Shown here: positions 1 to 64,000 of the stretch, one piece after another | Layout of the letters: the number at the start of each line of letters is the position of its first letter | Numbering within the stretch: position 1 is the first letter of the stretch | Translations under genes and position numbers: made by a program | The notes under the pieces: model-generated | What the model was told of the DNA's origin: nothing | Seen by the model: only the letters and a program-made list of their open reading frames with translations | Databases searched by the model: none | Source of the DNA: an uncultured Actinomycetes bacterium | GTDB lineage: Bacteria; Actinomycetota; Actinomycetes; Mycobacteriales; SCTD01 | DNA: 64,000 nt | Assembly: GCA_963784675.1 (NCBI GenBank) | Contig: CAWASE010000019.1 | Coordinates: 1,408-65,407, forward strand | Direction: 5' to 3'

Positions 1-867
1 GTCGAACGGCTCCGATCGCTCGGACGCATCTACGAGTCCGACGGCGCCACCTGGCTGCGCACCACCGACCTGGGCGACGACAAGGACCGCGTCGTCCTCA
101 AGAGCGACGGCGAACCTGCCTACATCTCCGGCGACCTCGCCTACTACCTCGACAAGCGCGAGCGTGGCTTCGACCGGGTGATCATCATGCTCGGCGCCGA
201 CCACCACGGCTACGTGGGACGGCTGATGGCCATGTGCGCAGCCTTCGGTGACACGCCCGGGGTGAACCTGGAGATCCGCATCGGCCAGCTGGTCAACCTG
301 CTCCGCGACGGTCAGCCGTTGCGCATGAGCAAGCGGGCCGGCACGGTGCTGAGGCTGGAGGACCTCGTCGACGCCGTCGGGGTCGACGCCGCGCGCTACG
401 CGCTGGCCCGGTCCAGCCCCGACAGCATGCTCGACATCGACCTCGAGCTCTGGTCGCGGCAGAGCAGCGACAACCCGGTCTTCTACGTCCAGTACGCGGC
501 GACGCGGGCCGCCTCGGTGCTGCGCAACGCGAGCGAGCTGGGGATCGTGGAGCCGGACGTCCAGGATGTCGATCTGGCGCTGCTGGCGACCCCGTACGAA
601 GGCGAGCTGCTCAAGGCGCTGGCCGAGTTCCCGCAGGTCGTCGCCACCGCCGCCGAGCTGCGCGAGCCGCACCGCATCGCGCGCTACCTGGAGGAGAAGG
701 TGGCCAAGAGCGCCCAGCGCTTCTGGGACGAGTGCCAGGTGCTGCCCAAGGGTGACGAGGCCGTCGCCGAGACCACCGGCCCGCGGCTGCTGCTGTGGCG
801 GGCCACCCGCACGGTGCTGGAGAACGGCCTCGCCCTGCTCGGCGTGCGCGCCCCGGAACGCATGTGA
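1..867 (+). CDS. argS: arginyl-tRNA synthetase, C-terminal part (5' end outside window)
   Basis: Frame 1 is open from base 1 ([57 protein letters not shown]...[11 protein letters not shown]) and runs into an anticodon-binding-type C-terminus ending GVRAPERM. High GC3. Stop TGA 865-867 overlaps the lysA start. Confidence 0.9.
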
Positions 868-2189
868 CCGCCGTGCTGCCCGCCACCGACCTCGAGCCCG
901 CCGTCTGGCCGATCGGGGCCCGGCGCTCGGCCGAGGGCGTGCTGGAGATCGCGGGTGTCGACGTCCGGGATCTCGCGGCCGAGTTCGGTACGCCCGCCTA
1001 CGTCCTGGACGAGGACGACTTCCGCACCCGCTGCCGCGACTGGCGGGCGGCGTTCGAGGGCGCCGACGTCTACTACGCCGGCAAGGCGTTCCTGTGCACC
1101 GCCGTGGCCCGCTGGGTCGACGAGGAAGGGCTGAGCCTGGACGTCTGCACCGGTGGCGAGCTCGCCGTCGCGCTGCGGGCCGGCTTCCCGACCGAGCGGC
1201 TGCTGTTCCACGGGAACAACAAGAGCGTCGCCGAGCTCGAGCGCGCGGTGGCCGCCGGTGTGGGGCGCATCGTCGTCGACAGCTTCGACGAGCTGGTGCG
1301 GCTCGCCGCCGTCGCCGAGCGCGCCGGGGTGCGACAGCGCATCTACCTGCGCGTCACGCCCGGCGTCGAGGCGCACACGCACGAGTACGTGCAGACCGGT
1401 CAGGAGGATCAGAAGTTCGGGTTCAGCCTGGCCAGCGGCGCGGCCGCCGAGGCGCTGCGCCGCACCCTGACCCTGTCCAGCCTGGAGCTGGTCGGTCTGC
1501 ACTGCCACATCGGCTCGCACATCTTCGACACCCGCGGCTTCTCGTTGGCGGCCCACCGCATGGTCGGGCTGCTCGCCGAGGTCCGCGCCGAGCACGGCGT
1601 CGAGCTGCCCGAGCTCGACCTGGGCGGCGGCACCGGCATCGCCTACACCAGCGCCGACGACCCGATGCCGGTCCAGGAGATCGCCGACGGGCTGCGCGCC
1701 ATCGTCGAGCGCGAGTGCACGGCCGCCGGGCTGGCCGTGCCCCGGCTCGCCGTCGAACCGGGGCGCGCGATCGCCGGCCCGACCACCGTCACGCTGTACG
1801 AGGTCGGCACCGTGAAGGAGCTGCCGGGCCTGCGCACCTATGTCAGCGTCGACGGCGGCATGAGCGACAACATCCGCACCGCGCTCTACGACGCCCGCTA
1901 CACCGCGGTGCTGGCCTCGCGCTCCTCGACAGCACCCCCGGCCAACGTCACGCTGTGCGGAAAGCACTGCGAGAGCGGCGACATCGTCGTGCACGACGTG
2001 CCGCTGCCCGGCGACCTGACCCCGGGTGACCTCGTCGCCGTGCCGGCCTCGGGCGCCTACCACCGCTCGATGGCCAGCAACTACAACCACGTCCCTCGCC
2101 CGCCCGTCGTCGTGGTGCGGGGCGGCGCCGCGCGCGTGATCGTCCGGCGCGAGACCGAGGACGACCTGCTCGCCCTGGACGCGCCATGA
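864..2189 (+). CDS. lysA: diaminopimelate decarboxylase
   Basis: GTG 864 overlaps the argS stop (GTGA). PLP-lysine context [10 protein letters not shown], plus [13 protein letters not shown] and CESGD motifs of group IV decarboxylases. 441 aa. Confidence 0.9.
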
Positions 2190-2386
2190 TCGAGCGCCGG
2201 GTGGACGAACCGGGCCTGGAGCTCGGCGACTGGCTCCGCTACGGGTTCCTGCTGTTCCTGGCCTCGCTGGTGTTCGTCATCCTGTACGGCACCCGGCCCT
2301 ACCCCTTCGCCTCGCTGCTGGCGGTGTACCTGCTCGCCGGCACGTCGGGGCTGCTGTTCGTGCGCTGGCGACGGAGCCGGTCGTGA
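2186..2386 (+). CDS. small membrane protein (2 predicted TM helices), unknown function
   Basis: ATG 2186 overlaps the lysA stop (ATGA). 66 aa, high GC3, hydrophobic stretches [16 protein letters not shown] and [16 protein letters not shown]. Confidence 0.6.
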
Positions 2387-2637
2387 ACCGGGGACCGGAC
2401 AGTCGGCTCGGCGTCCTGCTGGCGGTGGCGCTGCTGGGGGTCGCGCTGGCGCTCGGACTGGTCGTCGGCAGCCTGCTCGGCCCGTGGGTCGCCGGCGGCT
2501 ACGCCGTCCTGACCGTCACCGGGCTGCTGTTCGCCGGCGCGAAGGGTCGCCGGTTGCTCGCGCCGGCACCTGCGCCGGCGGGACGTTCCTGCACCTGCTG
2601 CACCACCTCGCAGCACGACCCTGTCAAGGTCCTGTGA
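2383..2637 (+). CDS. small membrane protein with Cys-rich tail (CTCCTT), unknown function
   Basis: GTG 2383 overlaps the upstream stop (GTGA) and its own stop overlaps the hom ATG (GTGATGA). 84 aa, high GC3, two hydrophobic helices. Confidence 0.55.
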   Translation: MNRGPDSRLGVLLAVALLGVALALGLVVGSLLGPWVAGGYAVLTVTGLLFAGAKGRRLLAPAPAPAGRSCTCCTTSQHDPVKVL

Positions 2638-3938
2638 TGAGCACCCCCCGGGCCGACGGTCCGCTGCGCGTCGCCCTGCTCGGGTGCGGCACCGTCGGCG
2701 CCGAGGTCGTGCGGCTGCTGGCCACCTCGCGCGAGGATCTCGCCGCGCGCATCGGCGTCCCGCTCGAGCTGGTCGGCATCGCGGTGCGCCGTCCTGGTCG
2801 GGTGCGCGACCTGCCCGTCGACACCGACCTGTTCACCACCGACGCCGCTGCCCTGGTCGCGCGCGCCGACGTCGACCTCGTCGTCGAGGTGATCGGCGGC
2901 ATCGAACCGGCCCGCACGCTGATCCTGGCGGCGCTCGAAGCCGGCAAGAGCGTCGTCACCGCGAACAAGGCGCTGCTGGCCGAGGACGGCGCCACCCTGC
3001 ACGCGGCCGCGGCCAGGGCCGGCGCCGACCTCTACTACGAGGCCAGCGTCGCCGGCGCCATCCCGTTGCTGCGGCCGCTGCAGGAGTCGCTGGCCGGCGA
3101 CCACATCACCCGCGTCACCGGCATCGTCAACGGCACCACCAACTTCGTCCTGACCCGCATGGACGAGACCGGCGCGGGCTTCGCCGACGCGCTCGACGAG
3201 GCCACCGCGCTGGGCTACGCCGAGGCCGACCCGACCGCCGACGTCGAGGGCTTCGACGCCGCCGCCAAGACCGCCATCCTGGCCGGGCTGGCCTTCCACA
3301 CCCGCGTCGTCGCGGCCGACGTGCACCGCGAGGGCATCACCGAGGTCACCGCCGCCGACGTCGCCAGCGCCAAGGCGATGGGGTGCGTGGTGAAGCTGCT
3401 GGCCATCGCCGAGCGCGAGGGCGACGGCGTCAGCGTGCGCGTGCACCCGGCCATGATCCCGCGCACCCACCCGCTCGGCACCGTGCGCGAGGCCTACAAC
3501 GCCGTGTTCGTCGAGGCCGAGAGCGCCGGCCGGCTGATGTTCTACGGCCCCGGCGCCGGCGGCGCTCCGACCGCCAGCGCGGTGCTGGGCGACCTCGTCG
3601 CTGTGGCGCGCAACGCGCTGTCGGGGGCGCGCGGGGCCGGCGCGTCCGACTATGCCGAGCTGCGCGTGCGTCCCATGGGTGAGGTCGTCACGAGGTACCA
3701 CATCAGCCTCGACGTCGCCGACAAGGCCGGCGTGCTGATGGCGGTAGCCGGGGCGTTCTCCGACCATGACGTCTCGATCCGCACCGTCCGGCAGGAGGGG
3801 CACGGCGACGACGCGAGCCTGGTCGTGGTGACGCACACCGCCACCGACGCGGCGCTGTCGGCGGTCGTCGAGCAGCTGCGCGGGCTCGACAGCGTGCGCG
3901 CCGTGGCCTCGGTCATGCGGGTGGAGGGACAGGCGTGA
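2637..3938 (+). CDS. hom: homoserine dehydrogenase
   Basis: ATG 2637. N-terminal Rossmann start [25 protein letters not shown] motif, ACT-like C-terminus. 433 aa. Position between lysA and thrC. Confidence 0.9.
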
Positions 3939-3960
3939 GAACCGGACGAGGGAGCGGGCG

Positions 3961-5037
3961 ATGACCATGACCACCCAGGCCTGGGCCGGCTGGCGCGGGT
4001 TGATCGAGACCTATCGCGACCGGCTGCCGGTCACCGCCGACACGCCTGTCATCACGCTGATGGAGGGCGGTACGCCGCTGGTGCCGGCCCGCGGGCTGTC
4101 CGAGCGCACCGGAGCCGACGTCTGGCTCAAGGTCGAGGGAGCCAACCCCACCGGGTCCTTCAAGGATCGCGGCATGACGATGGCCATCAGCAAGGCGGTC
4201 GAGGCCGGCTCGCAGGCGGTCATCTGCGCCAGCACCGGCAACACCAGCGCCAGCGCCGCCGCGTATGCCGCCAAGGCCGGGCTCACCTGCGCCGTCCTGG
4301 TGCCCGAGGGCAAGATTGCGATGGGCAAGCTGGCGCAGGCGCTGGTGCACGGCGCGCGGCTGCTGCAGGTGCAGGGCAACTTCGACGACTGCCTGGACCT
4401 GTGCCGGGCGCTGTCGGAGAACTACGCGACGACGCTCGTGAACTCGGTCAACCCCGACCGCATCGACGGCCAGAAGACCGCTGCGTTCGAGATCTGCGAC
4501 GCCCTCGGCGACGCCCCCGACGTGCACTGCCTGCCGGTCGGCAACGCCGGCAACATCACCGCCTACTGGAAGGGCTACCGCGAGTACGCCGCCGATGCCG
4601 TCAGCAGTCGGCTCCCGCGGATGCTCGGCTTCCAGGCAGCCGGCGCCGCGCCGATCGTGAACGGGGCCCGGGTGCTTGCTCCCTCCACGATCGCGACGGC
4701 CATCCGGATCGGCAACCCGGCGTCGTGGCAGCAGGCCCTGGACGCGCGGGACGAGTCCGGCGGCGTCATCCAGTCCGTCACCGACCGGCAGATCCTGTCG
4801 GCCTATCGGCTGCTGGCGCAGACCGAGGGCGTGTTCGTCGAACCGGCGTCGGCGGCGAGCGTCGCCGGGCTGCTGCAGGCCGTGGACGCCGGCCTGGTCG
4901 TGGCGGGCGAGCGGGTCGTCTGCACCGTGACGGGCAACGGCCTGAAGGATCCGGAGTGGGCCATCTCCGGTGCGCCGAAGCCGGTCACGGTCGCCAACAG
5001 CGCGGAGGCGGCGGCCGCGGCCCTCGGACTCTCCTGA
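3961..5037 (+). CDS. thrC: threonine synthase
   Basis: PLP-lysine motif [11 protein letters not shown]. 358 aa. GGGAG 9 nt upstream of ATG 3961. Confidence 0.92.
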
Positions 5038-6299
5038 GGGCGTCGGCGGGCAGCGGCCCGAGCGACAGCGGCGGCTACCTGGACCTGCTCCGCCGCGAAC
5101 CGGACTTCCGCCGCACGTATCTGGCCCAGCTGATCGCCCTGGGCGGCGACTGGTTCGCGATCATCCCGCTGCTGGTGCTGCTGCCCGGGCTCACCGGCAC
5201 CGGCCTGTGGGGCGCCCTGGTCCTGGCGGCCGACACGCTGGTGTTCGCCCTCGTCTCGCCGTACGCCGGCACGGTCGTCGACCGGCTGGACCGGCGCCGG
5301 GTGATCGTCGGTGCGAACCTCGTCGCGGGCGTGGCGGCGCTGCTGCTGCTGGCGGTCCGCACCTCGGCCACCGCCTGGGTCGCGCTGGTGGCCATCGGCA
5401 TCGTCGCCGCGGCCAAGGCCTTCGCACAGCCGGCCAGTGCCGCCGCCCTGCCCAACCTCGTCGGCCCGGCTGACCTGCAGCGGGCGAGCGTGCTGGCAGG
5501 TGCGTCCTGGGGCACCATGCTGGCCGTCGGCGCAGGGCTCGGCGGTCTGGTGTCCGGCACGCTCGGCAACGACGTCTGCTTCGTCCTGGACGCCGTGCTG
5601 CTGCTCGGCGCGGCGGGGCTCACGGCCCGCACGACGACCCCCTTCAGCGACCCGTCCGCGCCGGTGCGCGAGCGCCGGCCGGTGCATGCCGACGTCGGGG
5701 AGGCGCTCGGGCACGCCCGCCGCGACCGGCGGGTGCTCGCGCTGATGACCTGCAAGAGCGGGCCGGCCTTCGGCAACGGAGCCCTGAGCCTGTTCCCGCT
5801 CTACGGCGCGGCCGCGTTCGGGCTCGGGCCGCTCGGTATCGGGCTGATGTACAGCGCGCGTGGCGTCGGCGCGCTGCTCGGACCGCTCGTGCTGCGGCGC
5901 CGGGCCGCCGACCCGGACCGGCTGTACCCGCTGCTCGGTGCGTCGATGGCCGTGTTCGGCCTGGGCTATCTGGCGCTGGGGGTGACGCCCTGGTTCCCGC
6001 TGGTGCTCGTGCTGCTCGTCGTCGCGCACGCCGGCGGCGGGGCGAACTGGATCCTGTCGACCTACGGCCTGCAGGCCACCGTCCCGGACGCCCTGCGGGG
6101 CAGGGTCTTCAGCGCCGACTACACCCTCGCCACCCTCGTGATCGCCGGCAGCCAAGGCGTCTTCGGGGTGCTGTCGGACCACGTACCGGCGCGGGACCTG
6201 CTCGCTCTGGCCGGCCTGCTCGTGCTCGGCTACGCGGCGTGCTGGACGCTCGCGACCCGCGCCGTGCGCTCGCCCACGGCCACTGTGGAGCCACGGTGA
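4956..6299 (+). CDS. MFS-type transporter (start uncertain)
   Basis: Long hydrophobic polytopic ORF with an MFS-like N-terminus [26 protein letters not shown]. There is no in-frame ATG. Candidate starts are GTG 4956 (82-nt overlap with thrC) or CTG 5034. The stop overlaps the thrB GTG. Confidence 0.7.
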
Positions 6300-7201
6300 C
6301 CTTCCTCGACGGGTCGGTGCACGTGCGGGTGCCGGCCACCAGCGCCAACCTGGGCCCCGGCTTCGACAGCGCCGGGCTGGCGCTCGCCCTGCACGACGAC
6401 GTGATCGTGCAGGTGACCGGCTCCGGGCTGGACGTACAGGTGCAGGGTCAGGGCGCCGACGACGTCCCCCGCGGCGAGGACCACCTGATCGTGGCGAGCC
6501 TCCGGGCCGTCTTCGGCCGGCTCGGGGTCCGAGCGCCAGGACTGTCGGTGCGCTGCACCAACCGCATCCCGCACGCCCGCGGGCTGGGATCGTCCTCGGC
6601 GGCGATCGTCGCCGCGGTGGTGGCCGCCCGTGCGCTGGTACCGGCGGCGGTGCTGGACGACGACGCCGCGCTGCGACTGGCCGACGAGCTCGAGGGGCAC
6701 CCGGACAACGTCGCCGCGTGCCTGCGCGGGGGCGCGACGTTCGCCTGGACCGAACCCGCGGGCGCCCGCGTCGTCCGCCTCGACCCCCATACCGAGCTGG
6801 CCCCGGTTGCGTTCGTGCCCTCGACCACAGCGTCCACGCACGCGGTCCGGGGGCTGCTGCCGGCCACCGTGCCCTACGCCGACGCGGTGCTGAACGCTTC
6901 CCGCGCAGGGCTTCTCGCGCACGCGCTGACCGCCGACCCGACGCTGCTGCTCGCCGCCACCGAGGACCGCCTGCACCAGCAGTACCGGGCACCGGCGATG
7001 CCGGCCACGGCGGCGCTGGTGGCGTCGCTGCGCGCCCGCGGGATCGCGGCGGTGGTCAGCGGGGCAGGCCCCACCGTGCTGGCCCTCGTGACGCGGTCCG
7101 ACCGGTCGGCGCTGCTCGCGGACCTGCCGGGCTGGTCCGTGCTGGCGCTCGAGGTCGAACCCCGCGGTGCCTACGTCGTCCCGAGAGGGAAGGTGCCGTG
7201 A
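6296..7201 (+). CDS. thrB: homoserine kinase
   Basis: GTG 6296 overlaps the MFS stop (GTGA). PATSANLGPGFD and the GHMP-kinase motif PHARGLGSSSAAIVA. 301 aa. Confidence 0.9.
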   Translation: MTFLDGSVHVRVPATSANLGPGFDSAGLALALHDDVIVQVTGSGLDVQVQGQGADDVPRGEDHLIVASLRAVFGRLGVRAPGLSVRCTNRIPHARGLGSSSAAIVAAVVAARALVPAAVLDDDAALRLADELEGHPDNVAACLRGGATFAWTEPAGARVVRLDPHTELAPVAFVPSTTASTHAVRGLLPATVPYADAVLNASRAGLLAHALTADPTLLLAATEDRLHQQYRAPAMPATAALVASLRARGIAAVVSGAGPTVLALVTRSDRSALLADLPGWSVLALEVEPRGAYVVPRGKVP

Positions 7202-7426
7202 CGGCAGCCCGCGAGAGGGTCGCTCTGCGTGTAGGCTGAGAGTTGCACCAGGAGCCCCACGAAGGGCCGGTGCTCGTTGCCGGGCCGCGTGACCCGAGAC
7301 CAGATCTGTGTCGACAGTCCGGTCCCGCGTCGGCGCGAGGCTCGTGCGCCGACCGGCCACTCGGCCGGATGCACCCTCACCGCCTCGCCGCACCCGCGGC
7401 CGGCGGCACCTCCAGGAGGACCGTCC

Positions 7427-9586
7427 TTGACCGACACCACCGACCTGCTGACGGCGTCTGCCGCGCAGGACGACCCCGCCGCTGCCGCCCCGAACACCCG
7501 TCGACGGGTCGCCGGCGGCGGTCTCGCTGCCAAGGTGCTGCCCGAGCTGCAGGCGATGGCCGGTGAGCTCGGCATCACCGGGGTGGCACGGCTGCGCAAG
7601 AGCCAGCTGATCGAGGCCATCCAGGCCAAGCAGAGCGGTGCGGGCGCCGCACCGAGCGCCACCGCCGCCGCTCCGAGCCCGCAGACCGGGGGACCCAGCC
7701 AAGAGCCGGCGACCCCTGAGCCGCAGGAGTCGTCGGGCGGCGCCCGACCGCCGCGCACCGCCCGCCGGGCCGCCTCCCGGCCCGCCGGCGAGCCCAGCGC
7801 CGCCCAGGGCACGTCCGCCCGGGGCAACGACGCCGTCGACAGCAACGAGTCTGCTCCGCGCGACGCGCCCCGTGAAGGCAGCGACTCCCGTGAAGGCAGC
7901 GACTCTCGTGACAGCAGCGACTCCCGCGACAGCGACGACGGCAGCAGCGAGCGCATCGACCGTGGCCGCGAGCGCTTCCTCGAGCGCGAGGCGCGACGGC
8001 AGGAGCGGCTGGCCGCGCAAGCTGCTGGCGACGCGGACGGTCCGGGCGACCGGGTCGGGCAGCGCCAGCAGCGCCTGCAGGGCGATCGACCCCAGAACGA
8101 CCGCGCGCAGAACGACCGCGGCCCGAACGACCGCGTGCAGAACGACCGCACGCAGAACGACCGCACGCAGAACGACCGCGGCCCGAACGACCGCACGCAG
8201 AACGACCGCGGCCCGAACGACCGCACGCAGAACGACCGCGGCCCGAACGACCGCGCGCAGCAGGACCGGCAGCAGGCAGACCGGCAGCAGAGCGACCGCG
8301 GCCCGACCGACGGCGGTCTGTCCCCGGCCGGCGACGACGACGAGTTCGGCAGCCGCCGGGGCCGCTTCCGCGAGCGCGGTCGGGGTCGCAGCCGAAACCG
8401 CCAGGACCGGTTCGGCAACGAGTCCGACCCCATCGTGGGCGACGACGACGTGCTGCTGCCGGTCGGCGGCATCCTGGACATCCTCGACAACTACGGCTTC
8501 GTCCGCACCTCCGGCTACCTGACCGGCCCCAACGACGTGTACGTCTCGCTGCAGCAGGTGCGCAAGTACGGCCTGCGGCGCGGGGACGCCGTCACCGGCG
8601 CCGTCCGGCAGCAGCGCGAGGGCGAGCGCAAGGACAAGTACAACGCCCTGGTCCGGCTCGACACCGTCAACGGCCTGGACCCGGAAGAGGCTAAGACCAG
8701 GCCCGACTTCACCAAGCTCACGCCGCTCTACCCGCAGGACCGTCTGCGGCTGGAGACCGAGCCGAACCTGCTCACCACGAGGGTCATCGACCTGGTGATG
8801 CCGGTCGGCAAGGGCCAGCGCGCGCTGATCGTCAGCCCGCCCAAGGCCGGCAAGACGATGGTGCTGCAGGCGATCGCCAACGCGATCACCCGCAACAACC
8901 CTGAGGTCCACCTCATGGTCGTGCTCGTCGACGAGCGGCCGGAAGAGGTCACGGACATGCAGCGGTCGGTGAAGGGCGAGGTCATCGCCTCCACCTTCGA
9001 CCGGCCGCCTGCCGACCACATCACCGTCGCCGAGCTGAGCATCGAGCGGGCCAAGCGGCTGGTCGAGCTGGGTCACGACGTCGTCGTGCTGCTGGACTCG
9101 ATCACCCGGCTCGGCCGCGCCTACAACCTCGGCGCCCCGGCGTCCGGACGCATCCTCACCGGCGGTGTCGACTCGGCAGCGCTGTACCCGCCCAAGCGCT
9201 TCCTCGGCGCCGCGCGCAACATCGAGAACGGCGGCTCGCTGACCATCTTCGCGACCGCCCTGGTCGAGACCGGCTCGGCCATGGACACCGTCATCTTCGA
9301 GGAGTTCAAGGGCACCGGCAACGCCGAGCTCAAGCTCGACCGGCGGCTCGCGGACAAGCGCATCTTCCCGGCGATCGACGTCGACGCCTCCGGCACCCGC
9401 AAGGAAGAGCTGCTGCTGGCACCCGAGGAGCTGCGCATCACCCTGCAGCTGCGACGGGTCCTGCACGCCCTGGACACCGGGGCCAGCCTGGAGCTGCTGC
9501 TGGACAAGATGAAGAAGACCCGGACCAACGTCGAGTTCCTCATGCAGATCCAGAAGACGACCGTCCCCGAGCCCGAAGCCAAGTAG
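7427..9586 (+). CDS. rho: transcription termination factor Rho with a long N-terminal insertion domain
   Basis: TTG 7427 with AGGAGG 7 nt upstream. Rho_N helices ([29 protein letters not shown]), a low-complexity insert, a CSD-like domain ([18 protein letters not shown]), Walker A PPKAGKT and Walker [11 protein letters not shown]. 719 aa. Confidence 0.93.
7871..7942 (+). repeat. in-frame 18-nt tandem repeat x4 inside rho ([24 protein letters not shown])
   Basis: Direct reading: cgtgaaggcagcgactcc, cgtgaaggcagcgactct, cgtgacagcagcgactcc, cgcgacagcgacgacggc. Confidence 0.9.
8084..8308 (+). repeat. in-frame 15-nt tandem repeat x15 inside rho (pentapeptide DRxxN), with a perfect 30-nt higher-order unit x3 at 8159-8248
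   Basis: Codons read [75 protein letters not shown]. The unit gaccgcacgcagaacgaccgcggcccgaac is repeated three times without mismatch. Confidence 0.95.
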
Positions 9587-9887
9587 CGTCCACAGGCTCC
9601 CTCGCGCGAGCCCGTGACCGCGTTGGCCGAGTTTCGTGCCGAGTACCAGCAGCACACCCACGGCGAGTCCTGAGCGCCTGATCGGCGCGGCCAGCCGACC
9701 CCCGGCGCGAGCGCGGCGTGGGCGAGACGTGGTGTTCGCCTCGGCGGTGCGAGCCCGGGCATGAGGGCCGGCGGCCCGGTGTTGTCCTTGTCGGTGCGCC
9801 GTTCTGGCACACTGGTCCCCGCACGAGCACCGGTTCCCCGCGGACACTGTCGCGGACCCGGCGGCTCTCCGACCGAGAGGCACAGCC

Positions 9888-10100
9888 ATGAAGGCCGACA
9901 TCCACCCCACGTACGTGGACACCACGGTGACCTGCACCTGCGGGAACACGTTCACCACGCGCAGCACCAACGGCAGCGGCAGCATCAGCGCCGACGTCTG
10001 CTCGCAGTGCCACCCGTTCTACACGGGCAAGCAGAAGATCCTCGACACCGGTGGCCGCGTGGCCCGGTTCGAGCAGCGCTTCGGCAAGCGCTCCAAGTAG
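9888..10100 (+). CDS. rpmE: 50S ribosomal protein L31 (Zn-ribbon type A)
   Basis: 70 aa starting MKADIHPTY. Cys ligands in TCTCGN and [18 protein letters not shown] upstream. Confidence 0.95.
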
Positions 10101-10109
10101 CGACCCTGC

Positions 10110-10150
10110 GGCGCCCCTCCCCGGACTCGGGGACGGGCGCCGTTGTCGTT
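10110..10150 (+). terminator. candidate intrinsic terminator or attenuator hairpin after rpmE
   Basis: ggcgccc-c-tccccg-gact-cgggga-c-gggcgcc (7+6 bp stem, 4-nt loop) followed by gttgtcgtt. Lies 10 nt after the rpmE stop. Confidence 0.45.
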
Positions 10151-10186
10151 CCCGGATCCGCCGCCACCGCAACCACGAGGACCCCT

Positions 10187-11263
10187 ATGGCCGAGCAGCT
10201 CGGTACGCCCACCGACAACGCCCTCGCCGAGTACGCCGACCTGGAGATCGCGCTGGCCGACCCGTCGGTGCACGCCGACCAGGGCAAGGCGCGCGAGCTC
10301 GGGCGCCGCTACGCAGAGCTCGGTCCGCTCGTGGCGGCGATCCGCGAGCAGGAAGCGGTCATCGACGACCTCGCTGCCGCCCGCGAGATGGCCGCCGAGG
10401 ACAAGGACATGGCCGAGATGGCGACGCTGCTGGCCGAACAGCTCGCCACGCTCGACGCGCACATCCGCGACCTGCTGGTGCCGCGCGACCCGGCCGACGG
10501 CAAGGACTGCCTGCTCGAGGTCAAAGCCGGCGAGGGCGGGGACGAGTCGGCCCTGTTCGCCGGCGACCTCGTCCGCATGTACACCCGCTATGCCGAGCAG
10601 CGCGGCTGGAAGATCGAGACGATCAGCGCCACCGAGGGCGAGCTGGGCGGCTACAAGGACATCCAGCTGGCGGTGAAGAGCCGCGACGTCGCCGACCCGG
10701 TCTTCGGCCGGCTGAAGTACGAAGGCGGCGTCCACCGGGTCCAGCGGGTGCCGGTCACCGAGAGCCAGGGACGCATCCACACCAGCGCTGCCGGGGTGCT
10801 GGTGCTGCCCGAGGCCGAGGAGGTCGACGTCACGATCGACCAGAACGACCTGCGGATCGACGTCTACCGCTCCAGCGGTCCGGGCGGGCAGAGCGTCAAC
10901 ACCACCGACTCGGCCGTCCGCATCACCCACCTGCCCACCGGCGTCACGGTCAGCATGCAGAACGAGAAGAGCCAGCTGCAGAACCGCGAGGCCGGCATGC
11001 GGGTGCTGCGCGCGCGCCTGCTGGCGCTGGCACTGGAGGAGCAGGCGGTCAAGGACAGCGCGGTGCGGGGCGCGCAGATCCGCACCGTCGACCGCAGCGA
11101 GAAGGTCCGCACCTACAACTTCCCCGACAACCGGGTGGCCGACCACCGCAGCGGCTACAAGGCGAACAACCTCTCCCAGGTGCTCGACGGCGACCTCGAC
11201 GCCGTCATTCAGAGCCTGGTCGACGCCGACACCGCCGCCAAGCTGCAGGGTCAGGAGCAGTGA
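10187..11263 (+). CDS. prfA: peptide chain release factor 1
   Basis: ATG 10187. RF1-type PVT tripeptide and GGQ loop ([12 protein letters not shown]). 358 aa. Confidence 0.95.
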
Positions 11264-12144
11264 GCACCCCGTTGCGGGCGCTGCTGCGGGCCGCCACCGG
11301 GCGGCTCACCGAGGCCGGCGTCGACAGCCCCGAGCACGACGCGCGCGCCCTCGCCGTGCACGTGCTGGGCCTGGCCCGGCCCTCAGACCTGCTGCTGGCC
11401 GACGACCCCACCGAGGTCCAGGCCGCCGCCTTCGAGGAGCTGCTCGCGCGCCGGGCAGACCGGGTGCCGCTGCAGCACCTGACCGGCACGGTCGGCTTCC
11501 GCTACCTCGAGCTCGAGGTCGGCCCCGGCGTCTTCGTCCCGCGTCCGGAGACCGAGTCGGTGGTGCAGTGGGCGGTCGACGCCGTGCACGCGCACGGCTG
11601 GACGGCGCCGTTGGCCGTCGACCTGTGCACCGGCTCCGGGACGATCGCCTTCGCGCTCGCCAACGAGCTGCCGGGCGCCACGGTGCACGCCGTGGAGCGC
11701 GACGAGGCGGCCCTGGCCTGGACGCAGCGCAACGCCCAGAACCGGGTGAAGGCAGGTGATCCCGCCGTCCAGCTGCACCTGGGCAGCGCCGAGGACGCCC
11801 TGCCGGGCCTGGACGGCACGTTGGACCTGGTGATCAGCAATCCTCCCTACGTGGCCACGACCGAGGCGCACATCCCCGATCCCGAGGTGCTCGACCACGA
11901 CCCGGGCATCGCCCTGTGGGCCGGCGAGGACGGACTGGACGTCATCCGGCTGGTGGAGCAGGCCGCCCGGCGGCTGCTGAAGCCCGGTGGTCTGCTCGTC
12001 GTCGAGCACTCCGACCGGCAGGGCTCGACCGCGCCCGCGCTGCTGCTGGCCGCCGGCGGCTGGGACGAGGTCCAGGACCACCGCGACTATGCCGGACGCG
12101 ACCGTTTCGTCACCGCACGCTGGACGGGAGAGAACGCCGGATGA
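11260..12144 (+). CDS. prmC: release-factor glutamine N5-methyltransferase
   Basis: GTG 11260 overlaps the prfA stop. SAM-binding VDLCTGSG and catalytic NPPY (ISNPPYV). 294 aa. Confidence 0.9.
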
Positions 12145-12779
12145 CCACCCATGACGTCCGTGCGGACGCCACCCGCGGTGTGGCGGACGCCGTCACGGCG
12201 CTGCGCCGCGGCGAGCTGGCCGTGCTGCCCACCGACACCGTCTACGGGCTGGCGGCCGACGCCTTCAGCCCGCCGGCCGTCACCCGCCTGCTGGCGGCCA
12301 AGGGCCGGGGCCGCGACCTGCCCGTGCCGGTGCTGGTCGGGTCCTGGCGAGGCATCGACGGTCTCGCCGAGCTCGTCACGCCCACCGTGCGCACGCTCGT
12401 CGAGGCGCACTGGCCCGGACCGTTGACGCTGATCGTGCGGGCGGCGCCGTCGCTGGCCTGGGACCTCGGCCAGACCCGCGGCACCGTCGCGGTGCGGATG
12501 CCGCTGCACCCCGTCGCCCTGGCCGTGCTGGAGCAGACCGGCCCGCTGGCCGTCAGCAGCGCCAACCGCACCGGGCAGCCGCCGGCCTCGACGGCGGCGG
12601 AGGCGCTGGAGCAGCTCGGCACGGCCGTCGCGGTCTATCTGGAAGCGGGCAGCACCGGCGAGCCGGTCGCGTCCACGATTCTGGACCTGACGGGCGAGAA
12701 CCCGGTCGTCCGGCGGCAGGGTGCGCTGGCGACCGACGACCTGCGGGCGCTGCTGCCCGACCTGGAGGTGGCGTCGTGA
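12141..12779 (+). CDS. tsaC: L-threonylcarbamoyladenylate synthase (YrdC/Sua5 family)
   Basis: ATG 12141 overlaps the prmC stop (ATGA). LPTDTVYGLAADAF and SSANRTGQPP motifs. 212 aa. Confidence 0.85.
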   Translation: MTTHDVRADATRGVADAVTALRRGELAVLPTDTVYGLAADAFSPPAVTRLLAAKGRGRDLPVPVLVGSWRGIDGLAELVTPTVRTLVEAHWPGPLTLIVRAAPSLAWDLGQTRGTVAVRMPLHPVALAVLEQTGPLAVSSANRTGQPPASTAAEALEQLGTAVAVYLEAGSTGEPVASTILDLTGENPVVRRQGALATDDLRALLPDLEVAS

Positions 12780-13393
12780 GCGCCGACGGCAGCGTGTTCC
12801 GGGTGCTGCACGTGTGCACCGGCAACATCTGCCGCTCGCCGATGGCCGAGCGGCTGATGTCGGCCGGGCTGGCTGAGCGGCTCGGCGGGCGGGTCGACCG
12901 CTTCGTCGTGGAGTCCGCAGGCACCTGGGGGCACAGCGGCTCGCCGATGGAGCCCTACGCGCAGAGCACCCTGGCGGGCTACGGCGTCGACGGCGCCGAC
13001 TTCCGCGCCCGCGAGCTGGTGGCCGAGCACGTCGCCGGCGCCGACCTCGTCCTGGCGGCCACCCGCGAGCACCGGGCGGCGTCGGTCGTGCTGCACCCGA
13101 GGGCCGCCGGGCGCACCTTCACCCTGCGCGAGTTCGCCCGCCTCGCCGCCACCGTCGACGCAGGAGAGCTGCCGTCGGACCCGGTCGAACGGGCTCGCGC
13201 GGCCGTGCAGGCCGTGGCCGCGCGACGCGGCACCGTCCCGCCCGAGCACCCGCGCGACGACGACCTCGCCGACCCGTACCACGCCCCGGAGTCGGCGTTC
13301 GCCCGGTGCGCGGAGCTGGTCGCCGCCACCCTGGAGATCCCGTTGGACCTGCTGGCAGGGGCGCGTCCGAGCAGCCCGGCGCCGGTAGGCTGA
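12776..13393 (+). CDS. low-molecular-weight protein-tyrosine/arsenate-reductase-type phosphatase
   Basis: GTG 12776 overlaps the upstream stop. C(X)5R P-loop VCTGNICRSPMAE and a downstream DP loop (LADPY). 205 aa. Confidence 0.85.
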   Translation: MSADGSVFRVLHVCTGNICRSPMAERLMSAGLAERLGGRVDRFVVESAGTWGHSGSPMEPYAQSTLAGYGVDGADFRARELVAEHVAGADLVLAATREHRAASVVLHPRAAGRTFTLREFARLAATVDAGELPSDPVERARAAVQAVAARRGTVPPEHPRDDDLADPYHAPESAFARCAELVAATLEIPLDLLAGARPSSPAPVG

Positions 13394-13440
13394 GCCCAGG
13401 CCTGACGCCCGCCGCCCGCACCCTGCACTGGAGCCGCCGC

Positions 13441-14730
13441 ATGACGTTCTGGGGACCCGACTTCGACAGCCTGGCCGAGACCGACCCGGAGATCGCGGCG
13501 GTGGTCGGCGACGAGCTGACCCGGCTGCGCAGCGGGCTGCAGCTCATCGCCAGCGAGAACTTCACCAGCCCGGCGGTGCTCGCGGCCCTCGGCTCGACGC
13601 TGTCGAACAAGTACGCCGAGGGCTACCCCGGCAAGCGCTACTACGGCGGCTGCGAGGTCGTCGACGTCGCCGAGCAGCTCGGCATCGACCGCGCCAAGGA
13701 GCTGTTCGGCGCCGACCACGCCAACCTGCAGCCGCACAGCGGTGCCAGCGCGAACCTGGCCGTCTACGGCGCCTTCCTGCAGCCGGGCGACACCGTGCTG
13801 GCGATGTCGCTACCGCACGGCGGGCACCTCACCCACGGCACGAAGGTCAGCTTCTCGGGCAAGTGGTTCAACGCCGTGCACTACGGCGTGGCGCAGGGCA
13901 CGGAGGACATCGACTACGACCAGATGCGTGCGCTGGCCCGCGAGCACAAGCCCAAGATGATCATCGCGGGGGGTTCGGCCATCCCGCGCCTGATCGACTT
14001 CGCCGCGTTCCGCGAGGTCGCCGACGAGGTCGGCGCGATCTTCATGGTCGACGCCGCCCACTTCATCGGGCTGGTGGCCGGCAAGGCCATCCCGAGCCCG
14101 GTTCCCTACGCCGACGTCGTCACGTTCACGACGCACAAGGTGCTGCGCGGCCCGCGCGGCGGGATGCTCGTGTGCACGGCCGAGCACGCGGCCAAGCTCG
14201 ACAAGGCCGTCTTCCCGATGATGCAGGGCGGCCCGCTGATGCACGCCGTCGCCGGCAAGGCCGTCGCGCTCAAGGAGGCCTCGACCCCCGCCTATCAGGC
14301 GTACGCGCGTCAGGTCATCGCCAACAGCAAGGCCCTCACCGAAGCCCTGGCGGGTGAGGGCATGCGCCCGGTCACCGGCGGTACGGACACCCACCTGGCG
14401 CTGCTGGACCTGCAGGGCATCGACGTCACGGGCGCCGACGCCGAGCTGCGCTGCGACCGCGCCGGCATCGTGCTGAACAAGAACGCCATCCCCTACGACC
14501 CGAAGCCCGCCTCGGTGGCCAGCGGGGTGCGCGTCGGCACGCCCAGCGTGACGACGCAGGGCATGGGCGAGGGCGAGATGAAGGAGATCGGCTCGCTCAT
14601 CGGCCGGGCCGTGCGCGACGCCGACGGAAGCGACGCCGCCGACATCCGGGCGCAGGTCACGAGTCTGGTGGACGCGCACCCGGCCTACCCGCGCGCGTCG
14701 CACGGCACGGACGAGCGACAGCCCGGCTAG
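13441..14730 (+). CDS. glyA: serine hydroxymethyltransferase
   Basis: ATG 13441. LIASENFTSPAV and PLP-lysine TTHKVLRGPRGG. 429 aa. Confidence 0.95.
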   Translation: MTFWGPDFDSLAETDPEIAAVVGDELTRLRSGLQLIASENFTSPAVLAALGSTLSNKYAEGYPGKRYYGGCEVVDVAEQLGIDRAKELFGADHANLQPHSGASANLAVYGAFLQPGDTVLAMSLPHGGHLTHGTKVSFSGKWFNAVHYGVAQGTEDIDYDQMRALAREHKPKMIIAGGSAIPRLIDFAAFREVADEVGAIFMVDAAHFIGLVAGKAIPSPVPYADVVTFTTHKVLRGPRGGMLVCTAEHAAKLDKAVFPMMQGGPLMHAVAGKAVALKEASTPAYQAYARQVIANSKALTEALAGEGMRPVTGGTDTHLALLDLQGIDVTGADAELRCDRAGIVLNKNAIPYDPKPASVASGVRVGTPSVTTQGMGEGEMKEIGSLIGRAVRDADGSDAADIRAQVTSLVDAHPAYPRASHGTDERQPG

Positions 14731-14733
14731 CCT
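14728..14733 (+). promoter_or_regulatory. candidate -10 box TAGCCT for a leaderless wecA transcript
   Basis: A TANNNT hexamer that overlaps the glyA stop codon and ends exactly 6 nt before GTG 14740. No Shine-Dalgarno sequence lies in between. Confidence 0.4.
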
Positions 14734-14739
14734 CCGACC

Positions 14740-15849
14740 GTGCGGGAGTACCTGCTCGTCCTGTGCGTCGCCGCCGCGGTCACCTACCTGCTGACCCCGC
14801 TGGCGCGTCGCTTCGCCATCGCGTGCGGGGCGATGGCCGAGCCGCGCGACCGTGACGTGCACGCGGTCGCGACCCCCCGCCTGGGCGGGCTGGCGATGTA
14901 CGCCGGCGTCTGTGCGGCCTTCCTGGTCGCCCGGCACCTGCCGGCGCTGTCGCGGGTGTTCACCTACTCCGACGTCCAGGCCGTCGTGGTGGCCGGTGGT
15001 CTGCTCACGCTGCTGGGCGCGATCGACGACCGCTACAACATCGACGCCCTCACCAAGCTGGCCGGGCAGATCGTCTCTGCCGGCGTCATGGTGCTGCTGG
15101 GGCTGCAGGTGCTGACGCTGACGCTGCCCGGCGTCGGCACGGTCTCGCTGGGTCCGGAGAGCGTCGTGCTCACGATCGGCCTCACGCTGCTGACCGTCAA
15201 CGCGCTGAACTTCGTCGACGGGCTCGACGGGCTGGCCGCCGGCGTCGGGGCCATCGCCGCCCTCGCCTTCTTCGCCTTCAGCTACTCGCTGTCCAGCGGC
15301 GTGATCACCGAGGGCGTGGCGCAGGAGCGGATCAGCTCACCGACCCTGATCGCCGTCGTGCTGGCGGGGGCGTGCCTGGGCTTCCTGCCGCACAACTTCA
15401 ACCCGGCGCAGGTCTTCATGGGCGACGCCGGATCGATGCTCATCGGGCTGATGCTCGCGGCGTCCGTCGTCAGCCTGACCGGTCAGTTCAACTACGCGAC
15501 GCTGCCCGCCTCGGCATCGTTCCCCGTCCTGACGGTGCTGCTGCTGCCGCTGGCCGTGCTGGCCGTGCCGCTGGTCGACCTGCTGCTGGCCGTCGTCCGC
15601 CGGACCCGGGCGGGGCGCTCGCCGTTCGCCGCCGACAAGGCGCACCTGCACCACCGGCTGCTGGAGATCGGTCACAGCCACACCAGGGCCGTGCTGATCA
15701 TGTATTTCTGGACGGCGCTGCTGGGCTTCGGGGCCGTCGCGGCGTCCATCACCGGTGGCGTGCTGCCGGTGCTGGCCGTCGTCGGCCTGGTGGCGATCGC
15801 CGTCCTGGTCGGCGCTCGCGTGCCCCGGCTGCGCGGGGCCCGACGATGA
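14740..15849 (+). CDS. wecA: undecaprenyl-phosphate GlcNAc-1-phosphate transferase (glycosyltransferase family 4, WecA/Rfe-like)
   Basis: Polytopic. [18 protein letters not shown] and FMGDAGS motifs of the MraY/WecA family. 369 aa. Same position as rfe upstream of atp in mycobacteria. Confidence 0.85.
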
Positions 15850-16313
15850 CTCCGCCGCCGCCGGCGGTGACCAGGCAGCCCTTCCTCAAGCGCGTCGACG
15901 GCCGGCTGGGGGCGCCCCTGGCCGTCGCCGCCGGGGGAGCGGTGTCCGCTGTCGCCGCCGTCGCCACCGGGAACGTCGACGGCATCCTGGCTGCGCTGGC
16001 GGCCACCGTCGTGGTCGTCGCGTTCTTCTGGACGGGAGCGATCCCCGTGCTGCTGGTCGGCGGCGACACGTCCCGCGCGGGCCTGGGGTTCCTGGTGCTG
16101 ATGACGACCTATGTGCTGCGCCTGGTGACGGCCTTCGCGGTGGTCGCCGTCGCGGCGGCCACCACAGTCGTCGACCGCCGCTGGATGGCGGTCACGATCA
16201 TCGCGCTGACGCTGGTCTGGACGAGTGCGCAGGTGGCGCTGCTGGGACGTTCTCGGGTCCTGCTGGAACCGGTGGACAGCCGGCTGGACGGGCCCCCCGC
16301 GCCAGGGGTGTGA
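15846..16313 (+). CDS. integral membrane protein upstream of atpB (AtpI-like by position)
   Basis: ATG 15846 overlaps the wecA stop (ATGA). 155 aa, about 4 Ala/Val-rich TM helices, high GC3. Assignment rests on context only. Confidence 0.55.
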
Positions 16314-16339
16314 GCACACCCTGTAAGGTCTGCCGTGCC

Positions 16340-16597
16340 ATGCCGCCGCCTCCTGACGACGACTCGCCCACCGGTACGTCCGGGGGCTCGGACGACGACA
16401 GGTGGCTGGCGCGCAAGGGTGAGTCGGACGCCTTCGGGGCGCTCGGGCTGGTCCTCTCCGGCGTCCTCGTGTGGGGCGGCGTGGGTTATCTGGTCAGTGA
16501 GCGCCTCGACAACCGGGTCTTCGTGATGATCGGCCTGCTGGTCGGCATGTTCGCGGGCCTGTACCTGGTCTGGTTTCGCTACGGTAGGGCCGTGTGA
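16340..16597 (+). CDS. small AtpZ/AtpI-type membrane protein
   Basis: ATG 16340. 85 aa. Acidic N-terminus, then two TM helices (FGALGLVLSGVLVWGGVGYLV and VFVMIGLLVGMFAGLYLVWF). Lies directly upstream of atpB. Confidence 0.55.
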   Translation: MPPPPDDDSPTGTSGGSDDDRWLARKGESDAFGALGLVLSGVLVWGGVGYLVSERLDNRVFVMIGLLVGMFAGLYLVWFRYGRAV

Positions 16598-16691
16598 GCA
16601 CGGCTCGGCAGGACTGCCGCACGTACCGCCTCGCGCCCGTCAGGCACATCTGTGATCGACACCATCAGCGTGGACTCAACGAGAGGACGTC

Positions 16692-17480
16692 GTGAACCCC
16701 TGGTTCGCCGCCGAGGGCGAGGGCTTCGTCAGCCCGGGCCCGGCCGACTTCGTGTACCCACCGATCTTCGGTGAGGGCACCTTCTTCACCAAGCCCATGC
16801 TCATCACCGTGCTGGCGACCGTGGTGGTCGGTGCTTTCTTCTACGCCGCCACCCGTCGCGCCGCGATGGTGCCCGGCAAGACCCAGTACCTCGGCGAGTC
16901 GGCCTACGGCTTCGTGCGCAACAGCATCGCGATGGACGCCATCGGCAAGCAGGGGCTGAAGTACGTCCCCTACCTGGCCACCACGTTCTTCTTCCTGGCG
17001 GCGCTGAACATCAGCGGGATCATCCCGGTGCTGCAGTTCCCGGCCACCTCGCGGATCGCCCTGCCGCTGTTCCTCGCCGTGATCAGCTGCGTGATCTTCA
17101 ACGCCATCGGCATCAAGCGGAACGGGTTCTTCGGCTACTTCAAGGCGATGATGTTCCCGCCCGGCATCCCCTGGCCGGTGTACATCCTGCTGGCGCCGAT
17201 CGAGTTCGTCTCGACGATCATCATCCGGCCGCTGACGCTCACCCTGCGTCTGACGTTCAACATGTTCGCCGGCCACCTGGTGCTGCTGCTGTTCATCCTG
17301 GGCGGCGAGTACCTGGTCTTCGAGTACTCCGGGTTCGTCGGCATCGCCGCCGGCTCGGTCTCCCTGTTCGGCAGCATCGTCCTCACGTTCTTCGAGGGCT
17401 TCGTGCAGCTGCTGCAGGCCTACGTCTTCACCTTGCTGTCCGCGCTGTACATCGGCGGCGCGCTGGTGGACGAGCACTGA
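16692..17480 (+). CDS. atpB: F0F1 ATP synthase subunit a
   Basis: 262 aa polytopic protein with the conserved Arg context LTLRLTFNMFAGH. GAGAGGA upstream. Confidence 0.95.
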   Translation: MNPWFAAEGEGFVSPGPADFVYPPIFGEGTFFTKPMLITVLATVVVGAFFYAATRRAAMVPGKTQYLGESAYGFVRNSIAMDAIGKQGLKYVPYLATTFFFLAALNISGIIPVLQFPATSRIALPLFLAVISCVIFNAIGIKRNGFFGYFKAMMFPPGIPWPVYILLAPIEFVSTIIIRPLTLTLRLTFNMFAGHLVLLLFILGGEYLVFEYSGFVGIAAGSVSLFGSIVLTFFEGFVQLLQAYVFTLLSALYIGGALVDEH

Positions 17481-17573
17481 CGGCACCATCGCACTGACGG
17501 CACCGCTGCCTGACGCACCAGACCCCGACGCCCCGGAACCCCGGGTCGCGTCAACCACGTGAGAGGAACGGAA

Positions 17574-17798
17574 ATGCTCGAAGGCAACATCGGCGACCTC
17601 GGCAGCCTGAACATGATCGGCTACGGCCTGGCGGCCATCGGCCCCGGCATCGGCATCGGTCTGATCTTCGCCGCGTACATCAGCGGCGTCGCCCGTCAGC
17701 CCGAGGCGCGTGGCGTGCTGCAGAGCATCGCCATCCTCGGCTTCGCCCTCGCTGAGGCCCTTGCCATCATCGGCATCGGTCTCGCCTTCGCGCTCTAG
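17574..17798 (+). CDS. atpE: F0F1 ATP synthase subunit c
   Basis: ATG 17574 with GAGAGGAA upstream. Hairpin protein [12 protein letters not shown] ... ARQPE ... [11 protein letters not shown] carrying the proton-binding Glu. 74 aa. Confidence 0.95.
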
Positions 17799-17800
17799 CC

Positions 17801-18361
17801 ATGGTGTCCAACCTGGTTCTGCTGGCCGCCGAGGGCGAGGTCAGTCCCCTCGTCCCGCACACCTCCGAGCTCATCGTCGGACTGGTGGCCTTCACCCTGC
17901 TGTTCCTGTTCCTGCGCGCCAAGGTGTTCCCGGTCTTCGAGAAGACCTTCACCGAGCGGGCCGCCGCCATCGACGGTGGTCTGAAGAAGGCCGAGCAGGC
18001 GCAGGCCGAGGCGGCCGACGCGCTGGCGCAGTACAACGCCCAGCTCGCCGAGGCCCGTGCCGAGGCCGGCCGCATCCGTACCGAGGCGCAGGCCCAGCGT
18101 GCGGACATCGTCGAGGAGGCGCGGGCCGAGGCCCTCGTCGAGTCGACGCGGATCAAGGAGTCGGCGCAGGCGCAGATCGCCAGCGAACGACAGCAGGCGA
18201 TGACCGAGCTGCGTCGCGACGTCGGCTCGCTCGCCGTCGACCTGGCCGGCCGCATCGTCGGGGAGTCGCTCGAGGACGAGGCGCGCCAGCGTCGCACCGT
18301 CGAGCGCTTCCTCGACAGCCTGGAGGCCTCGGCTCCGACCGCTTCCGGGACGGCTTCCTGA
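17801..18361 (+). CDS. atpF: F0F1 ATP synthase subunit b
   Basis: 186 aa. One N-terminal TM helix, then a long Ala/Glu/Arg-rich coiled-coil region. Gene order. Confidence 0.9.
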   Translation: MVSNLVLLAAEGEVSPLVPHTSELIVGLVAFTLLFLFLRAKVFPVFEKTFTERAAAIDGGLKKAEQAQAEAADALAQYNAQLAEARAEAGRIRTEAQAQRADIVEEARAEALVESTRIKESAQAQIASERQQAMTELRRDVGSLAVDLAGRIVGESLEDEARQRRTVERFLDSLEASAPTASGTAS

Positions 18362-19182
18362 TGCAGGGAGTCAGTCGGGCGTCGCTGCGCGAGGCGCTGG
18401 AGGCGTTCGCGTCGGGAGTGGGCTCGCTGCCCGACGGTGCCGGCTCGGGCGAGGTCAGCGACGGGCTCTACGCCGTCGCCGCCCTGCTCGACCGTGAACC
18501 GTCGCTGCGCCGCGCCCTGACCGACCCTGCTTCCACGCCCGACAGCCGTCGCGCGCTGGCCGACAACCTGCTCGGCCGTCAGCTCGCACCGCTGCCGCTG
18601 CAGGCCTTCCAGGACCTCGTCGGTCGGCGCTGGAACACCGCCGCCGACCTGCGTGCCGGCGTCGAGGCGCTCGCCGCGAACGCCGCGATGCGTGCGGCCG
18701 AGGGCGACGGCAGCCTGGACGACGTCGAGGACGAGCTCTTCCGGTTCGGTCGGCTGCTCGAGCGCGAGCCGCAGCTGCGGGCGGCACTGACCGATCCCGG
18801 TCTGCCGGCCGAGCGCAAGAGCAGCCTGCTCGCCGACCTGCTCGGCAGCAAGGCCCGTCCCACCACGGTGCGTCTGCTGGACCTCGCCGTGACGCGACCC
18901 CGTGCAGGGTCGCTGGAGCAGGCGATCGACCAGCTCACCGAGCTCGCGGCGCGGCGTCGGCAGCGCTACGTCGCCCGGGTGCGCGTGGCCCTGCCCCTCG
19001 AGCCCGCCCAGGAGCAGCGCCTGGCGTCCTCGCTGGCCCGCATCTACGGCCGCGAGGTCGCTCTGCAGGTCGACGTCGACCCCGCCGTGATCGGCGGCAT
19101 CGAGGTCCGGGTCGGCGACGAGGTGCTCAACGGCACCGTCGCGCGGAGCCTGGAGAACGTCCGCCGCCAGCTGGCGCGCTAA
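18361..19182 (+). CDS. atpH: F0F1 ATP synthase subunit delta
   Basis: ATG 18361 overlaps the atpF stop by 1 nt. OSCP-like C-terminus ([16 protein letters not shown]). 273 aa. Confidence 0.9.
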
Positions 19183-19239
19183 GCACCGTCCGCACCACCC
19201 ACACCGACCGCCCGCACGACACGAGAGCAGGGAATCAGC

Positions 19240-20880
19240 ATGACGGAGCTCAGCATCCGCCCGGAGGACGTCCGGTCCGCGATCGAGCAGTACGTCACCT
19301 CCTACAGCGCCGAGACCAGTCGCGAGGAGGTCGGCATCGTCACCGAGGTCGGCGACGGCATCGCGCGCGTCGAGGGCCTGTACTCCACGATGGCCAACGA
19401 GCTGCTGGAGTTCCAGGGCGGCGCCCTGGGCCTGGCGCTGAACCTGGACGAGCGCGAGGTCGGCTGCGTGATCCTGGGCGACCCGCAGGCGATCGAGGAG
19501 GGCCAGGAGGTCCGCCGCACCAAGGAGGTCCTGTCGGTCCCCGTCGGCGACGGCTTCCTGGGCCGGGTCGTCGACCCGCTGGGCAACCCGCTGGACGGCA
19601 AGGGCGAGATCGTCGCCGAGGGGCGGCGCATCCTGGAGCTGCAGGCTCCCACCGTCGTGCAGCGCCAGCCGGTGAAGGAGCCGCTCCAGACCGGCATCAA
19701 GGCGGTCGACGCCATGACCGCCATCGGCCGCGGTCAGCGCCAGCTGATCATCGGCGACCGGCAGACGGGCAAGACCGCCGTCGCCCTGGACGCGATCATC
19801 AACCAGCGTGAGAACTGGCTGACCGGCGACCCCAAGAAGCAGGTCAAGTGCATCTACGTGGCCATCGGCCAGAAGGGCTCGACCGTCGCCGAGCTGGTCG
19901 GCCGGCTCGAGGAGTCGGGCGCGCTGGAGTACACGACCGTCGTCGCCGCCCCCGCCAGCCAGCCCGCCGGCCTGAAGTACCTGGCGCCCTACACCGGTTC
20001 CAGCATCGGCCAGCACTGGATGTACAAGGGTGAGCACGTCCTGATCGTGTTCGACGACCTGTCCAAGCAGGCTGACGCCTACCGCGCCATCTCGCTGCTG
20101 CTGCGCCGTCCGCCGGGCCGCGAGGCCTACCCGGGCGACGTCTTCTACCTGCACTCCCGGCTGCTGGAGCGTTGCGCGAAGCTCTCCGACGAGCTCGGCG
20201 GCGGCTCGATGACCGGCCTGCCGATCGTGGAGACCAAGGGCAACGACGTCTCGGCGTTCATCCCGACCAACGTCATCTCGATCACCGACGGTCAGATCTT
20301 CCTGGAGACCGACCTGTTCAACTCCGGCGTCCGGCCGGCCATCAACGTCGGCATCTCGGTGTCGCGCGTCGGCGGCTCCGCGCAGGTCAAGGCGATGAAG
20401 TCGGTCTCGGGTCGGCTGCGTCTGGACCTGGCCCAGTACCGCGAGCTCGAGGCGTTCGCCGCCTTCGGTTCCGACCTGGACAAGGCCTCCAAGGCGCAGC
20501 TCGAGCGCGGCGCCGTCCTGGTCGAGCTGCTCAAGCAGCCGCAGTACTCCCCGTTCCCGGTCGAGCGTCAGGTCGTGTCGATCTGGGCCGGCACCAACGG
20601 CCACCTCGACGAGGTGCCGGTGGGCGACATCCGTCGCTTCGAGGCCGAGTTCCTGGACTACCTGACGCGTTCGCAGGGCGCTGTCTTCGACGCCATCCGC
20701 AACACCGGCAAGCTCGACGACGACACGATCGGTCAGCTCGAGGCGGGCGTGACGGAGTTCAAGAAGCAGTTCACGACCGCCGAGGGCAAGAGCCTGAACG
20801 AGGCCCCGGTCGAGGCGATGGACTCCGCCGACGAGGGCCAGGAGAAGATCACCCGCTACACCCCGCCGAAGCCGGCCTGA
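19240..20880 (+). CDS. atpA: F0F1 ATP synthase subunit alpha
   Basis: 546 aa. Walker A GDRQTGKT. Confidence 0.97.
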
Positions 20881-23304
<2,424 letters not shown>

Positions 23305-23318
23305 GTCTTCAGCATGAT

Positions 23319-23351
23319 CGACGGCCGGTTCCCGTACGGGGCCGGCCGTCG
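23319..23351 (+). promoter_or_regulatory. strong GC hairpin in the atpD-atpC spacer
   Basis: cgacggccgg-tt-cccg-ta-cggg-g-ccggccgtcg. Outer 10-bp and inner 4-bp stems. No U tract follows. Confidence 0.5.
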
Positions 23352-23419
23352 CTGCCACCCGGGACCCCCGGTACCCTGAACGCACGACGGTGACCCCGTC
23401 GCAACCCTGGAGGAAAGTC

Positions 23420-23797
23420 GTGGCGGAGCTGCACGTCGAGCTGGTGTCGGTCGAGCGCGAGATCTGGAGCGGCGAGGCCGTCCAGGTCATCGCCCGCACC
23501 ACTGAGGGCGAGATCGGGGTCCTGCCGGGCCACGCCCCGCTGCTCGGCGAGCTCGCCGACGGCGGCACCGTGCGCATCTTCCAGGACGGCGGTTCGGAGG
23601 TCGTCGCGGCCGTCTCCGGCGGCTTCCTGAGCATCACCGACCGCGGCGTGACCGTGCTGGCCGAGGTGGCTGAGCTGTCGGACAACATCGACGCCTCCCG
23701 CGCCCAGGCGGCACTGGACAAGGCCCGCTCCGGCGACGACCTGTCGGCGCAGCGCCGGGCCGAGGGACGGCTGCGCGCCGTGGGACGGCTGGACTAG
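23420..23797 (+). CDS. atpC: F0F1 ATP synthase subunit epsilon
   Basis: GTG 23420 with GGAGGA 5 nt upstream (an alternative in-frame start exists at 23390). LHVELVSVEREIWSGEA beta-sandwich start. 125 aa. Confidence 0.9.
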   Translation: MAELHVELVSVEREIWSGEAVQVIARTTEGEIGVLPGHAPLLGELADGGTVRIFQDGGSEVVAAVSGGFLSITDRGVTVLAEVAELSDNIDASRAQAALDKARSGDDLSAQRRAEGRLRAVGRLD

Positions 23798-23824
23798 TAC
23801 GCGGCACGCGGGCGGGGGTCCGGC

Positions 23825-24262
23825 GTGGGGGGCCTGGAGATCGCCATCGAGATCGTCGTCGGCGTCCCGGTGGTGCTGGGCCTGGCGCTGCTCGCGGTGG
23901 CGGTCCGCAACCGTGGGTTGCAGCGCTCCGGCGGTGCGATGGAGATCTCGCTGCGCCCGTCCGGCCGTCGGCCAGGTCGCGGCTGGGCGAACGGCGTCGG
24001 CTGCTTCCGCGGTGACGAGCTGCAGTGGTACCGCATGTTCAGCCTCTCGCCCCGGCCGCGGCACTGTCTGTCCCGCCGCGACCTGCAGGTGACGAGCCGC
24101 CGCGAGCCTGCAGACGTCGAGCAGCGGGCGCTGCACGCGGGGGCGGTCGTCCTGTCCTGCTCGGGACGGACCCCGGTCGATCTGGCCATGCAGCGCTCAG
24201 CCGTCACGGGTTTCCTGGCCTGGCTGGAGGCTGCCCCGCCCGGCACGAACATGCCCGCCTGA
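23825..24262 (+). CDS. membrane-anchored protein following atpC (DUF2550/Rv1312-like by position)
   Basis: 145 aa with an N-terminal TM helix (IAIEIVVGVPVVLGLALLAVAV). Same position as the conserved actinobacterial gene after atpC. Family name is from memory and unverified. Confidence 0.55.
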   Translation: MGGLEIAIEIVVGVPVVLGLALLAVAVRNRGLQRSGGAMEISLRPSGRRPGRGWANGVGCFRGDELQWYRMFSLSPRPRHCLSRRDLQVTSRREPADVEQRALHAGAVVLSCSGRTPVDLAMQRSAVTGFLAWLEAAPPGTNMPA

Positions 24263-24282
24263 GCGGGGCGCCTCGCGCCGGG

Positions 24283-24858
24283 TCAGGCCTGTGAGCCGCC
24301 GGGCGTCCACAGGACGTCGCCGCCGGGGTTGGCGACCCGCGACAGGATGAACAGCAGGTCCGACGAGCGGTTCAGATAGAGCACCGGCTCACGGTTCGTG
24401 GTGTCCGGCTCGTCCTCCAGCAGCGCCCAGGTCGAGCGTTCGGCCCGACGCGCCACCGTGCGCGCCACGTGCAGCAGCGCGGCCGCCGGCGTCCCTCCCG
24501 GCAGGATGAAGCTCGCCAGCTTCTCCAACGTCTCGTTGAAGTGGTCGCAGTGCGCCTCGAGCCGGCCGACGTACTCGGCGGTGACCCGCAGCGGCGGATA
24601 CTTCGGGTCCGGCACGACCGGCGTGCACAGGTCGGCGCCGACGTCGAACAAGTCGTTCTGCACCTCCCGCAGGCAGGCGGCCACGTCCTCGGCGGGCTGC
24701 CCGAGCGCCAGAACGACCCCGAGCGCGCTGTTGGTCTCGTCGACGTCGGCGTACGCCGCGAGGCGGGCCCCGGTCTTGGAGACCCGGCTCATGTCGCCGA
24801 GCGCGGTGGTCCCGTCGTCGCCGGTGCGGGTGTAGATGCGGGTGAGGTGGACGGCCAT
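24283..24858 (-). CDS. PduO-type ATP:cob(I)alamin adenosyltransferase
   Basis: ATG 24858. N-terminus MAVHLTRIYTRTGDDGTTALGD is characteristic of the MMAB/PduO family. 191 aa. The upstream part of the listed ORF has poor coding character. Confidence 0.85.
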   Translation of the reverse strand: MAVHLTRIYTRTGDDGTTALGDMSRVSKTGARLAAYADVDETNSALGVVLALGQPAEDVAACLREVQNDLFDVGADLCTPVVPDPKYPPLRVTAEYVGRLEAHCDHFNETLEKLASFILPGGTPAAALLHVARTVARRAERSTWALLEDEPDTTNREPVLYLNRSSDLLFILSRVANPGGDVLWTPGGSQA

Positions 24859-24982
24859 GAGGCGACCCTGCCATGACGTCCACCGAACGGCATCGCCAGG
24901 TGCGCCGGTGCGCCCCGCCCGAGGACTCCGGACGGGGCCGCACCGCTGCACCTGGTGGCGCCTGAGGGGGAGGCTGTGGACC

Positions 24983-25839
24983 TCAGCCGCAGCCGCTGAT
25001 GCCGCAGAGCAGGTCGAAGACGGTGCTCTGGAACAGCGGCGGCCGGTCGCCCCGGCCGTCACCGTCGAGCAGCTGGAGCTCGTCGGTGTCCGCCCCGTAG
25101 GCGCGTTCGACGACCGCCACGCCGTCGCCGCCCGGCAGGTGGTCCACCGGCGCGAACGACGCCTGCGGGCTCTGGCGGTACAGCACCTGACCGGTGCCCG
25201 GCACCGGCACGACGACCAGCTCGTCGGCGGTGCCTCCCGGGATGCCGGTCAGCAGTATGGCGACGATCTTCTCGTCGGCCGCGATGGCGGGCTGCAGCAC
25301 CGGCTCGGGGTCGCGACCGGGGGTCTGGACGTAGCCGAAGGAGTACGCGGGGCCGGCACCGATCCACGCCTGCAGGACGATGTAGCGCTGCCCCGCGTCG
25401 TTGCCGCCGGTGAACAGCACCGTGTGCCCGACCGTGCCCGCGCCGCTCTGCGGTCCCAGCGCCTGCACAAAAGCGTCCACCGCGGCAGCTTCCAGGACAG
25501 GGTCGGACGTGCCGCGCGTCGGCCAGTCCAGCGCGTTCGCCGGGGCGTCGACGGCGACCGGTCCCGACGACGGGGTGCTGGACGGGATGCGGACGGGGTG
25601 CTGGACGGGGTGCTGGCCACCTGCTGCGGCAGCGCGCGGTCGTCGCCACCGGTCACCAGCGGGACGGCCAACCCCACGGCGGCGACGGCGACGACCACCG
25701 CCGCGGTCGACAGCACGGTGCGGTTGCGGCGCATCCGCCGGGCGCGGGTCTGGATGCCGCGCATCGGGTCGGGCGAGGGGGCCAGTGCTGCGGCCCGCCC
25801 GGAAAGGGCGGCCCGAAGCTCGTCGTCGAGGGGGCTCAT
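24983..25839 (-). pseudogene. membrane protein co-transcribed with the sigma factor (putative anti-sigma), interrupted by one frameshift near 25590
   Basis: ATG 25839 overlaps the sigma stop (ATGA). N-terminal part MSPLDDELRAAL...TVLSTAAVVVAVAAVGLAVPLV (TM)...QQVASTPSSTPSAS. The high-GC3 continuation SSTPSSGPVAVDAPANALDWPTRG...CGISGCG lies in another frame. The break falls in gcatcccgtcc, where tcc-ccg (C4) would restore the frame. Confidence 0.65.
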
Positions 25840-26384
25840 GCGTGCACTCCGGGGATCGAGGTACGGGGGTCGTCGGACAGTCCGGTCGCCAGCGCCGCGC
25901 TGACGCGCAGCTTGGCCAGGGCCTTGGAGGCCGTCGACTTGACCGTCCCGACGGTGATGTCCAGGGCGGCGGCGGTGTCGGCCTCGGAGAGGTCTTCGTA
26001 GTAGCGCAGGACCACGACGGCGCGCTGGCGCCGTGGCAGGGTGGCGAGGGCCTGGACCAGGGCGGCGTGCAGGTCGAGGCGCTGGGCGGTGTCGCCGGCC
26101 TCGTCCGGCCCGGCGCGTTCCGGCAGCGTGTCGGTGAGGTACTCGTCGACCTTGCGCCGCCGCCACCAGGAGGTGCGGGTGTTCAGCATGGCCCGGCGGA
26201 CGTACCCGTCCAGGGCCTGGCGGTCGCGGATACGGTCCCAGTGCAGGTAGGTCTTGGCCAGGGCTGTCTGCAGCAGGTCCTCGGCGTCGGCGCGGTTGCC
26301 CGACAGCAGATAGGCCGTCCGCAGCAGCGCTGGTGAGCGGGCGGCGACATAGGTGCGGAAGTCCTCCCGCGCCTTCTCGTCCAC
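25836..26384 (-). CDS. ECF/SigE-family RNA polymerase sigma factor
   Basis: GTG 26384 with AGGAGA 5 nt upstream. Region 2 (AEDLLQTALAKTYLHWDRI) and region 4 HTH (LSEADTAAALDITVGTVKSTASKALAKLR). 182 aa. Confidence 0.88.
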   Translation of the reverse strand: MDEKAREDFRTYVAARSPALLRTAYLLSGNRADAEDLLQTALAKTYLHWDRIRDRQALDGYVRRAMLNTRTSWWRRRKVDEYLTDTLPERAGPDEAGDTAQRLDLHAALVQALATLPRRQRAVVVLRYYEDLSEADTAAALDITVGTVKSTASKALAKLRVSAALATGLSDDPRTSIPGVHA

Positions 26385-26454
26385 GCTGTTCTCCTGTCGT
26401 CGGGGGGGTCGGACGTTCAGCAGGACGCCGTCCGGGTCTGAGGGGTTGCCTCCC

Positions 26455-26460
26455 TAGACT
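26455..26460 (+). promoter_or_regulatory. candidate -10 box TAGACT for a leaderless murA transcript
   Basis: TANNNT ending exactly 6 nt before ATG 26467, with no SD in between. The identical hexamer and spacing occur at 29486. Confidence 0.45.
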
Positions 26461-26466
26461 GACCCG

Positions 26467-27750
26467 ATGACCGGACCGCAGCGCTTCCTCGTCTCCGGGG
26501 GCGCGCGCCTGGCCGGCACCGTGACCGTCGGTGGCGCCAAGAACAGCGTGCTGAAGCTGATGGCCGCCTCGCTGCTGGCCGAGGGGACGACGGTGCTCAC
26601 CAACGTCCCGGACATCCTGGACGTCACCATCATGAGCGAGGTGCTGCGCCGGCTCGGCTGCGACGTCGTCCGGGGCGACGGTGCCGTCTCGCTGACCGTG
26701 CCGGCCGTACCGGGTCACGAGGCGGACTACGACCTGGTGCGCCGGATCAGGGCTTCCATCGCGGTGCTCGGCCCGCTGGTGGCCCGCTGCGGCGAGGCGA
26801 AGGTCGCGTTACCGGGCGGCGACGCGATCGGCTCGCGCGGGCTCGACATGCACGTAGCGGGGCTCATCAAGCTCGGGGCGACGGTCGAGAGCGAGCACGG
26901 CTACCTCATCGCCCGCGCGCCCCGCCTGACCGGGGCCGCCGTGTGGCTCGACTTCCCGAGCGTCGGCGCGACCGAGAACCTGCTGATGGCCGCCGCGCTG
27001 GCCAAGGGCACGACCGTCATCGACAACGCGGCGCGCGAGCCGGAGATCGTCGACCTGTGCCAGATGCTCACGCAGATGGGCGCCCAGATCGGCGGCGTGG
27101 GCAGCAGCACGCTGGAGATCGAGGGGGTCGAGTCGCTGCACCCGGTCGAGCACGAGACGGTGCCCGACCGCATCGTCGCGGGCACCTGGGCCGTCGCGGC
27201 GACGATGACCCGTGGCGACGTCACCGTGCTCGGGGCCCGCCCGGAGCACCTGGAGATGCCGCTGTTCAAGCTGGAGCAGGCCGGCGCCGTCACCCGCATC
27301 GTCGAGGGCGGGTTCCGCATCACGATGGACCGCCGGCCGACCGCCGTCGACGTCGTGACGCTGCCCTACCCCGGCTTCGCCACCGACTTCCAGCCGCTGT
27401 TCCTCGGGCTGAACACGGTCGCCGAGGGCACCGCGATGATCACCGAGAACGTCTTCGAGTCGCGCTGGATGTTCGTCAACGAGCTGGTCCGGCTCGGCGC
27501 TGACGTCCGCACCGACGGCCACCATGCGGTCGTGCGCGGGCGTGAGCTGTTGTCCGGGGCACCGGTCACCGCGCACGACATCCGCGCCGGGGCCGGGCTC
27601 GTGCTGGCGGGCCTGGTGGCCGACGGGGTCACCGAGGTCACCGAGGTGCACCACATCGACCGGGGCTACGAAGGCTTCGTCGACAAGCTCGTGGCGCTCG
27701 GGGCCGACGTGCGGCGCGAGGCCGTCCCGCCGCAGCCCTGGGAGCTCTGA
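26467..27750 (+). CDS. murA: UDP-N-acetylglucosamine 1-carboxyvinyltransferase
   Basis: 427 aa. [16 protein letters not shown] start. The active-site loop reads [13 protein letters not shown], with Asp (codon gac 26821-26823) where E. coli has the fosfomycin-target Cys. Confidence 0.95.
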
Positions 27751-27784
27751 GTCCGGCAGCCCGGGCCCTGGGACCGCGCTGCGG

Positions 27785-28111
27785 TCAGCTGCTGACCAGG
27801 CCCTGCGCCCGGGCGGCGTCGGAGCGGAACACCAGGACGTCGGTACCGAGCTCGCCGTCACCGAGCGTGCTGCGGATGCCCGCAGCGGCCAGCACCTCGC
27901 GCAGCATGGCGGCGTCCTCGGGACTGCGGACGGTGGCGATGGTGACCAGCAGCCCGTAGTCGCCGCGGGCCGCGGCCTTGACCAGGCGCTTGGCGTCGCG
28001 TTCGTCGCGGTGATCGGTGGAGAACACCCAGCGGCAGATCAAGATGATCACGCCGAGCGCGGCCGAGACCACCAGCGGACCGAGCAAGAAGTGGTAGCTC
28101 GAGACGATCAC
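27785..28111 (-). CDS. small membrane-anchored protein, unknown function
   Basis: Preferred start GTG 28111 (VIVSSYHFLLGPLVVSAALGVIILICRWVF, TM). It is preceded by TATCCT (28123-28118) at exactly 6 nt, which suggests a leaderless mRNA. The longest ORF starts at TTG 28168. High GC3. Confidence 0.55.
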   Translation of the reverse strand: MIVSSYHFLLGPLVVSAALGVIILICRWVFSTDHRDERDAKRLVKAAARGDYGLLVTIATVRSPEDAAMLREVLAAAGIRSTLGDGELGTDVLVFRSDAARAQGLVSS

Positions 28112-28248
28112 GATCCCAGGATAGGCCCGGCGCGCCTTCGCCGCTCGGCCTGTCGGATGTGGGAACAAGGCAACCGGACGCCGTGACCGCGCGTCTACCC
28201 CGATGAGGCGAGCCGTTCGGGCACGACCGGTCGACGTGGAGGCGCAGC

Positions 28249-28599
28249 GTGGGGTCCCGACCGAGCAACCCGCCTGCCTTCGGGCTGACCGACGTCGCCC
28301 GGGGCCATCTGCTGGCGCTCGCCGGCCGGCTCGACGTGCACAGTGCCGCCGACGTGCGGCTCGCGCTCGCGGACGCCGTCGAGCACGGCGACGACGACCT
28401 CGTCCTGGACCTGTCGGCGCTCGATGCCGTCGACGCCACCGGCCTCGGCGTCCTGGTCGGCGCGCACCGGCACGCCGGGCGGGCAGGGCGCACGCTCGTG
28501 CTGCGCGACGTGCCGCAGCAGGTCGGGCGGCTGCTGCGGGTCACCCGCCTGGACCGGGTGCTCCACCAGGACCGCCACGACGAGCCCCGCAGCGCCTGA
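28249..28599 (+). CDS. STAS-domain protein (anti-sigma-factor antagonist type)
   Basis: 116 aa. LALAGRLDVHSAADVRLALADAVEHGDDDLVLDLSALDAVDATGLGVLV matches the SpoIIAA/STAS pattern. GGAGG 8 nt upstream of GTG 28249. Confidence 0.75.
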   Translation: MGSRPSNPPAFGLTDVARGHLLALAGRLDVHSAADVRLALADAVEHGDDDLVLDLSALDAVDATGLGVLVGAHRHAGRAGRTLVLRDVPQQVGRLLRVTRLDRVLHQDRHDEPRSA

Positions 28600-28637
28600 G
28601 CGTTCAGACCGCCCGGCCGGGCGCCGACGACGTCAGG

Positions 28638-29474
28638 GTGGAGCACCCGGCGTACTTCGACCCGGTCACGGTGGCGCCGCGGGCGCCCGGACCGCTCCCG
28701 CTGCCGTCGGACCGACGGCGGGCAGGCGGCGGGACGGTCCTGGTCCTGGTGCTGGTGCTCGTTCTGGTGGTCGCGTCGGCCGTCCTCGCGCAGTCGGCTC
28801 GCGCGCGCGGCGCCGCGCTCGGGACGGTCGTCGCCGTCGACCAACCGGCAGCGGCCGCCGCCGGGTGGGGCGCGACCTACGTCGATGCGGCCGGACGCCC
28901 CGGTCGCTGGGACCCGTGCCAGCCGATCCACTACGTGGTGAACGAGCGCTCGGCTCCGGTGAGCGCTCGGGCTGACCTGGACGAGGCCCTCCGCCGGCTG
29001 AGCGCGGCCAGCGGGCTGCAGTTCGTCGACGACGGGGCGAGCGAGGAGGTCCCGGCGCGCGGTCGGGCGTCCTACCAGCCTGCGCGGTACGGCCGACGGT
29101 GGGCGCCGCTGCTCATCGCCTGGGTCTCGTCCGGGTCGGCCGACGTCGGTCTGGACGGTCGTTCGGTCGGGGTGAGCATCGCTGCCGCCGTCCCCGGTAC
29201 CGCAGGCCCGCACCTGGTGAGCGGACTGGTGGCGCTCGATGCCGGCCAGCCGCTGCCGTCGGGCTTCGGGCCGGGCACGACCCAGGGCGAGGTGCTGCTG
29301 CACGAGCTGGCGCACGCCGTCGGGCTCGGGCACGTGCTCGACGCCACGCAGGTCATGTACCCGCAGACCACCCACAGCGAGTCGGTCTTCGGGGCCGGCG
29401 ACCGGGCCGGACTGGCTGCGGTGGGGGCGGCGGCGGGCTGCTATGCCGCCCCGGCTGCGGCGGACGTGGGCTGA
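28638..29474 (+). CDS. membrane-anchored zinc metalloprotease (matrixin/metzincin-like)
   Basis: GTG 28638. TM segment TVLVLVLVLVLVVASAVL. HExxHxxGxxH motif HELAHAVGLGH followed by a Met-turn candidate (QVMYP). 278 aa. The upstream part of the listed ORF overlaps the STAS gene in another frame. Confidence 0.75.
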   Translation: MEHPAYFDPVTVAPRAPGPLPLPSDRRRAGGGTVLVLVLVLVLVVASAVLAQSARARGAALGTVVAVDQPAAAAAGWGATYVDAAGRPGRWDPCQPIHYVVNERSAPVSARADLDEALRRLSAASGLQFVDDGASEEVPARGRASYQPARYGRRWAPLLIAWVSSGSADVGLDGRSVGVSIAAAVPGTAGPHLVSGLVALDAGQPLPSGFGPGTTQGEVLLHELAHAVGLGHVLDATQVMYPQTTHSESVFGAGDRAGLAAVGAAAGCYAAPAAADVG

Positions 29475-29485
29475 GCCCGGCGCTC

Positions 29486-29491
29486 TAGACT
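29486..29491 (+). promoter_or_regulatory. candidate -10 box TAGACT for a leaderless mutase transcript
   Basis: TANNNT ending exactly 6 nt before ATG 29498. The intergenic gap is only 23 nt and has no SD. Confidence 0.45.
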
Positions 29492-29497
29492 CCGCCC

Positions 29498-31546
29498 ATG
29501 ACGGAGCGCGTGCAGTCCATCGGTTCCGAGGTGCCGGCAGCGGAGGGCGCCGCGCGGCCTGAGCGCGGAAAGCCCTGGGTGATGCGTACCTACGCCGGGC
29601 ACTCGACGCCGAAGGACTCCAACGCGCTGTACCGGCGCAACCTGGAGAAGGGGCAGACCGGCCTCAGTGTCGCCTTCGACCTCCCGACCCAGACCGGCTA
29701 CGACCCCGACGACGAGCTGGCCCGCGGCGAGGTCGGCAAGGTCGGCGTGCCCGTGACGCACCTGGGTGACATGCGGGCGCTGTTCGACAGCATCCCGCTG
29801 GACACCATGAACACCTCGATGACCATCAACGCGACCGCGATGTGGCTGCTGGCCCTCTACCAGGCCGTCGCCGAGGAGCAGGGCGCCGACGCCTCGCAGC
29901 TGGCCGGCACGACGCAGAACGACATCATCAAGGAGTACCTCTCCCGCGGGACGTACGTCTTCCCGCCCGGGCCTTCGCTCCGCCTGATCACCGACATGGT
30001 GGCCTACACGGTCACCGCGGTGCCCAAGTGGAACCCGATCAACATCTGCAGCTACCACCTGCAGGAGGCCGGGGCGACCCCCGTCCAGGAGATCTCCTAC
30101 GCGCTGTGCACCGCGATCGCCGTCCTGGACGCCGTCCAGGCGGCAGGTCAGGTGCCCGCGGAGCGATTCGGTGAGGTCTGTGCGCGGATCTCCTTCTTCG
30201 TCAACGCAGGGGTGCGGTTCGTGGAGGAGATGTGCAAGATGCGCGCCTTCACCCAGCTCTGGGACGAGCTGCTGGCCGACCGCTACGGCATCACCGACGC
30301 CAAGCAGCGGCGCTTCCGCTACGGCGTGCAGGTCAACTCGCTCGGCCTGACCGAGGCGCAGCCGGAGAACAACGTCCAGCGCATCGTCCTGGAGATGCTC
30401 GGCGTGACGCTCAGCAAGGACGCCCGGGCCCGGGCCGTGCAGCTGCCGGCCTGGAACGAGGCGCTCGGGCTGCCGCGGCCGTGGGACCAGCAGTGGTCGC
30501 TGCGCCTGCAGCAGGTGCTGGCCTTCGAGACCGACCTGCTCGAGTACGACGACCTGTTCACCGGTTCGGTCGTCGTGGAGGCCAAGGTCGCCGAGCTCAA
30601 GACGCAGGTGCTGGCCGAGGTCGACCGGGTGCAGGCCATGGGCGGGGCCGTCGCGGCGGTCGAGTCCGGCTACATGAAGAGCGCGCTGGTGAGCTCGCAC
30701 GCCGAGCGCCGTCGCCGGATCGAGGCGGGGGAGGACGTCGTCGTCGGGGTGAACCGCTTCACCACCACCGAGGACAACCCGCTGCTGGCCGACATCGACG
30801 GCGCGATCATGACCGTCGACCACGCGGTGGAGCAGCACGCCATCGATGCCGTCAAGGCCTGGCGCGAGCAGCGCGACGCGAGTGCGGTCGACGAGGCGCT
30901 CCGCGCGCTCCGCGACGCTGCCAAGACCGACGTCAACCTGATGGCGGCCACGGTCGCGTGCGCCAAGGTGGGCGTCACCACCGGTGAGTGGGCCGGCGCG
31001 CTGCGCGAGGTGTTCGGCGAGTACCGCGCGCCCACGGGCGTGTCCGCCGCGAGCGCGAGGGGCGAGGCCGGCGAGGCGATCGCGGCCGTCCGCCGAGCGG
31101 TGCAGCAGACCGGCGAAGAGCTCGGCGTGCGGCTGCGCTTCCTGGTCGGCAAGCCGGGCCTGGACGGGCACAGCAACGGCGCCGAGCAGATCGCCGTGCG
31201 GGCCCGCGACTGCGGCTTCGAGGTCGTCTACCAGGGCATCCGGCTGACCGCCGGCCAGATCGTCAGCGCCGCCGTCGAAGAGGACGTGCACGTCATCGGC
31301 CTGTCGATCCTGTCCGGCTCGCACATGGAGGCGGTGCCGGCCGTGCTCGCCGGGCTCCGCGATGCGGGCATCGGCGAGGTGCCGGTGGTCGTCGGCGGCA
31401 TCATCCCCGACGCCGACGCACGGCGGCTCAAGGAGCAGGGCGTCGCCGCCGTCTACACGCCCAAGGACTTCGAGCTCACGGCCATCATGCGCTCGGTGGT
31501 CGAGGTCGTCCGAGCCGCCAACGGGCTCGAGCCGCTGGCCGGCTGA
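29498..31546 (+). CDS. B12-dependent acyl-CoA mutase, single-polypeptide MeaA/ethylmalonyl-CoA mutase type
   Basis: 682 aa. PWVMRTYAGHSTPKDSNALYRRNLEKGQTGLSVAFDLPTQTGYD and QNDIIKEYLSRGTYVFPP in the substrate barrel. C-terminal cobalamin domain with DxHxxG (LDGHSNG). Substrate assignment is inferred from the presence of ccr in the window. Confidence 0.8.
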   Translation: MTERVQSIGSEVPAAEGAARPERGKPWVMRTYAGHSTPKDSNALYRRNLEKGQTGLSVAFDLPTQTGYDPDDELARGEVGKVGVPVTHLGDMRALFDSIPLDTMNTSMTINATAMWLLALYQAVAEEQGADASQLAGTTQNDIIKEYLSRGTYVFPPGPSLRLITDMVAYTVTAVPKWNPINICSYHLQEAGATPVQEISYALCTAIAVLDAVQAAGQVPAERFGEVCARISFFVNAGVRFVEEMCKMRAFTQLWDELLADRYGITDAKQRRFRYGVQVNSLGLTEAQPENNVQRIVLEMLGVTLSKDARARAVQLPAWNEALGLPRPWDQQWSLRLQQVLAFETDLLEYDDLFTGSVVVEAKVAELKTQVLAEVDRVQAMGGAVAAVESGYMKSALVSSHAERRRRIEAGEDVVVGVNRFTTTEDNPLLADIDGAIMTVDHAVEQHAIDAVKAWREQRDASAVDEALRALRDAAKTDVNLMAATVACAKVGVTTGEWAGALREVFGEYRAPTGVSAASARGEAGEAIAAVRRAVQQTGEELGVRLRFLVGKPGLDGHSNGAEQIAVRARDCGFEVVYQGIRLTAGQIVSAAVEEDVHVIGLSILSGSHMEAVPAVLAGLRDAGIGEVPVVVGGIIPDADARRLKEQGVAAVYTPKDFELTAIMRSVVEVVRAANGLEPLAG

Positions 31547-31592
31547 AGGCTCCGGGCGGGCGCGCCGCCGACCGAGGCCGCACGCTGGGCGG

Positions 31593-31886
31593 GTGATCGA
31601 ACCGTATGAGTGCCGACTGCCGCGGGAGCGGGTACCGGACTTCCTGTCGGGGCTGGGCGCCGCGCTGGGCGAGCCGCTGGACCTGGACGACGTGCTGGAC
31701 CGCCTGCTGGACAGCGACCTCGCCCGCGGCCGCTGGCTGGTGCTCCCTCTGGGTGGGCCGCTGACGGTGTCGATGGCCGCAGAGCGCGGCACCGGCAGCG
31801 TCGAGGTCCGCGCGCGGCCGACGGGCCCCGGCGCGGACGAGCTCATCACCCTGCTGGGTCCGCTCGGAGCCGTCTACAGCCGCTGA
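31593..31886 (+). CDS. hypothetical protein
   Basis: GTG 31593. 97 aa with very high GC3 (ctg/gac/gcc codons). No motif recognised. Confidence 0.45.
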   Translation: MIEPYECRLPRERVPDFLSGLGAALGEPLDLDDVLDRLLDSDLARGRWLVLPLGGPLTVSMAAERGTGSVEVRARPTGPGADELITLLGPLGAVYSR

Positions 31887-31895
31887 CCGTGGCGG

Positions 31896-32660
31896 TCATC
31901 CGAGCGTGCGCGTGACGGCGCCTTCGCGGACGTCGACCAGCTCGTCCGCCGGGCCGACCCCGGTGCTCTGCACCCGGTACCTGCCGGTATCCAGCCCGTC
32001 GACCCGCCAGGTGCCGTCGGCGCGGACGCGGCTGGCGAAGACCGGTCCCTCCGGGCGCGACTGCGGTCCGGCGTCGACCAGTCGGACCAGGCGCACGTCC
32101 TGACCCGCCAGGTCGACGGCGACCCGTCCCTCCACCACGCCGCCGGGCGGCAGCACCACGGACACGACGGTGCCGCAGGCTGTCGCGGTAGGGAGCCTTC
32201 GCCAGGCGACATCTGCCGCGCCCGGGCTGCGCTCCAGGATCGGGTCGTCGCGGCGGGACGGCACGTAGGAGGCCAGCAGCAGCTCGTTCCGGCAGGGCGC
32301 GGAGAAGCGGCCGTCGACGTCGGTGCGGTCCAGCAGCTCGCCCAGCTCTCGCGGCAGGACGCGGATGCCGGCCAGCGGCCGGCCGGAGCGGTCCAGCACG
32401 ACACCGACGATGCGGCCCGCGACCGGAGCCGGTGCCGGCGCCGCCGGTGCCGCCGGTGCGACCAGGCGGTCCGACGGTGTGCCGCCGGCGAGCAGCAGCG
32501 GCACTGCGGTGCCGACTCCCGCCACGGCCACCACCGCAGCCGCGACGGCTACCCCGGCGCGACGGCGTCGCCGCAGGCCGTCACGGCGTGCGCGGGCGAG
32601 CCCGTCGACGGGCACGGGCAGGGTCGCGAACCGGCGTGGTCGCGACCTTCCGGGGGTCAT
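31896..32660 (-). CDS. single-pass membrane protein downstream of the ECF sigma (putative anti-sigma, carboxypeptidase-regulatory-like ectodomain)
   Basis: ATG 32660 overlaps the sigma stop (ATGA). Arg-rich cytoplasmic N-terminus, [27 protein letters not shown]-repeat linker, then beta-rich repeats (GRIVGVVLDRSGRPLAGIRV, GGVVEGRV, DGTWRVDGLDTGRYRV). 254 aa. Confidence 0.6.
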   Translation of the reverse strand: MTPGRSRPRRFATLPVPVDGLARARRDGLRRRRRAGVAVAAAVVAVAGVGTAVPLLLAGGTPSDRLVAPAAPAAPAPAPVAGRIVGVVLDRSGRPLAGIRVLPRELGELLDRTDVDGRFSAPCRNELLLASYVPSRRDDPILERSPGAADVAWRRLPTATACGTVVSVVLPPGGVVEGRVAVDLAGQDVRLVRLVDAGPQSRPEGPVFASRVRADGTWRVDGLDTGRYRVQSTGVGPADELVDVREGAVTRTLG

Positions 32661-33181
32661 GGCGCCAGCCCTTCGGCCAGCAGCGCACGCGCCTCCGACA
32701 GCCGCCGCTTGACGGTGCCGGCGGGACGTCGCAGGGCGACGGCGACCTCGGCCACCGGCAGGTCGGCGTAGTAGTGCAGCAGCACCACGTCACGCAGTCG
32801 GGGCGGCAGCCGCTCGACCGCGTCCAGCACCGTCACGTCCGGTGGCCCCGCGTCGGCGCCGACCAGGTCCGGGAAAGCCGCGACCTCCGTCCGTCGTCGT
32901 CGCCAGCGGTCGCGGGCCAGGTTCGAGACGATCCGGTAGGCGTACGGGCGGGGCTCTCGCAGCAGCCCCCACCGCACATAGACGCGCACCAGCGCCTCCT
33001 GCGCGAGATCCTCGGCGACGGTCCGCTCGCCGACCAGCGAGAGCGCGTACCCGGCCAGGTCGCCGTAGGTGTCGAGGTAGAAGGCGTCGTAGCTGTCCGA
33101 CACCCTGAGTCCGATCCCTTCGGCGGAGGAGCTGCGCCCAGCGTCGCAGAGGGTCGGCCGGCGTGCCGCGACGACGGTCAT
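32657..33181 (-). CDS. ECF-type RNA polymerase sigma factor
   Basis: ATG 33181 (an alternative GTG lies at 33103). Region 2 AEDLAQEALVRVYVRWGLLREP and region 4 LPPRLRDVVLLHYYADLPVAEVAVALRRPAGTVKRRLSEAR. 174 aa. The rest of the 979-aa listed ORF is antisense to the next gene. Confidence 0.85.
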   Translation of the reverse strand: MTVVAARRPTLCDAGRSSSAEGIGLRVSDSYDAFYLDTYGDLAGYALSLVGERTVAEDLAQEALVRVYVRWGLLREPRPYAYRIVSNLARDRWRRRRTEVAAFPDLVGADAGPPDVTVLDAVERLPPRLRDVVLLHYYADLPVAEVAVALRRPAGTVKRRLSEARALLAEGLAP

Positions 33182-33204
33182 GTCTGCACCACGCGCCGAG
33201 GTGC

Positions 33205-33221
33205 CGAACGGTTCGCCGAAC
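33205..33221. promoter_or_regulatory. three alternating CGAAC/GTTCG half-sites in the divergent sigma / TolB-like intergenic region
   Basis: cgaac-g-gttcg-c-cgaac forms two overlapping 11-bp palindromes. On the minus strand GAAC-N17-CGT lies 9 nt before the sigma ATG. Confidence 0.4.
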
Positions 33222-33250
33222 CCGCGAGGGGGTTCAGGCGTGGTGCAGGC

Positions 33251-35002
33251 ATGACCACCCGACGCCGGCTCGCCCTGAGCCTCGTTCTGGCTGCCGCTCT
33301 GTCGACGGCGGTCGCGACCCCCGTCCTGGCTCAGACTTCCTCGACCGCGGAGGTGCTCGCCTACGGCGGCGACCAAGGGGTGACGGTGCAGGCGCCTGCG
33401 GGATCCACCCCGGCGCGGGTGCACCCGACCGGCTCGCAGCCCGCGGTCTCGCCGGACGGCACGCAGCTGGCCTACGTGTTCCGCGACGACTCCGAGAGGA
33501 TCAGCGACTCGATCCACCTCAGCGACCTCGACGGCTCGCACGACCGCGCGCTCACCGGCGGCGGCGAAAACCTGCCCGACAGCGCGCCGACCTGGTCGCC
33601 GGACGGGAACCGGCTGGCCTTCGTCCGCGAGCTGCCGGACGGTCCGCACCTGGCGACCGTGCGTGCCGACGGCAGCGGTGAGCAGGTTCTGCCGCTGCGG
33701 GGCCGCTCCCCGGTCTGGTCGCCCGACGGCCGGTTCCTGGCGTTCGCCTCCGGCAGCGCCACCGACGTCGTCGACGCCGCCGGCGCCGGGCAGGTGCGCC
33801 TCACGGGGTCGGCGCCGCTGAGCTGGTCGACGGACGGCACCCGGCTGCTCGTCACCGACCGCCGCAGCGGTCTGGCGCAGCTGTCGCTCGGGGACCGCAC
33901 CGCCGCCCCGCTGCCGGTCCCGGGCGCCACGCTGCTCGACGGCGAGTACAGCGCGTCGGGCCGGCAGGTGTACGCGGTGCGCGGGTCGGCCGGCCACGGC
34001 ACGGCCCCCGAGATCGTCAGGGTCGGGACCGACGGCAGCGTCGACGCCACCTTTGGGCCCGTGCCCGGTTCGGGTCCCTCCGCGGGTGGCGGCGACCGGG
34101 CGCGTCCGGCCGTCACCGCCCCGGAGCCGGTTACCCGGCTGAGCGTCATCACGGCAGCGAGCCGCGTGACGCTGCGCTTCGACCGTCGGACCGCGAGCGA
34201 CACCGCCGGCGTCACCGTCCGGTACGCGGCCGGCACCACCGCCCCGGCGACGGTGACCGACGGGCTGCCCGGCCCGGACAGCCTGGCCTCCACCGCCGAC
34301 GTGCCGCGCCTGGCGCCGTCGACGACCTACGCGTTCAGCGTCTTCACCCGAGACTGGTCCGGCGCCGCCTCCGTCCCGGCGACGGTCGTGGCCACCACGC
34401 CGGCCGAGGTGGCGACGACGCTGACCCTGGACGCACCGGACCAGATCGTGTATGGCGACGGGTCCGCACTGACCGGCCGGCTCGTCCGCGAGGACACCGG
34501 CACGGGCGTGCCCGGCGCCGCCGTGACCCTGCTCGGACACCACGAAGGCGAGTCCGACAGTCGGCTGCAGGCGCTGTCCACGGACGCCGACGGCCGGTTC
34601 ACCTTCCGGCGGCTGACCAGCGAGGCCACCCGCTACCGGGTGGAGTACGCCGGCGACGGCACCTTGCTCCCAGCCGCGACCGGCGCGCTCGTGCTGGTGC
34701 AGCAGCGTGTGACGCTCACCTTCACCCCGTCGGACAGCGTGCCGCAGGGGTCGCGGGCGAGCGTGACGGCGACCGTCGCACCGGCCTTCCCCGGCGGCAA
34801 CGTCCGGTTCGTCCAGCGGCTCGACCCGTCGGGGGAGCGGAACCGGCTGCAGCGCCTCGACAGCCGCTCGCGCTCGACGTTCACCCTGGACACCGCCCAC
34901 CGGAACGCGCCGTACTACCTGGACCCCGACCTCAGCGTGCAGCCCGGCTACCGGCGCGGGTACCTGAACCGCCCGGTGGAGGCGGTGTTCACGATCTCCT
35001 AG
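33251..35002 (+). CDS. secreted TolB-like beta-propeller protein with C-terminal Ig/FN3-like domains
   Basis: ATG 33251. Signal peptide MTTRRRLALSLVLAAALSTAVATPVLAQ. PD40-type repeats (SPDGTQLAYV, WSPDGNRLAFV, WSPDGRFLAFA, WSTDGTRLLV), then beta-sandwich-like repeats. 583 aa. Confidence 0.75.
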   Translation: MTTRRRLALSLVLAAALSTAVATPVLAQTSSTAEVLAYGGDQGVTVQAPAGSTPARVHPTGSQPAVSPDGTQLAYVFRDDSERISDSIHLSDLDGSHDRALTGGGENLPDSAPTWSPDGNRLAFVRELPDGPHLATVRADGSGEQVLPLRGRSPVWSPDGRFLAFASGSATDVVDAAGAGQVRLTGSAPLSWSTDGTRLLVTDRRSGLAQLSLGDRTAAPLPVPGATLLDGEYSASGRQVYAVRGSAGHGTAPEIVRVGTDGSVDATFGPVPGSGPSAGGGDRARPAVTAPEPVTRLSVITAASRVTLRFDRRTASDTAGVTVRYAAGTTAPATVTDGLPGPDSLASTADVPRLAPSTTYAFSVFTRDWSGAASVPATVVATTPAEVATTLTLDAPDQIVYGDGSALTGRLVREDTGTGVPGAAVTLLGHHEGESDSRLQALSTDADGRFTFRRLTSEATRYRVEYAGDGTLLPAATGALVLVQQRVTLTFTPSDSVPQGSRASVTATVAPAFPGGNVRFVQRLDPSGERNRLQRLDSRSRSTFTLDTAHRNAPYYLDPDLSVQPGYRRGYLNRPVEAVFTIS

Positions 35003-35093
35003 GAGAACGCGACCACCCGTGCCGGCGCTGCAGCCGACGCTCCTGGTAGCCGAAGAGATCAGGGAACGCCCCTGACCCCTGCCCGGAGGCACC

Positions 35094-36068
35094 GTGTCCA
35101 GCCTGCACCTGCTCGAGCCCGAGACGACCACCCGTGCCGATGCTGAACGGGTGGCCCGGGACGTCGTGCACGGTGTGGAGCGGGTCGTGCACGGGCGGCG
35201 TTCCGCCGTCGAGAGGATCACCTGTGCGGTGCTGGCCGGTGGGCACGTGCTCGTCGAGGACGTGCCGGGCAGCGGCAAGACGACGCTCGCCCGGGCGTTC
35301 TCGCGGGTGCTCGGCGGTGAGTTCCGACGGATCCAAGGCACTGCCGACCTGCTGCCCGCCGACATCACGGGCAGCGGCGTGTGGGAGGCCGAGCGGCGCG
35401 CCTTCACGTTCGTCCCCGGCCCGCTGTTCGGGCACGTCGTGCTCGTCGACGAGCTCAACCGCACGCCGCCGCGCACGCAGTCGGCGTTCCTGGAGGCGAT
35501 GGACGAGGGCGCCGTCACCGTCGACGGGCGACGCCACGCGCTGCCGGACCCGTTCGTCGTGCTCGCCACCCAGAACCCGCTGGAGCAGTACGGCACGTAT
35601 CCGCTGCCCGAGGGTCAGCTGGACCGGTTCATGGTCACTCTCGCCCTCGGCGCGAACGACCCGGCCGTCGAGCGGCAGGTGGTGCGCGAGCAGCTCGACC
35701 ATGCCACCGTCGACGAGCTGCAGGCGGTGACGAGCCCTGCGGAGATCGCGCGGGTCCGTGCAGAGGTCCGCCGCACGCACGTCGCCGACGCCGTCCTGGA
35801 CCACGCCGTCCGCGTCGTCGAGGCCACCCGGACGGCTCCGGGGGTGGCGCTGGGCGCGAGCACGCGGGCCGCGCTGTCGCTGGTGCGCTGCGCGCAGGCC
35901 CGCGCGCTGCTGGCTGGTCGCGACCACGTCCGGCCCGACGACGTGAAGGCCTTGGCCGCAGCAGTTCTCGGTCACCGCCTGGTGCTGCTCGACGGGCAGG
36001 GTTCGCCGACCCGCGGGCAGCAGGTCGTGTCCGCGCTGCTGTCGTCGGTGCCGGTGCCGCTGGCGTGA
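35094..36068 (+). CDS. MoxR-family AAA+ ATPase
   Basis: GGAGG upstream of GTG 35094. Walker A DVPGSGKTTLA, Walker B VLVDELNRTPP and ATQNPLEQYGTYPLPEGQLDRF. 324 aa. Confidence 0.92.
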   Translation: MSSLHLLEPETTTRADAERVARDVVHGVERVVHGRRSAVERITCAVLAGGHVLVEDVPGSGKTTLARAFSRVLGGEFRRIQGTADLLPADITGSGVWEAERRAFTFVPGPLFGHVVLVDELNRTPPRTQSAFLEAMDEGAVTVDGRRHALPDPFVVLATQNPLEQYGTYPLPEGQLDRFMVTLALGANDPAVERQVVREQLDHATVDELQAVTSPAEIARVRAEVRRTHVADAVLDHAVRVVEATRTAPGVALGASTRAALSLVRCAQARALLAGRDHVRPDDVKALAAAVLGHRLVLLDGQGSPTRGQQVVSALLSSVPVPLA

Positions 36069-37069
36069 ACGGCCGGACCACGAACGACGGGCCGACGCGC
36101 ACCCGAGCCACCCGCGCCCTGCCCCTGACGCTGGGCGCCGGGGGGCTGCTGCAGGCGCTCTCGCGCGCGAACGGCAGCCCGTGGCTCGCCCTGGCGTCGG
36201 GGGCGCTGCTCGCTCTGGTCGTGGTGGCAGTCGTCCTGCGTCCCAGGATCGACGACGTCCGGGTGGAACGGCTCGTGGCGGAGCGCGCGGCGGTCGGTGA
36301 GACGGTGCACACCACCCTGGTCCTCACCAACGCGGGACGCCGCACCAGCCCGCCGCTGCTGATCGCCGACGAGCTTCCCGGCCACCAGGCGCTGGAGTGC
36401 TCGGTGGGGCCGCTGGCGCCGGGACAGCGGGTGCAGTGGCGGGCGGCGCGTCAGGTGCTGCACCGCACCGCGTCCGACGGGGGCGTGGTGCGGGTGGCGG
36501 CCGGCAGCCCGGTCGGGATGCTGCAGACGCGTCGCGAGGTGCACCTCGCGGGCGACGTCCGCGCCTGGCCGGCCCCCGCAGCACCTGCGCTGCTGCCGAC
36601 GCGGGCGCGCGGAGGGGAGGGCGCGGCCGGCTCGCGGCCCTCGCCGGGTGCCGGGCTGGAGGTGCTGGGGCTGCGACCGTTCCGGCACGGCGACCCCGCG
36701 CGGGCCGTCTCCGCGCGCGCCAGCGCCCGGCACGGACGCCCCCTGGTGCTGGAGCGCGAGCGCGAGCGGGAACCACCGCTGGTCGTGCTCGTGCTCGGTG
36801 GGGCACGGGGCGAGGCCTGGGAGGACGCCGTCGCAGGTGCGTGCGCCCTCGCGCTGCAGACGCTGCGCAGCGGCCGCCCGCTGCTGCTGCTGGGTCCGCC
36901 CGGCCCTGAGCGACCGACGAGCGCGCGACAGGTGCGGGACGCCTTCGCCGCCGCGGACCTGGCGCCGGCGCTGCCCGACGCGCAGACCCGGGCGGCGCTG
37001 CGTCGGGCCGGCCGCGACGCCCGGCTGTTCGTGCTCGGACCGCCTCCGGCGGGTGGCTCGGGTGCGTGA
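36065..37069 (+). CDS. DUF58-family protein
   Basis: GTG 36065 overlaps the MoxR stop (GTGA). N-terminal TM pair. GLRPFRHGDPARAVSARASARHGRPLVLERE matches the DUF58 core pattern. 334 aa. Confidence 0.75.
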   Translation: MNGRTTNDGPTRTRATRALPLTLGAGGLLQALSRANGSPWLALASGALLALVVVAVVLRPRIDDVRVERLVAERAAVGETVHTTLVLTNAGRRTSPPLLIADELPGHQALECSVGPLAPGQRVQWRAARQVLHRTASDGGVVRVAAGSPVGMLQTRREVHLAGDVRAWPAPAAPALLPTRARGGEGAAGSRPSPGAGLEVLGLRPFRHGDPARAVSARASARHGRPLVLEREREREPPLVVLVLGGARGEAWEDAVAGACALALQTLRSGRPLLLLGPPGPERPTSARQVRDAFAAADLAPALPDAQTRAALRRAGRDARLFVLGPPPAGGSGA

Positions 37070-38933
37070 GGACCGGCGCGCGGTCGTCGTAGCAGGCGGC
37101 GTCGGTCAGCTCGCGGCCGTCGTGGCCGAGGTGCTGCCGGTGGTGGCCCTGCCCGTCACGCTCGCGCTGCTGCTGGTCGCGGCGGAGCTGAGCGGACGTG
37201 CCGACGAGCGACAGGCCCGCAGGCTGCGCGGCGTGGCGACCGGCCTGGCTCTGGTCGCAGTCGGGCTCGCACTGCCGCGGGTCTTGTCACCCGGCGCCGG
37301 CGGTCTGCGCGAGGTGCTCGGACCGCTGCTGGTGGCGGTCCAGGTGGCGCACGCCGCGACCTGGCGCACCCACCGTGAGCTGCAGGGCGGGCTCGGCATC
37401 GCTGTCGGTCTGCTCGTGCTCGGCGCGTCCTACGCACCCGACGTCCTGGTCGGGCTGCCGCTGCTCGCCGGCTGGGTGGCGTGCGTGCACGCGCACCTGC
37501 GGCTGCAGCAGAGCAGGCTCACGGACGTGCCGCAGGTGGCCGGTCCGGCGCGCCCGTCCACCCTGGCCGCAACGGCGCTCGCCGTCGTGGTCGGGCTGGT
37601 GGCCTTTTTGCTGCTGCCCCAACCGTCGGAGGCCGCCGCTGCGCGGCTCGGCTCCTCGAAGGCAGGTGCGGCGAGCTCGGCCCGGGCGGCCGGCCTCTCC
37701 GGCGACGAGGTGGACCTGCGCGCGCGCGGCGACCTGTCCGACCGGGTGCTGGCCGAGGTGGTCGAGCCGAGCGAGCTCGGCCTCTGGCGTTCCTCGGCCT
37801 ACAGCAGCTGGGACGGGGCACGCTGGAGCGCGCCCGAGACCCAGCCGCAGCTGCTCGCCGGTCCGCCGTTCCGGCTCCCGGACGCCCCGACCGGCCGCAC
37901 CCGCACCGACCGCGTCGACCTCCGGCAGGGCGGCGGCGTCGTCTGGTCGCCGGGCCTGCCGGTCAGTGTCCGCCCGGCCGGCGGAGGCGCTGCCCTGGAC
38001 CGCTCCGGAGCTGTCCGGCTGCCCAGCCGGACGCGGACGTACGACGTGACGTCCGTGCCGCTGACCCAGGACGTCGCGGCGCTGAGGGCCGGCGCCGCCG
38101 ATGCGCGCTGGCTACAGCTGCCGGCCGGCCTGCCGGACCGCGTGCGCGTGCTCGCCGAGCAGGTCACCGCCGGCCAGGCCAGCACCGCCGGCAAGGTCCG
38201 CGCCGTCGAGCAGTGGCTGGCCGCGAACGCCCGGTACCAGCTCGACTCGCCCGTCCCCGGTCCGGGGGAGGACGCCGTCGACCGCTTCCTGTTCGTGGAC
38301 CGGGTCGGCTTCTGCGAGCAGTTCGCCGCGGCCGAGACGGTGCTGCTGCGCGCGGTCGGGATCCCGTCGCGGTTCGTGGTCGGACTGGCCTACGGCGAAC
38401 CCAGCGGTGGTGGACGGCGCCTGTTCCGGGAGAAGAACCTGCACGCCTGGGTCGAGGTGTCCTACGCGGGCGAGGTCTGGGCCTCCTCGGACCCGACCGC
38501 CGGTGCGGCCCAGGTGCAGGCGACGGCCTCGCTGCGCGCCCGGCTCGCGACCTTGGTCCTGCGCGGTCTGCGGGCCCTGGACGGTGTGCCGGGTGGGCGT
38601 CCCGCGCTCGTGCTGCTGCTGCTCGGCGGCGTGGCTGCGGCGGCGCTGGCTCGAGGCCTGCCGCATCGCGCGCGGCACGTCGAGGACATGGCCGACGCCG
38701 CCCCGGCGGGACGTCCGGCGCTGGCCTCGTTCCTGCGCTGGGACGCCACCCTGGGCCCGGCGGCCCGGCGGAGCGGGGAGTCGCTGCCGGAGATGCGCCG
38801 ACGGCTGGCCCTGCCCGCCACGCAGGCGCAGGCGCTGTCCGTCGTCGAGCAGGAGTGCTACGCCCTCGATCCCCCGGACGAGGAGAGGGCGGGCTCGGTC
38901 GAGACGGCGCTGACCGCTCCCTCGGTGACCTGA
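37062..38933 (+). CDS. transglutaminase-like membrane protein (TgpA-type)
   Basis: GTG 37062 or 37053, overlapping the DUF58 end. Several N-terminal TM helices. Cys-His-Asp core GFCEQFAAAETVLLRAVGIPSRFVVG ... HAWVEV ... SSDPT. C-terminal TM. About 623 aa. Confidence 0.8.
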   Translation: MREDRRAVVVAGGVGQLAAVVAEVLPVVALPVTLALLLVAAELSGRADERQARRLRGVATGLALVAVGLALPRVLSPGAGGLREVLGPLLVAVQVAHAATWRTHRELQGGLGIAVGLLVLGASYAPDVLVGLPLLAGWVACVHAHLRLQQSRLTDVPQVAGPARPSTLAATALAVVVGLVAFLLLPQPSEAAAARLGSSKAGAASSARAAGLSGDEVDLRARGDLSDRVLAEVVEPSELGLWRSSAYSSWDGARWSAPETQPQLLAGPPFRLPDAPTGRTRTDRVDLRQGGGVVWSPGLPVSVRPAGGGAALDRSGAVRLPSRTRTYDVTSVPLTQDVAALRAGAADARWLQLPAGLPDRVRVLAEQVTAGQASTAGKVRAVEQWLAANARYQLDSPVPGPGEDAVDRFLFVDRVGFCEQFAAAETVLLRAVGIPSRFVVGLAYGEPSGGGRRLFREKNLHAWVEVSYAGEVWASSDPTAGAAQVQATASLRARLATLVLRGLRALDGVPGGRPALVLLLLGGVAAAALARGLPHRARHVEDMADAAPAGRPALASFLRWDATLGPAARRSGESLPEMRRRLALPATQAQALSVVEQECYALDPPDEERAGSVETALTAPSVT

Positions 38934-38937
38934 CGGC

Positions 38938-39669
38938 TCACCGCGGCAGCAGCCGGGGCCTGGCGAAGCGCACCGACACCCCGGAAGAGAAGACCACGTG
39001 CGGCGCACCGACCGGAGCCGGCAGGCCCGCCGCCTGCACGACGTCCTCGTCCAGATCGAGCAGCTCGGCCCGGCGCAGCTGCCACGGCTCGTGGGAGACC
39101 GGCGCCCAGGCGGTCCGCCCACCGGGGACGGCGGAGAACAGCCCCCACCGAGCCGTGAGGAACAGCGACAGCGCATCGACCGCCACCGGCTCGCCGACCC
39201 GGACCCGGACGCTCGCGCGCGCACCAGGCGGACCGGGCCAGCGTCGCCGGCTGCGGTAGGTGACCTCGTCGCCGTCCCTGCTCACGCTCATCGACGCCCA
39301 GCAGTAGGGCAGCGCGTACCCGGCGCGCGCGGTCAGGCACGGCAGCAGCCGGGAGGCGTCCAGCGAGCGGAAGACGACCCCGCGTCGCCCGGCGGCGTCG
39401 GTGGCGTAGAGCCGCACGTTCGTCTCGGGGAAGGTGGACAACCACGGGATCGGTGGGAGGCCCAGCACTCCCACGTCGCGCATGACGAAAGGGATCAGGC
39501 CCACGTAGGTGACGCCGTCGTGGACGTCCGGCACGGTGCCCGGCGGCAGCAGCGGTGCCACCAGGGCAGGCTCGACCGGCCAGTGCAGCATCGTCAGGTC
39601 GTGCCAGCCCTGCCGGAATACGGGACGGCGGACGTGCAGCGGCGCGGTCGACGTCAGGGGTTGCAGCAC
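38938..39669 (-). CDS. DUF2071 (YqjF-like) family protein
   Basis: GTG 39669 is preceded by TACGGT (39681-39676) at exactly 6 nt, suggesting a leaderless mRNA. WHDLTMLHWPVEP...VTYVGLIPFVMRDV pattern. 243 aa. Family name is from memory. Confidence 0.55.
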   Translation of the reverse strand: MLQPLTSTAPLHVRRPVFRQGWHDLTMLHWPVEPALVAPLLPPGTVPDVHDGVTYVGLIPFVMRDVGVLGLPPIPWLSTFPETNVRLYATDAAGRRGVVFRSLDASRLLPCLTARAGYALPYCWASMSVSRDGDEVTYRSRRRWPGPPGARASVRVRVGEPVAVDALSLFLTARWGLFSAVPGGRTAWAPVSHEPWQLRRAELLDLDEDVVQAAGLPAPVGAPHVVFSSGVSVRFARPRLLPR

Positions 39670-39705
39670 TCTCCGACCGTAGGGGCGACGGGCCGGACCG
39701 GCGAC

Positions 39706-41997
39706 TCAGCCGGTGCGCAGCCGGGCGGTGCCGGCGGAGTCGGCCCGAACTGCCGGCGCTCCCTTCGTGCTGACCAGCGCACCGGGCCGCAGCCCGTCGA
39801 TGCGCACCGTCGCCGGGCCGTCGGAGGTCATCGTGAGGGCGACGGTCGACGCCTTGGCCAGACCCGCGCCGACGGCGTCGACGGTCACGGCGGAGACGCC
39901 CGTCAGCTCCAGGGTCAAGGCGTTCGACCTCGGGGCGAAGCCGGTGCGCTGCCAGGTCTGGTTCGTCACGACCACCGGGGACGGGTCGCCGGGCGTCTCG
40001 GTGTGCTGCTCCTTCACGACGTCGACCAGCGGCTCGGCCAGCGCCGCGGAGTGCGCTCTGACGGTCGCGAGGAAGCCCGCGGCGGAGGACCGCGCCGCGA
40101 GCGCCGGCAGCCAGTACACGCCGGTAGCGGTCAGACCGAGCTCAGGACGCGCCAGGTCGGGGTACCACGTGTAGTCGATGCGGGCGGCGGTGCGCTCGCG
40201 GGTGGTACGGCCCAGCTCTGAGGTGGCACGAGCGAACGCGTCCTTGGCGGCGTAGGGGATGTGCCCCTCCGTCGGGTAGTACTCGGCGTGGTAGCGGTAG
40301 CCGCGGCTGTCGAAGCCGGCCACCTGCTCCAGCACCGAGGTGAACGGCACCAGCTCGTCGGCCATGCCGCTGTCGACCAACCACGGCACGTGCCGGGCGT
40401 TGCCGACCAGCGGCAGCGTGTCGCCGTCGTCGGTGCAGCGACCGGGGTTGCTGCCGGTACGCACGTCACCGCGCACGCGGACGCCGCAGGTGGGCGGACC
40501 GGCGATCGCGAGCGCCTTGGCGAACAGGTCGGGGTGCGCGAGACCGAGCTTGTAGGAGCCGTAGCCGCCCATCGAGTAGCCGCTGATGACGGTGCGCTCC
40601 GGGTCGAGCGTGAAGGAGTGCGCGAGGCGGTTCCAGACCTCCCAGAAGTCGACCTCGGCCTCGTCGAAGTACCACATGTCCGGGCCGCGACCGAGCGTCG
40701 TCGCGCAGATCGAGTTCCGCTCCTCGCACGTCTGGCGCACCTGGTTGGGGTCCAGCGCGCCGTACTGGTTGTGCATCACCGACAGGCTGTGCAGCATCCA
40801 GGTCAGCGGCATCGGGGTGCCCGGCCGGTAGGTCGTCGGGACGTAGACGCCGAACGGCTGGACCCGGCCCAGGTAGTTCGGTCGCAGGTCGCCCGTACCA
40901 CCGCCGGTGTTCTCCACGACGCCCTGGCCGAGGTCGAGCGCGCTGACGAACCAGCGGTTGGAGTAGCCGGTGACGAGCGGCTCCGGCGTGCTGCGCCGCT
41001 GCCCGAGGTCGGACCAGGCGAGGTCCTGCGAGAACGGAGCGACGTCGCTCGCCGCCAGAGCTTCGGCCTGGTGGTCCTCGAACCAGTAGTTGCCCATGTC
41101 CGCGGTGCGGGCGGCCGCGCTCACCCCGGCCTGGTTCGTGGCGATCCCGTGCTTGTACTGCTGAGGCTCGCTGGCGACGCTGCGGTAGGAGGCGTTGTAG
41201 ACGGCTGGCTGACCGCCCAGGGCCCCGGTGGCGGGCGCCATCGCGTCCCCGGCGGCGTTGCTCAGCCCCGCGGCCAACCTCAGGCGCCAGGTGCCGGCGA
41301 CCGGCAGCGTGGTGCGCGGCACGCGCACGACGAACGACCGCGCCGTCCGGTCGACGGTCAGCCCGGCCGAGACGTCGGTGCGCTTGCCGCTGCGGGCGTC
41401 GACGAGAAAGGCCTTGCGGCTGCTGACGACCAGCGCGGTGTCCAGCCCGGGGGAGGAGACGCCGGCGCCGGCGGGCCAGGCGCGGACGCCGTCCTGGGTG
41501 GACGCGTTGGTGTCCAGACCCCAGACCGCGATCGGCACCGTCGGGTCGACGAGCGTGTTCCAGTCGACCCGCCAGTAGGACGCCTTCGCGTCGAGCCCGA
41601 CGGCGTTGCGGAACACGTCGGCGCCGTTCTTGCTCGCCGGGCCGTCGGGGTAGGTGAAGCCCCCGTCGGTGGGGGCGAGGGAGGCGATGGCGGCGTCCTG
41701 GGCCGCGGCGGCGGTGGTGAAGGCGCCGTGGTCGTCGTACAGGAAGTCGGTCCAGAAGCTCGCGCCCCCCGCCAGCCGGCCGGTGCCGCTGGTGCGGCTG
41801 AACTGCTCACCGAACGGCCAGCCCTGCGGAGCCGGCAAGGTGGGCTCGGCCCGGGTGGCCGCCGGTGGGACGTTGCTCGGCAGGCCCGCGGGGCGGTCCG
41901 CACCGGACGGCCTGGCGCCGGGCGCAGCGGCGGCGGCGCCTGCCGCGAGCAGGGCAGCAGCGGCCGCGAGGGCGACGAGCGGGCGGAGTCGGGGCAC
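39706..41997 (-). CDS. secreted multidomain alpha/beta-hydrolase (esterase/peptidase-like)
   Basis: GGGAGGA 5 nt upstream of GTG 41997. Signal peptide MPRLRPLVALAAAAALLAAGAAAAAP. Central nucleophile elbow GYSMGGYGS within FTLDPERTVISGYSMGGYGSYKLGLAHPDLF. 763 aa. N- and C-terminal beta-rich domains are unassigned. Confidence 0.65.
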   Translation of the reverse strand: MPRLRPLVALAAAAALLAAGAAAAAPGARPSGADRPAGLPSNVPPAATRAEPTLPAPQGWPFGEQFSRTSGTGRLAGGASFWTDFLYDDHGAFTTAAAAQDAAIASLAPTDGGFTYPDGPASKNGADVFRNAVGLDAKASYWRVDWNTLVDPTVPIAVWGLDTNASTQDGVRAWPAGAGVSSPGLDTALVVSSRKAFLVDARSGKRTDVSAGLTVDRTARSFVVRVPRTTLPVAGTWRLRLAAGLSNAAGDAMAPATGALGGQPAVYNASYRSVASEPQQYKHGIATNQAGVSAAARTADMGNYWFEDHQAEALAASDVAPFSQDLAWSDLGQRRSTPEPLVTGYSNRWFVSALDLGQGVVENTGGGTGDLRPNYLGRVQPFGVYVPTTYRPGTPMPLTWMLHSLSVMHNQYGALDPNQVRQTCEERNSICATTLGRGPDMWYFDEAEVDFWEVWNRLAHSFTLDPERTVISGYSMGGYGSYKLGLAHPDLFAKALAIAGPPTCGVRVRGDVRTGSNPGRCTDDGDTLPLVGNARHVPWLVDSGMADELVPFTSVLEQVAGFDSRGYRYHAEYYPTEGHIPYAAKDAFARATSELGRTTRERTAARIDYTWYPDLARPELGLTATGVYWLPALAARSSAAGFLATVRAHSAALAEPLVDVVKEQHTETPGDPSPVVVTNQTWQRTGFAPRSNALTLELTGVSAVTVDAVGAGLAKASTVALTMTSDGPATVRIDGLRPGALVSTKGAPAVRADSAGTARLRTG

Positions 41998-42077
41998 GGG
42001 GGTCCTCCCAGAGGTACGGCGGCGCGGCGGCCACGTCCCTGCAGGAGTTCGACATCGATACCGTCGGCTCCTGCCGG

Positions 42078-42536
42078 TCAGGCCCGCAGCGAGAACAGCA
42101 GGTGCTGCGAGAGATCACCCACCAGGTCGACGTGCATCACGCGGGTGTCGAAGCGCCAACGGCCCGCCAGGTGGCGGAACGTGTCGTGGTAGCGGCCGGC
42201 GATGATCGGCTGCAGCGGCAGCGCCGGCGTGGACTGCAGCACGGTGAAGCAGGAGCGGCTCGCGCCGGTTCCGGTCTGCTCGTCGACCGTGACGATCGCG
42301 TTGGTGACCAGGTGCCGGGTCTTCGGGGTGCCGGTGTCGGGGTAGCGGCGCGTGGAGCGCTCGTACATCTCCCGCACGCGGTCCCGTCCCTCATAGACCG
42401 TGCCTGGAGGGCCGTCGGGCACGCCGTGGATGCGGCCGTCGGCGAACAGCTCGGCGACGCCGTCGAAGTCGCCGGCGTCGATGCGCTCGGCGTACTCGTA
42501 CAGCAGGTTCTCCAGAGCGCGCGCGCTGTCCACCAT
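42078..42536 (-). CDS. SnoaL/NTF2-like fold protein
   Basis: ATG 42536 is preceded by TAGGGT (42549-42544) at 7 nt. LENLLYEYAERIDAGDFDGVAELFADG ... GRYHDTFRHLAGRWRFDTRV is typical of SnoaL_4/NTF2-like proteins. 152 aa. Confidence 0.55.
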   Translation of the reverse strand: MVDSARALENLLYEYAERIDAGDFDGVAELFADGRIHGVPDGPPGTVYEGRDRVREMYERSTRRYPDTGTPKTRHLVTNAIVTVDEQTGTGASRSCFTVLQSTPALPLQPIIAGRYHDTFRHLAGRWRFDTRVMHVDLVGDLSQHLLFSLRA

Positions 42537-42582
42537 GGCGTGCACCCTAGGCAGAGCGCCGTCCAGGAGCACGCGGTCGGCG

Positions 42583-43011
42583 TCAGGGCAGCAACAGGCA
42601 GCTGTCGCCGAACGCGTGCCACAGGTAGCCGCCACCTGCGGCGTGCGCGTACGCAGCGGCCACCAGCTGGGCGCCCGCCGCCGTCTCCAACAGGTGCACG
42701 TGCGAGGCGCCGGGCTCGTGCCAGCCGGTGACGAGCCCCGACACCACCCGGGCCGGGCGGTCCGTGCCGAGCACGAGGTCGGTCCACCCGCGCCCGGCGC
42801 GCACGGTGCCGTCCGCGGCGTCGACGGTCTCCAGCGCGCGGGTGACCGTCGTGCCGACCGCAACCACCCGCCCGCCCCGTGCACGCACGTGGTTCACCAG
42901 CGCAGCCGTCGGCGCGGTGACGGTCGCTCGTGATGGACCCGCCCCGACGACCAGTTCGCCGCGCTGACCAGGCTTCGGGACGGCCTGGACTCGTGCATCG
43001 TCTGCATGCAC
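42583..43011 (-). pseudogene. 3'-terminal remnant of a queA-like gene (S-adenosylmethionine:tRNA ribosyltransferase-isomerase)
   Basis: The last ~140 codons align by eye to the QueA C-terminus: GGRVVAVGTTVTRALE / GWTDLVLGTDRPARVVSGLVTGWHEPGASHVHLLETAAG / WHAFGDSCLLL (compare E. coli GNRVIAVGTTSVRSLES, VDALVTNFHLPESTL, FFSYGDAMFI). Upstream, the frame is only antisense shadow of the toxin-antitoxin genes, so about 200 N-terminal codons are absent. Confidence 0.6.
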
Positions 43012-43026
43012 CCTGCATCCCGCCGG

Positions 43027-43032
43027 TATGCT
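43027..43032 (+). promoter_or_regulatory. candidate -10 box TATGCT for a leaderless antitoxin transcript; TGCAT/TGCATGCA repeats just upstream
   Basis: TANNNT ends 6 nt before ATG 43039. gtgcat-cgtc-tgcatgca-ccc-tgcat at 42993-43018 is a plausible autoregulatory operator. Confidence 0.4.
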
Positions 43033-43038
43033 GGAGCG

Positions 43039-43263
43039 ATGAAGACCAGCATGCGGGTTGATGTGGCGCACCGCGACGCTCTGGCGGCCATCGCGACGCA
43101 TGAGCTGGGCGGGGCGAGCCTGGACGAGGCCCTGCGCGTGGTGCTGTTCGAGCACCAGACGCGGCGCGCCCTCGCGCGCCTGGCCGCCGACCCGGACGCC
43201 GCAGCCGGCTACGTCGCGGAGGCGGAAGGCTTGGCCGACGTCGACGTCCTGCCTACCGCGTGA
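43039..43263 (+). CDS. type II antitoxin (MazE/RHH-like, family uncertain)
   Basis: 74 aa (MKTSMRVDVAHRDALAAIATHELG...). Its stop overlaps the toxin GTG (GTGA). Alternative starts are ATG 43006 and 43051. Confidence 0.65.
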   Translation: MKTSMRVDVAHRDALAAIATHELGGASLDEALRVVLFEHQTRRALARLAADPDAAAGYVAEAEGLADVDVLPTA

Positions 43264-43601
43264 CAGCACCCCGGCCGCGGCCCTGGCAGCTGTGGTGGAC
43301 AGACTTCGACCCGCAGGTGGGTCACGAGCAGGCCGGCCTACGGCCCGCGGTGGTCGTCGGGACGCAGCTCGCGTGCGAGCTCCCGAACGGGCTCGTGGTG
43401 CTGGCACCGTGCAGCACGACGGACCGTGGCCTGCCCTTCCACCCGGCGCTCCAAGGACTGGACCGGCCGACGTTCGTGCTCTGCGACCAGGTGAAGTCGG
43501 TCAGCGTGCGCCGCCTGGTCCGACCGCACCCGGGTTCGCTGCGCGACGGCGAGATCGCCGCCGTCCGTTTCGCCTTGCGGCAGATGATCGATCTCGGCTG
43601 A
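43260..43601 (+). CDS. MazF/PemK-family toxin (endoribonuclease)
   Basis: 113 aa. PWQLWWTDFDPQVGHEQAGLRPAVVV ... FVLCDQVKSVSVRRL matches the PemK/MazF SH3-like fold pattern. Confidence 0.8.
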   Translation: MTAPRPRPWQLWWTDFDPQVGHEQAGLRPAVVVGTQLACELPNGLVVLAPCSTTDRGLPFHPALQGLDRPTFVLCDQVKSVSVRRLVRPHPGSLRDGEIAAVRFALRQMIDLG

Positions 43602-43612
43602 GCCTGCGCGCG

Positions 43613-43618
43613 TAGCCT
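43613..43618 (+). promoter_or_regulatory. candidate -10 box TAGCCT for a leaderless nucS transcript
   Basis: TANNNT ends exactly 6 nt before GTG 43625, with no SD. Confidence 0.4.
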
Positions 43619-43624
43619 GCCCGG

Positions 43625-44278
43625 GTGCGCCTGGTGATCGCGACCTGCTCGGTCGACTACGTCGGTCGGCTGACCGCGCACCTGCCCAGCGCGACCCGGC
43701 TGCTGCTGGTGAAGGCCGACGGCTCGGTGAGCATCCACGCCGACGACCGCGCCTACAAGCCGCTGATGTGGATGAGCCCGCCGTGCAGCACGCTCGTGCG
43801 TGACGGCATCTGGACGGTGACGAACAAGGCCGGCGAACAGCTCGTCATCACCGTCGAGCAGGTGCTGTCCGACGTCAGCCACGAGCTCGGCAGCGACCCG
43901 GGGCTGGTCAAGGACGGCGTGGAGAAGCAGCTGCAGGCGCTGCTGGCCGACCAGTGCCACGTGCTGGGGGAAGGCTTCACCCTGGTGCAGCGCGAGTACT
44001 TCACCGACATCGGCCCCGTCGACCTGCTGTGCCGCGACGGCGCGGGTGCGCACGTGCTCGTGGAGATCAAGCGGCACGCCGAGATCGACAGCGTCGAGCA
44101 GCTCACCCGCTACCTGCAGCGGGTGTCGACGGTGCTCGGCGACGTCCAGGGGGTGCTGGCGGCGCAGAGCTTCAAGCCGCAGGCCAAGGTGCTGGCCGCC
44201 GACCGCGGGATCACCTGCGTCCAGGTCGACTACGACGCCCTCCGCGGCCTCGAGTCGAGCACCCCGACGCTGTTCTGA
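43625..44278 (+). CDS. nucS: endonuclease NucS (EndoMS, non-canonical mismatch repair)
   Basis: 217 aa. [21 protein letters not shown] ... [28 protein letters not shown] (PD-(D/E)xK core). Confidence 0.92.
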
Positions 44279-44362
44279 GACCCGTCAGCAGCCGTGCGGC
44301 AGCGGCCTGGGACACTGGCGTACCCGCCGTGCCCGGCGGGAGAGGCGACGAGGGGAAGCACA

Positions 44363-46138
44363 GTGGCGCGGGAGTTCCGCAAGGTCGGCGTGGTCGGGCT
44401 CGGCACGATGGGGGCCGGCATCGCCGAGGTCCTGGCCCGGTCCGGTATGGACGTCGTGGGGATCGAGCACGACCAGGCCAGCCTGGAGCGCGGGCAGGGC
44501 CACCTGGCCGCGAGCACCGGTCGGGCCGTCAGCCGGGGCAAGCTCTCCCAGGAGGACGCCGACGCGCTGCTGGCGCGCATCAGCACCGGCACCGAGCTGT
44601 CCGCCGTGGCCGACTGCGACCTGGTCATCGAGGCCATCCCCGAGCGGATGGAGCTCAAGGCCGCGCTGTTCGCCGAGCTCGACACCCTGCTGGCTCCCGA
44701 TGCCGTCCTGGCCACCAACACCTCGGCGCTGTCGGTGACCGAGCTGGCCACCGGTACCAACCGCCCGAGCAAGGTGCTGGGTCTGCACTGGTTCAACCCG
44801 GCGCCGGTCATGGGCCTGGTCGAGGTCGTGCGCACCGTGGTGACCGACCCGTCGGTGGTCGAGGACGTGCAGGCGCTGGTGGAGCAGGTCGGCAAGACCG
44901 GCGCCACCGCCGGCGACCGCGCGGGCTTCATCGCCAACGCGCTGCTGTTCGGCTACCTCAACAACGCGCTGCGCATGTACGAGGCGCGCTACGCCAGCCG
45001 CGAGGACATCGACGCCGCGATGCGCTTCGGCACGGGGCACCCGATGGGTCCGCTCGCGCTGCTGGACCTCATCGGGCTGGACAGCGCCTACGAGATCCTC
45101 GAGACGATGTACAGCCAGTCGCGCGACCACCGGCACGCGCCTGCGCCGCTGCTGAAGCAGTACGTCACCGCCGGTCTGCTGGGGCGCAAGAGCGGGCGCG
45201 GCATCTACACCTACGCCGGCCCCGACTCGCCCGAGGTGGTCGCCGACGACACCACGCCCGGCGCGTCCACGGCCACCCCGCGCACCGTGCAGCGCATCGG
45301 GGTCATCGGCACCGGCACCATGGCCAGCGGCATCGTCGAGGTCTGCGCGAAGAGCGGCTACGACGTCGTCTTCCGGGCGCGCGGCGACGACAAGGTCGCT
45401 GCCGTGCAGAAGAAGATCGAGGGCTCGCTGGACAAGGCGCTGCAGCGCGGCAAGCTCACCGAGCAGGCCAAGGCCGACACGCTCGCCAAGATCACCGGCA
45501 CCACGTCGCTGGACGACCTGGCCGACTGCGACCTCGTCATCGAGGCCGTCGTGGAGGACCTCGCCATCAAGAAGGCGCTGTTCGGCGCGCTCGACGAGGT
45601 GCTCAAGCCCGGCGCGATCATGGCCACCACCACCTCCTCGCTGCCGGTGATCGAGTGCGCGCAGGCCACCTCGCGCCCGGCCGACGTCGTCGGCATGCAC
45701 TGGTTCAACCCGGCCACCGTCATGAAGCTGGTCGAGGTCGTGCCGACCGTCACGACGGCCGACGACGTCGTCGCGACCATCCTGGAGGTGTGCGCGACGA
45801 CCAAGAAGCACGCTGTGCTCTGCGGCGACCGGGCCGGCTTCATCGTCAACGCCCTGCTGTTCCCCTACCTCAACGACGCGGTCAAGATGCTCGAGGCGCA
45901 CTACGCGACCACCGACGACATCGACTTCGCGATGACCAAGGGTTGCGGCCACCCGATGGGCCCGTTCGCACTCATGGACGTCGTCGGGCTGGACGTCACG
46001 CTGGCGATCCAGCGCACGCTGTTCGAGGAGTTCCGCGAGCCCGGTGACGTCCCCGCGCCGATGCTCGAGCACCTGGTCCGCGCCGGGTACCTCGGGCGCA
46101 AGACCGGCCGCGGGTTCCGCGACTACTCCAAGCGCTAG
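44363..46138 (+). CDS. tandem-duplicated 3-hydroxyacyl-CoA (3-hydroxybutyryl-CoA) dehydrogenase
   Basis: GTG 44363 with GAGGGGAAG upstream. Two complete modules, each with a Rossmann start (VGVVGLGTMGAGIA; IGVIGTGTMASGIV), TNTSALSV/TTTSSLPV, HWFNPAP/HWFNPAT and GHPMGP motifs. 591 aa. Confidence 0.85.
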   Translation: MAREFRKVGVVGLGTMGAGIAEVLARSGMDVVGIEHDQASLERGQGHLAASTGRAVSRGKLSQEDADALLARISTGTELSAVADCDLVIEAIPERMELKAALFAELDTLLAPDAVLATNTSALSVTELATGTNRPSKVLGLHWFNPAPVMGLVEVVRTVVTDPSVVEDVQALVEQVGKTGATAGDRAGFIANALLFGYLNNALRMYEARYASREDIDAAMRFGTGHPMGPLALLDLIGLDSAYEILETMYSQSRDHRHAPAPLLKQYVTAGLLGRKSGRGIYTYAGPDSPEVVADDTTPGASTATPRTVQRIGVIGTGTMASGIVEVCAKSGYDVVFRARGDDKVAAVQKKIEGSLDKALQRGKLTEQAKADTLAKITGTTSLDDLADCDLVIEAVVEDLAIKKALFGALDEVLKPGAIMATTTSSLPVIECAQATSRPADVVGMHWFNPATVMKLVEVVPTVTTADDVVATILEVCATTKKHAVLCGDRAGFIVNALLFPYLNDAVKMLEAHYATTDDIDFAMTKGCGHPMGPFALMDVVGLDVTLAIQRTLFEEFREPGDVPAPMLEHLVRAGYLGRKTGRGFRDYSKR

Positions 46139-46465
46139 ATGCCGTCGGGCTCGCGTCGCTCCGCGATGCGCGCCGCTGCCCTGGACGCCCTCAAGCACGA
46201 CGAGGAACCCGCCGGCCGGCACGTGCCGGCGGGGGAGCGCGTCGAGGACGGCCATGTCGTCCGCGCCGTGGCCGGGACTGCGTCGGCCCGGCCCTACCGC
46301 TGCCCGGGCTGCGACCACGAGCTGCCCTCCGGCTCGCCGCACGTGGTCGTCTGGCCCGAGGGCCGGCCGGACGACCGCCGGCACTGGCACACCCCCTGCT
46401 GGGCCGCCCGTGGCCGGCGCGGCGTCAAGGTGCACCGGTCCAAGAACGCCCCCCGCTACGGCTGA
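46139..46465 (+). CDS. hypothetical Cys/His-containing (zinc-ribbon-like) protein
   Basis: ATG 46139 directly abuts the upstream TAG. 108 aa. RPYRCPGCDHELPSGSPHVVVWPEG...RRHWHTPCW. High GC3. Confidence 0.5.
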   Translation: MPSGSRRSAMRAAALDALKHDEEPAGRHVPAGERVEDGHVVRAVAGTASARPYRCPGCDHELPSGSPHVVVWPEGRPDDRRHWHTPCWAARGRRGVKVHRSKNAPRYG

Positions 46466-46486
46466 CCCGCCTTCCCGAAGGAGAAC

Positions 46487-47251
46487 ATGATGAGCTTCGA
46501 CCTGACCGGACGCACCGCGCTGGTGACGGGTGCTTCTCGCGGCATCGGGCGTGCTGTCGCGCTGGGGCTGGCGCAGGCCGGTGCCGACGTCGCGCTGTCT
46601 GCGCGCGACGAGGCGCTGCTCGCCGAGGTCGCCGCCGAGGTCGAGGCGCTCGGCCGCCGGGTGGTGGTGCTGCCCGCCGATGTCACGGACGCGGACGCCT
46701 GCCACCGACTGGCGGCCGACGCGATCAGCGGGCTCGGCCACCTGGACGTGCTGGTCAACAACGCCGGCGGCTCCTCGTTCATGGGGCCCTTCACCGACCT
46801 GCGCTTTCGCGGCTGGGAGAAGGTCATGCGGCTCAACGTCGACTCCGTGGTGCACCTGTGCCAGGCGGTCGGGCGGCACCTGATCGAGCGGGGCAGCGGC
46901 TCGGTCATCAACGTCGCGTCGGTGGCAGGGCTGGGCGGGACACCGGCGCTGGCGCCGTACGGAGCGAGCAAGGCGGCGGTGATCTCGCTGACCCGGTCGC
47001 TGGCGCTGGAGTGGGGGCCGGCCGGTGTGCGCGTCAATGCCCTGTGCCCGGGCTGGACGAAGACCGACCTCAACAGCGACCTGTGGGGCGACGAGGCGCT
47101 GGGCGCCAGCATGGTCGAGCCGACGGCGCTCAAGCGCTGGGCCACCGCGCAGGAGATGGTGGGGCCGGTCGTGTTCCTGGCCTCGGACGCCGCCAGCTAT
47201 CTCACCGGCCAGGCGTTGGTCGTCGACGGGGGGCAGACGGCAGGCGCCTAG
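46487..47251 (+). CDS. short-chain dehydrogenase/reductase (FabG-like)
   Basis: AAGGAG upstream. TGASRGIG cofactor motif, NNAG, and catalytic YGASKAA. 254 aa. Confidence 0.88.
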   Translation: MMSFDLTGRTALVTGASRGIGRAVALGLAQAGADVALSARDEALLAEVAAEVEALGRRVVVLPADVTDADACHRLAADAISGLGHLDVLVNNAGGSSFMGPFTDLRFRGWEKVMRLNVDSVVHLCQAVGRHLIERGSGSVINVASVAGLGGTPALAPYGASKAAVISLTRSLALEWGPAGVRVNALCPGWTKTDLNSDLWGDEALGASMVEPTALKRWATAQEMVGPVVFLASDAASYLTGQALVVDGGQTAGA

Positions 47252-47270
47252 GGCTGCGCCCGGTGCCGGG

Positions 47271-48620
47271 TCACAGCTGGTCCTGTCGTGGGGCGATGAC
47301 CTCCTGCAGCACCAGCTGCACAGCGGCGGCGATGGGGATGGCCAGCAGTGCGCCGAGCACCCCCAGCAGCGATCCCCCGATCAGCACCGCGACCACGGTG
47401 GCGGCGGGGGAGACGTCGACCGAGCGCTTCATGATGCGCGGGTAGAGCAGGTAGTTCTCCAGCTGTTGGTAGACCAGGTAGAAGCCGCCCACGATCAGCC
47501 CGGTGCGGACCGAGGTGAACAGGGCGACCGCGGTGACGATGGCGGCGCCGATCGTCGCGCCGACGAGCGGGATCAGGTCGGTGACGAACACGACGGTGGC
47601 CAGGGCGAGCGGGTAGTCGACGCCCAGCACGAGCAGCAGGACGTACGTCGTGCCGGCGGCGATGAGCGCGATGGTGAAGGCGCCGGCGACGTAACCGCCG
47701 ACGCGGGAGAGGATCTCGTCAGCCAGCAGGCCGACCCGTGCGCGCCGGCTGCGGGGGACCAGCCGGTAGGCGTTGGCCTTGATCGCCGGCAGGCTGGACA
47801 GGAAGTACAGGGTGAGGATGAGCAGCGTCAGGGCGCTGAACAGGAACCCGAAGACGAACTTGCCGACGCCGAGCACCCCGCCGGCGGCAGTGACCCCGAG
47901 CTTCTGCGGGTCGTTCAGCAGGGCCTCGAGCCGGGTCAGCAGCCCGAAGCGCTGGTCGAACTCGGCGATGCGGGTGTTGTCCTGCAGCTGTTGCAGGTAG
48001 CCGGGCGCGGCGTCGACGAAGGCCTGCGACTGGGTGGCGATCGGCGGCACGACGGCGAAGCCGACGCCGACGAAGAACAGCAGCACCGCCACCAGCACGA
48101 TCCCGACGGCGCGGCCGCGCTTGACCCCGTGCCGGACGAAGAAGTCGACCGCGGGCGACAGCCCGATGGCCAGGAACGCCGCAGCCAGCAGCAGCACCAG
48201 CACCGACTGCACGGCGATGAGCGCGCGCACCAGGCTGTAGGCCAGAGCCACCCCCAGCGCAGCGGTGAAGGCCAGCCGGAACGGGCTGCGCGAGGCCAGC
48301 GGGCGACCCGGCCGTCCGAACGGGTTCTCCTCGTCGACCCGGGCCTCCAGCCGCCGCGCCGCCGTGTCGAGGACGGGATCGTCCGCCGGGACGACGAGCG
48401 ACGCGGCCTCCAGCGCCGCGGTGCCCGCCTCGAAGGCTCCTGCCTGCGCCTGCTGCGCGTCGTCGCGGGCCTGCTCGGCATCGGCGCGCGCCTCCTGCGC
48501 GTCGTCGCGCGCGGACTCGGCCCGCCCCGCGGCCGCCTCGACGGTCGCTGAGGTCGAGGTGTCCTCATCGGGCGGCTCGGTGGCCGGCCCCGACGGTCGC
48601 TCGGGAGGGGCCTCAGTCAC
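47271..48620 (-). CDS. AI-2E family transporter (PerM/UPF0118) with a disordered acidic N-terminal extension
   Basis: Polytopic core (FLAIGLSPAVDFFVRHGVKRGRAVGIVLV ... LIPLVGATIGAAIV). Preferred start GTG 48620, 2 nt after the upstream stop. The longest ORF starts at 48677 and would overlap the upstream gene by 65 nt. Confidence 0.8.
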   Translation of the reverse strand: MTEAPPERPSGPATEPPDEDTSTSATVEAAAGRAESARDDAQEARADAEQARDDAQQAQAGAFEAGTAALEAASLVVPADDPVLDTAARRLEARVDEENPFGRPGRPLASRSPFRLAFTAALGVALAYSLVRALIAVQSVLVLLLAAAFLAIGLSPAVDFFVRHGVKRGRAVGIVLVAVLLFFVGVGFAVVPPIATQSQAFVDAAPGYLQQLQDNTRIAEFDQRFGLLTRLEALLNDPQKLGVTAAGGVLGVGKFVFGFLFSALTLLILTLYFLSSLPAIKANAYRLVPRSRRARVGLLADEILSRVGGYVAGAFTIALIAAGTTYVLLLVLGVDYPLALATVVFVTDLIPLVGATIGAAIVTAVALFTSVRTGLIVGGFYLVYQQLENYLLYPRIMKRSVDVSPAATVVAVLIGGSLLGVLGALLAIPIAAAVQLVLQEVIAPRQDQL

Positions 48621-49560
48621 GGGGCGGGACGCGCGACGCCGTCCCGGTGGCTGCTGCCGGCGCGGTGCGGCCCGCATTCAGCGGTGCGACGGCTGCGGCG
48701 ACCGTGTCTCGCAGCGTCTGCAGCTGCGCGGAGATCGCATCGCGCTGGCGAGCGAGGTCCTCGACCTCGCGGCGCGCCTCGGCGGTGACGGCCGCAGCCT
48801 CCTTGCGGGCGGTCTCGTGCAGGATCTGTACGTCCTGGCGCGCCTGCGTGGTGACGTTCTCGGCGTCGCGCCGGGCCGAGGCGCGCGTGGAGTCTGCCTC
48901 GCGCTTGGCCGTGGTGAGGGCGTTGTCGACGTCGCGCTTGGCCTGGGCGCGGACGGCCTCGGCGTCGCGCTGGGCCTGCAGGGTGGCTGCCTCGGCGGCC
49001 TCGGTGGCGCGGGTGACCTCCCGCTCGCGGCGGGCCAGGTCGGCGGCCCGCTCGCTGGTCTCCTTCGCGGCCTGCTCCTTCGCCTCGCGGACCAGGCGGT
49101 CGGCCTCGGTCTTCGCCGTCTCCAGGGCTGTGGCCGCCTCCGTGCGGGCGGTCGCGCCCTGCGCGGCGGCGTCGGACAGCGCGTCCTGCCGGATCGCCGC
49201 GGCCTCCTGCTCGGCGAGCGCCAGCATCTGCGCGAGCCGTGCCCCGAGGCGGGTAGCCGTCTCCGGGGTCCCCGCTGCGCGGCGCTCGGCCTCGGCCAGC
49301 TCTTCCAGACCTGCCGCCAGCTGCGCCTGCAGCGCCTCCAGCCGCGCTTCCTGCTCGGCGCGGACGCGGTCCTGCTCGTCAAAGCTGGCCTCGACCCGGT
49401 CGACGTAGTCGTCGACCTCGCGGCGGTCGTAGCCGCTGCCGAAGCGCACGATGTGGAAGGCGGCCGTGGCGCCGTCGGTCTCCAGGTCGACGAGATCGAC
49501 GACCTCGCGCGACTCCGGTCGGGGCTGCTCGGTCTGGGTGTGCACAGGGCTGGCGCTCAT
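48613..49560 (-). CDS. DivIVA-domain coiled-coil protein
   Basis: ATG 49560 (alternatives 49572 and 49614). FGSGYDRREVDDYVDRVE DivIVA N-domain signature, followed by ~230 aa of Ala/Glu/Arg coiled coil. 315 aa. Confidence 0.8.
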   Translation of the reverse strand: MSASPVHTQTEQPRPESREVVDLVDLETDGATAAFHIVRFGSGYDRREVDDYVDRVEASFDEQDRVRAEQEARLEALQAQLAAGLEELAEAERRAAGTPETATRLGARLAQMLALAEQEAAAIRQDALSDAAAQGATARTEAATALETAKTEADRLVREAKEQAAKETSERAADLARREREVTRATEAAEAATLQAQRDAEAVRAQAKRDVDNALTTAKREADSTRASARRDAENVTTQARQDVQILHETARKEAAAVTAEARREVEDLARQRDAISAQLQTLRDTVAAAVAPLNAGRTAPAAATGTASRVPPRD

Positions 49561-49648
49561 GGTCCCTGTCATACCACCGCGCCGACCGTTGCAGGCAGAG
49601 CCGCCGGACGCCACGCCGCAGCGACCCCCGGCGGAACCGGCGGGCCGG

Positions 49649-50986
49649 TCAGACGTCGCGGAAGCGGTTGATCGCCTGCAGGTGCGTGGCCCTGAACTCC
49701 TGGGCGGAGTCCTCGACGCCGAGGCCCTGCTCGGGGGCCAGGCACAGCACGCCGACCTTGCCCTGGTGCAGGTTCTTGTGCACGTCGTAGGCGGCCTGCC
49801 CGGTCTCGGCCAGCAGATAGGTCTTGGACAGCGTGGGGTGGATCAGTCCCTTGGCGATGAGGCGGTTGGCCTCCCAGCTCTCGCGGTAGTTCGCGAAGTG
49901 CGAGCCGACGATGCGCTTGAGGTTCATCCAGAAGTAGCGGTTGTCGTAGGTGTGCATGTAGCCGCTGGTGGAGGCGCAGGTGGTGATCGTGCCGCCCTTC
50001 TTGGTCACGTAGACCGAGGCGCCGAAGGTCTCGCGGCCGGGGTGCTCGAAGACGATGTCGATGTCCTCGCCGCCGGTCAGCTCGCGGATCTTCTTGCCGA
50101 ACCGCTGCCACTCCTTGGGGTCCTGGTTGTGCTCGTCCTTCCAGAACGTGTAGCCCTCGGCGCTGCGGTCGATGACGAGCTCGGCGCCCATGCGGCGCAC
50201 GATCTCGGCCTTCTCGGGGCTGCTGACCACGCAGACCGGGATGGCGCCGCCGTTGAGGGCGTACTGCGTGGCGTAGGAGCCCAGGCCGCCGCTGGCGCCC
50301 CACACGAGCACCGTGTCGCCCTGCTTCATGGCGGCGCCGTTCTTGCTGACGAGCTGCCGGTAGGCGGTGGAGTTGACCAGCCCGGGCGCGGCCGCCTCCT
50401 CCCACGTCAGGTGCGGCGCCTTGGGCATCAGCTGGTTGGCCTTGACCAGGGCCAGCTCGGCCAGGCCGCCGAAGTTGGTCTCGAAGCCCCAGATGCGCTG
50501 CTGCGGGTCCATCATCGTGTCGTCGTGGCCCTGGTGGTCCTCCAGCTCGACGCTCAGGCAGTGCGCGACGACCTTGTCGCCGGCCTTCCACTTGCTGACG
50601 CCGGGGCCGACGGCCAGCACGACGCCGGACAGGTCCGAGCCGACCACGTGGTAGGGCAGGTCGTGCCGCTTGGTGAGCTCGTTCAGGCGCCCGTAGCGCT
50701 CCAGGAAGGTGAACGTCGAGACCGGCTCGAAGATCGACGTCCACACGGTGTTGAAGTTCACCGACGACGCCATGACGGCGACGACCGCCTCGCCCGGGCC
50801 GAGCTCGGGGGTGGCGACCTCGTCCAGGTGCAGGCTCTGCCGGGGGTCCTTGTCGCGGCTGTCCAGGCCGGCGAACATCTCCTGCTCGTCCTTGCGGACG
50901 ACGATGCCGCGATAGCTCTCGGGCAGCGCGAGCCCGGCGACCGCGCCGGTGTCGCCGCTCTGGATGGCCTCGAGGATCTGCTTCAC
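49649..50986 (-). CDS. ccr: crotonyl-CoA carboxylase/reductase
   Basis: 445 aa. LPESYRGIVVRKDEQEMF ... SVNFNTVWTSIFEPVSTF ... RIWGFETNFGGLAELALVKANQLMPKP-type block and GASGGLGSYATQ Rossmann. GGGAG 8 nt upstream of GTG 50986. Confidence 0.88.
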   Translation of the reverse strand: MKQILEAIQSGDTGAVAGLALPESYRGIVVRKDEQEMFAGLDSRDKDPRQSLHLDEVATPELGPGEAVVAVMASSVNFNTVWTSIFEPVSTFTFLERYGRLNELTKRHDLPYHVVGSDLSGVVLAVGPGVSKWKAGDKVVAHCLSVELEDHQGHDDTMMDPQQRIWGFETNFGGLAELALVKANQLMPKAPHLTWEEAAAPGLVNSTAYRQLVSKNGAAMKQGDTVLVWGASGGLGSYATQYALNGGAIPVCVVSSPEKAEIVRRMGAELVIDRSAEGYTFWKDEHNQDPKEWQRFGKKIRELTGGEDIDIVFEHPGRETFGASVYVTKKGGTITTCASTSGYMHTYDNRYFWMNLKRIVGSHFANYRESWEANRLIAKGLIHPTLSKTYLLAETGQAAYDVHKNLHQGKVGVLCLAPEQGLGVEDSAQEFRATHLQAINRFRDV

Positions 50987-51177
50987 GCCTGCTGCTCCCG
51001 GGTGGTTGCGATGGTGGGGGTTGTTGCGGTGGTGACGGCGGAGATTACCGGCCGGTAGCCCTGGGCCGACGGGCGGCTGTCCACAACCTCGCTGGGAGCC
51101 GTTCCGTCCTGGTCCTGCGAGAGCGACGGTGGGAGCCTGACCCCGTGCCTCCTGCCGACCCCGATCAAGGAGCCCGC

Positions 51178-51735
51178 ATGCTCGCCACCCGCCCGCTGCA
51201 GTGGACCGCCGACGACATCCCGTTGCTCGACGACTGGCCCGAGGGCTACCGCTACGAGGCCAGCGAAGGCGTGCTGGAGGTGACCCCGCCGCCGGACGTG
51301 GAGCACGACGACCTGCCGGAGCAGCTCCAGCTCCAGCTCGCGCCGCAGCTACCTCCCGGCTGGCGGGTGAGCCTGGGTCGGGCGGTGCGGTCGGGCACCG
51401 GCTGGCGCATCCCGGACCTGCTGGTCCGCGCCGTGCCGAGCAGCACCGACCGGCGCGACCGCGTGTTCCCCGCTTCCGAGGTGGCGCTGGTCGTGGAGGT
51501 GGAGAGCCCCACCGGGCTGCACCGCGACCGGGTCGTCAAGCACCGCGAGTACGCCGAGATGGGCATCCCAGCCTACTGGCGCATCGAGCGCTCACCAGAG
51601 CTGGCGATCGTCGCCTACGGCCTCGCGGACGGCAGCTACCGGCAGGTGGTGCGCCTCACCGACGGCGCCGCCACCCTGCCCGGACCGGTCCCGCTGTCGG
51701 TCGACGTGCGGCGGCTGGGGCGCCCGGGCCTCTAA
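51178..51735 (+). CDS. Uma2-family (DUF820) PD-(D/E)xK endonuclease-like protein
   Basis: AAGGAG 6 nt upstream of ATG 51178. RIPDLLV ... ALVVEVESP ... KHREYAEMGIPAYWRIE core. 185 aa. Confidence 0.75.
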   Translation: MLATRPLQWTADDIPLLDDWPEGYRYEASEGVLEVTPPPDVEHDDLPEQLQLQLAPQLPPGWRVSLGRAVRSGTGWRIPDLLVRAVPSSTDRRDRVFPASEVALVVEVESPTGLHRDRVVKHREYAEMGIPAYWRIERSPELAIVAYGLADGSYRQVVRLTDGAATLPGPVPLSVDVRRLGRPGL

Positions 51736-53189
51736 CGCTTGGCGCGCAGGCCGGCCAGCTGTCCGGTGAAGATCGAGGTGGCGTTGCTGCCGTCGCCCCG
51801 CAGGCGGTTCATCGCCGCATGCTGGTCGTCGGTCATGGCGCCGCCGGCCTGGCACACGTTGCGCATCAGCTCTGACAGCGGGTCCTTGACGGTGGCTTTG
51901 GCCAGCCACGACGCGTCGATCGCCGCGGTGGTGGGCACCTTCTTCTTCTCGTCGAACTTCAGGATGTCGATGCCGGAGTGGTAGTCGATGGCCCAGACGT
52001 AGTCGGTGCCGGGGATCCAGTAGGCCTGCGAGGTGGAGCCGCGCACCGGCTGGTAGAAGCCGACCTGGCGGATCTTGCCGGTGCTTCGGGTCGACCTTCA
52101 GGAAGCGCGTGCCGTGCTCGTACCAGGCGGCGGCGACCAGGACCGAGCCGTCTTGGCCTTCTTCTCGGTGAACCAGTGGCCCGAGCAGCCCAGGCGCGTT
52201 CACGGCCGGGTCGCCGTCGGTGTAGGTGCCGCTGACCGGACGCAGGACGTCGAGCTGCTTCATCGGGACGCCCTTGTCGAAGCCGGCCATCGACCAGGTG
52301 CTGAACGCGCCGGCCCCGGTCTCGCAGGTGCCGGTGAAGTTCGTCTCGCCCTTGCCCAGCAGCAGCTCGCCGTCGCGCAGCGGCAGGCCCGCGCTCTCGC
52401 CGCCGGCCTTGCGGGGCTTGTACCGGTCGGCTCGGGGCGGATGTTGTTGTGCTGGTAGGCGGTGTTCTTGGTGATCTCGCCGGTGGTGAGCACCTTGAGC
52501 TTGAGCGGGTTGCCCTTGACCTGCTCGAAGACCACCAGCGGCGTCGGTGTCGGCGATCCAGACGCCGGCGTCGTCCTGGTGCAGGGCGTGGCCGCTGCTC
52601 GGCGCCGGTCAGCGCGCGCCAGGACTGCTCCTTCGGCAGCTCCACCGGGTTGCTGCGGTCGCGGATGTCGTAGGTGTTGCCCTCCGAGCCGAACAGGTAG
52701 TTGCACGGCCTGGTCGGCGCAGACCACGGTGTGGTCGCCGCCGAGCGGGATCGTGCCCTTGAGCACGCGGCAGCGTCGGGTCGCTGGTGTCGACGACGTG
52801 CAGGTAGAGCGTGCCCTCGAACTCGGTGAGGATCGCGGTCTTGCCGTCGGCGGAGACGGCGATGTCCTCGTTCTCCCAGTTGTAGATCGGGCAGGTGGCC
52901 GAGCAGCAGCGGCTGGCCGGGTCGGTGGCGTCGTAGATCGACAGCCCGGCCGCGCCGCTGACGTAGGCCCGGCGCTGCTTGCCGACCTTGACGATCTTCA
53001 TCGACACCGACGGCGCCGTCCAGCGGGACGGTGCCCGACGTGCGTCACGTTGTCGGAGATGAAGTCCGCGCCGGTGGCCGGCACGACCGGGCTGACGGGG
53101 ACGGTCGGCAGCACGCCTGCGGTCGCGATCCCCACGGACGCGAGCAGGACGGCGGCGCTGGCGAGCGCGAGGGCGGGACGACGGCGCAT
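51732..53189 (-). pseudogene. secreted beta-propeller protein with LVIVD-like repeats, broken by at least 7 frame switches
   Basis: ATG 53189. Signal peptide MRRRPALALASAAVLLASVGIATAG. Conserved-looking segments (KIVKVGKQRRAYVSGAAGLSIYDATDPA; LKGTIPLGGDHTVVCADQA; CNYLFGSEGNTYDIRDRSNPVELPKEQSW; PLVVFEQVKGNPLKLKVLTTGEITKNTAYQHNNIRP; ADRYKPRKAGGESAGLPLRDGELLLGKGETNFTGTCETGAGAFSTWSMAGFDKGVPMKQLDV; KIRQVGFYQPVRGSTSQAYWIPGTDYVWAIDYHSGIDILKFDEKK) alternate among all three frames. Breaks lie near 53035, 52765, 52705, 52595, 52545, 52435 and 52083. Family call is tentative. Confidence 0.55.
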
Positions 53190-53275
53190 GCGGGACGGCT
53201 CCAAGGAGGTCGAGGTTGTGCCCTTGTTCGACGCCGCGCCGCGCGGTTCCTGCCGCGCCTGGGAAGATCTGCGGC

Positions 53276-53746
53276 ATGCCGAAACGGAGCGCCGGACTGC
53301 TGCTCTACCGGCAGGTGCCGCACCTGGAGGTGCTGCTGGCCCATCCCGGTGGCCCGTTGCACGCCCGCAAGGACGTCTGGGGCGTGCCCAAGGGCGAGTA
53401 CGGCGACGACGAGCCCCCTCGCGACGCCGCCTACCGCGAGTGGTCCGAGGAGATCGGCCACCTGCCGCCGGCCGGCGAACCGCTCGACCTCGGTGAGATC
53501 GTCCAGAAGGGCGGCAAGCGGGTGCGGGCGTGGGCCTTGGCCGGTGACCTGGACGTCGCCACGGTCGTGAGCAACACCTTCGCGATGCGGTGGCAGGGCC
53601 GGCTCCAGGAGTTCCCGGAGATCGACCGCGCGCAGTGGTTCGACCTCGCCACGGCGCGCGGCAAGATCCTCCCGGCGCAGGAGCCGTTCCTGGACCGGCT
53701 CGGGGAGGTGCTGGCGATCCGGGACAGGGGCGGCCCTGGTGGCTGA
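53276..53746 (+). CDS. Nudix hydrolase
   Basis: ATG 53276. Intact Nudix box G-X5-E-X7-REUXEEXG read as GEYGDDEPPRDAAYREWSEEIG. 156 aa. Confidence 0.85.
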   Translation: MPKRSAGLLLYRQVPHLEVLLAHPGGPLHARKDVWGVPKGEYGDDEPPRDAAYREWSEEIGHLPPAGEPLDLGEIVQKGGKRVRAWALAGDLDVATVVSNTFAMRWQGRLQEFPEIDRAQWFDLATARGKILPAQEPFLDRLGEVLAIRDRGGPGG

Positions 53747-53779
53747 CACCGAGACCGGAGGGTCACCCGGCGGACCGCC

Positions 53780-54213
53780 TCAGTGACCCATGCCGTCGGG
53801 GCCGGGCTCGACCAGCTCGACCAGCACGCCCCCGCTGCTCTTGGGATGGATGAAGTTGACCCGGCTGCCGGCCGTGCCCGTTCTTCGGCTCGTCGTAGAG
53901 CAGCCGCATGCCCTGGCCGCGCAGGTGCGGCGCTGACCTCGTCGAGGTCGTCGACGCGGTAGGCCATCTGCTGGATGCCCGGGCCGTTCTTGTCCAGGAA
54001 CTTGCCGATGGTGCGTGTCCGGGCGACAGCGGCGACAGCAGCTGCACGAACGAGCCGGAGTCGCCGACCTCCATCATCGCCTCGCGAACGCCCTGCTCCT
54101 CGTTGACCTCCGCGTGCACGCAGCGCATGCCGTAAGCCGGTCTCGTAGATCGCGATGGCGGCGTCGAGGTCGGCGACGGCGATGCCGACGTGGTCGATGC
54201 GGGTGATCTTCAC
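53780..54213 (-). pseudogene. methylmalonyl-CoA epimerase (VOC/glyoxalase fold), broken by at least 4 frame switches
   Basis: GTG 54213 (GGAG 9 nt upstream). Segments VKITRIDHVGIAVADLDAAIAIYETG / MRCVHAEVNEEQGVREAMMEVGDSGSFVQLLSPLSP / TIGKFLDKNGPGIQQMAYRVDDLDEVSA / HLRGQGMRLLYDEPKNG / AGSRVNFIHPKSSGGVLVELVEPGPDGMGH lie in different frames. Breaks near 54133, 54017, 53929 and 53878. The length of 434 nt is not a multiple of 3. Confidence 0.75.
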
Positions 54214-54299
54214 GGGTGGGCTCCGTCGGGCGCCGACGGGGTGAGCGGGACGGTGCTCGTATCGTCGCAGGCACGCACCCATCGACCCTGGAGGACCCC

Positions 54300-55521
54300 G
54301 TGAGCAGCTCCGAGAACCCGTCCGTCATCGTCGCCGGCGCCCGCACGCCCATCGGCAAGCTCGCCGGGCGCCTTCAAGGACCTCACCGCCATGGACCTCG
54401 GCGGGGTCGCCATCAAGGGCGCGCTCGAGCGCTCCGGGATCACCGGCGACCAGGTCGACTACGTGATCATGGGCCACGTGCTGCAGGCCGGCCAGGGCCA
54501 GATCACGGCCCGTCAGGCCGCGGTCAAGGGCGGCATCGGCATGGACGTCCCGGCGCTGACCATCAACAAGGTCTGCCTGTCCGGCCTGGACGCGATCGCG
54601 CTGGCCGACCAGCTGATCCGCGCCGGTGAGGTCGAGGTCGTCGTCGCCGGTGGCATGGAGTCGATGACCAACGCGCCGTACCTGCTGCCCAAGGCCGCGC
54701 CAGGGCTACCGCTACGGCAACGCCGAGATCCTCGACGCGACCTTCCACGACGGCCTGTTCGACGCCTTCGACCGGGTGCCGATGGGCGAGGGCACCGAGC
54801 GCCACGACGGCCGAACTTCCCGGCCATCACCCGCGAGGAGCAGGACGAGTTCGCCGCCCGCAGCCACGAGCTCGCCGCCGCCGCGATCAAGGACGGCCGC
54901 TTCGCCGACGAGATCGTCCCGGTCGCGATCCCGCAGCGCAAGGGCGACCCGGTCGTCGTCACCGAGGACGAGGGCGTGCGCCCCGGCACCACCGCCGAGT
55001 CGCTCGGCAAGCTCGCGCCCGGCGTTCACCAAGGACGGCACGATCAGCGCCGGCAACGCCTCGCAGATCTCCGACGGCGCCGCCGCGGTCGTCGTCATGA
55101 GCAGGGCCAAGGCCGAGGCGCTCGGGCTGACCTGGCTCGCCGAGATCGGCGCGCACGGCATCGTCGCCGGCCCCGACAACTCCCTGCAGGAGCAGCCGGC
55201 CAACGCCATCAAGAAGGCGCTCGCGCAAGGACGGGCCTGACCGTCGACGACGTCGACCTGTTCGAGCTCAACGAGGCGTTCGCCGCCGTCGGGATCGCGT
55301 CCACCGCGCGCGCTCGGCGTCGACCCGGACAAGGTCAACGTCAACGGCGGCGCGATCGCGCTCGGCCACCCGATCGGCGCCTCCGGTGCCCGCGTCGTGC
55401 TGCACCTGGCGCACGAGCTCAAGCGCCGCGGCGGCGGCCTGGGTGCGGCCGCGCTGTGCGGCGGCGGCGGACAGGGCGACGCCCTGCTGCTGCGCGTGCC
55501 CGGCCGAGCCCGCACAGCTGA
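54300..55521 (+). pseudogene. acetyl-CoA acetyltransferase (thiolase), broken by at least 6 frame switches
   Basis: GGAGGA 5 nt upstream of GTG 54300. Segments VIVAGARTPIGKLAG / KDLTAMDLGGVAIKGAL...INKVCLSGLDAIALA...[16 protein letters not shown] / [18 protein letters not shown] / [36 protein letters not shown] / [27 protein letters not shown] / [18 protein letters not shown] / [28 protein letters not shown]...[12 protein letters not shown] alternate between frames. Breaks near 54367, 54699, 54810, 55021, 55231 and 55309. The 3' end is uncertain: the last frame has no stop before meaB. Confidence 0.8.
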
Positions 55522-55554
55522 CCGCCGCGCGGCACCGCCGGGCGCGGCCGGCGG

Positions 55555-56533
55555 GTGCTCGACGTCCCGACGCTGGTCGAGCAGGCCTGCGGCGGCGACC
55601 GCACCCACCGGCCGCGCCGTCGCCCGGCTGATCAGCCTGGTCGAGGACGCCAGCCCGGCGCTGCGCGAGGTCATGGCGCTGCTGGCGCCGCGGGCAGGTC
55701 ACGCGCGCGTGGTCGGCCTGACCGGTTCGCCCGGCGTCGGCAAGAGCACCTCCACCAACGCGCTGGTCGCGGCCTACCGTCGACGCGGCCTGCGGGTCGG
55801 CGTGCTCGCGGTCGACCCGAGCTCGCCGTTCTCCGGCGGCGCGCTGCTCGGCGACCGCGTCCGGATGCAGGACCACGCCCTGGACGAGGGCGTGTTCATC
55901 CGCTCGATGGCCTCCCGCGGGCACCTCGGCGGGCTATCCTGGGCGACCCCGCAGGCGCTGCGGGTGCTGTCCGCAGCCGGCTGCGACGTCGTGCTCGTCG
56001 AGACCGTGGGTGTAGGTCAGGCGGAAGTCGAGATCGCCTCGCTCGCGGACACCACGCTGGTGCTGCTGGCACCCGGCATGGGCGACGGGATCCAGGCGGC
56101 CAAGGCCGGGATCCTGGAGGTCGCCGACGTCTTCGTGGTCAACAAGGCCGACCGCGACGGCGCCGACACCGTCGTGCGCGACCTGCGCTACATGCTCAGC
56201 CTGGGAGGCACCCGCAAGGGAGCAGACAGCACGGACGACGGTTGGCGGGTGCCGATCCTCAAGACGATCGCGGCGAAGGGCGAGGGCGCCGACGACGTGG
56301 TCGACGCCATCGAGCGGCACGGCGCCTGGCTGGCCGAGACCGGCCGCCTCGCCCAGCGCCGCACCGACCGGGCCGCCGACGAGGTCGAGGCGATCGCGCT
56401 GACGACGCTGCGCGAGCGCCTCGGCGACCTGCGCACGGGCACGTCGCTGCGCGACCTGGCAGCCCGCGTGGCCGCGGGCGAGCTCGACCCCTACGCGGCC
56501 GCCGACGACCTGGTGGCCGCCGTCACCGGGTGA
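55555..56533 (+). CDS. meaB: MeaB/ArgK-type G-protein chaperone of B12 mutases (one frameshift near 55605 in the N-terminal helices)
   Basis: GTG 55555 gives [17 protein letters not shown]. The conserved continuation [17 protein letters not shown]...[12 protein letters not shown] (Walker A)...VVNKADRDG (NKxD) is in the next frame, with the junction at the accc-acc run 55603-55609. If the break is real, the first in-frame ATG is 55673. Confidence 0.8.
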
Positions 56534-56565
56534 GCGCCCCCGTGCCGGCAGCCACCATGCGACTC

Positions 56566-56683
56566 GCGGCTGCCGCCGCGGTCACTTCTTGGCGGCTGCC
56601 GCCGCAGTCACTTCCCTCGCGGCTGCCGCCGCGGTCACTTCCCTCGCGGCTGCCGCCGCGGTCACTTCTTTGCGGCTGCCGCC
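56566..56683. repeat. 4.5 copies of a 26/27-bp tandem repeat between convergent meaB and a small ORF
   Basis: Units gcggctgccgccgcggtcacttc(ttg|cctc|tttg) at 56566-56591 (26 nt), 56592-56618 (27), 56619-56645 (27) and 56646-56671 (26), plus a partial unit 56672-56683. Each unit contains the mini-hairpin gcggc-tgcc-gccgc. cggcagcc at 56546-56553 can pair with ggctgccg of any unit. Confidence 0.95.
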
Positions 56684-56781
56684 GAGACGGCCGTGCCCTG
56701 CGTCGGCGTCTGACCGCTGACCTTCTTGTTCTTGTCCGCCTTGGGCTTCTTGGCGGCGCGGCCGCCCTTGTCCTTGCTCAT
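56662..56781 (-). CDS. 39-aa lysine-rich small protein, unknown function
   Basis: ATG 56781 with GAGGAG 6 nt upstream. MSKDKGGRAAKKPKADKNKKVSGQTPTQGTAVSAAAAKK. The last codons and the stop lie inside the tandem repeat. Coding status is unproven. Confidence 0.45.
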   Translation of the reverse strand: MSKDKGGRAAKKPKADKNKKVSGQTPTQGTAVSAAAAKK

Positions 56782-56957
56782 GGCGTGCTCCTCGGGCTCG
56801 CGGAGCGACCGGCGGCGCCGGTTGTGCCCCGTCCGCACTCTCGCACGCCCCTTGGTCATCCGGCGAGCCCCCGCCGCCGACGGCAGCGCCCGCAGGCCGC
56901 AGCCCGGCGACGGTGCGAGACTTCAGCCATGGTCAAGAAGACGGGACGCGAGCCGTC

Positions 56958-57392
56958 GTGCTGAGCCGGCCCGCGCCGGACCCCGCGGCGCTGGACCTGC
57001 AGCGCCACCCTGAGGGCGGCTGGTTCCGCGAGACCTGGCGCGCCCCCGGCGTGGTCGAGACGCCGCACGGGCCGCGCTCACCTGCGACGTCGATCCACTA
57101 CCTGCTCGAGGCAGGACAGTCCTCGCGCTGGCACCGGGTCCGGTCCGGCGAGCTGTGGCTCTGGCAGGGCGGCGGCTCGCTGCTGCTGTACCTCGGCGGT
57201 ACCGAGCAGACCCCCGTGCCCGACCGCACGGTCGTGGTCGGACCCGACGGCGTCCTGCAGCATCTCGTCGAGCCGGGGCAGTGGCAGGCCGCGCAGCCGA
57301 TGGACACCGCGGTCCTGCTCGCCTGCGTGGTGGCGCCCGGCTTCGAGTTCGAGGACTTCGAGCTCGTCGACCAGCGTCCGGACGTCCCGTGA
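56958..57392 (+). CDS. cupin-fold protein (DUF985-like)
   Basis: LQRHPEGGWFRETWR ... TSIHYLL ... SRWHRVRSGELWLWQGG ... VAPGFEFEDFEL pattern. Start is GTG 56958 or GTG 56913. Confidence 0.65.
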   Translation: MLSRPAPDPAALDLQRHPEGGWFRETWRAPGVVETPHGPRSPATSIHYLLEAGQSSRWHRVRSGELWLWQGGGSLLLYLGGTEQTPVPDRTVVVGPDGVLQHLVEPGQWQAAQPMDTAVLLACVVAPGFEFEDFELVDQRPDVP

Positions 57393-57673
57393 TGACGGCC
57401 CTGCGCCGGGTGGCGCTCGCGGAGTCGATCTCGTTCGTCGTGCTGCTGCTGCTGGGCTCGGTCCTGAGCCGCGTGTCGAGCGTCAACCTGCTGCCGGTGC
57501 TCGGACCGTTGCACGGGGTGCTGTTCCTCGCGCTGGTCGGCCTGGTGCTGCTGCGTCGGACGGCGATGGGTTGGTCCTGGTGGTTCACCGCGGTCATGCT
57601 CACCATCGGCTCGCCGGGCGCCCACTTCGCCGTCCACGCCACGCCGGACGTCCTTCCCGCCCAGGCGGTCTGA
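57389..57673 (+). CDS. small membrane protein (DUF3817-like)
   Basis: GTG 57389/ATG 57392 overlaps the cupin stop. About 3 TM helices (AESISFVVLLLLGSVL, LGPLHGVLFLALVGLVLL, WWFTAVMLTIGSPG). 94 aa. Confidence 0.6.
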   Translation: MMTALRRVALAESISFVVLLLLGSVLSRVSSVNLLPVLGPLHGVLFLALVGLVLLRRTAMGWSWWFTAVMLTIGSPGAHFAVHATPDVLPAQAV

Positions 57674-57764
57674 CCCGGCGTCCAGGCTCAGCCGGGCCGC
57701 GGCCCGTCGGCAGTCAGCGCAGCAGGCGGCCCCTACGGGAGGCCTCTGGGATGTCGGGGGCAAG

Positions 57765-57781
57765 CGGTCGGGACCCGACCG
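57765..57781. promoter_or_regulatory. perfect 17-bp palindrome cggtcggg-a-cccgaccg upstream of the cox-like operon
   Basis: Read directly. Lies in the 324-nt gap between the DUF3817-like gene and coxS. Confidence 0.45.
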
Positions 57782-57819
57782 GTACGGGGCCCGCTGTTGC
57801 GTCTTGCGCCACCCGGGTT

Positions 57820-57868
57820 AGGGTCACGCTGTGACGCAGGTCATAGACGTGCGTCACGTGTAGACCCT
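57820..57868. promoter_or_regulatory. 49-bp imperfect inverted repeat (19-nt arms, 11-nt spacer) in a locally lower-GC stretch upstream of coxS
   Basis: agggtcacgctgtgacgca-ggtcatagacg-tgcgtcacgtgtagaccct. The outer 6 bp and inner 8 bp pair perfectly. It also contains the sub-palindrome gtcac-gct-gtgac. Confidence 0.45.
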
Positions 57869-57997
57869 GTTCCGTCCGCTCGTCGAGGCAGGCGTCAGGA
57901 GGGGCCCGGACCCGTCCCGCAAACTGGTCCGGGCGCTTCTCCGTCACCTCGATGACTGCGTGCGGGAACGTCCGCTGGAGCTCCGGAGAGGCGTCAG

Positions 57998-58530
57998 ATG
58001 CGCGTCAGCTTGAAGGTCGACGGTGTCACCTACACCGATGAGGTCGAACCCCGAACCCTGCTCACCCACCACCTGCGCGACGGCCTCGGCCGGGTCGGCA
58101 CCCCGATCGGTTGCGACACCCGCAACTGCGGCAGCTGCACGATCCGGCTCGACGGCGACAGCGTGAAGTCCTGCTCGGTGCTGGCGGTGCAGGCCGACGG
58201 CACGCGAGATCACCACCATCCAGGGCCTGGCCGACGGTGAGGGCGACGGCCCGCCGGCTGGCACCCGGTGCAGCGCGCCTTCCAGGAGCACCACGGCCTG
58301 CAGTGCGGCTACTGCACCCCGGGATGATCATGGCGACCGTGGACCTGCTCTCGCGCAACGCCAGCCCCACCGAGGACGAGGTGCGCCACGGGCTGGAGGG
58401 CAACCTCTGCCGCTGCACCGGTTATCAGAACATCGTCAAGGCCGTCCTCTCCGCCGCCTCCGAGCTGCGCGGAGACGGCCCGATCGCCGGTTCCTTCCAG
58501 GACGCCGACGCCGAGAAGGTGGACGCATGA
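57998..58530 (+). pseudogene. [2Fe-2S] small subunit of a CoxSLM/xanthine-dehydrogenase-family molybdoenzyme, 3 frame switches
   Basis: GGAGAGG upstream of ATG 57998. [17 protein letters not shown] (cluster I), then [13 protein letters not shown], then [21 protein letters not shown] and MIMATVDLL...[13 protein letters not shown] (cluster II) lie in shifted frames. Breaks near 58205 and 58250, and at GGG 58321-58323 where ccg-ggg-atg would be needed. Confidence 0.8.
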
Positions 58531-61049
58531 CCGAGCAGCTGGATGCCGGCCTGGTCGCCGGCGAGATCGCCGAGCACCCGGACGCGCTGAGCAAGCCCTA
58601 CGCGGGCGGTGAGCTGGGGCGCGGACGCCGTCGCAAGGAGGACGCCAAGCTCGTCACCGGCCAGACCAACTGGACCGACAACATCACCCTGCCGGGCCTG
58701 CTGCACCTGACCGTGCTGCGCAGCCCGATGGCCCACGCGAAGGTCGTCTCGGTCGACGTGAGCGCAGCCCTGGAGATGCCCGGCGTCATCGCCGCCTACA
58801 GCGGCAAGGACCTCGCCGACGTCATGGGCGGCTCGATGCCGTGCGCGTGGCCGGTCACCCCCGACATGGTCAGCCCGGCGCACACCCCGCTGGCCATCGA
58901 CGAGGTGCGCTACGTCGGCGACGGTGTCGCCGTCGTCATCGCCCGCAGCCGCTACGAGGCCGCCGATGCGCTGGAGGCCGTCGCGGTCGAGTACGAGCAG
59001 CTGCCGGCCGTCGTCGACATGGAGGCGGCGCTCAAAGACGGCTCTCCGCTGGTGCACAGCGACAAGGGCACCAACAAGTGCTTCCTGTTCGACTTCCCCG
59101 GCGCCGGAGCCGACTACGACGAGACCGTCGCGGCTGCCGGCGACGACGCGGTGGTGGTGAAGCGCCGCTTCCGGCAGCAGCGGCTATCCCGACCCCGATG
59201 GAGCCCCGCGGTGTCGTCGTCGCACCCATCGCGGCTGCCGACGAGTTCACCGTCTACTCCGCCACGCAGATCCCGCACATCCTGCGGGTGATGCTCGCGC
59301 TCACCACCGGCATCGGCGAGCACAAGCTGCGCGTCATCGCGCCCGACGTCGGCGGCGGCTTCGGCGCCAAGCTCAACGTCTACGCCGAGGAGGTGCTCTG
59401 CCTGGTCGTCGCCCGCAAGCTCGGCCGACCCGATCAAGTGGACCGAGACGCGCAGCGAGAACTACCAGGCCACCACGCACGGCCGCGACCAGATCCAGGA
59501 CATCACCATCGCGGCCCGCAAGGACGGCACGCTGCTGGGCCTGAAGGTCGAGCTGATGGCCGACATGGGCGCCTACCTGCAGCTCATCACCCCCGGCGTG
59601 CCGGTGCTGGGTGCGTTCATGTTCCCGGCGATCTACAAGATGGACGCCTACCGCTTCCTGTGCACCGGCGTCTTCACGACCAAGACGCCCACCGACGCCT
59701 ATCGCGGCGCCGGCCGACCCGAGGCGACCTACGCCATCGAGCGGATCATGGACGAGCTCGCGGCCGAGCTCGGACGCGACCCGATGGAGCTGCGCAAGCA
59801 GAACTGGATCAGGCACGAGGAGTTCCCGTACACGATGATCGCGGGGCTCACCTACGACAGGGGCAACTACGAGGCGGCCACCGAGAAGGCCGAGCAGATG
59901 TTCGACCTCGCCGGGCTGCGGGCCGAGCAGCAGCAGCGCCGTGAGCGCAAGGACCCGATCCAGCTCGGCATCGGCATCTCGACGTTCACCGAGATGTGCG
60001 GGCTGGCACCCTCGCGGGTGCTCGGCTCGCTGTCCTACGGCGCCGGCGGCTGGGAGTCGGCGTCGGTGCGGATGCTGCCGACCGGCAAGGTCGAGGTCGT
60101 GTCCGGCGCCACGCCGCACGGGCAGGGCCACCACACCGCCTGGAGCCAGATCGTCGCCGACTCGCTCGGGGTGCCGTTCGAGGACGTCCTGCTGGTCGCC
60201 GGTGACACTCAGAGCAGCCCCAAGGGCATGGACACCTACGGCTCGCGGTCGCTGGTCGTCGGCGGCGTCGCGATCCACAAGGCCACCGGCAAGGTCATCG
60301 AGAAGGCCAAGCGGATCGCCGCGCACCTGCTGGAGGCCAGCGAGGACGACGTCGAGTTCGGTGGCGGGACGTTCAGCGTGAAGGGCTCGCCGGAGGCCTC
60401 GCTGACCATCCAGGAGGTGGCGCTGGCGACCTTCGCGGCGCACAACCTGCCCGACGGCATGGAGCCGAGCCTGGACAGCGACTACGTCTACGACCCGGAG
60501 AACTTCTCCTACCCGCACGGCACCCACCTGTGCGCGGTCGAGATCGACACCGAGACCGGCTTCACGAAGATCCGCAAGTACGTCTGCGTCGACGACATCG
60601 GCAAGATCGTCAATCCGGTCATCGTCGAGGGCCAGGTGCACGGCGGGCTCGCGCAGGGCATCGCGCAGGCGCTGTACGAGGAGGCCGTCTACGACGCCGA
60701 GGGCAACCTGACCACCGGCTCGCTGGTCGACTACCTCGTGCCGGCCGCGCCCGACCTGCCGCACTTCGACACCGGCCGCACCGAGACGCCCGCGACCAGC
60801 AACCCGTTGGGCGTCAAGGGTGTCGGCGAGGCCGGCACGATCGCCTCGACCCCGGCGGTCATGAACGCCGTCGTCGACGCGCTGCGCCCCTACGGCGTGA
60901 ACAACCTGGACATGCCCGCGACGCCGGAGCGGGTCTGGCGGGCCATCCACGACGACGGCACGCTGCGCGCGACCTCGGGCACCGTCGCCTACGGGGGCGC
61001 GTCCACCGCGACCACCGCCGGCACCACGAGCAACGGAGCGTCCGCATGA
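58527..61049 (+). pseudogene. molybdopterin-binding large subunit, form-II CoxL-like, 2 frame switches in the first 910 nt
   Basis: ATG 58527 overlaps the coxS stop. Breaks near 59186 (cggct-atcc where ctg-atc is expected) and at CCC 59429-59431. The middle segment IPTPMEPRGVVVAP...VIAPDVGGGFGAKL and the last 1.6 kb are in other frames. Active-site loop PTDAYRGAGRPEA (the AYRGAGR form-II signature, not AYXCSFR). Confidence 0.8.
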
Positions 61050-61906
61050 TCCCCGCCGCGTTCGACTACGTCGCGCCCACCACGCTCGCCGAGGCGATCA
61101 CCGCGCTCGGCGAGGCCGGCGAGGACGCCAAGATCCTCGCCGGCGGGCAGAGCCTGCTGCCGGTGCTGCGGCTACGGCTGTCGTTCCCGACCGTGCTGGT
61201 CGACCTGTCCAAGGTCGCCGAGCTCAAGGGGGTCCGCGAGGACGGTGACAGCCTGGTCATCGGCGCGATGACCCGGCACAGCGACGTCATGGAGGACCCG
61301 CTCGTGCGCCGGCACGCCGCGCTGCTGTCTGCCGCCACCGCCACCGTCGCCGATCCGGCGGTGCGCCACCGCGGCACCTTCGGCGGGGCGCTGGCCCATG
61401 CCGACCCGGCCGGTGACCTCGCCGCCGTCGCCCTGGCCCTGGACGCCGAGCTGGTCGCCGAGGGGCCCGGCGGACGTCGGTCCATCGCGGCGGCCGACTT
61501 CTTCCAGGACTATCTGGAGACGGCGCTGTCCCCGGACGAGATCCTCGCCGAGATCCGGTTGCCGAAGCTCGAAGGCAGCTGGGGGGTGCGGTACGAGAAG
61601 TTCAACCGCGTCGCGCAGGCGTGGGCGATCGTCGGGGTGGCCGCAGCGGTGCGGCTCGACGGCGGCAGCATCGCCGAGGCCAGGATCGGACTCACCAACA
61701 TGGGCTCGACCCCCCTGCGCGCCCGCGACGTGGAGCAGGCGCTCGTCGGCGCGGCGGACCGGGCCGCCGTGACGGCCGCGGTCGCGACCGTGGCCGAGGG
61801 CACGAGCCCGCCCGCGGACCTCGGCGGCCAGCCCGACTACCGCCGGCACCTGGCCAGGGTGCTCACCGGACGAGCCGTCGTCGCCGCGGCCGGGTTCGGC
61901 AGCTGA
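61046..61906 (+). CDS. FAD-binding medium subunit (CoxM-like)
   Basis: ATG 61046 overlaps the large-subunit stop. AKILAGGQSLLPVLRLR and HRGTFGGALAHADPAGD motifs. 286 aa. Confidence 0.88.
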   Translation: MIPAAFDYVAPTTLAEAITALGEAGEDAKILAGGQSLLPVLRLRLSFPTVLVDLSKVAELKGVREDGDSLVIGAMTRHSDVMEDPLVRRHAALLSAATATVADPAVRHRGTFGGALAHADPAGDLAAVALALDAELVAEGPGGRRSIAAADFFQDYLETALSPDEILAEIRLPKLEGSWGVRYEKFNRVAQAWAIVGVAAAVRLDGGSIAEARIGLTNMGSTPLRARDVEQALVGAADRAAVTAAVATVAEGTSPPADLGGQPDYRRHLARVLTGRAVVAAAGFGS

Positions 61907-61947
61907 CGGCCGGTCCGCCCGTCCGGCGGGGTCTGCTCCCTGCAGGG

Positions 61948-62829
61948 GTGCAGGATCCCGCCGGGCTGCGAGGGCTGCTGGCCGACGCCGGCTATCTCGC
62001 CGACGAGGGGGTCGCCACCGCCGCCTATCTCGCCCTGGCCCTGCCGCGCCCCCTGTTCCTGGAGGGCGAGGCCGGCGTCGGCAAGACCGCGCTGGCGCAC
62101 GCCCTCGCGGCGGTCGTCGGGGCCGACCTGCTCCGGTTGCAGTGCTACGAGGGCATCGACGCCAGCCAGGCCCTGTACGACTGGGACTTTCCGCGGCAGC
62201 TGCTGCACCTGCGTGCGGCCGAGGCGGCCGGGGGCGGTGACGCGCAGGCGCTCGAGAGCGAGGTGTACAGCCGACGCTTCCTGCTGGCCCGTCCGTTGCT
62301 GGCAGCGCTCGAGACCACCCCGGCGGTGCTGCTCGTCGACGAGGTCGACCGTGCCGACGACGAGTTCGAGGCCTTCTTGCTGGAGGTGCTCTCGGACTAC
62401 ACCGTCACCGTGCCCGAGCTCGGCACCATCCGTGCCGAGGTCGCACCGATCGTCGTGGTGACGAGCAACCGCACCCGCGAGGTGCACGATGCGCTCAAGC
62501 GCCGCTGTCTCTACCACTGGGTGGAGCACCCGGACTTCGAGCGCGAGGTCGCGATCGTGCGCCAGCGCGTCCCTGAGGCCGCGGCCGTCCTGGTCGCGCA
62601 GGTGGCCCGGGCGGTGGCGGCGTTGCGCGCGGAAGACCTGCTCAAGCCACCGGGCGTGGCCGAGACCATCGACTGGACGCAGGCGTTGGTCGCCCTCGGC
62701 GCCGAGCAGCTCGACGCCGGGCTCGCGACCGCCACGCTCGGGGCGGTGCTGAAGTACCGCGAGGACCAGCAGCACGCCCAGCGCCTGGACGTGCAGCAGA
62801 TGATCGCCACCGCCGTCCTGGGTCGATGA
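61948..62829 (+). CDS. MoxR/CoxD-like AAA+ ATPase
   Basis: Start GTG 61948 is tentative. Walker A GEAGVGKTALA, Walker B LLVDEVDRADDEF and VVTSNRTREVHDALKRRC. About 293 aa. Confidence 0.85.
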   Translation: MQDPAGLRGLLADAGYLADEGVATAAYLALALPRPLFLEGEAGVGKTALAHALAAVVGADLLRLQCYEGIDASQALYDWDFPRQLLHLRAAEAAGGGDAQALESEVYSRRFLLARPLLAALETTPAVLLVDEVDRADDEFEAFLLEVLSDYTVTVPELGTIRAEVAPIVVVTSNRTREVHDALKRRCLYHWVEHPDFEREVAIVRQRVPEAAAVLVAQVARAVAALRAEDLLKPPGVAETIDWTQALVALGAEQLDAGLATATLGAVLKYREDQQHAQRLDVQQMIATAVLGR

Positions 62830-64000
62830 CCACGACCTGGGCCGGGTCGAGGTCGGCGAGCCGGGACGGCGTCGACAGCCTGGTCGGGCTGGCGGCAACC
62901 CTGCGCGCGGCAGGCGTCCCGGCGACGTCCGATCGCGTCCAGGCCGCGGTGTCGGCCCTGGCCGGCCTCGACGCCGCGAAGCGCGCCGACGTCTACTGGG
63001 CGGGCCGCCTGACGCTGTGCGGCACGCGTGAGGAGCAGCAGCGCTACGACACCGTCTTCGACGCCTACTTCGGCGCGCGCCCCGGCTCGGTGGTGCGCCG
63101 GCAGCGCCTGACCACGAGCCAGCTGCGGCTGGTCGCCGACGCGGGAGAGCCCGGGCTGGACGGCGACGACGAGCCGCCCGGCGCAGCGCCGGCGCAGGCG
63201 GCTGCCAGCAGCGTGGAACAGCTGCGGCACCGCGACGTCAGCACGCTCGACAGCCGCGAGAAGGCTGAGCTGCGGGCCCTGCTCGCTGCCCTGACCCTCC
63301 CGGGACAGGTCCGGCGCACCCGCCGCCGCCGACCGTCGGCCCGCGGCGGGGTCGACGGCGCGCGCACCGTACGCGCCTGGCTCGCCGCCGGGGGGGAGCC
63401 GGCGCGGCTGCGCTACCGCTCGCCCGTCACCCGCCCCCGTCGCGTGGTGCTGCTCGTGGACGTGAGCGGCTCCATGGATGCCTACGCCGACGCGCTGCTG
63501 CGGTTCGCCCATGCCGCCTCCCGGCGGGGGAGAGCGGCCGGTCCGGTCGAGGTGTTCGCCCTCGGCACCCGGCTGACCCGGCTCACGCGCGAGCTCGCCC
63601 ATCCCGACCCCGACACCGCGATGGCCGCCGTCGCCGCAGCGCTCGCGGACGCCGGCGGCGGCACCCGGCTCGGCGAGCTGCTCAAGCAGTTCCTGGACCG
63701 CTGGGGGCAGCGGGGAACCGCGCGCGGCGCGGTCGTCGTCGTGCTGTCCGACGGGTGGGAGCGGGGCGACGCGGCCCTGCTCGGGGACCAGATGGCCCGG
63801 CTGCACCGGCTCGCGCACCGGGTCGTGTGGTCCAACCCGCGCAAGGCGGCCCCGGGCTACGCGCCGCTCGCCGCGGGGATGGCTGCGGCGCTGCCGCACG
63901 TTGACGACTTCGTGGAGGGTCACAGCCTGGGCGCGCTGGAGCAGCTGGCTGCCGTCGTGCTCGGCCGCGCCGCAGCGACCTCGGGACGGGACCGCGCGCG
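62826..64000 (+). CDS. vWA-domain protein (CoxE-like), 3' end outside window
   Basis: ATG 62826 overlaps the upstream stop (ATGA). The frame stays open to the window end. MIDAS motif VVLLVDVSGSM and VVVVLSDGWERGD. Confidence 0.8.
   Translation, partial: MTTTWAGSRSASRDGVDSLVGLAATLRAAGVPATSDRVQAAVSALAGLDAAKRADVYWAGRLTLCGTREEQQRYDTVFDAYFGARPGSVVRRQRLTTSQLRLVADAGEPGLDGDDEPPGAAPAQAAASSVEQLRHRDVSTLDSREKAELRALLAALTLPGQVRRTRRRRPSARGGVDGARTVRAWLAAGGEPARLRYRSPVTRPRRVVLLVDVSGSMDAYADALLRFAHAASRRGRAAGPVEVFALGTRLTRLTRELAHPDPDTAMAAVAAALADAGGGTRLGELLKQFLDRWGQRGTARGAVVVVLSDGWERGDAALLGDQMARLHRLAHRVVWSNPRKAAPGYAPLAAGMAAALPHVDDFVEGHSLGALEQLAAVVLGRAAATSGRDRA

Follow-up and report, generated by a model that had tools for sequence, protein, structure and literature searches.

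Six genes of the window, the whole 64-kb stretch of DNA that was analysed, were interrupted by at least 28 frame breaks between positions 52083 and 59429, and these breaks very probably represent a local sequencing, consensus or assembly artefact and not the loss of the genes. The breaks were clustered in two tracts and consisted only of insertions and deletions (indels), and the broken genes remained under normal constraint, with relaxed selection absent.

Frame breaks in the six genes

Frame hopping was detected in the window using a GC3 frame plot and a codon-phase HMM, both of which showed recurrent frame switches at ~52.0-59.45 kb. The breaks were placed by frameshift-permitting protein-to-DNA alignment, using our own dynamic-programming aligner, against intact orthologues from the syntenic loci L001, L004-L007, L011 and L012 of Frankiales-like MAGs with ~80% nucleotide identity. 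The genes of these relatives were filtered by GC3 before alignment, and this procedure replaced a plain tblastn with all stop-to-stop ORFs, which was too noisy because off-frame ORFs align too at such GC content. With intact orthologues aligned and each break placed, the listed ORFs could only be read by frame hopping, as the sequence-only reading had claimed. Its count of about 25 breaks proved too low, since 28 were found by the orthologue alignment and ~31 events with a lower frameshift penalty, at which three apparent 2-nt insertions were each resolved into a pair of +1 insertions. At several sites the position of the inserted base was ambiguous by 1-6 nt. Overall, 28 of 29 breaks fell in 7.35 kb of the 64 kb (binomial p ~1e-25). 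The frameshift-aware alignments revealed no in-frame stop within the corrected frames of the broken genes, which bore out the earlier observation that the correct-frame segments lack stop codons.

The most heavily interrupted gene (51732..53191, minus strand) encoded a conserved secreted or lipoprotein-like protein and contained 12 breaks (9 insertions and 3 deletions), located at about 52083, 52160, 52194, 52436, 52542, 52600, 52712, 52764, 52891, 52917, 53011, and 53036. The reconstructed protein had no Pfam match, which left its former label "LVIVD-like" unsupported by Pfam, and intact homologues were present in metagenome contigs, the best with 69% identity. For the reconstructed proteins of the other broken genes, the Pfam domain matches ran end to end. 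The methylmalonyl-CoA epimerase of the glyoxalase fold (53783..54215), whose strand was corrected to minus, carried five single-base insertions at about 53880, 53929, 54015, 54020, and 54139 (four breaks at coarser resolution, at about 53882, 53931, 54020, and 54138), and its reconstruction matched positions 1-109 of 109 of Glyoxalase_4. The acetyl-CoA acetyltransferase (thiolase; 54300..55504, plus strand) carried ~8 single-base insertions at ~54363-54368, 54695, ~54800, ~54813, 55015, ~55226, ~55238, and 55306 (six breaks at coarser resolution, at 54366, 54697, ~54806, 55015, ~55220, and 55306). The final frame of the thiolase had no stop codon, and its closest intact homologues were 91% identical to the reconstruction.

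The gene meaB (55530..56533, plus strand), which encodes the methylmalonyl-CoA mutase-associated GTPase, had one break at ~55597, with the other ~930 nt intact. A possible pair of compensating shifts at 56207/56235, further into meaB, was rejected because the sequence there is an in-frame variable loop. Together with the epimerase and the thiolase, meaB belonged to an ethylmalonyl/methylmalonyl-CoA cluster adjoining ccr. The remaining two genes, on the plus strand, formed a form-II CODH-like pair. The coxS-like [2Fe-2S] subunit gene (57998..58530) had three breaks at 58205, ~58240, and 58316, and the coxL-like molybdopterin subunit gene of the AYRGAGR type (58527..61049) had two in its first ~900 nt, at ~59187 and 59429, with the last 1.6 kb intact.

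Two coordinate-defined tracts

The extent of the tracts followed position in the window and disregarded both strand and the limits of genes. Tract 1 (52083..55610), supported by alignments, DNA multiple alignments and the phase HMM, contained ~26 one-base events at a density of roughly 1 event per 80-155 nt and ran from the secreted-protein gene through the epimerase and thiolase genes into the initial ~50-100 nt of meaB. Tract 2 (58205..59429), supported by frameshift-aware and DNA multiple alignments, contained five events, namely single-base insertions at 58205 and 59429, an insertion of 14 nt at 58238-58251, and single-base deletions at ~58317 and ~59188. Neither tract was assigned to a strand, and the genes of both strands were affected alike. 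The edges of the tracts lay within genes: for tract 1, inside the secreted-protein gene, ~350 nt away from its 3' end, and ~50-100 nt into meaB; for tract 2, at ~200 nt into coxS and ~900 nt into coxL. The breaks had been described as confined to six genes, a description that was replaced by two coordinate-defined tracts with edges inside genes. The 2.6 kb without breaks between the tracts was unlikely at uniform density (p ~0.001 for such a gap). The local GC of the tracts was 70-73%, the same as that of their surroundings, and extreme local GC was therefore rejected as a cause.

The clean 2.6-kb stretch contained the intact genes of a cupin (DUF985; ~56950-57392, plus strand) and a DUF3817 membrane protein (57392-57673, plus strand). 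The Nudix hydrolase gene (53216..53746, plus strand) was also intact, with a Pfam NUDIX match at positions 2-133 of 134 and a constant GC3 phase; by synteny, it was not present at the matching position in the relatives. Uninterrupted reading of the interleaved genes was confirmed for Nudix, cupin, DUF3817 and coxM by Pfam matches running end to end, and for the main part of meaB and the C-terminal region of coxL by shift-free alignment to orthologues. The control genes ccr, hydroxyacyl-CoA dehydrogenase, and NucS were intact in the frameshift-aware alignment. The Nudix gene lay in the one clean gap of tract 1 (53037-53879), whose 843 nt were not significantly long at the local event density (p ~0.09). 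Its sparing fitted chance but was also to be expected from selection on a live gene. The sparing itself stood, but the argument built on it, that sequencing error would not spare interleaved genes, was weaker than it looked, since the breaks were not organised by gene and the Nudix gap was of this length.

The phase HMM and checks of its candidates also upheld the claim that the other ~56 kb of the window shows only one comparable break, near 25590. This lone break (25560..25620, near 25590-25616, minus strand) was located in an anti-sigma-like gene, where a run of C among tandem "STPS" repeats had lost one base (-1), and it was unlike the tract events in type. Further HMM candidates at 17800, 32389-33109, 35017, and 38913 were not frameshifts and represented ordinary gene junctions or lower-GC3 genes (atpE/atpF, an ECF sigma and anti-sigma pair, MoxR, and adjacent same-frame genes).

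Event spectrum, constraint and origin of the breaks

Insertions accounted for ~26 of the 31 events (~84%) and deletions for ~5, and nearly all insertions were a single G or C. The event size was exactly 1 nt in all cases except the 14-nt insertion. In bacterial pseudogenes, the insertion-to-deletion ratio is ~0.76 and the deletion sizes are long-tailed (PMC6054270); against this reference ratio, the excess of insertions had a binomial p of 4e-6. All 17 of the single-base insertions placed by MAFFT were G or C (p ~0.004). About half of the insertions did not duplicate the neighbouring base, such as gggCagg at 52892, cccGttc at 53880, gcGtg at 54015, ctcGcgc at 55015, and acgCgag at 58205, and strand slippage therefore failed as an explanation. 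No shared recognition motif was found at the insertion sites in the DNA alignments. Read on the plus strand, the inserted bases were 15 G vs 6 C; read on the coding strand, they were C 10 vs G 3 in the minus-strand genes and G 5 vs C 3 in the plus-strand genes. This trend for G on the plus strand weakly opposed a coding-strand rule of the kind expected from insertional or deletional RNA editing (p ~0.09, a rough estimate). The phase HMM showed that the abandoned frame stayed open for 100-1300 nt beyond most junctions, and GC3 was 0.9-1.0 inside each frame segment.

After frame correction, the thiolase had 0/214 differences and the epimerase 0/75 differences at the columns invariant in 10-11 relatives. 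Private amino-acid changes amounted to 7.1% in the secreted protein (7.1-16.6% in intact relatives), 5.0% in coxS (2.5-7.3%), and 8.3% in the N-terminal part of coxL, just above its relatives (3.9-7.5%), and the rate in the remaining broken genes was inside the range of the intact relatives. The identity of the window to its relatives was equal to or higher than that among the relatives. If the indels had been accompanied by substitutions at 1:1, 4.7 changes at invariant codons would be expected, with a probability of 0.009 of finding none; at 3:1, this probability falls to 7e-7.

None of the 13 syntenic relatives shared the shifts, and their orthologues read through in one frame. Conspecific sequence was searched for in genome contigs, a protein database and metagenome contigs and was not found. 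A meaB scan of the genome contigs gave relatives with at most 85% amino-acid and ~80% nucleotide identity, and the reconstructed thiolase had a best true match of 91% in a database of 5.8 billion proteins, where the top-scoring match, P0001, was an unrelated, internally duplicated thiolase and was discarded. Neither ccr nor NucS had an exact match on record in the protein database, and the lineage-specific meaB loop peptide had 0 matches in metagenome contigs. Since no conspecific assembly was found for comparison, the artefact is one that we infer and did not observe.

Of the two options left by the sequence-only reading, a consensus or assembly problem and a very recent inactivation, the evidence favoured the first. 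An artefact is indicated because selection was not relaxed (0/214 and 0/75) and in-frame stops were absent, because insertions dominated whereas real bacterial pseudogenes favour deletions, because slippage left about half of the insertions unexplained, because the events formed two coordinate-defined tracts with edges inside genes, and because the orthologues carried no shifts. The deposited consensus would then be wrong in ~52.08-55.61 kb and 58.2-59.43 kb, and the DNA of the organism would be unbroken. Both tracts would likely derive from low-quality, low-coverage or unpolished reads, which may leave one spurious event every 100-150 nt or so, mainly single inserted bases (mostly G or C) with the occasional one-base deletion, while the remaining window would be at normal accuracy. 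The secreted protein, epimerase, thiolase, meaB, coxS, and coxL would be intact and functional in the organism. The insertion-rich, almost substitution-free and non-homopolymer profile resembles what a GC-rich template gives in poor Sanger sequencing from single reads or in a single-molecule consensus that was left uncorrected. Counting against the artefact, an insertion-dominated profile that is not tied to homopolymers is atypical of the commonest current platforms. Mis-polishing from paralogues was considered as a source and, at the scale of the window, rejected, as no paralogues of the affected genes were present in the window and no chimeric substitutions were observed.

It is improbable that the breaks are instead a real and very recent indel-only mutational burst, in which the epimerase-thiolase-meaB and coxS-coxL modules were inactivated and substitutions have not yet accumulated. 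The events are in the deposited sequence and tightly clustered, the Nudix, cupin, and DUF3817 genes were spared, and a conceivable source of such a burst is repeated double-strand breaks mended by actinobacterial Ku/LigD end joining; mycobacterial end joining can add single non-templated nucleotides, and additions of this kind fit the non-duplicating insertions. However, the burst would need ~31 independent events in 7 kb and none in the neighbouring 56 kb, with 0 substitutions at 289 invariant codons and no common recognition motif at the insertion sites. Several genes carried 5-12 events where one suffices to inactivate, and the tract edges ignored the gene boundaries. We know of no bacterial process that acts locally and yields indels alone.

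Ordinary pseudogene decay, in which the six genes lost their function earlier and neutral mutations have been building up, was judged highly unlikely and was effectively refuted by the conservation analysis. In its favour, adjacent genes each carried multiple frameshifts, but in-frame stops and large deletions were absent, the conserved positions showed no excess change, the bias was toward insertions and not deletions, and GC3 was maintained in each frame segment. The argument from the sequence alone that decay does not fit was upheld, stops and excess amino-acid change both being absent.

There is next to no likelihood that the indels are real and decoded by programmed frameshifting, bypassing or RNA-level base removal with full-length proteins still made, or that a free-living actinobacterium with genomic indels uses a novel many-site recoding (translational base skipping or RNA-level removal of G/C): the perfectly conserved corrected frames imply proteins under selection and the inserted bases were nearly always G or C, but every shift was missing from the orthologues, the sites (5-12 per gene) had no common slippery or stimulatory motif and no stop codon, the abandoned frame was usually open, the events were limited to two tracts crossing gene boundaries, the G bias followed the plus strand whatever the gene orientation, albeit as a weak trend, and we know of no comparable decoding system in bacteria.

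Significance and comparison with known systems

The main value of the analysis lies in quality control. If the breaks are an artefact, the six genes would be misannotated as pseudogenes or fragments, and metabolic reconstructions would wrongly drop their functions. If the indels were confirmed, they would point to a localized indel-only mutational process or to dense recoding, neither of which, to our knowledge, is known in bacteria.

Long-read assemblies contain ORF-breaking clusters of residual indels, including patches that short reads could not polish, and such indels truncate predicted proteins and persist where short reads are unmappable (bioRxiv 10.1101/285049). The breaks of the window resembled these errors of unpolished assemblies in the indel-only differences, the density of about 1 per 100-150 nt, the many breaks per constrained gene, and the patches ignoring gene boundaries. 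They differed in being mostly insertions and in lying in short runs in only about half of the cases, whereas residual nanopore and HiFi errors are usually associated with homopolymers.

The presence of several frameshifts in each of several neighbouring genes was also reminiscent of the clustered pseudogenes of leaf-nodule Burkholderia symbionts and Mycobacterium leprae. Clustered pseudogenes show a deletion bias, broad indel sizes and accompanying substitutions (PMC6054270), whereas the events of the window were ~84% insertions, nearly all of 1 nt, with no excess substitution and no stop. A frame change within a conserved gene and a stop-free corrected frame were shared with programmed frameshifting and bypassing (prfB, IS elements, and dnaX). 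In those cases, each gene has a single site, its slippery or stimulatory signal is conserved, and orthologues keep the shift; none of these features applied to the window.

The last likeness was to the "compression" and base-calling errors of GC-rich actinomycete DNA, which GC3 frame plots are classically used to detect, although the window itself gives no sign of the sequencing chemistry. With these errors, the breaks had in common a template of 72-75% GC, indels of G or C, and abrupt changes of the GC3 phase.

Locus and relatives

Scanning of the MeaB protein against one-genome-per-species contigs recovered syntenic loci from uncultured Frankiales/Mycobacteriales-type MAGs, which cover 43.6-64 kb of the window (GC content of the window, 70-78%) and share ~80% DNA identity and 81-85% MeaB protein identity with it. 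The gene order was NucS, fused hydroxyacyl-CoA dehydrogenase, ccr (49649-50986, minus strand), Uma2 nuclease-like, conserved secreted protein (51732-53191, minus strand), Nudix, methylmalonyl-CoA epimerase (minus strand, between Nudix and thiolase), thiolase, meaB, a small basic ORF, DUF985 cupin, DUF3817, coxS, coxL and coxM, followed by more genes. The Uma2-family nuclease-like gene (51145-51735) and the Nudix gene (53216-53746) were both intact and were missing at the matching positions in relatives L005-L012. The NucS/EndoMS-type endonuclease gene (43625-44278), of a type that serves non-canonical mismatch repair in actinobacteria, was intact 8 kb upstream and gave no hint of a mutator background.

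The secreted protein had been labelled an LVIVD-like lipoprotein from sequence alone, a label that was not borne out, as the reconstructed protein gave no Pfam match at E <= 0.01. Its N-terminus resembled a signal peptide, and intact homologues were found in soil metagenome contigs (L082-L107) at 49-69% identity, with one short partial match at 82%. The coxL-like subunit (58527-61049) bears the motif AYRGAGR, of the form-II "CODH-like" type, rather than the form-I CO-dehydrogenase motif, and its substrate is therefore uncertain. The spacer 3' of meaB (56563-56684) contained a 27-nt tandem repeat (4.6 copies, ~90% matches), abutted by the small, very basic ORF (MSKDKGGRAAKKPKADKNKK..., minus strand, ~56665-56790), which had no Pfam match.

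A second sequence of the same species was found neither in genomes and MAGs (best relatives ~80% identical in DNA) nor, for the thiolase, among 5.8 billion proteins (best 91% identical); exact look-ups of the ccr and NucS proteins gave no match, and two metagenome scans gave nothing closer than 69%. An ENA metagenome contig (L081, 8154-9875) encoded a 573-aa thiolase (P0001) with ~170 residues duplicated internally, which inflated its homology score; the duplication could be genuine or could stem from misassembly.

Placement and distribution of the frame breaks

In the GC3 frame plot, the third-position phase jumped every 50-350 nt at ~52.0-55.6 kb and again at 58.2-59.43 kb, and was steady across whole genes elsewhere. 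Breaks were placed with a custom dynamic-programming protein-to-DNA aligner with explicit frameshift moves, using intact orthologues from up to five relatives per gene, and the break positions were concordant across references. The secreted protein contained 12 breaks, the epimerase 4, the thiolase 6, meaB 1 (~55597), coxS 3 and coxL 2. With a lower frameshift penalty and DNA alignments, three apparent "CG" dinucleotide insertions were resolved into paired +1 insertions 5-15 nt apart, e.g. ggtgcGtgtcCggg, bringing the total to ~31. The final thiolase frame lacked a stop and continued without a shift into the body of meaB (ORF 55397-56533); the meaB N-terminus (10 residues) lay in another frame, which suggests at least one further undetected indel near 55.5 kb (~55495-55520).

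No shift was found in the control genes ccr, dehydrogenase, NucS and coxM, the meaB body, or the C-terminal 1.6 kb of coxL, and Nudix, cupin, DUF3817 and coxM matched Pfam from end to end. A seven-state codon-phase HMM run over the entire window found the known breaks again, including segments down to 44-66 nt; outside the broken region, nearly all coding segments ended at their own stop codon. Inspection of every suspicious junction left one true break outside, at ~25590-25616, so that 28 of the 29 breaks fell in 7.35 of 64 kb (p ~1e-25). This single break (25560-25620, minus strand) shifts the frame within tandem "STPS" repeats of an anti-sigma-like gene, located downstream of the ECF sigma factor at 25839-26453. 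One base seems to be missing from a C-run (-1; TCCCG for the expected TCCCCG), and the event differs in kind from the G/C insertions of the tracts.

These results confirmed the frame hopping in 51.7-59.5 kb, the intactness of the interleaved genes and the near-absence of breaks elsewhere in the window, which the sequence-only reading had claimed; its count of ~25 was too low (28 aligned). The events fell into two tracts, 52083-~55610 and 58205-59429, separated by a clean 2.6 kb (p ~0.001 under uniform density). The edges cut genes: the secreted-protein gene was clean over its last ~350 nt, meaB beyond its first 50-100 nt, coxS over its first ~200 nt and coxL over its last 1.6 kb. Genes on both coding strands were affected, and a gap as long as the Nudix-bearing one of 843 nt was compatible with chance in tract 1 (p ~0.09). 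The pattern is therefore better put as two damaged coordinate intervals than as six broken genes with intact ones between.

Nature of the events and state of the coding information

In DNA multiple alignments with 3-12 relatives, the events were window-only single-column gaps amid well-conserved sequence, comprising ~26 insertions and 5 one-base deletions. The only event longer than 1 nt was a 14-nt window-specific insertion in coxS (58238-58251), flanked by GACGG direct repeats, which adds roughly four codons and a 2-nt shift. At several sites the inserted base could be placed only to within a few bases; all 17 single-base insertions placed unambiguously enough by MAFFT were G or C (p ~0.004 at 72% GC). 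Breaks had been ascribed earlier partly to short runs and partly to single inserted bases. About half of the insertions did lengthen a 2-3-base run (e.g. GGG 54366-54368 and CCC 59429-59431, both listed in the sequence-only reading), and in the other half the inserted base differed from both neighbours (gggCagg 52892, cccGttc 53880, gcGtg 54015, ctcGcgc 55015, acgCgag 58205). Spontaneous +1 frameshifts are expected mainly from slippage that duplicates the adjacent base; half of the insertions duplicate no neighbour and therefore did not come from slippage.

Each window protein was rebuilt in the corrected frame, and every relative's locus was aligned with the same aligner, tolerating errors in the relatives too. 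No corrected frame contained an in-frame stop. Private changes in leave-one-out comparison were 7.1% in the secreted protein (7.1-16.6% in intact relatives), 5.0% in coxS (2.5-7.3%) and 3.6% in the C-terminal part of coxL (2.9-4.2%); among the broken genes, only the N-terminal part of coxL (8.3%) lay just above the relatives' range (3.9-7.5%). Window-to-relative identity was at least as high as relative-to-relative identity. The coding information is thus whole apart from the indels.

Explanations for the indels

Localized consensus error is very probably the cause of the indels. It agrees with their density (~1 per 100-150 nt), with the lack of any other kind of change, with the surplus of insertions and with tracts bounded by coordinates. 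The profile resembles that of an uncorrected single-molecule consensus, or of poor single-read Sanger sequencing on a GC-rich template. The two stretches probably carry consensus errors, and the organism's own genes would be unbroken. That long-read or thinly covered assembly regions keep indels that truncate predicted proteins is well documented, and residual indels last wherever short reads fail to map for polishing (bioRxiv 10.1101/285049). The practical use is a quality flag: the six genes are probably intact, and as biology there is most likely no real feature.

The sequence-only reading had left artefact and very recent inactivation side by side, and the analysis favours the artefact. 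A real, very recent, local, indel-only inactivation is unlikely; with the coding information whole, it would have to consist of ~31 indels and nothing else. Substitutions accompanying the indels at 1:1 should have left 4.7 replacements among the invariant codons of thiolase and epimerase (P(none) = 0.009; 7e-7 at 3:1).

Ordinary pseudogene decay, already doubted in that reading for leaving more than indels, is highly improbable: the window matched all 289 columns invariant among relatives (0/214 differing in the thiolase, 0/75 in the epimerase), with private-change rates like those of intact relatives and no stops. Programmed frameshifting or RNA editing is the least probable of all, because no orthologue is shifted, no slippery motif is common to the sites, the abandoned frame usually runs on for 100-1300 nt beyond the junction before a stop and therefore allows no stop-codon-stimulated shifting, and the inserted bases show a weak trend to G on the plus strand (15 G against 6 C) whichever strand codes, which would point to a bias of the DNA or sequencing strand, not of mRNA.

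The indel spectrum also speaks against decay. Among 857 curated bacterial-pseudogene indels, high-GC Burkholderia included, insertions were rarer than deletions (ratio ~0.76) and deletion sizes were long-tailed, with slipped-strand mispairing discussed (PMC6054270). In contrast to these real pseudogenes, ~84% of the events here were insertions and nearly all were 1 nt (p = 4e-6).

Follow-up and report, generated by a model that had tools for sequence, protein, structure and literature searches.

We have analysed a stretch of actinobacterial DNA of 64,000 nucleotides (the window), with a G+C content of 72.9%. At the locus of interest a small gene on the minus strand and meaB on the plus strand converge, their stop codons are separated by 128 bp, and a tandem repeat is present at the junction. 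The genes and the elements upstream of the small gene are as follows.

55555-56533, plus strand: meaB, encoding a G3E GTPase (stop codon 56531-56533), convergent with the small gene
56662-56781, minus strand: small gene, stop codon included, encoding the lysine-rich microprotein MSKDKGGRAAKKPKADKNKKVSGQTPTQGTAVSAAAAKK of 39 amino acids
56788-56793, minus strand: GAGGAG Shine-Dalgarno sequence of the small gene
56801-56831, minus strand: conserved leader element with the potential to form a two-tier hairpin, CGGGGC..CCGGC(GCC)GCCGG..GCUCCG

The meaB gene was identified from matches to Pfam MeaB (7.7e-92) and TIGR00750 (2e-103), and its stop at 56533 is where an earlier, sequence-only reading of this DNA had placed it. 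That reading had singled out the small ORF as worth attention, and had called for it to be searched against other genomes. A search of 5.8 billion proteins returned 27 homologues of 39-48 amino acids, with E-values down to 3e-14 and identities from 100% to 62%; two further gene calls among the homologues carry N-terminal extensions. A profile search of 1.84 billion representatives gave 40 clusters (representatives at 50% identity), and the family has around 60 homologues of 38-48 amino acids. In species-representative genomes the relatives are encoded at 35 loci, found in Frankiales, Mycobacteriales, metagenome-assembled genomes of other Actinomycetota, Aquipuribacter and Klenkia, with a few weaker matches in metagenome-assembled genomes of Acetobacteraceae.

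The N-terminus of the protein is near-invariant, conforming to MSKDKGGR(A/E)AKKPKAxxN(I/K)KV(S/T)GQTP with 17 invariant columns. The C-terminal tail is variable and ends in lysine or arginine; it is the least conserved part of the protein. Elsewhere in the family there are small changes of tail length that resemble the products of slippage, such as AKGNTAKGKK (P0013) and GSGSGSG (P0048). The microprotein encoded here has both the KxKGGRxxKKPKAxxNxKxxGQTP block and the Lys/Arg-rich C-terminal end that place it in this unnamed actinobacterial family of about 40 amino acids, and G or C occupies the third position in 36 of its 39 codons, as counted from the sequence. Neither Pfam nor NCBIfam nor the PDB yielded a match to the 39-aa peptide in profile searches, and a literature search with its motifs found no papers. 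Judged by its conservation, the ORF is a genuine gene, belonging to an unannotated family of mainly actinobacterial microproteins that is not yet modeled by gene callers or in curated protein-family databases. When neighboring ORFs were clustered all against all, synteny was shared among close relatives only, with no gene neighborhood conserved across the family.

The reading frame can be extended upstream to an ATG at 56859, giving an ORF of 65 amino acids. This was rejected, as the homologues begin at MSKDK and a Shine-Dalgarno sequence precedes the ATG at 56781. The GAGGAG pointed out in the sequence-only reading is indeed there, running from 56793 to 56788 and lying 6 nt upstream of that ATG, and it is retained as GGAG in an alignment of 21 loci. 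The leader element was seen in the same alignment, where two of its eight predicted pairs show compensatory change. It has no match in Rfam. The leader hairpin is also predicted in single-sequence folds, yet with z-scores that are unremarkable against the GC-rich background, and for this reason we claim no more for the leader than conservation of its sequence and limited covariation.

We now turn to the array. Tandem Repeats Finder places it at 56563-56684, with a period of 27, 4.6 copies, 89% matches and a score of 191. The 23-mer unit GCGGCTGCCGCCGCGGTCACTTC gives four matches at ≤3 mismatches, compared with none in 100 shuffled sequences, and no other match was found outside the array at this threshold within the 64-kb window. 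Its head-to-tail units fall within the range of roughly 10-100 bp and have high identity, making the array a minisatellite by structural definition. The individual units, numbered in the direction of the small gene, are listed below.

56661-56686, minus strand: U0, 26 nt, containing the small gene's own final codons S-A-A-A-A-K-K and TGA, and reading ...TCG GCG GCA GCC GCA AAG AAG TGA c
56634-56660, minus strand: U1, 27 nt, termed RE type, cgcggcggcagccgcgagggaagtgac, reading ...GCC GCG AGG GAA GTG AC
56607-56633, minus strand: U2, 27 nt, the same 27-mer as U1
56581-56606, minus strand: U3, 26 nt, termed KK type, tgcggcggcagccgccaagaagtgac, reading ...GCC GCC AAG AAG TGA c, and giving VTAAAAAKK* in the -1 frame
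56563-56580, minus strand: U4, a partial unit at the end of the array, running on into unique sequence
56582-56665, minus strand: GTG-started ORF of 27 codons in the -1 frame, reading VTAAAAARE twice and then VTAAAAAKK, with no Shine-Dalgarno sequence

It had been proposed from the sequence alone that the repeat reiterates the last codons and the stop codon of the small ORF. Both Tandem Repeats Finder and alignment of the units confirm this, the first copy being the 3' end of the ORF itself. The array is thus derived from the end of the gene. A GC-rich core of 12 nt, GGCGGCAGCCGC, is present in all five units, and in U0 it provides the codons for Ala-Ala-Ala-Ala (GCG GCA GCC GC). Translation also upheld what had been said of the reading frames. 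In the frame of the ORF, the sequence past the stop reads ...AAAAKK* PRRQPRGK* PRRQPRGK*, with two more in-frame TGA codons at a spacing of 27 nt. The TGA of U1 falls in the ORF frame, and its 1-nt insertion keeps the homologous coding phase open. The -1 frame translates as VTAAAAAREVTAAAAAREVTAAAAAKK*, which has a tail-like character. Every unit carries a stop codon and the first of these is in U0, and therefore the protein remains at 39 amino acids whatever happens downstream.

Some other readings of the array were discarded. The 27-codon ORF in the -1 frame has no homologues and is present in this lineage alone; we consider it unlikely to be a gene, and attribute it to the near-palindromic character of a sequence rich in alanine codons. 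The same explanation applies to an ORF of 43 amino acids on the plus strand (56589-56720), which likewise has no homologues. The unit bears a weak resemblance to the 3' end of meaB (gccgccgtcacc compared with gccgccgcggtcac), put down to the alanine and valine codons, and an origin from that gene was rejected.

Several genes in the region have interrupted reading frames. The frame of meaB is disrupted near 55,600, so that its N-terminus is split over two frames. A thiolase gene contains at least six disruptions, with its matches to Pfam Thiolase_N and Thiolase_C divided between frames, and a coxS-like gene is broken into two parts, Fer2 and Fer2_2, that lie in different frames. Segmentation by reading frame revealed about 20 changes of frame with no stop codon close by between 51.8 and 55.6 kb, while the sequence from 1 to 51.7 kb was clean. 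Since the disrupted thiolase, meaB N-terminus and coxS-like sequences lie 1-5 kb from the locus, single-base details of the units, such as 26 as opposed to 27 nt, depend upon the accuracy of the assembly. It could therefore be argued that errors of assembly account in part for the unit lengths, the copy number or both, and that the fine frame relationships of the 26/27/27/26 pattern are not real. The disruptions themselves lend some weight to this, as several of them consist of an extra G or C within a run of G or C. However, the reading frames that flank the locus are intact, both from 55,609 to 56,524, in meaB up to its stop, and from 56,954 to 57,654 in the cupin/DUF3817 gene, a segment that starts about 170 bp past the start of the small gene. 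Moreover, the position of the stop in U0 agrees with that of a 39-aa orthologue, each unit length is observed twice, and the differences between units include substitutions in addition to the indel, unlike a consensus error. Nor is an array as such a typical error of consensus. We consider that artefact is an improbable explanation of the unit lengths and copy number, and the existence of the array is not in doubt.

We compared the locus with its relatives by reading the sequence that follows the stop codon in each of 42 related loci (L001-L038 and L040-L044, with the chance match L039 excluded). The end of the gene was reiterated in none of them. The gene order found here is shared by three contigs from two lineages (L001, and L043/L044), in each of which the cupin/DUF3817 gene is divergent from the small gene and meaB is convergent with it. 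The nearest relatives, the L001 contig among them, are 80-90% identical to the window at the DNA level and lack the array. The L001 orthologue has 39 amino acids and ends ...GCC GCC AAG AAG TAG, with the stop codon in the same position as that of U0; the L043 orthologue has 41 amino acids. The nucleotide homology with L001 (90%) ends exactly at the stop codon, which indicates that the KK-stop end is ancestral and that the copies downstream are derived. The same 27-mer makes up both U1 and U2, which points to a recent duplication. The exact 39-aa protein was found on a single contig in the search of 5.8 billion proteins. When the junction between units was searched as a 22-mer in 241 million metagenome records it gave a single match, L039. 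This is an unrelated metagenomic rpmG, whose stop codon precedes a perfect 9-bp hairpin that contains the same 22-mer, and we regard the match as due to chance.

The spacer between the convergent stop codons differs greatly among the syntenic loci. It is 3 bp in L043/L044 (TGAcccTCA) and 430 bp of unrelated sequence in L001, compared with the 128 bp found here. The spacer therefore turns over rapidly and does not need to contain any conserved element. The equivalent spacer of L001 holds a repeat of its own, of 25 bp, that is degenerate and different in sequence. Other tandem repeats are also present in the 64-kb window. Given these repeats in the window and in L001, such arrays evidently form with ease in these genomes.

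The sequence-only reading had drawn attention to a small hairpin in each unit and to pairing of the segment upstream with the unit cores, and both are seen in the predicted folds, the upstream segment being 56546-56558. Two structures stand out.

56559-56585, minus strand: strongest single hairpin, GUGACCGCGGC-GGCA-GCCGCG(A)GUCGC, with the TGA of U3 in its 5' arm and the core GGCGGCAGCCGC at its center
56511-56557, plus strand: imperfect long hairpin around the meaB stop codon, whose 3' arm (56546-56557) also pairs with the unit cores in folds

Intrinsic, Rho-independent terminators are stem-loops of this general kind, and hairpins poor in U-tracts have been described in high-GC Actinobacteria. 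It is possible to view the array as a selected series of hairpins, acting either as a bidirectional terminator of the U-tract-poor class or as a stabilizer of RNA 3' ends between the small gene and meaB. GC-rich stem-loops do follow directly upon both of the convergent stop codons. Downstream of the small gene these are the stems of the units, with a GC stem of 5-6 bp in every one, and the terminal hairpin running from 56585 to 56559, the 5' arm of which includes a stop codon. The region as a whole is predicted to be more stable than shuffled sequence, with z = -4.7 for the minus strand and -3.9 for the plus strand. A 40-nt segment with the terminal hairpin has a calculated stability of -23.3 kcal/mol (z = -2.0), so that together with the meaB stem it is strong. 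On the plus strand pyrimidine-rich tails follow the hairpins (UCACUUCUU/UCACUUCCCU), and a consensus scan called two overlapping terminator-like sites at 56644-56663, each a hairpin followed by a T-rich tail.

The evidence opposing such a role comes from the same folds and from the relatives. Taken individually, the internal units form GC stems of 5-6 bp only, with stabilities matching those of shuffled sequence (z = +0.6 to -1.1). On the strand of the small gene there is no U-tract after the stem, where the sequence is the purine-rich AGGGAAGUGAC. Thus the array differs from known terminators in lacking a U-tract on this strand and in having truncated internal stems, and the likeness to U-tract-poor actinobacterial terminators applies at its distal end alone. 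For comparison we folded five more gene junctions in the window, four of them convergent, and obtained z from +0.5 to -1.9. None of the five has special structure, which shows that elements of this kind are not the rule in this genome, and a general habit of termination by such hairpins was set aside. The unusual stability of the array region beside these junctions does, on the other hand, leave some probability to a structural role. A search of Rfam with the locus and with the whole window gave no match apart from isrG, which was below threshold (E = 0.79, 12.9 bits against a gathering score of 100). Lastly, the syntenic relatives manage with a spacer of 3 bp or with an unrelated one, and a requirement for a bidirectional terminator at this junction, a function earlier suggested as possible, finds no support in that comparison. 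We think it unlikely that the array is a selected series of hairpins. The terminal hairpin and the meaB-proximal stem form the only strong structure, and on the basis of the modeled folds this would be the likeliest element to define or stabilize a 3' end. The terminal hairpin at 56559-56585 is also a candidate for the original hairpin that followed the stop codon.

The interpretation that we favor, and consider to be probably correct, is that the locus is a young, lineage-specific minisatellite originating from the 3' end, stop codon and adjoining hairpin of a conserved microprotein gene, with an array that most likely has no selected function. A GC-rich, hairpin-forming direct repeat at short spacing, here 26 nt, is a classic substrate for slipped-strand mispairing. 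In the mechanism that we envisage the core GGCGGCAGCCGC in the alanine codons of the tail would have recurred 26 nt downstream, within a hairpin (GUGACCGCGGC-GGCA-GCCGCG-A-GUCGC) whose start is the stop codon. The hairpin may have helped these direct repeats to misalign, whether in replication slippage or in unequal recombination, and a segment comprising the tail codons, the stop and the hairpin's 5' half could thereby have been duplicated. In one copy an insertion of 1 nt would have converted AAG AAG TGA into AGG GAA GTG A and so created the RE type, and a further duplication of that copy would have generated the identical U1 and U2 as a recent step. The array may have been tolerated since the first stop, in U0, lies ahead of everything else. 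Its effect would be to add weak hairpins and to extend the untranslated 3' region that separates the small gene from the convergent meaB.

Given that the repeat overlaps the end of a coding sequence, we also considered whether changes in copy number might alter the protein. We simulated all 20 core-to-core misalignments, and 17 left the 39-aa product unchanged. The remaining three were all deletions involving U0, giving products of 57 amino acids (U0 with U1), 48 amino acids (U0 with U2) and 50 amino acids (U0 with U4). The array might then be a contingency device that toggles the C-terminus of the microprotein, either through unequal crossover of U0 with U1 or U2, or through -1 slippage at A-AAG, to generate forms of 48 and 57 amino acids having (REVTAAAAA)n KK ends. 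Several features look suitable. The core has the same codon phase in U0 as in the open frame of U1-U3, the 57- and 48-aa products of the simulated deletions are in frame and end with the native KK-stop, and the -1 frame, with VTAAAAARE twice followed by VTAAAAAKK*, provides the open phase and native-like ending that a switch would need. In addition, a hairpin begins 7 nt downstream of the A-AAG, within the 5-9 nt at which a structure stimulating slippage would be expected.

However, compatibility of phase is expected from descent by duplication alone, and the protein is altered by just three of the 20 possible events. Direct reading of GCA AAG AAG UGA reveals no slippery heptamer of the X XXY YYZ form, there being a single A-AAG only. 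A (VTAAAAARE)n trans-frame tail is absent among the approximately 65 sequences of the family, in which the tail is not conserved. Together with the lack of reiteration at the 42 related loci, this speaks against selection for the coupling to the protein C-terminus that had been noted from the sequence. We regard a toggling device as very improbable. A switch between 39 and 48 or 57 amino acids, driven by recombination or by -1 slippage with all other changes in copy number silent, is if anything a shade less credible still. If true, it would be phase variation based on a stop-buffered minisatellite, a form that is not known from bacterial small proteins, and the extended form would give rise to peptides spanning AAAAREVTAAAAA.

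Bacterial minisatellites, or VNTRs, include the tandem repeats of 10-100 bp that are used for the typing of Mycobacterium tuberculosis and M. leprae. Like the actinobacterial VNTRs, the array has head-to-tail units of a few tens of base pairs at or next to the end of a gene; in both the units are GC-rich, capable of forming hairpins and near-identical with diagnostic substitutions, and in both the presumed origin is slippage or unequal recombination. The likeness is structural, and the present array differs in that its unit visibly copies the last codons and the stop codon of the adjacent gene. Classical contingency loci have units of 1-9 bp located inside a coding region or promoter, and most changes in copy number switch expression. 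The locus resembles these insofar as the repeat overlaps the 3' end of a coding sequence, and some losses of units would alter the length of the protein. Yet in the present case translation meets a stop codon ahead of the array, and most of the simulated changes are silent.

A resemblance to the MIRU elements of mycobacteria had also been put forward. MIRUs are dispersed and apparently mobile; they insert at start codons, and the ORF within the unit is coupled to a downstream gene in the same orientation with a spacing of -4 nt (PMC12548453). Both are short repeats located between actinobacterial genes, and in both the units include a stop codon along with a short ORF. In contrast to MIRUs, however, the array occupies one locus of the window, is built of far shorter units (26/27 bp), lies between convergent genes (stops at 56533 and 56662) and derives from the end of a local gene. 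No dispersed copies were found within the 64-kb window, allowing up to three mismatches. Unit size, single location and gene orientation together rule out identity with MIRUs. As regards the small gene, then, the first reading was right that it is real, that its own 3' end is reiterated, that each unit can form a hairpin and that the -1 frame resembles its tail. The regulatory roles proposed there find no comparative support.

As it stands, the finding matters little in itself. If the tail were switched, or both convergent transcripts terminated, by the array, the locus would be a compact natural model of regulation based on a minisatellite, but nothing that we have found supports this. The locus shows clearly how a tandem duplication with the stop codon inside it can expand at the 3' end of a gene while leaving the protein unchanged. 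It also illustrates the fast turnover of a spacer between convergent genes, the length being 3, 128 or 430 bp according to the syntenic locus. Of more use are the microprotein family and its conserved leader, a by-product of the analysis that offers more promising leads than the array.

In the mechanical list of open reading frames the small gene is 65 aa in length, beginning at an ATG at 56859 and including an extra stretch of 56782-56859 on the minus strand. We rejected that start, because both the homologues and the Shine-Dalgarno sequence point to the ATG at 56781 as the real one. Elsewhere in the small-gene family two proteins, P0034 (63 aa) and P0042 (84 aa), carry long, unrelated C-terminal extensions rich in Arg/Pro. 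By appearance these are gene calls affected by a frameshift or by read-through, and not genuine extended isoforms.

The small gene is preceded by a conserved leader, located ~20 nt upstream of its Shine-Dalgarno sequence.

56801-56831, minus strand: leader element CGGGGCAGGACCGGCG(Y)CGCCGGAGGCCCCG, conserved in sequence and with the potential to form a two-tier hairpin

The same leader is present in L005, L011, L013, L014, L022 and other related loci, at ~2450-2485 of those loci. When its pairing was compared over 21 loci, two of the eight predicted pairs exhibited compensatory change, a C-G to U-A substitution carried by L008, L010 and L012. A search of Rfam with the leader gave no match. The leader could form a structure in the RNA or serve as a palindromic operator. 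Many relatives have a second conserved box upstream of the small gene, with the sequence cGTG(G/C/A)GACAGTG(G/A)CCGGACCC.

L005, L007, L011, L013-L015, L022 and L023: second conserved box, with the leader hairpin ~60-70 nt downstream of it

A role as a promoter element is possible for this box. Neither the window nor L001 shows an evident copy.

The spacer between the convergent small gene and meaB was compared in the syntenic relatives. In L043 (1621-1635) and L044 (988-1002) the two stop codons are separated by just 3 bp (TGAcccTCA). The two transcripts must overlap in these loci, or each must end within the opposite gene. L001, the closest syntenic relative, has a degenerate tandem repeat in the equivalent spacer (3231-3313; 3.3 copies of a 25-bp unit, GGTTGACGGCGGGGTCGACCACGTC), but this differs from the 26/27-bp repeat of the window. 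The window contains another tandem repeat, which is coding.

8093-8315, plus strand: 15/30-bp tandem repeat (~14 and 7 copies) inside the ORF 7277-9586

It encodes pentapeptide repeats (Q/P)NDR(A/T/G/V). By eye we take the ORF to be transcription termination factor Rho, with the repeats in its N-terminal insertion, and the gene immediately upstream to be homoserine kinase.

Reading frames are disrupted at several places around the small gene.

54250-55520, plus strand: acetyl-CoA acetyltransferase (thiolase) gene with at least six frameshifts
55555-55650, plus strand: N-terminus of meaB, in a different frame from the remainder of the gene
51790-54260, minus strand, and 57998-58530 and 59186-62000, plus strand: additional groups of frame switches, with no stop codon close by

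The amino-acid sequence of the thiolase is well conserved despite the frameshifts, its Thiolase_N and Thiolase_C profile segments lying in different frames, and several of the breaks are a single additional G or C inside a G/C run. The sequence suggests that these breaks are local consensus errors, or that the gene is a very recent pseudogene. meaB has a single disruption, near 55,600. One of the additional groups is a CoxS-like [2Fe-2S] subunit split between frames, with the Fer2 part at 57998-58240 and the Fer2_2 part at 58111-58530 (plus strand). The window is clean of such frame switches over its initial 51.7 kb.

The 22-mer spanning the junction between repeat units also occurs in L039 (9140-9176, minus strand), an unrelated metagenomic contig, where a gene that we assume by eye to be rpmG ends in ...AAG TGA CCGCGGCGGCAGCCGCGGTC. 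We regard this match as chance. There the 22-mer makes up a perfect hairpin of 9 bp, overlapping the stop codon; the contig thus shows the unit-junction sequence serving elsewhere as the hairpin that comes after a stop codon.
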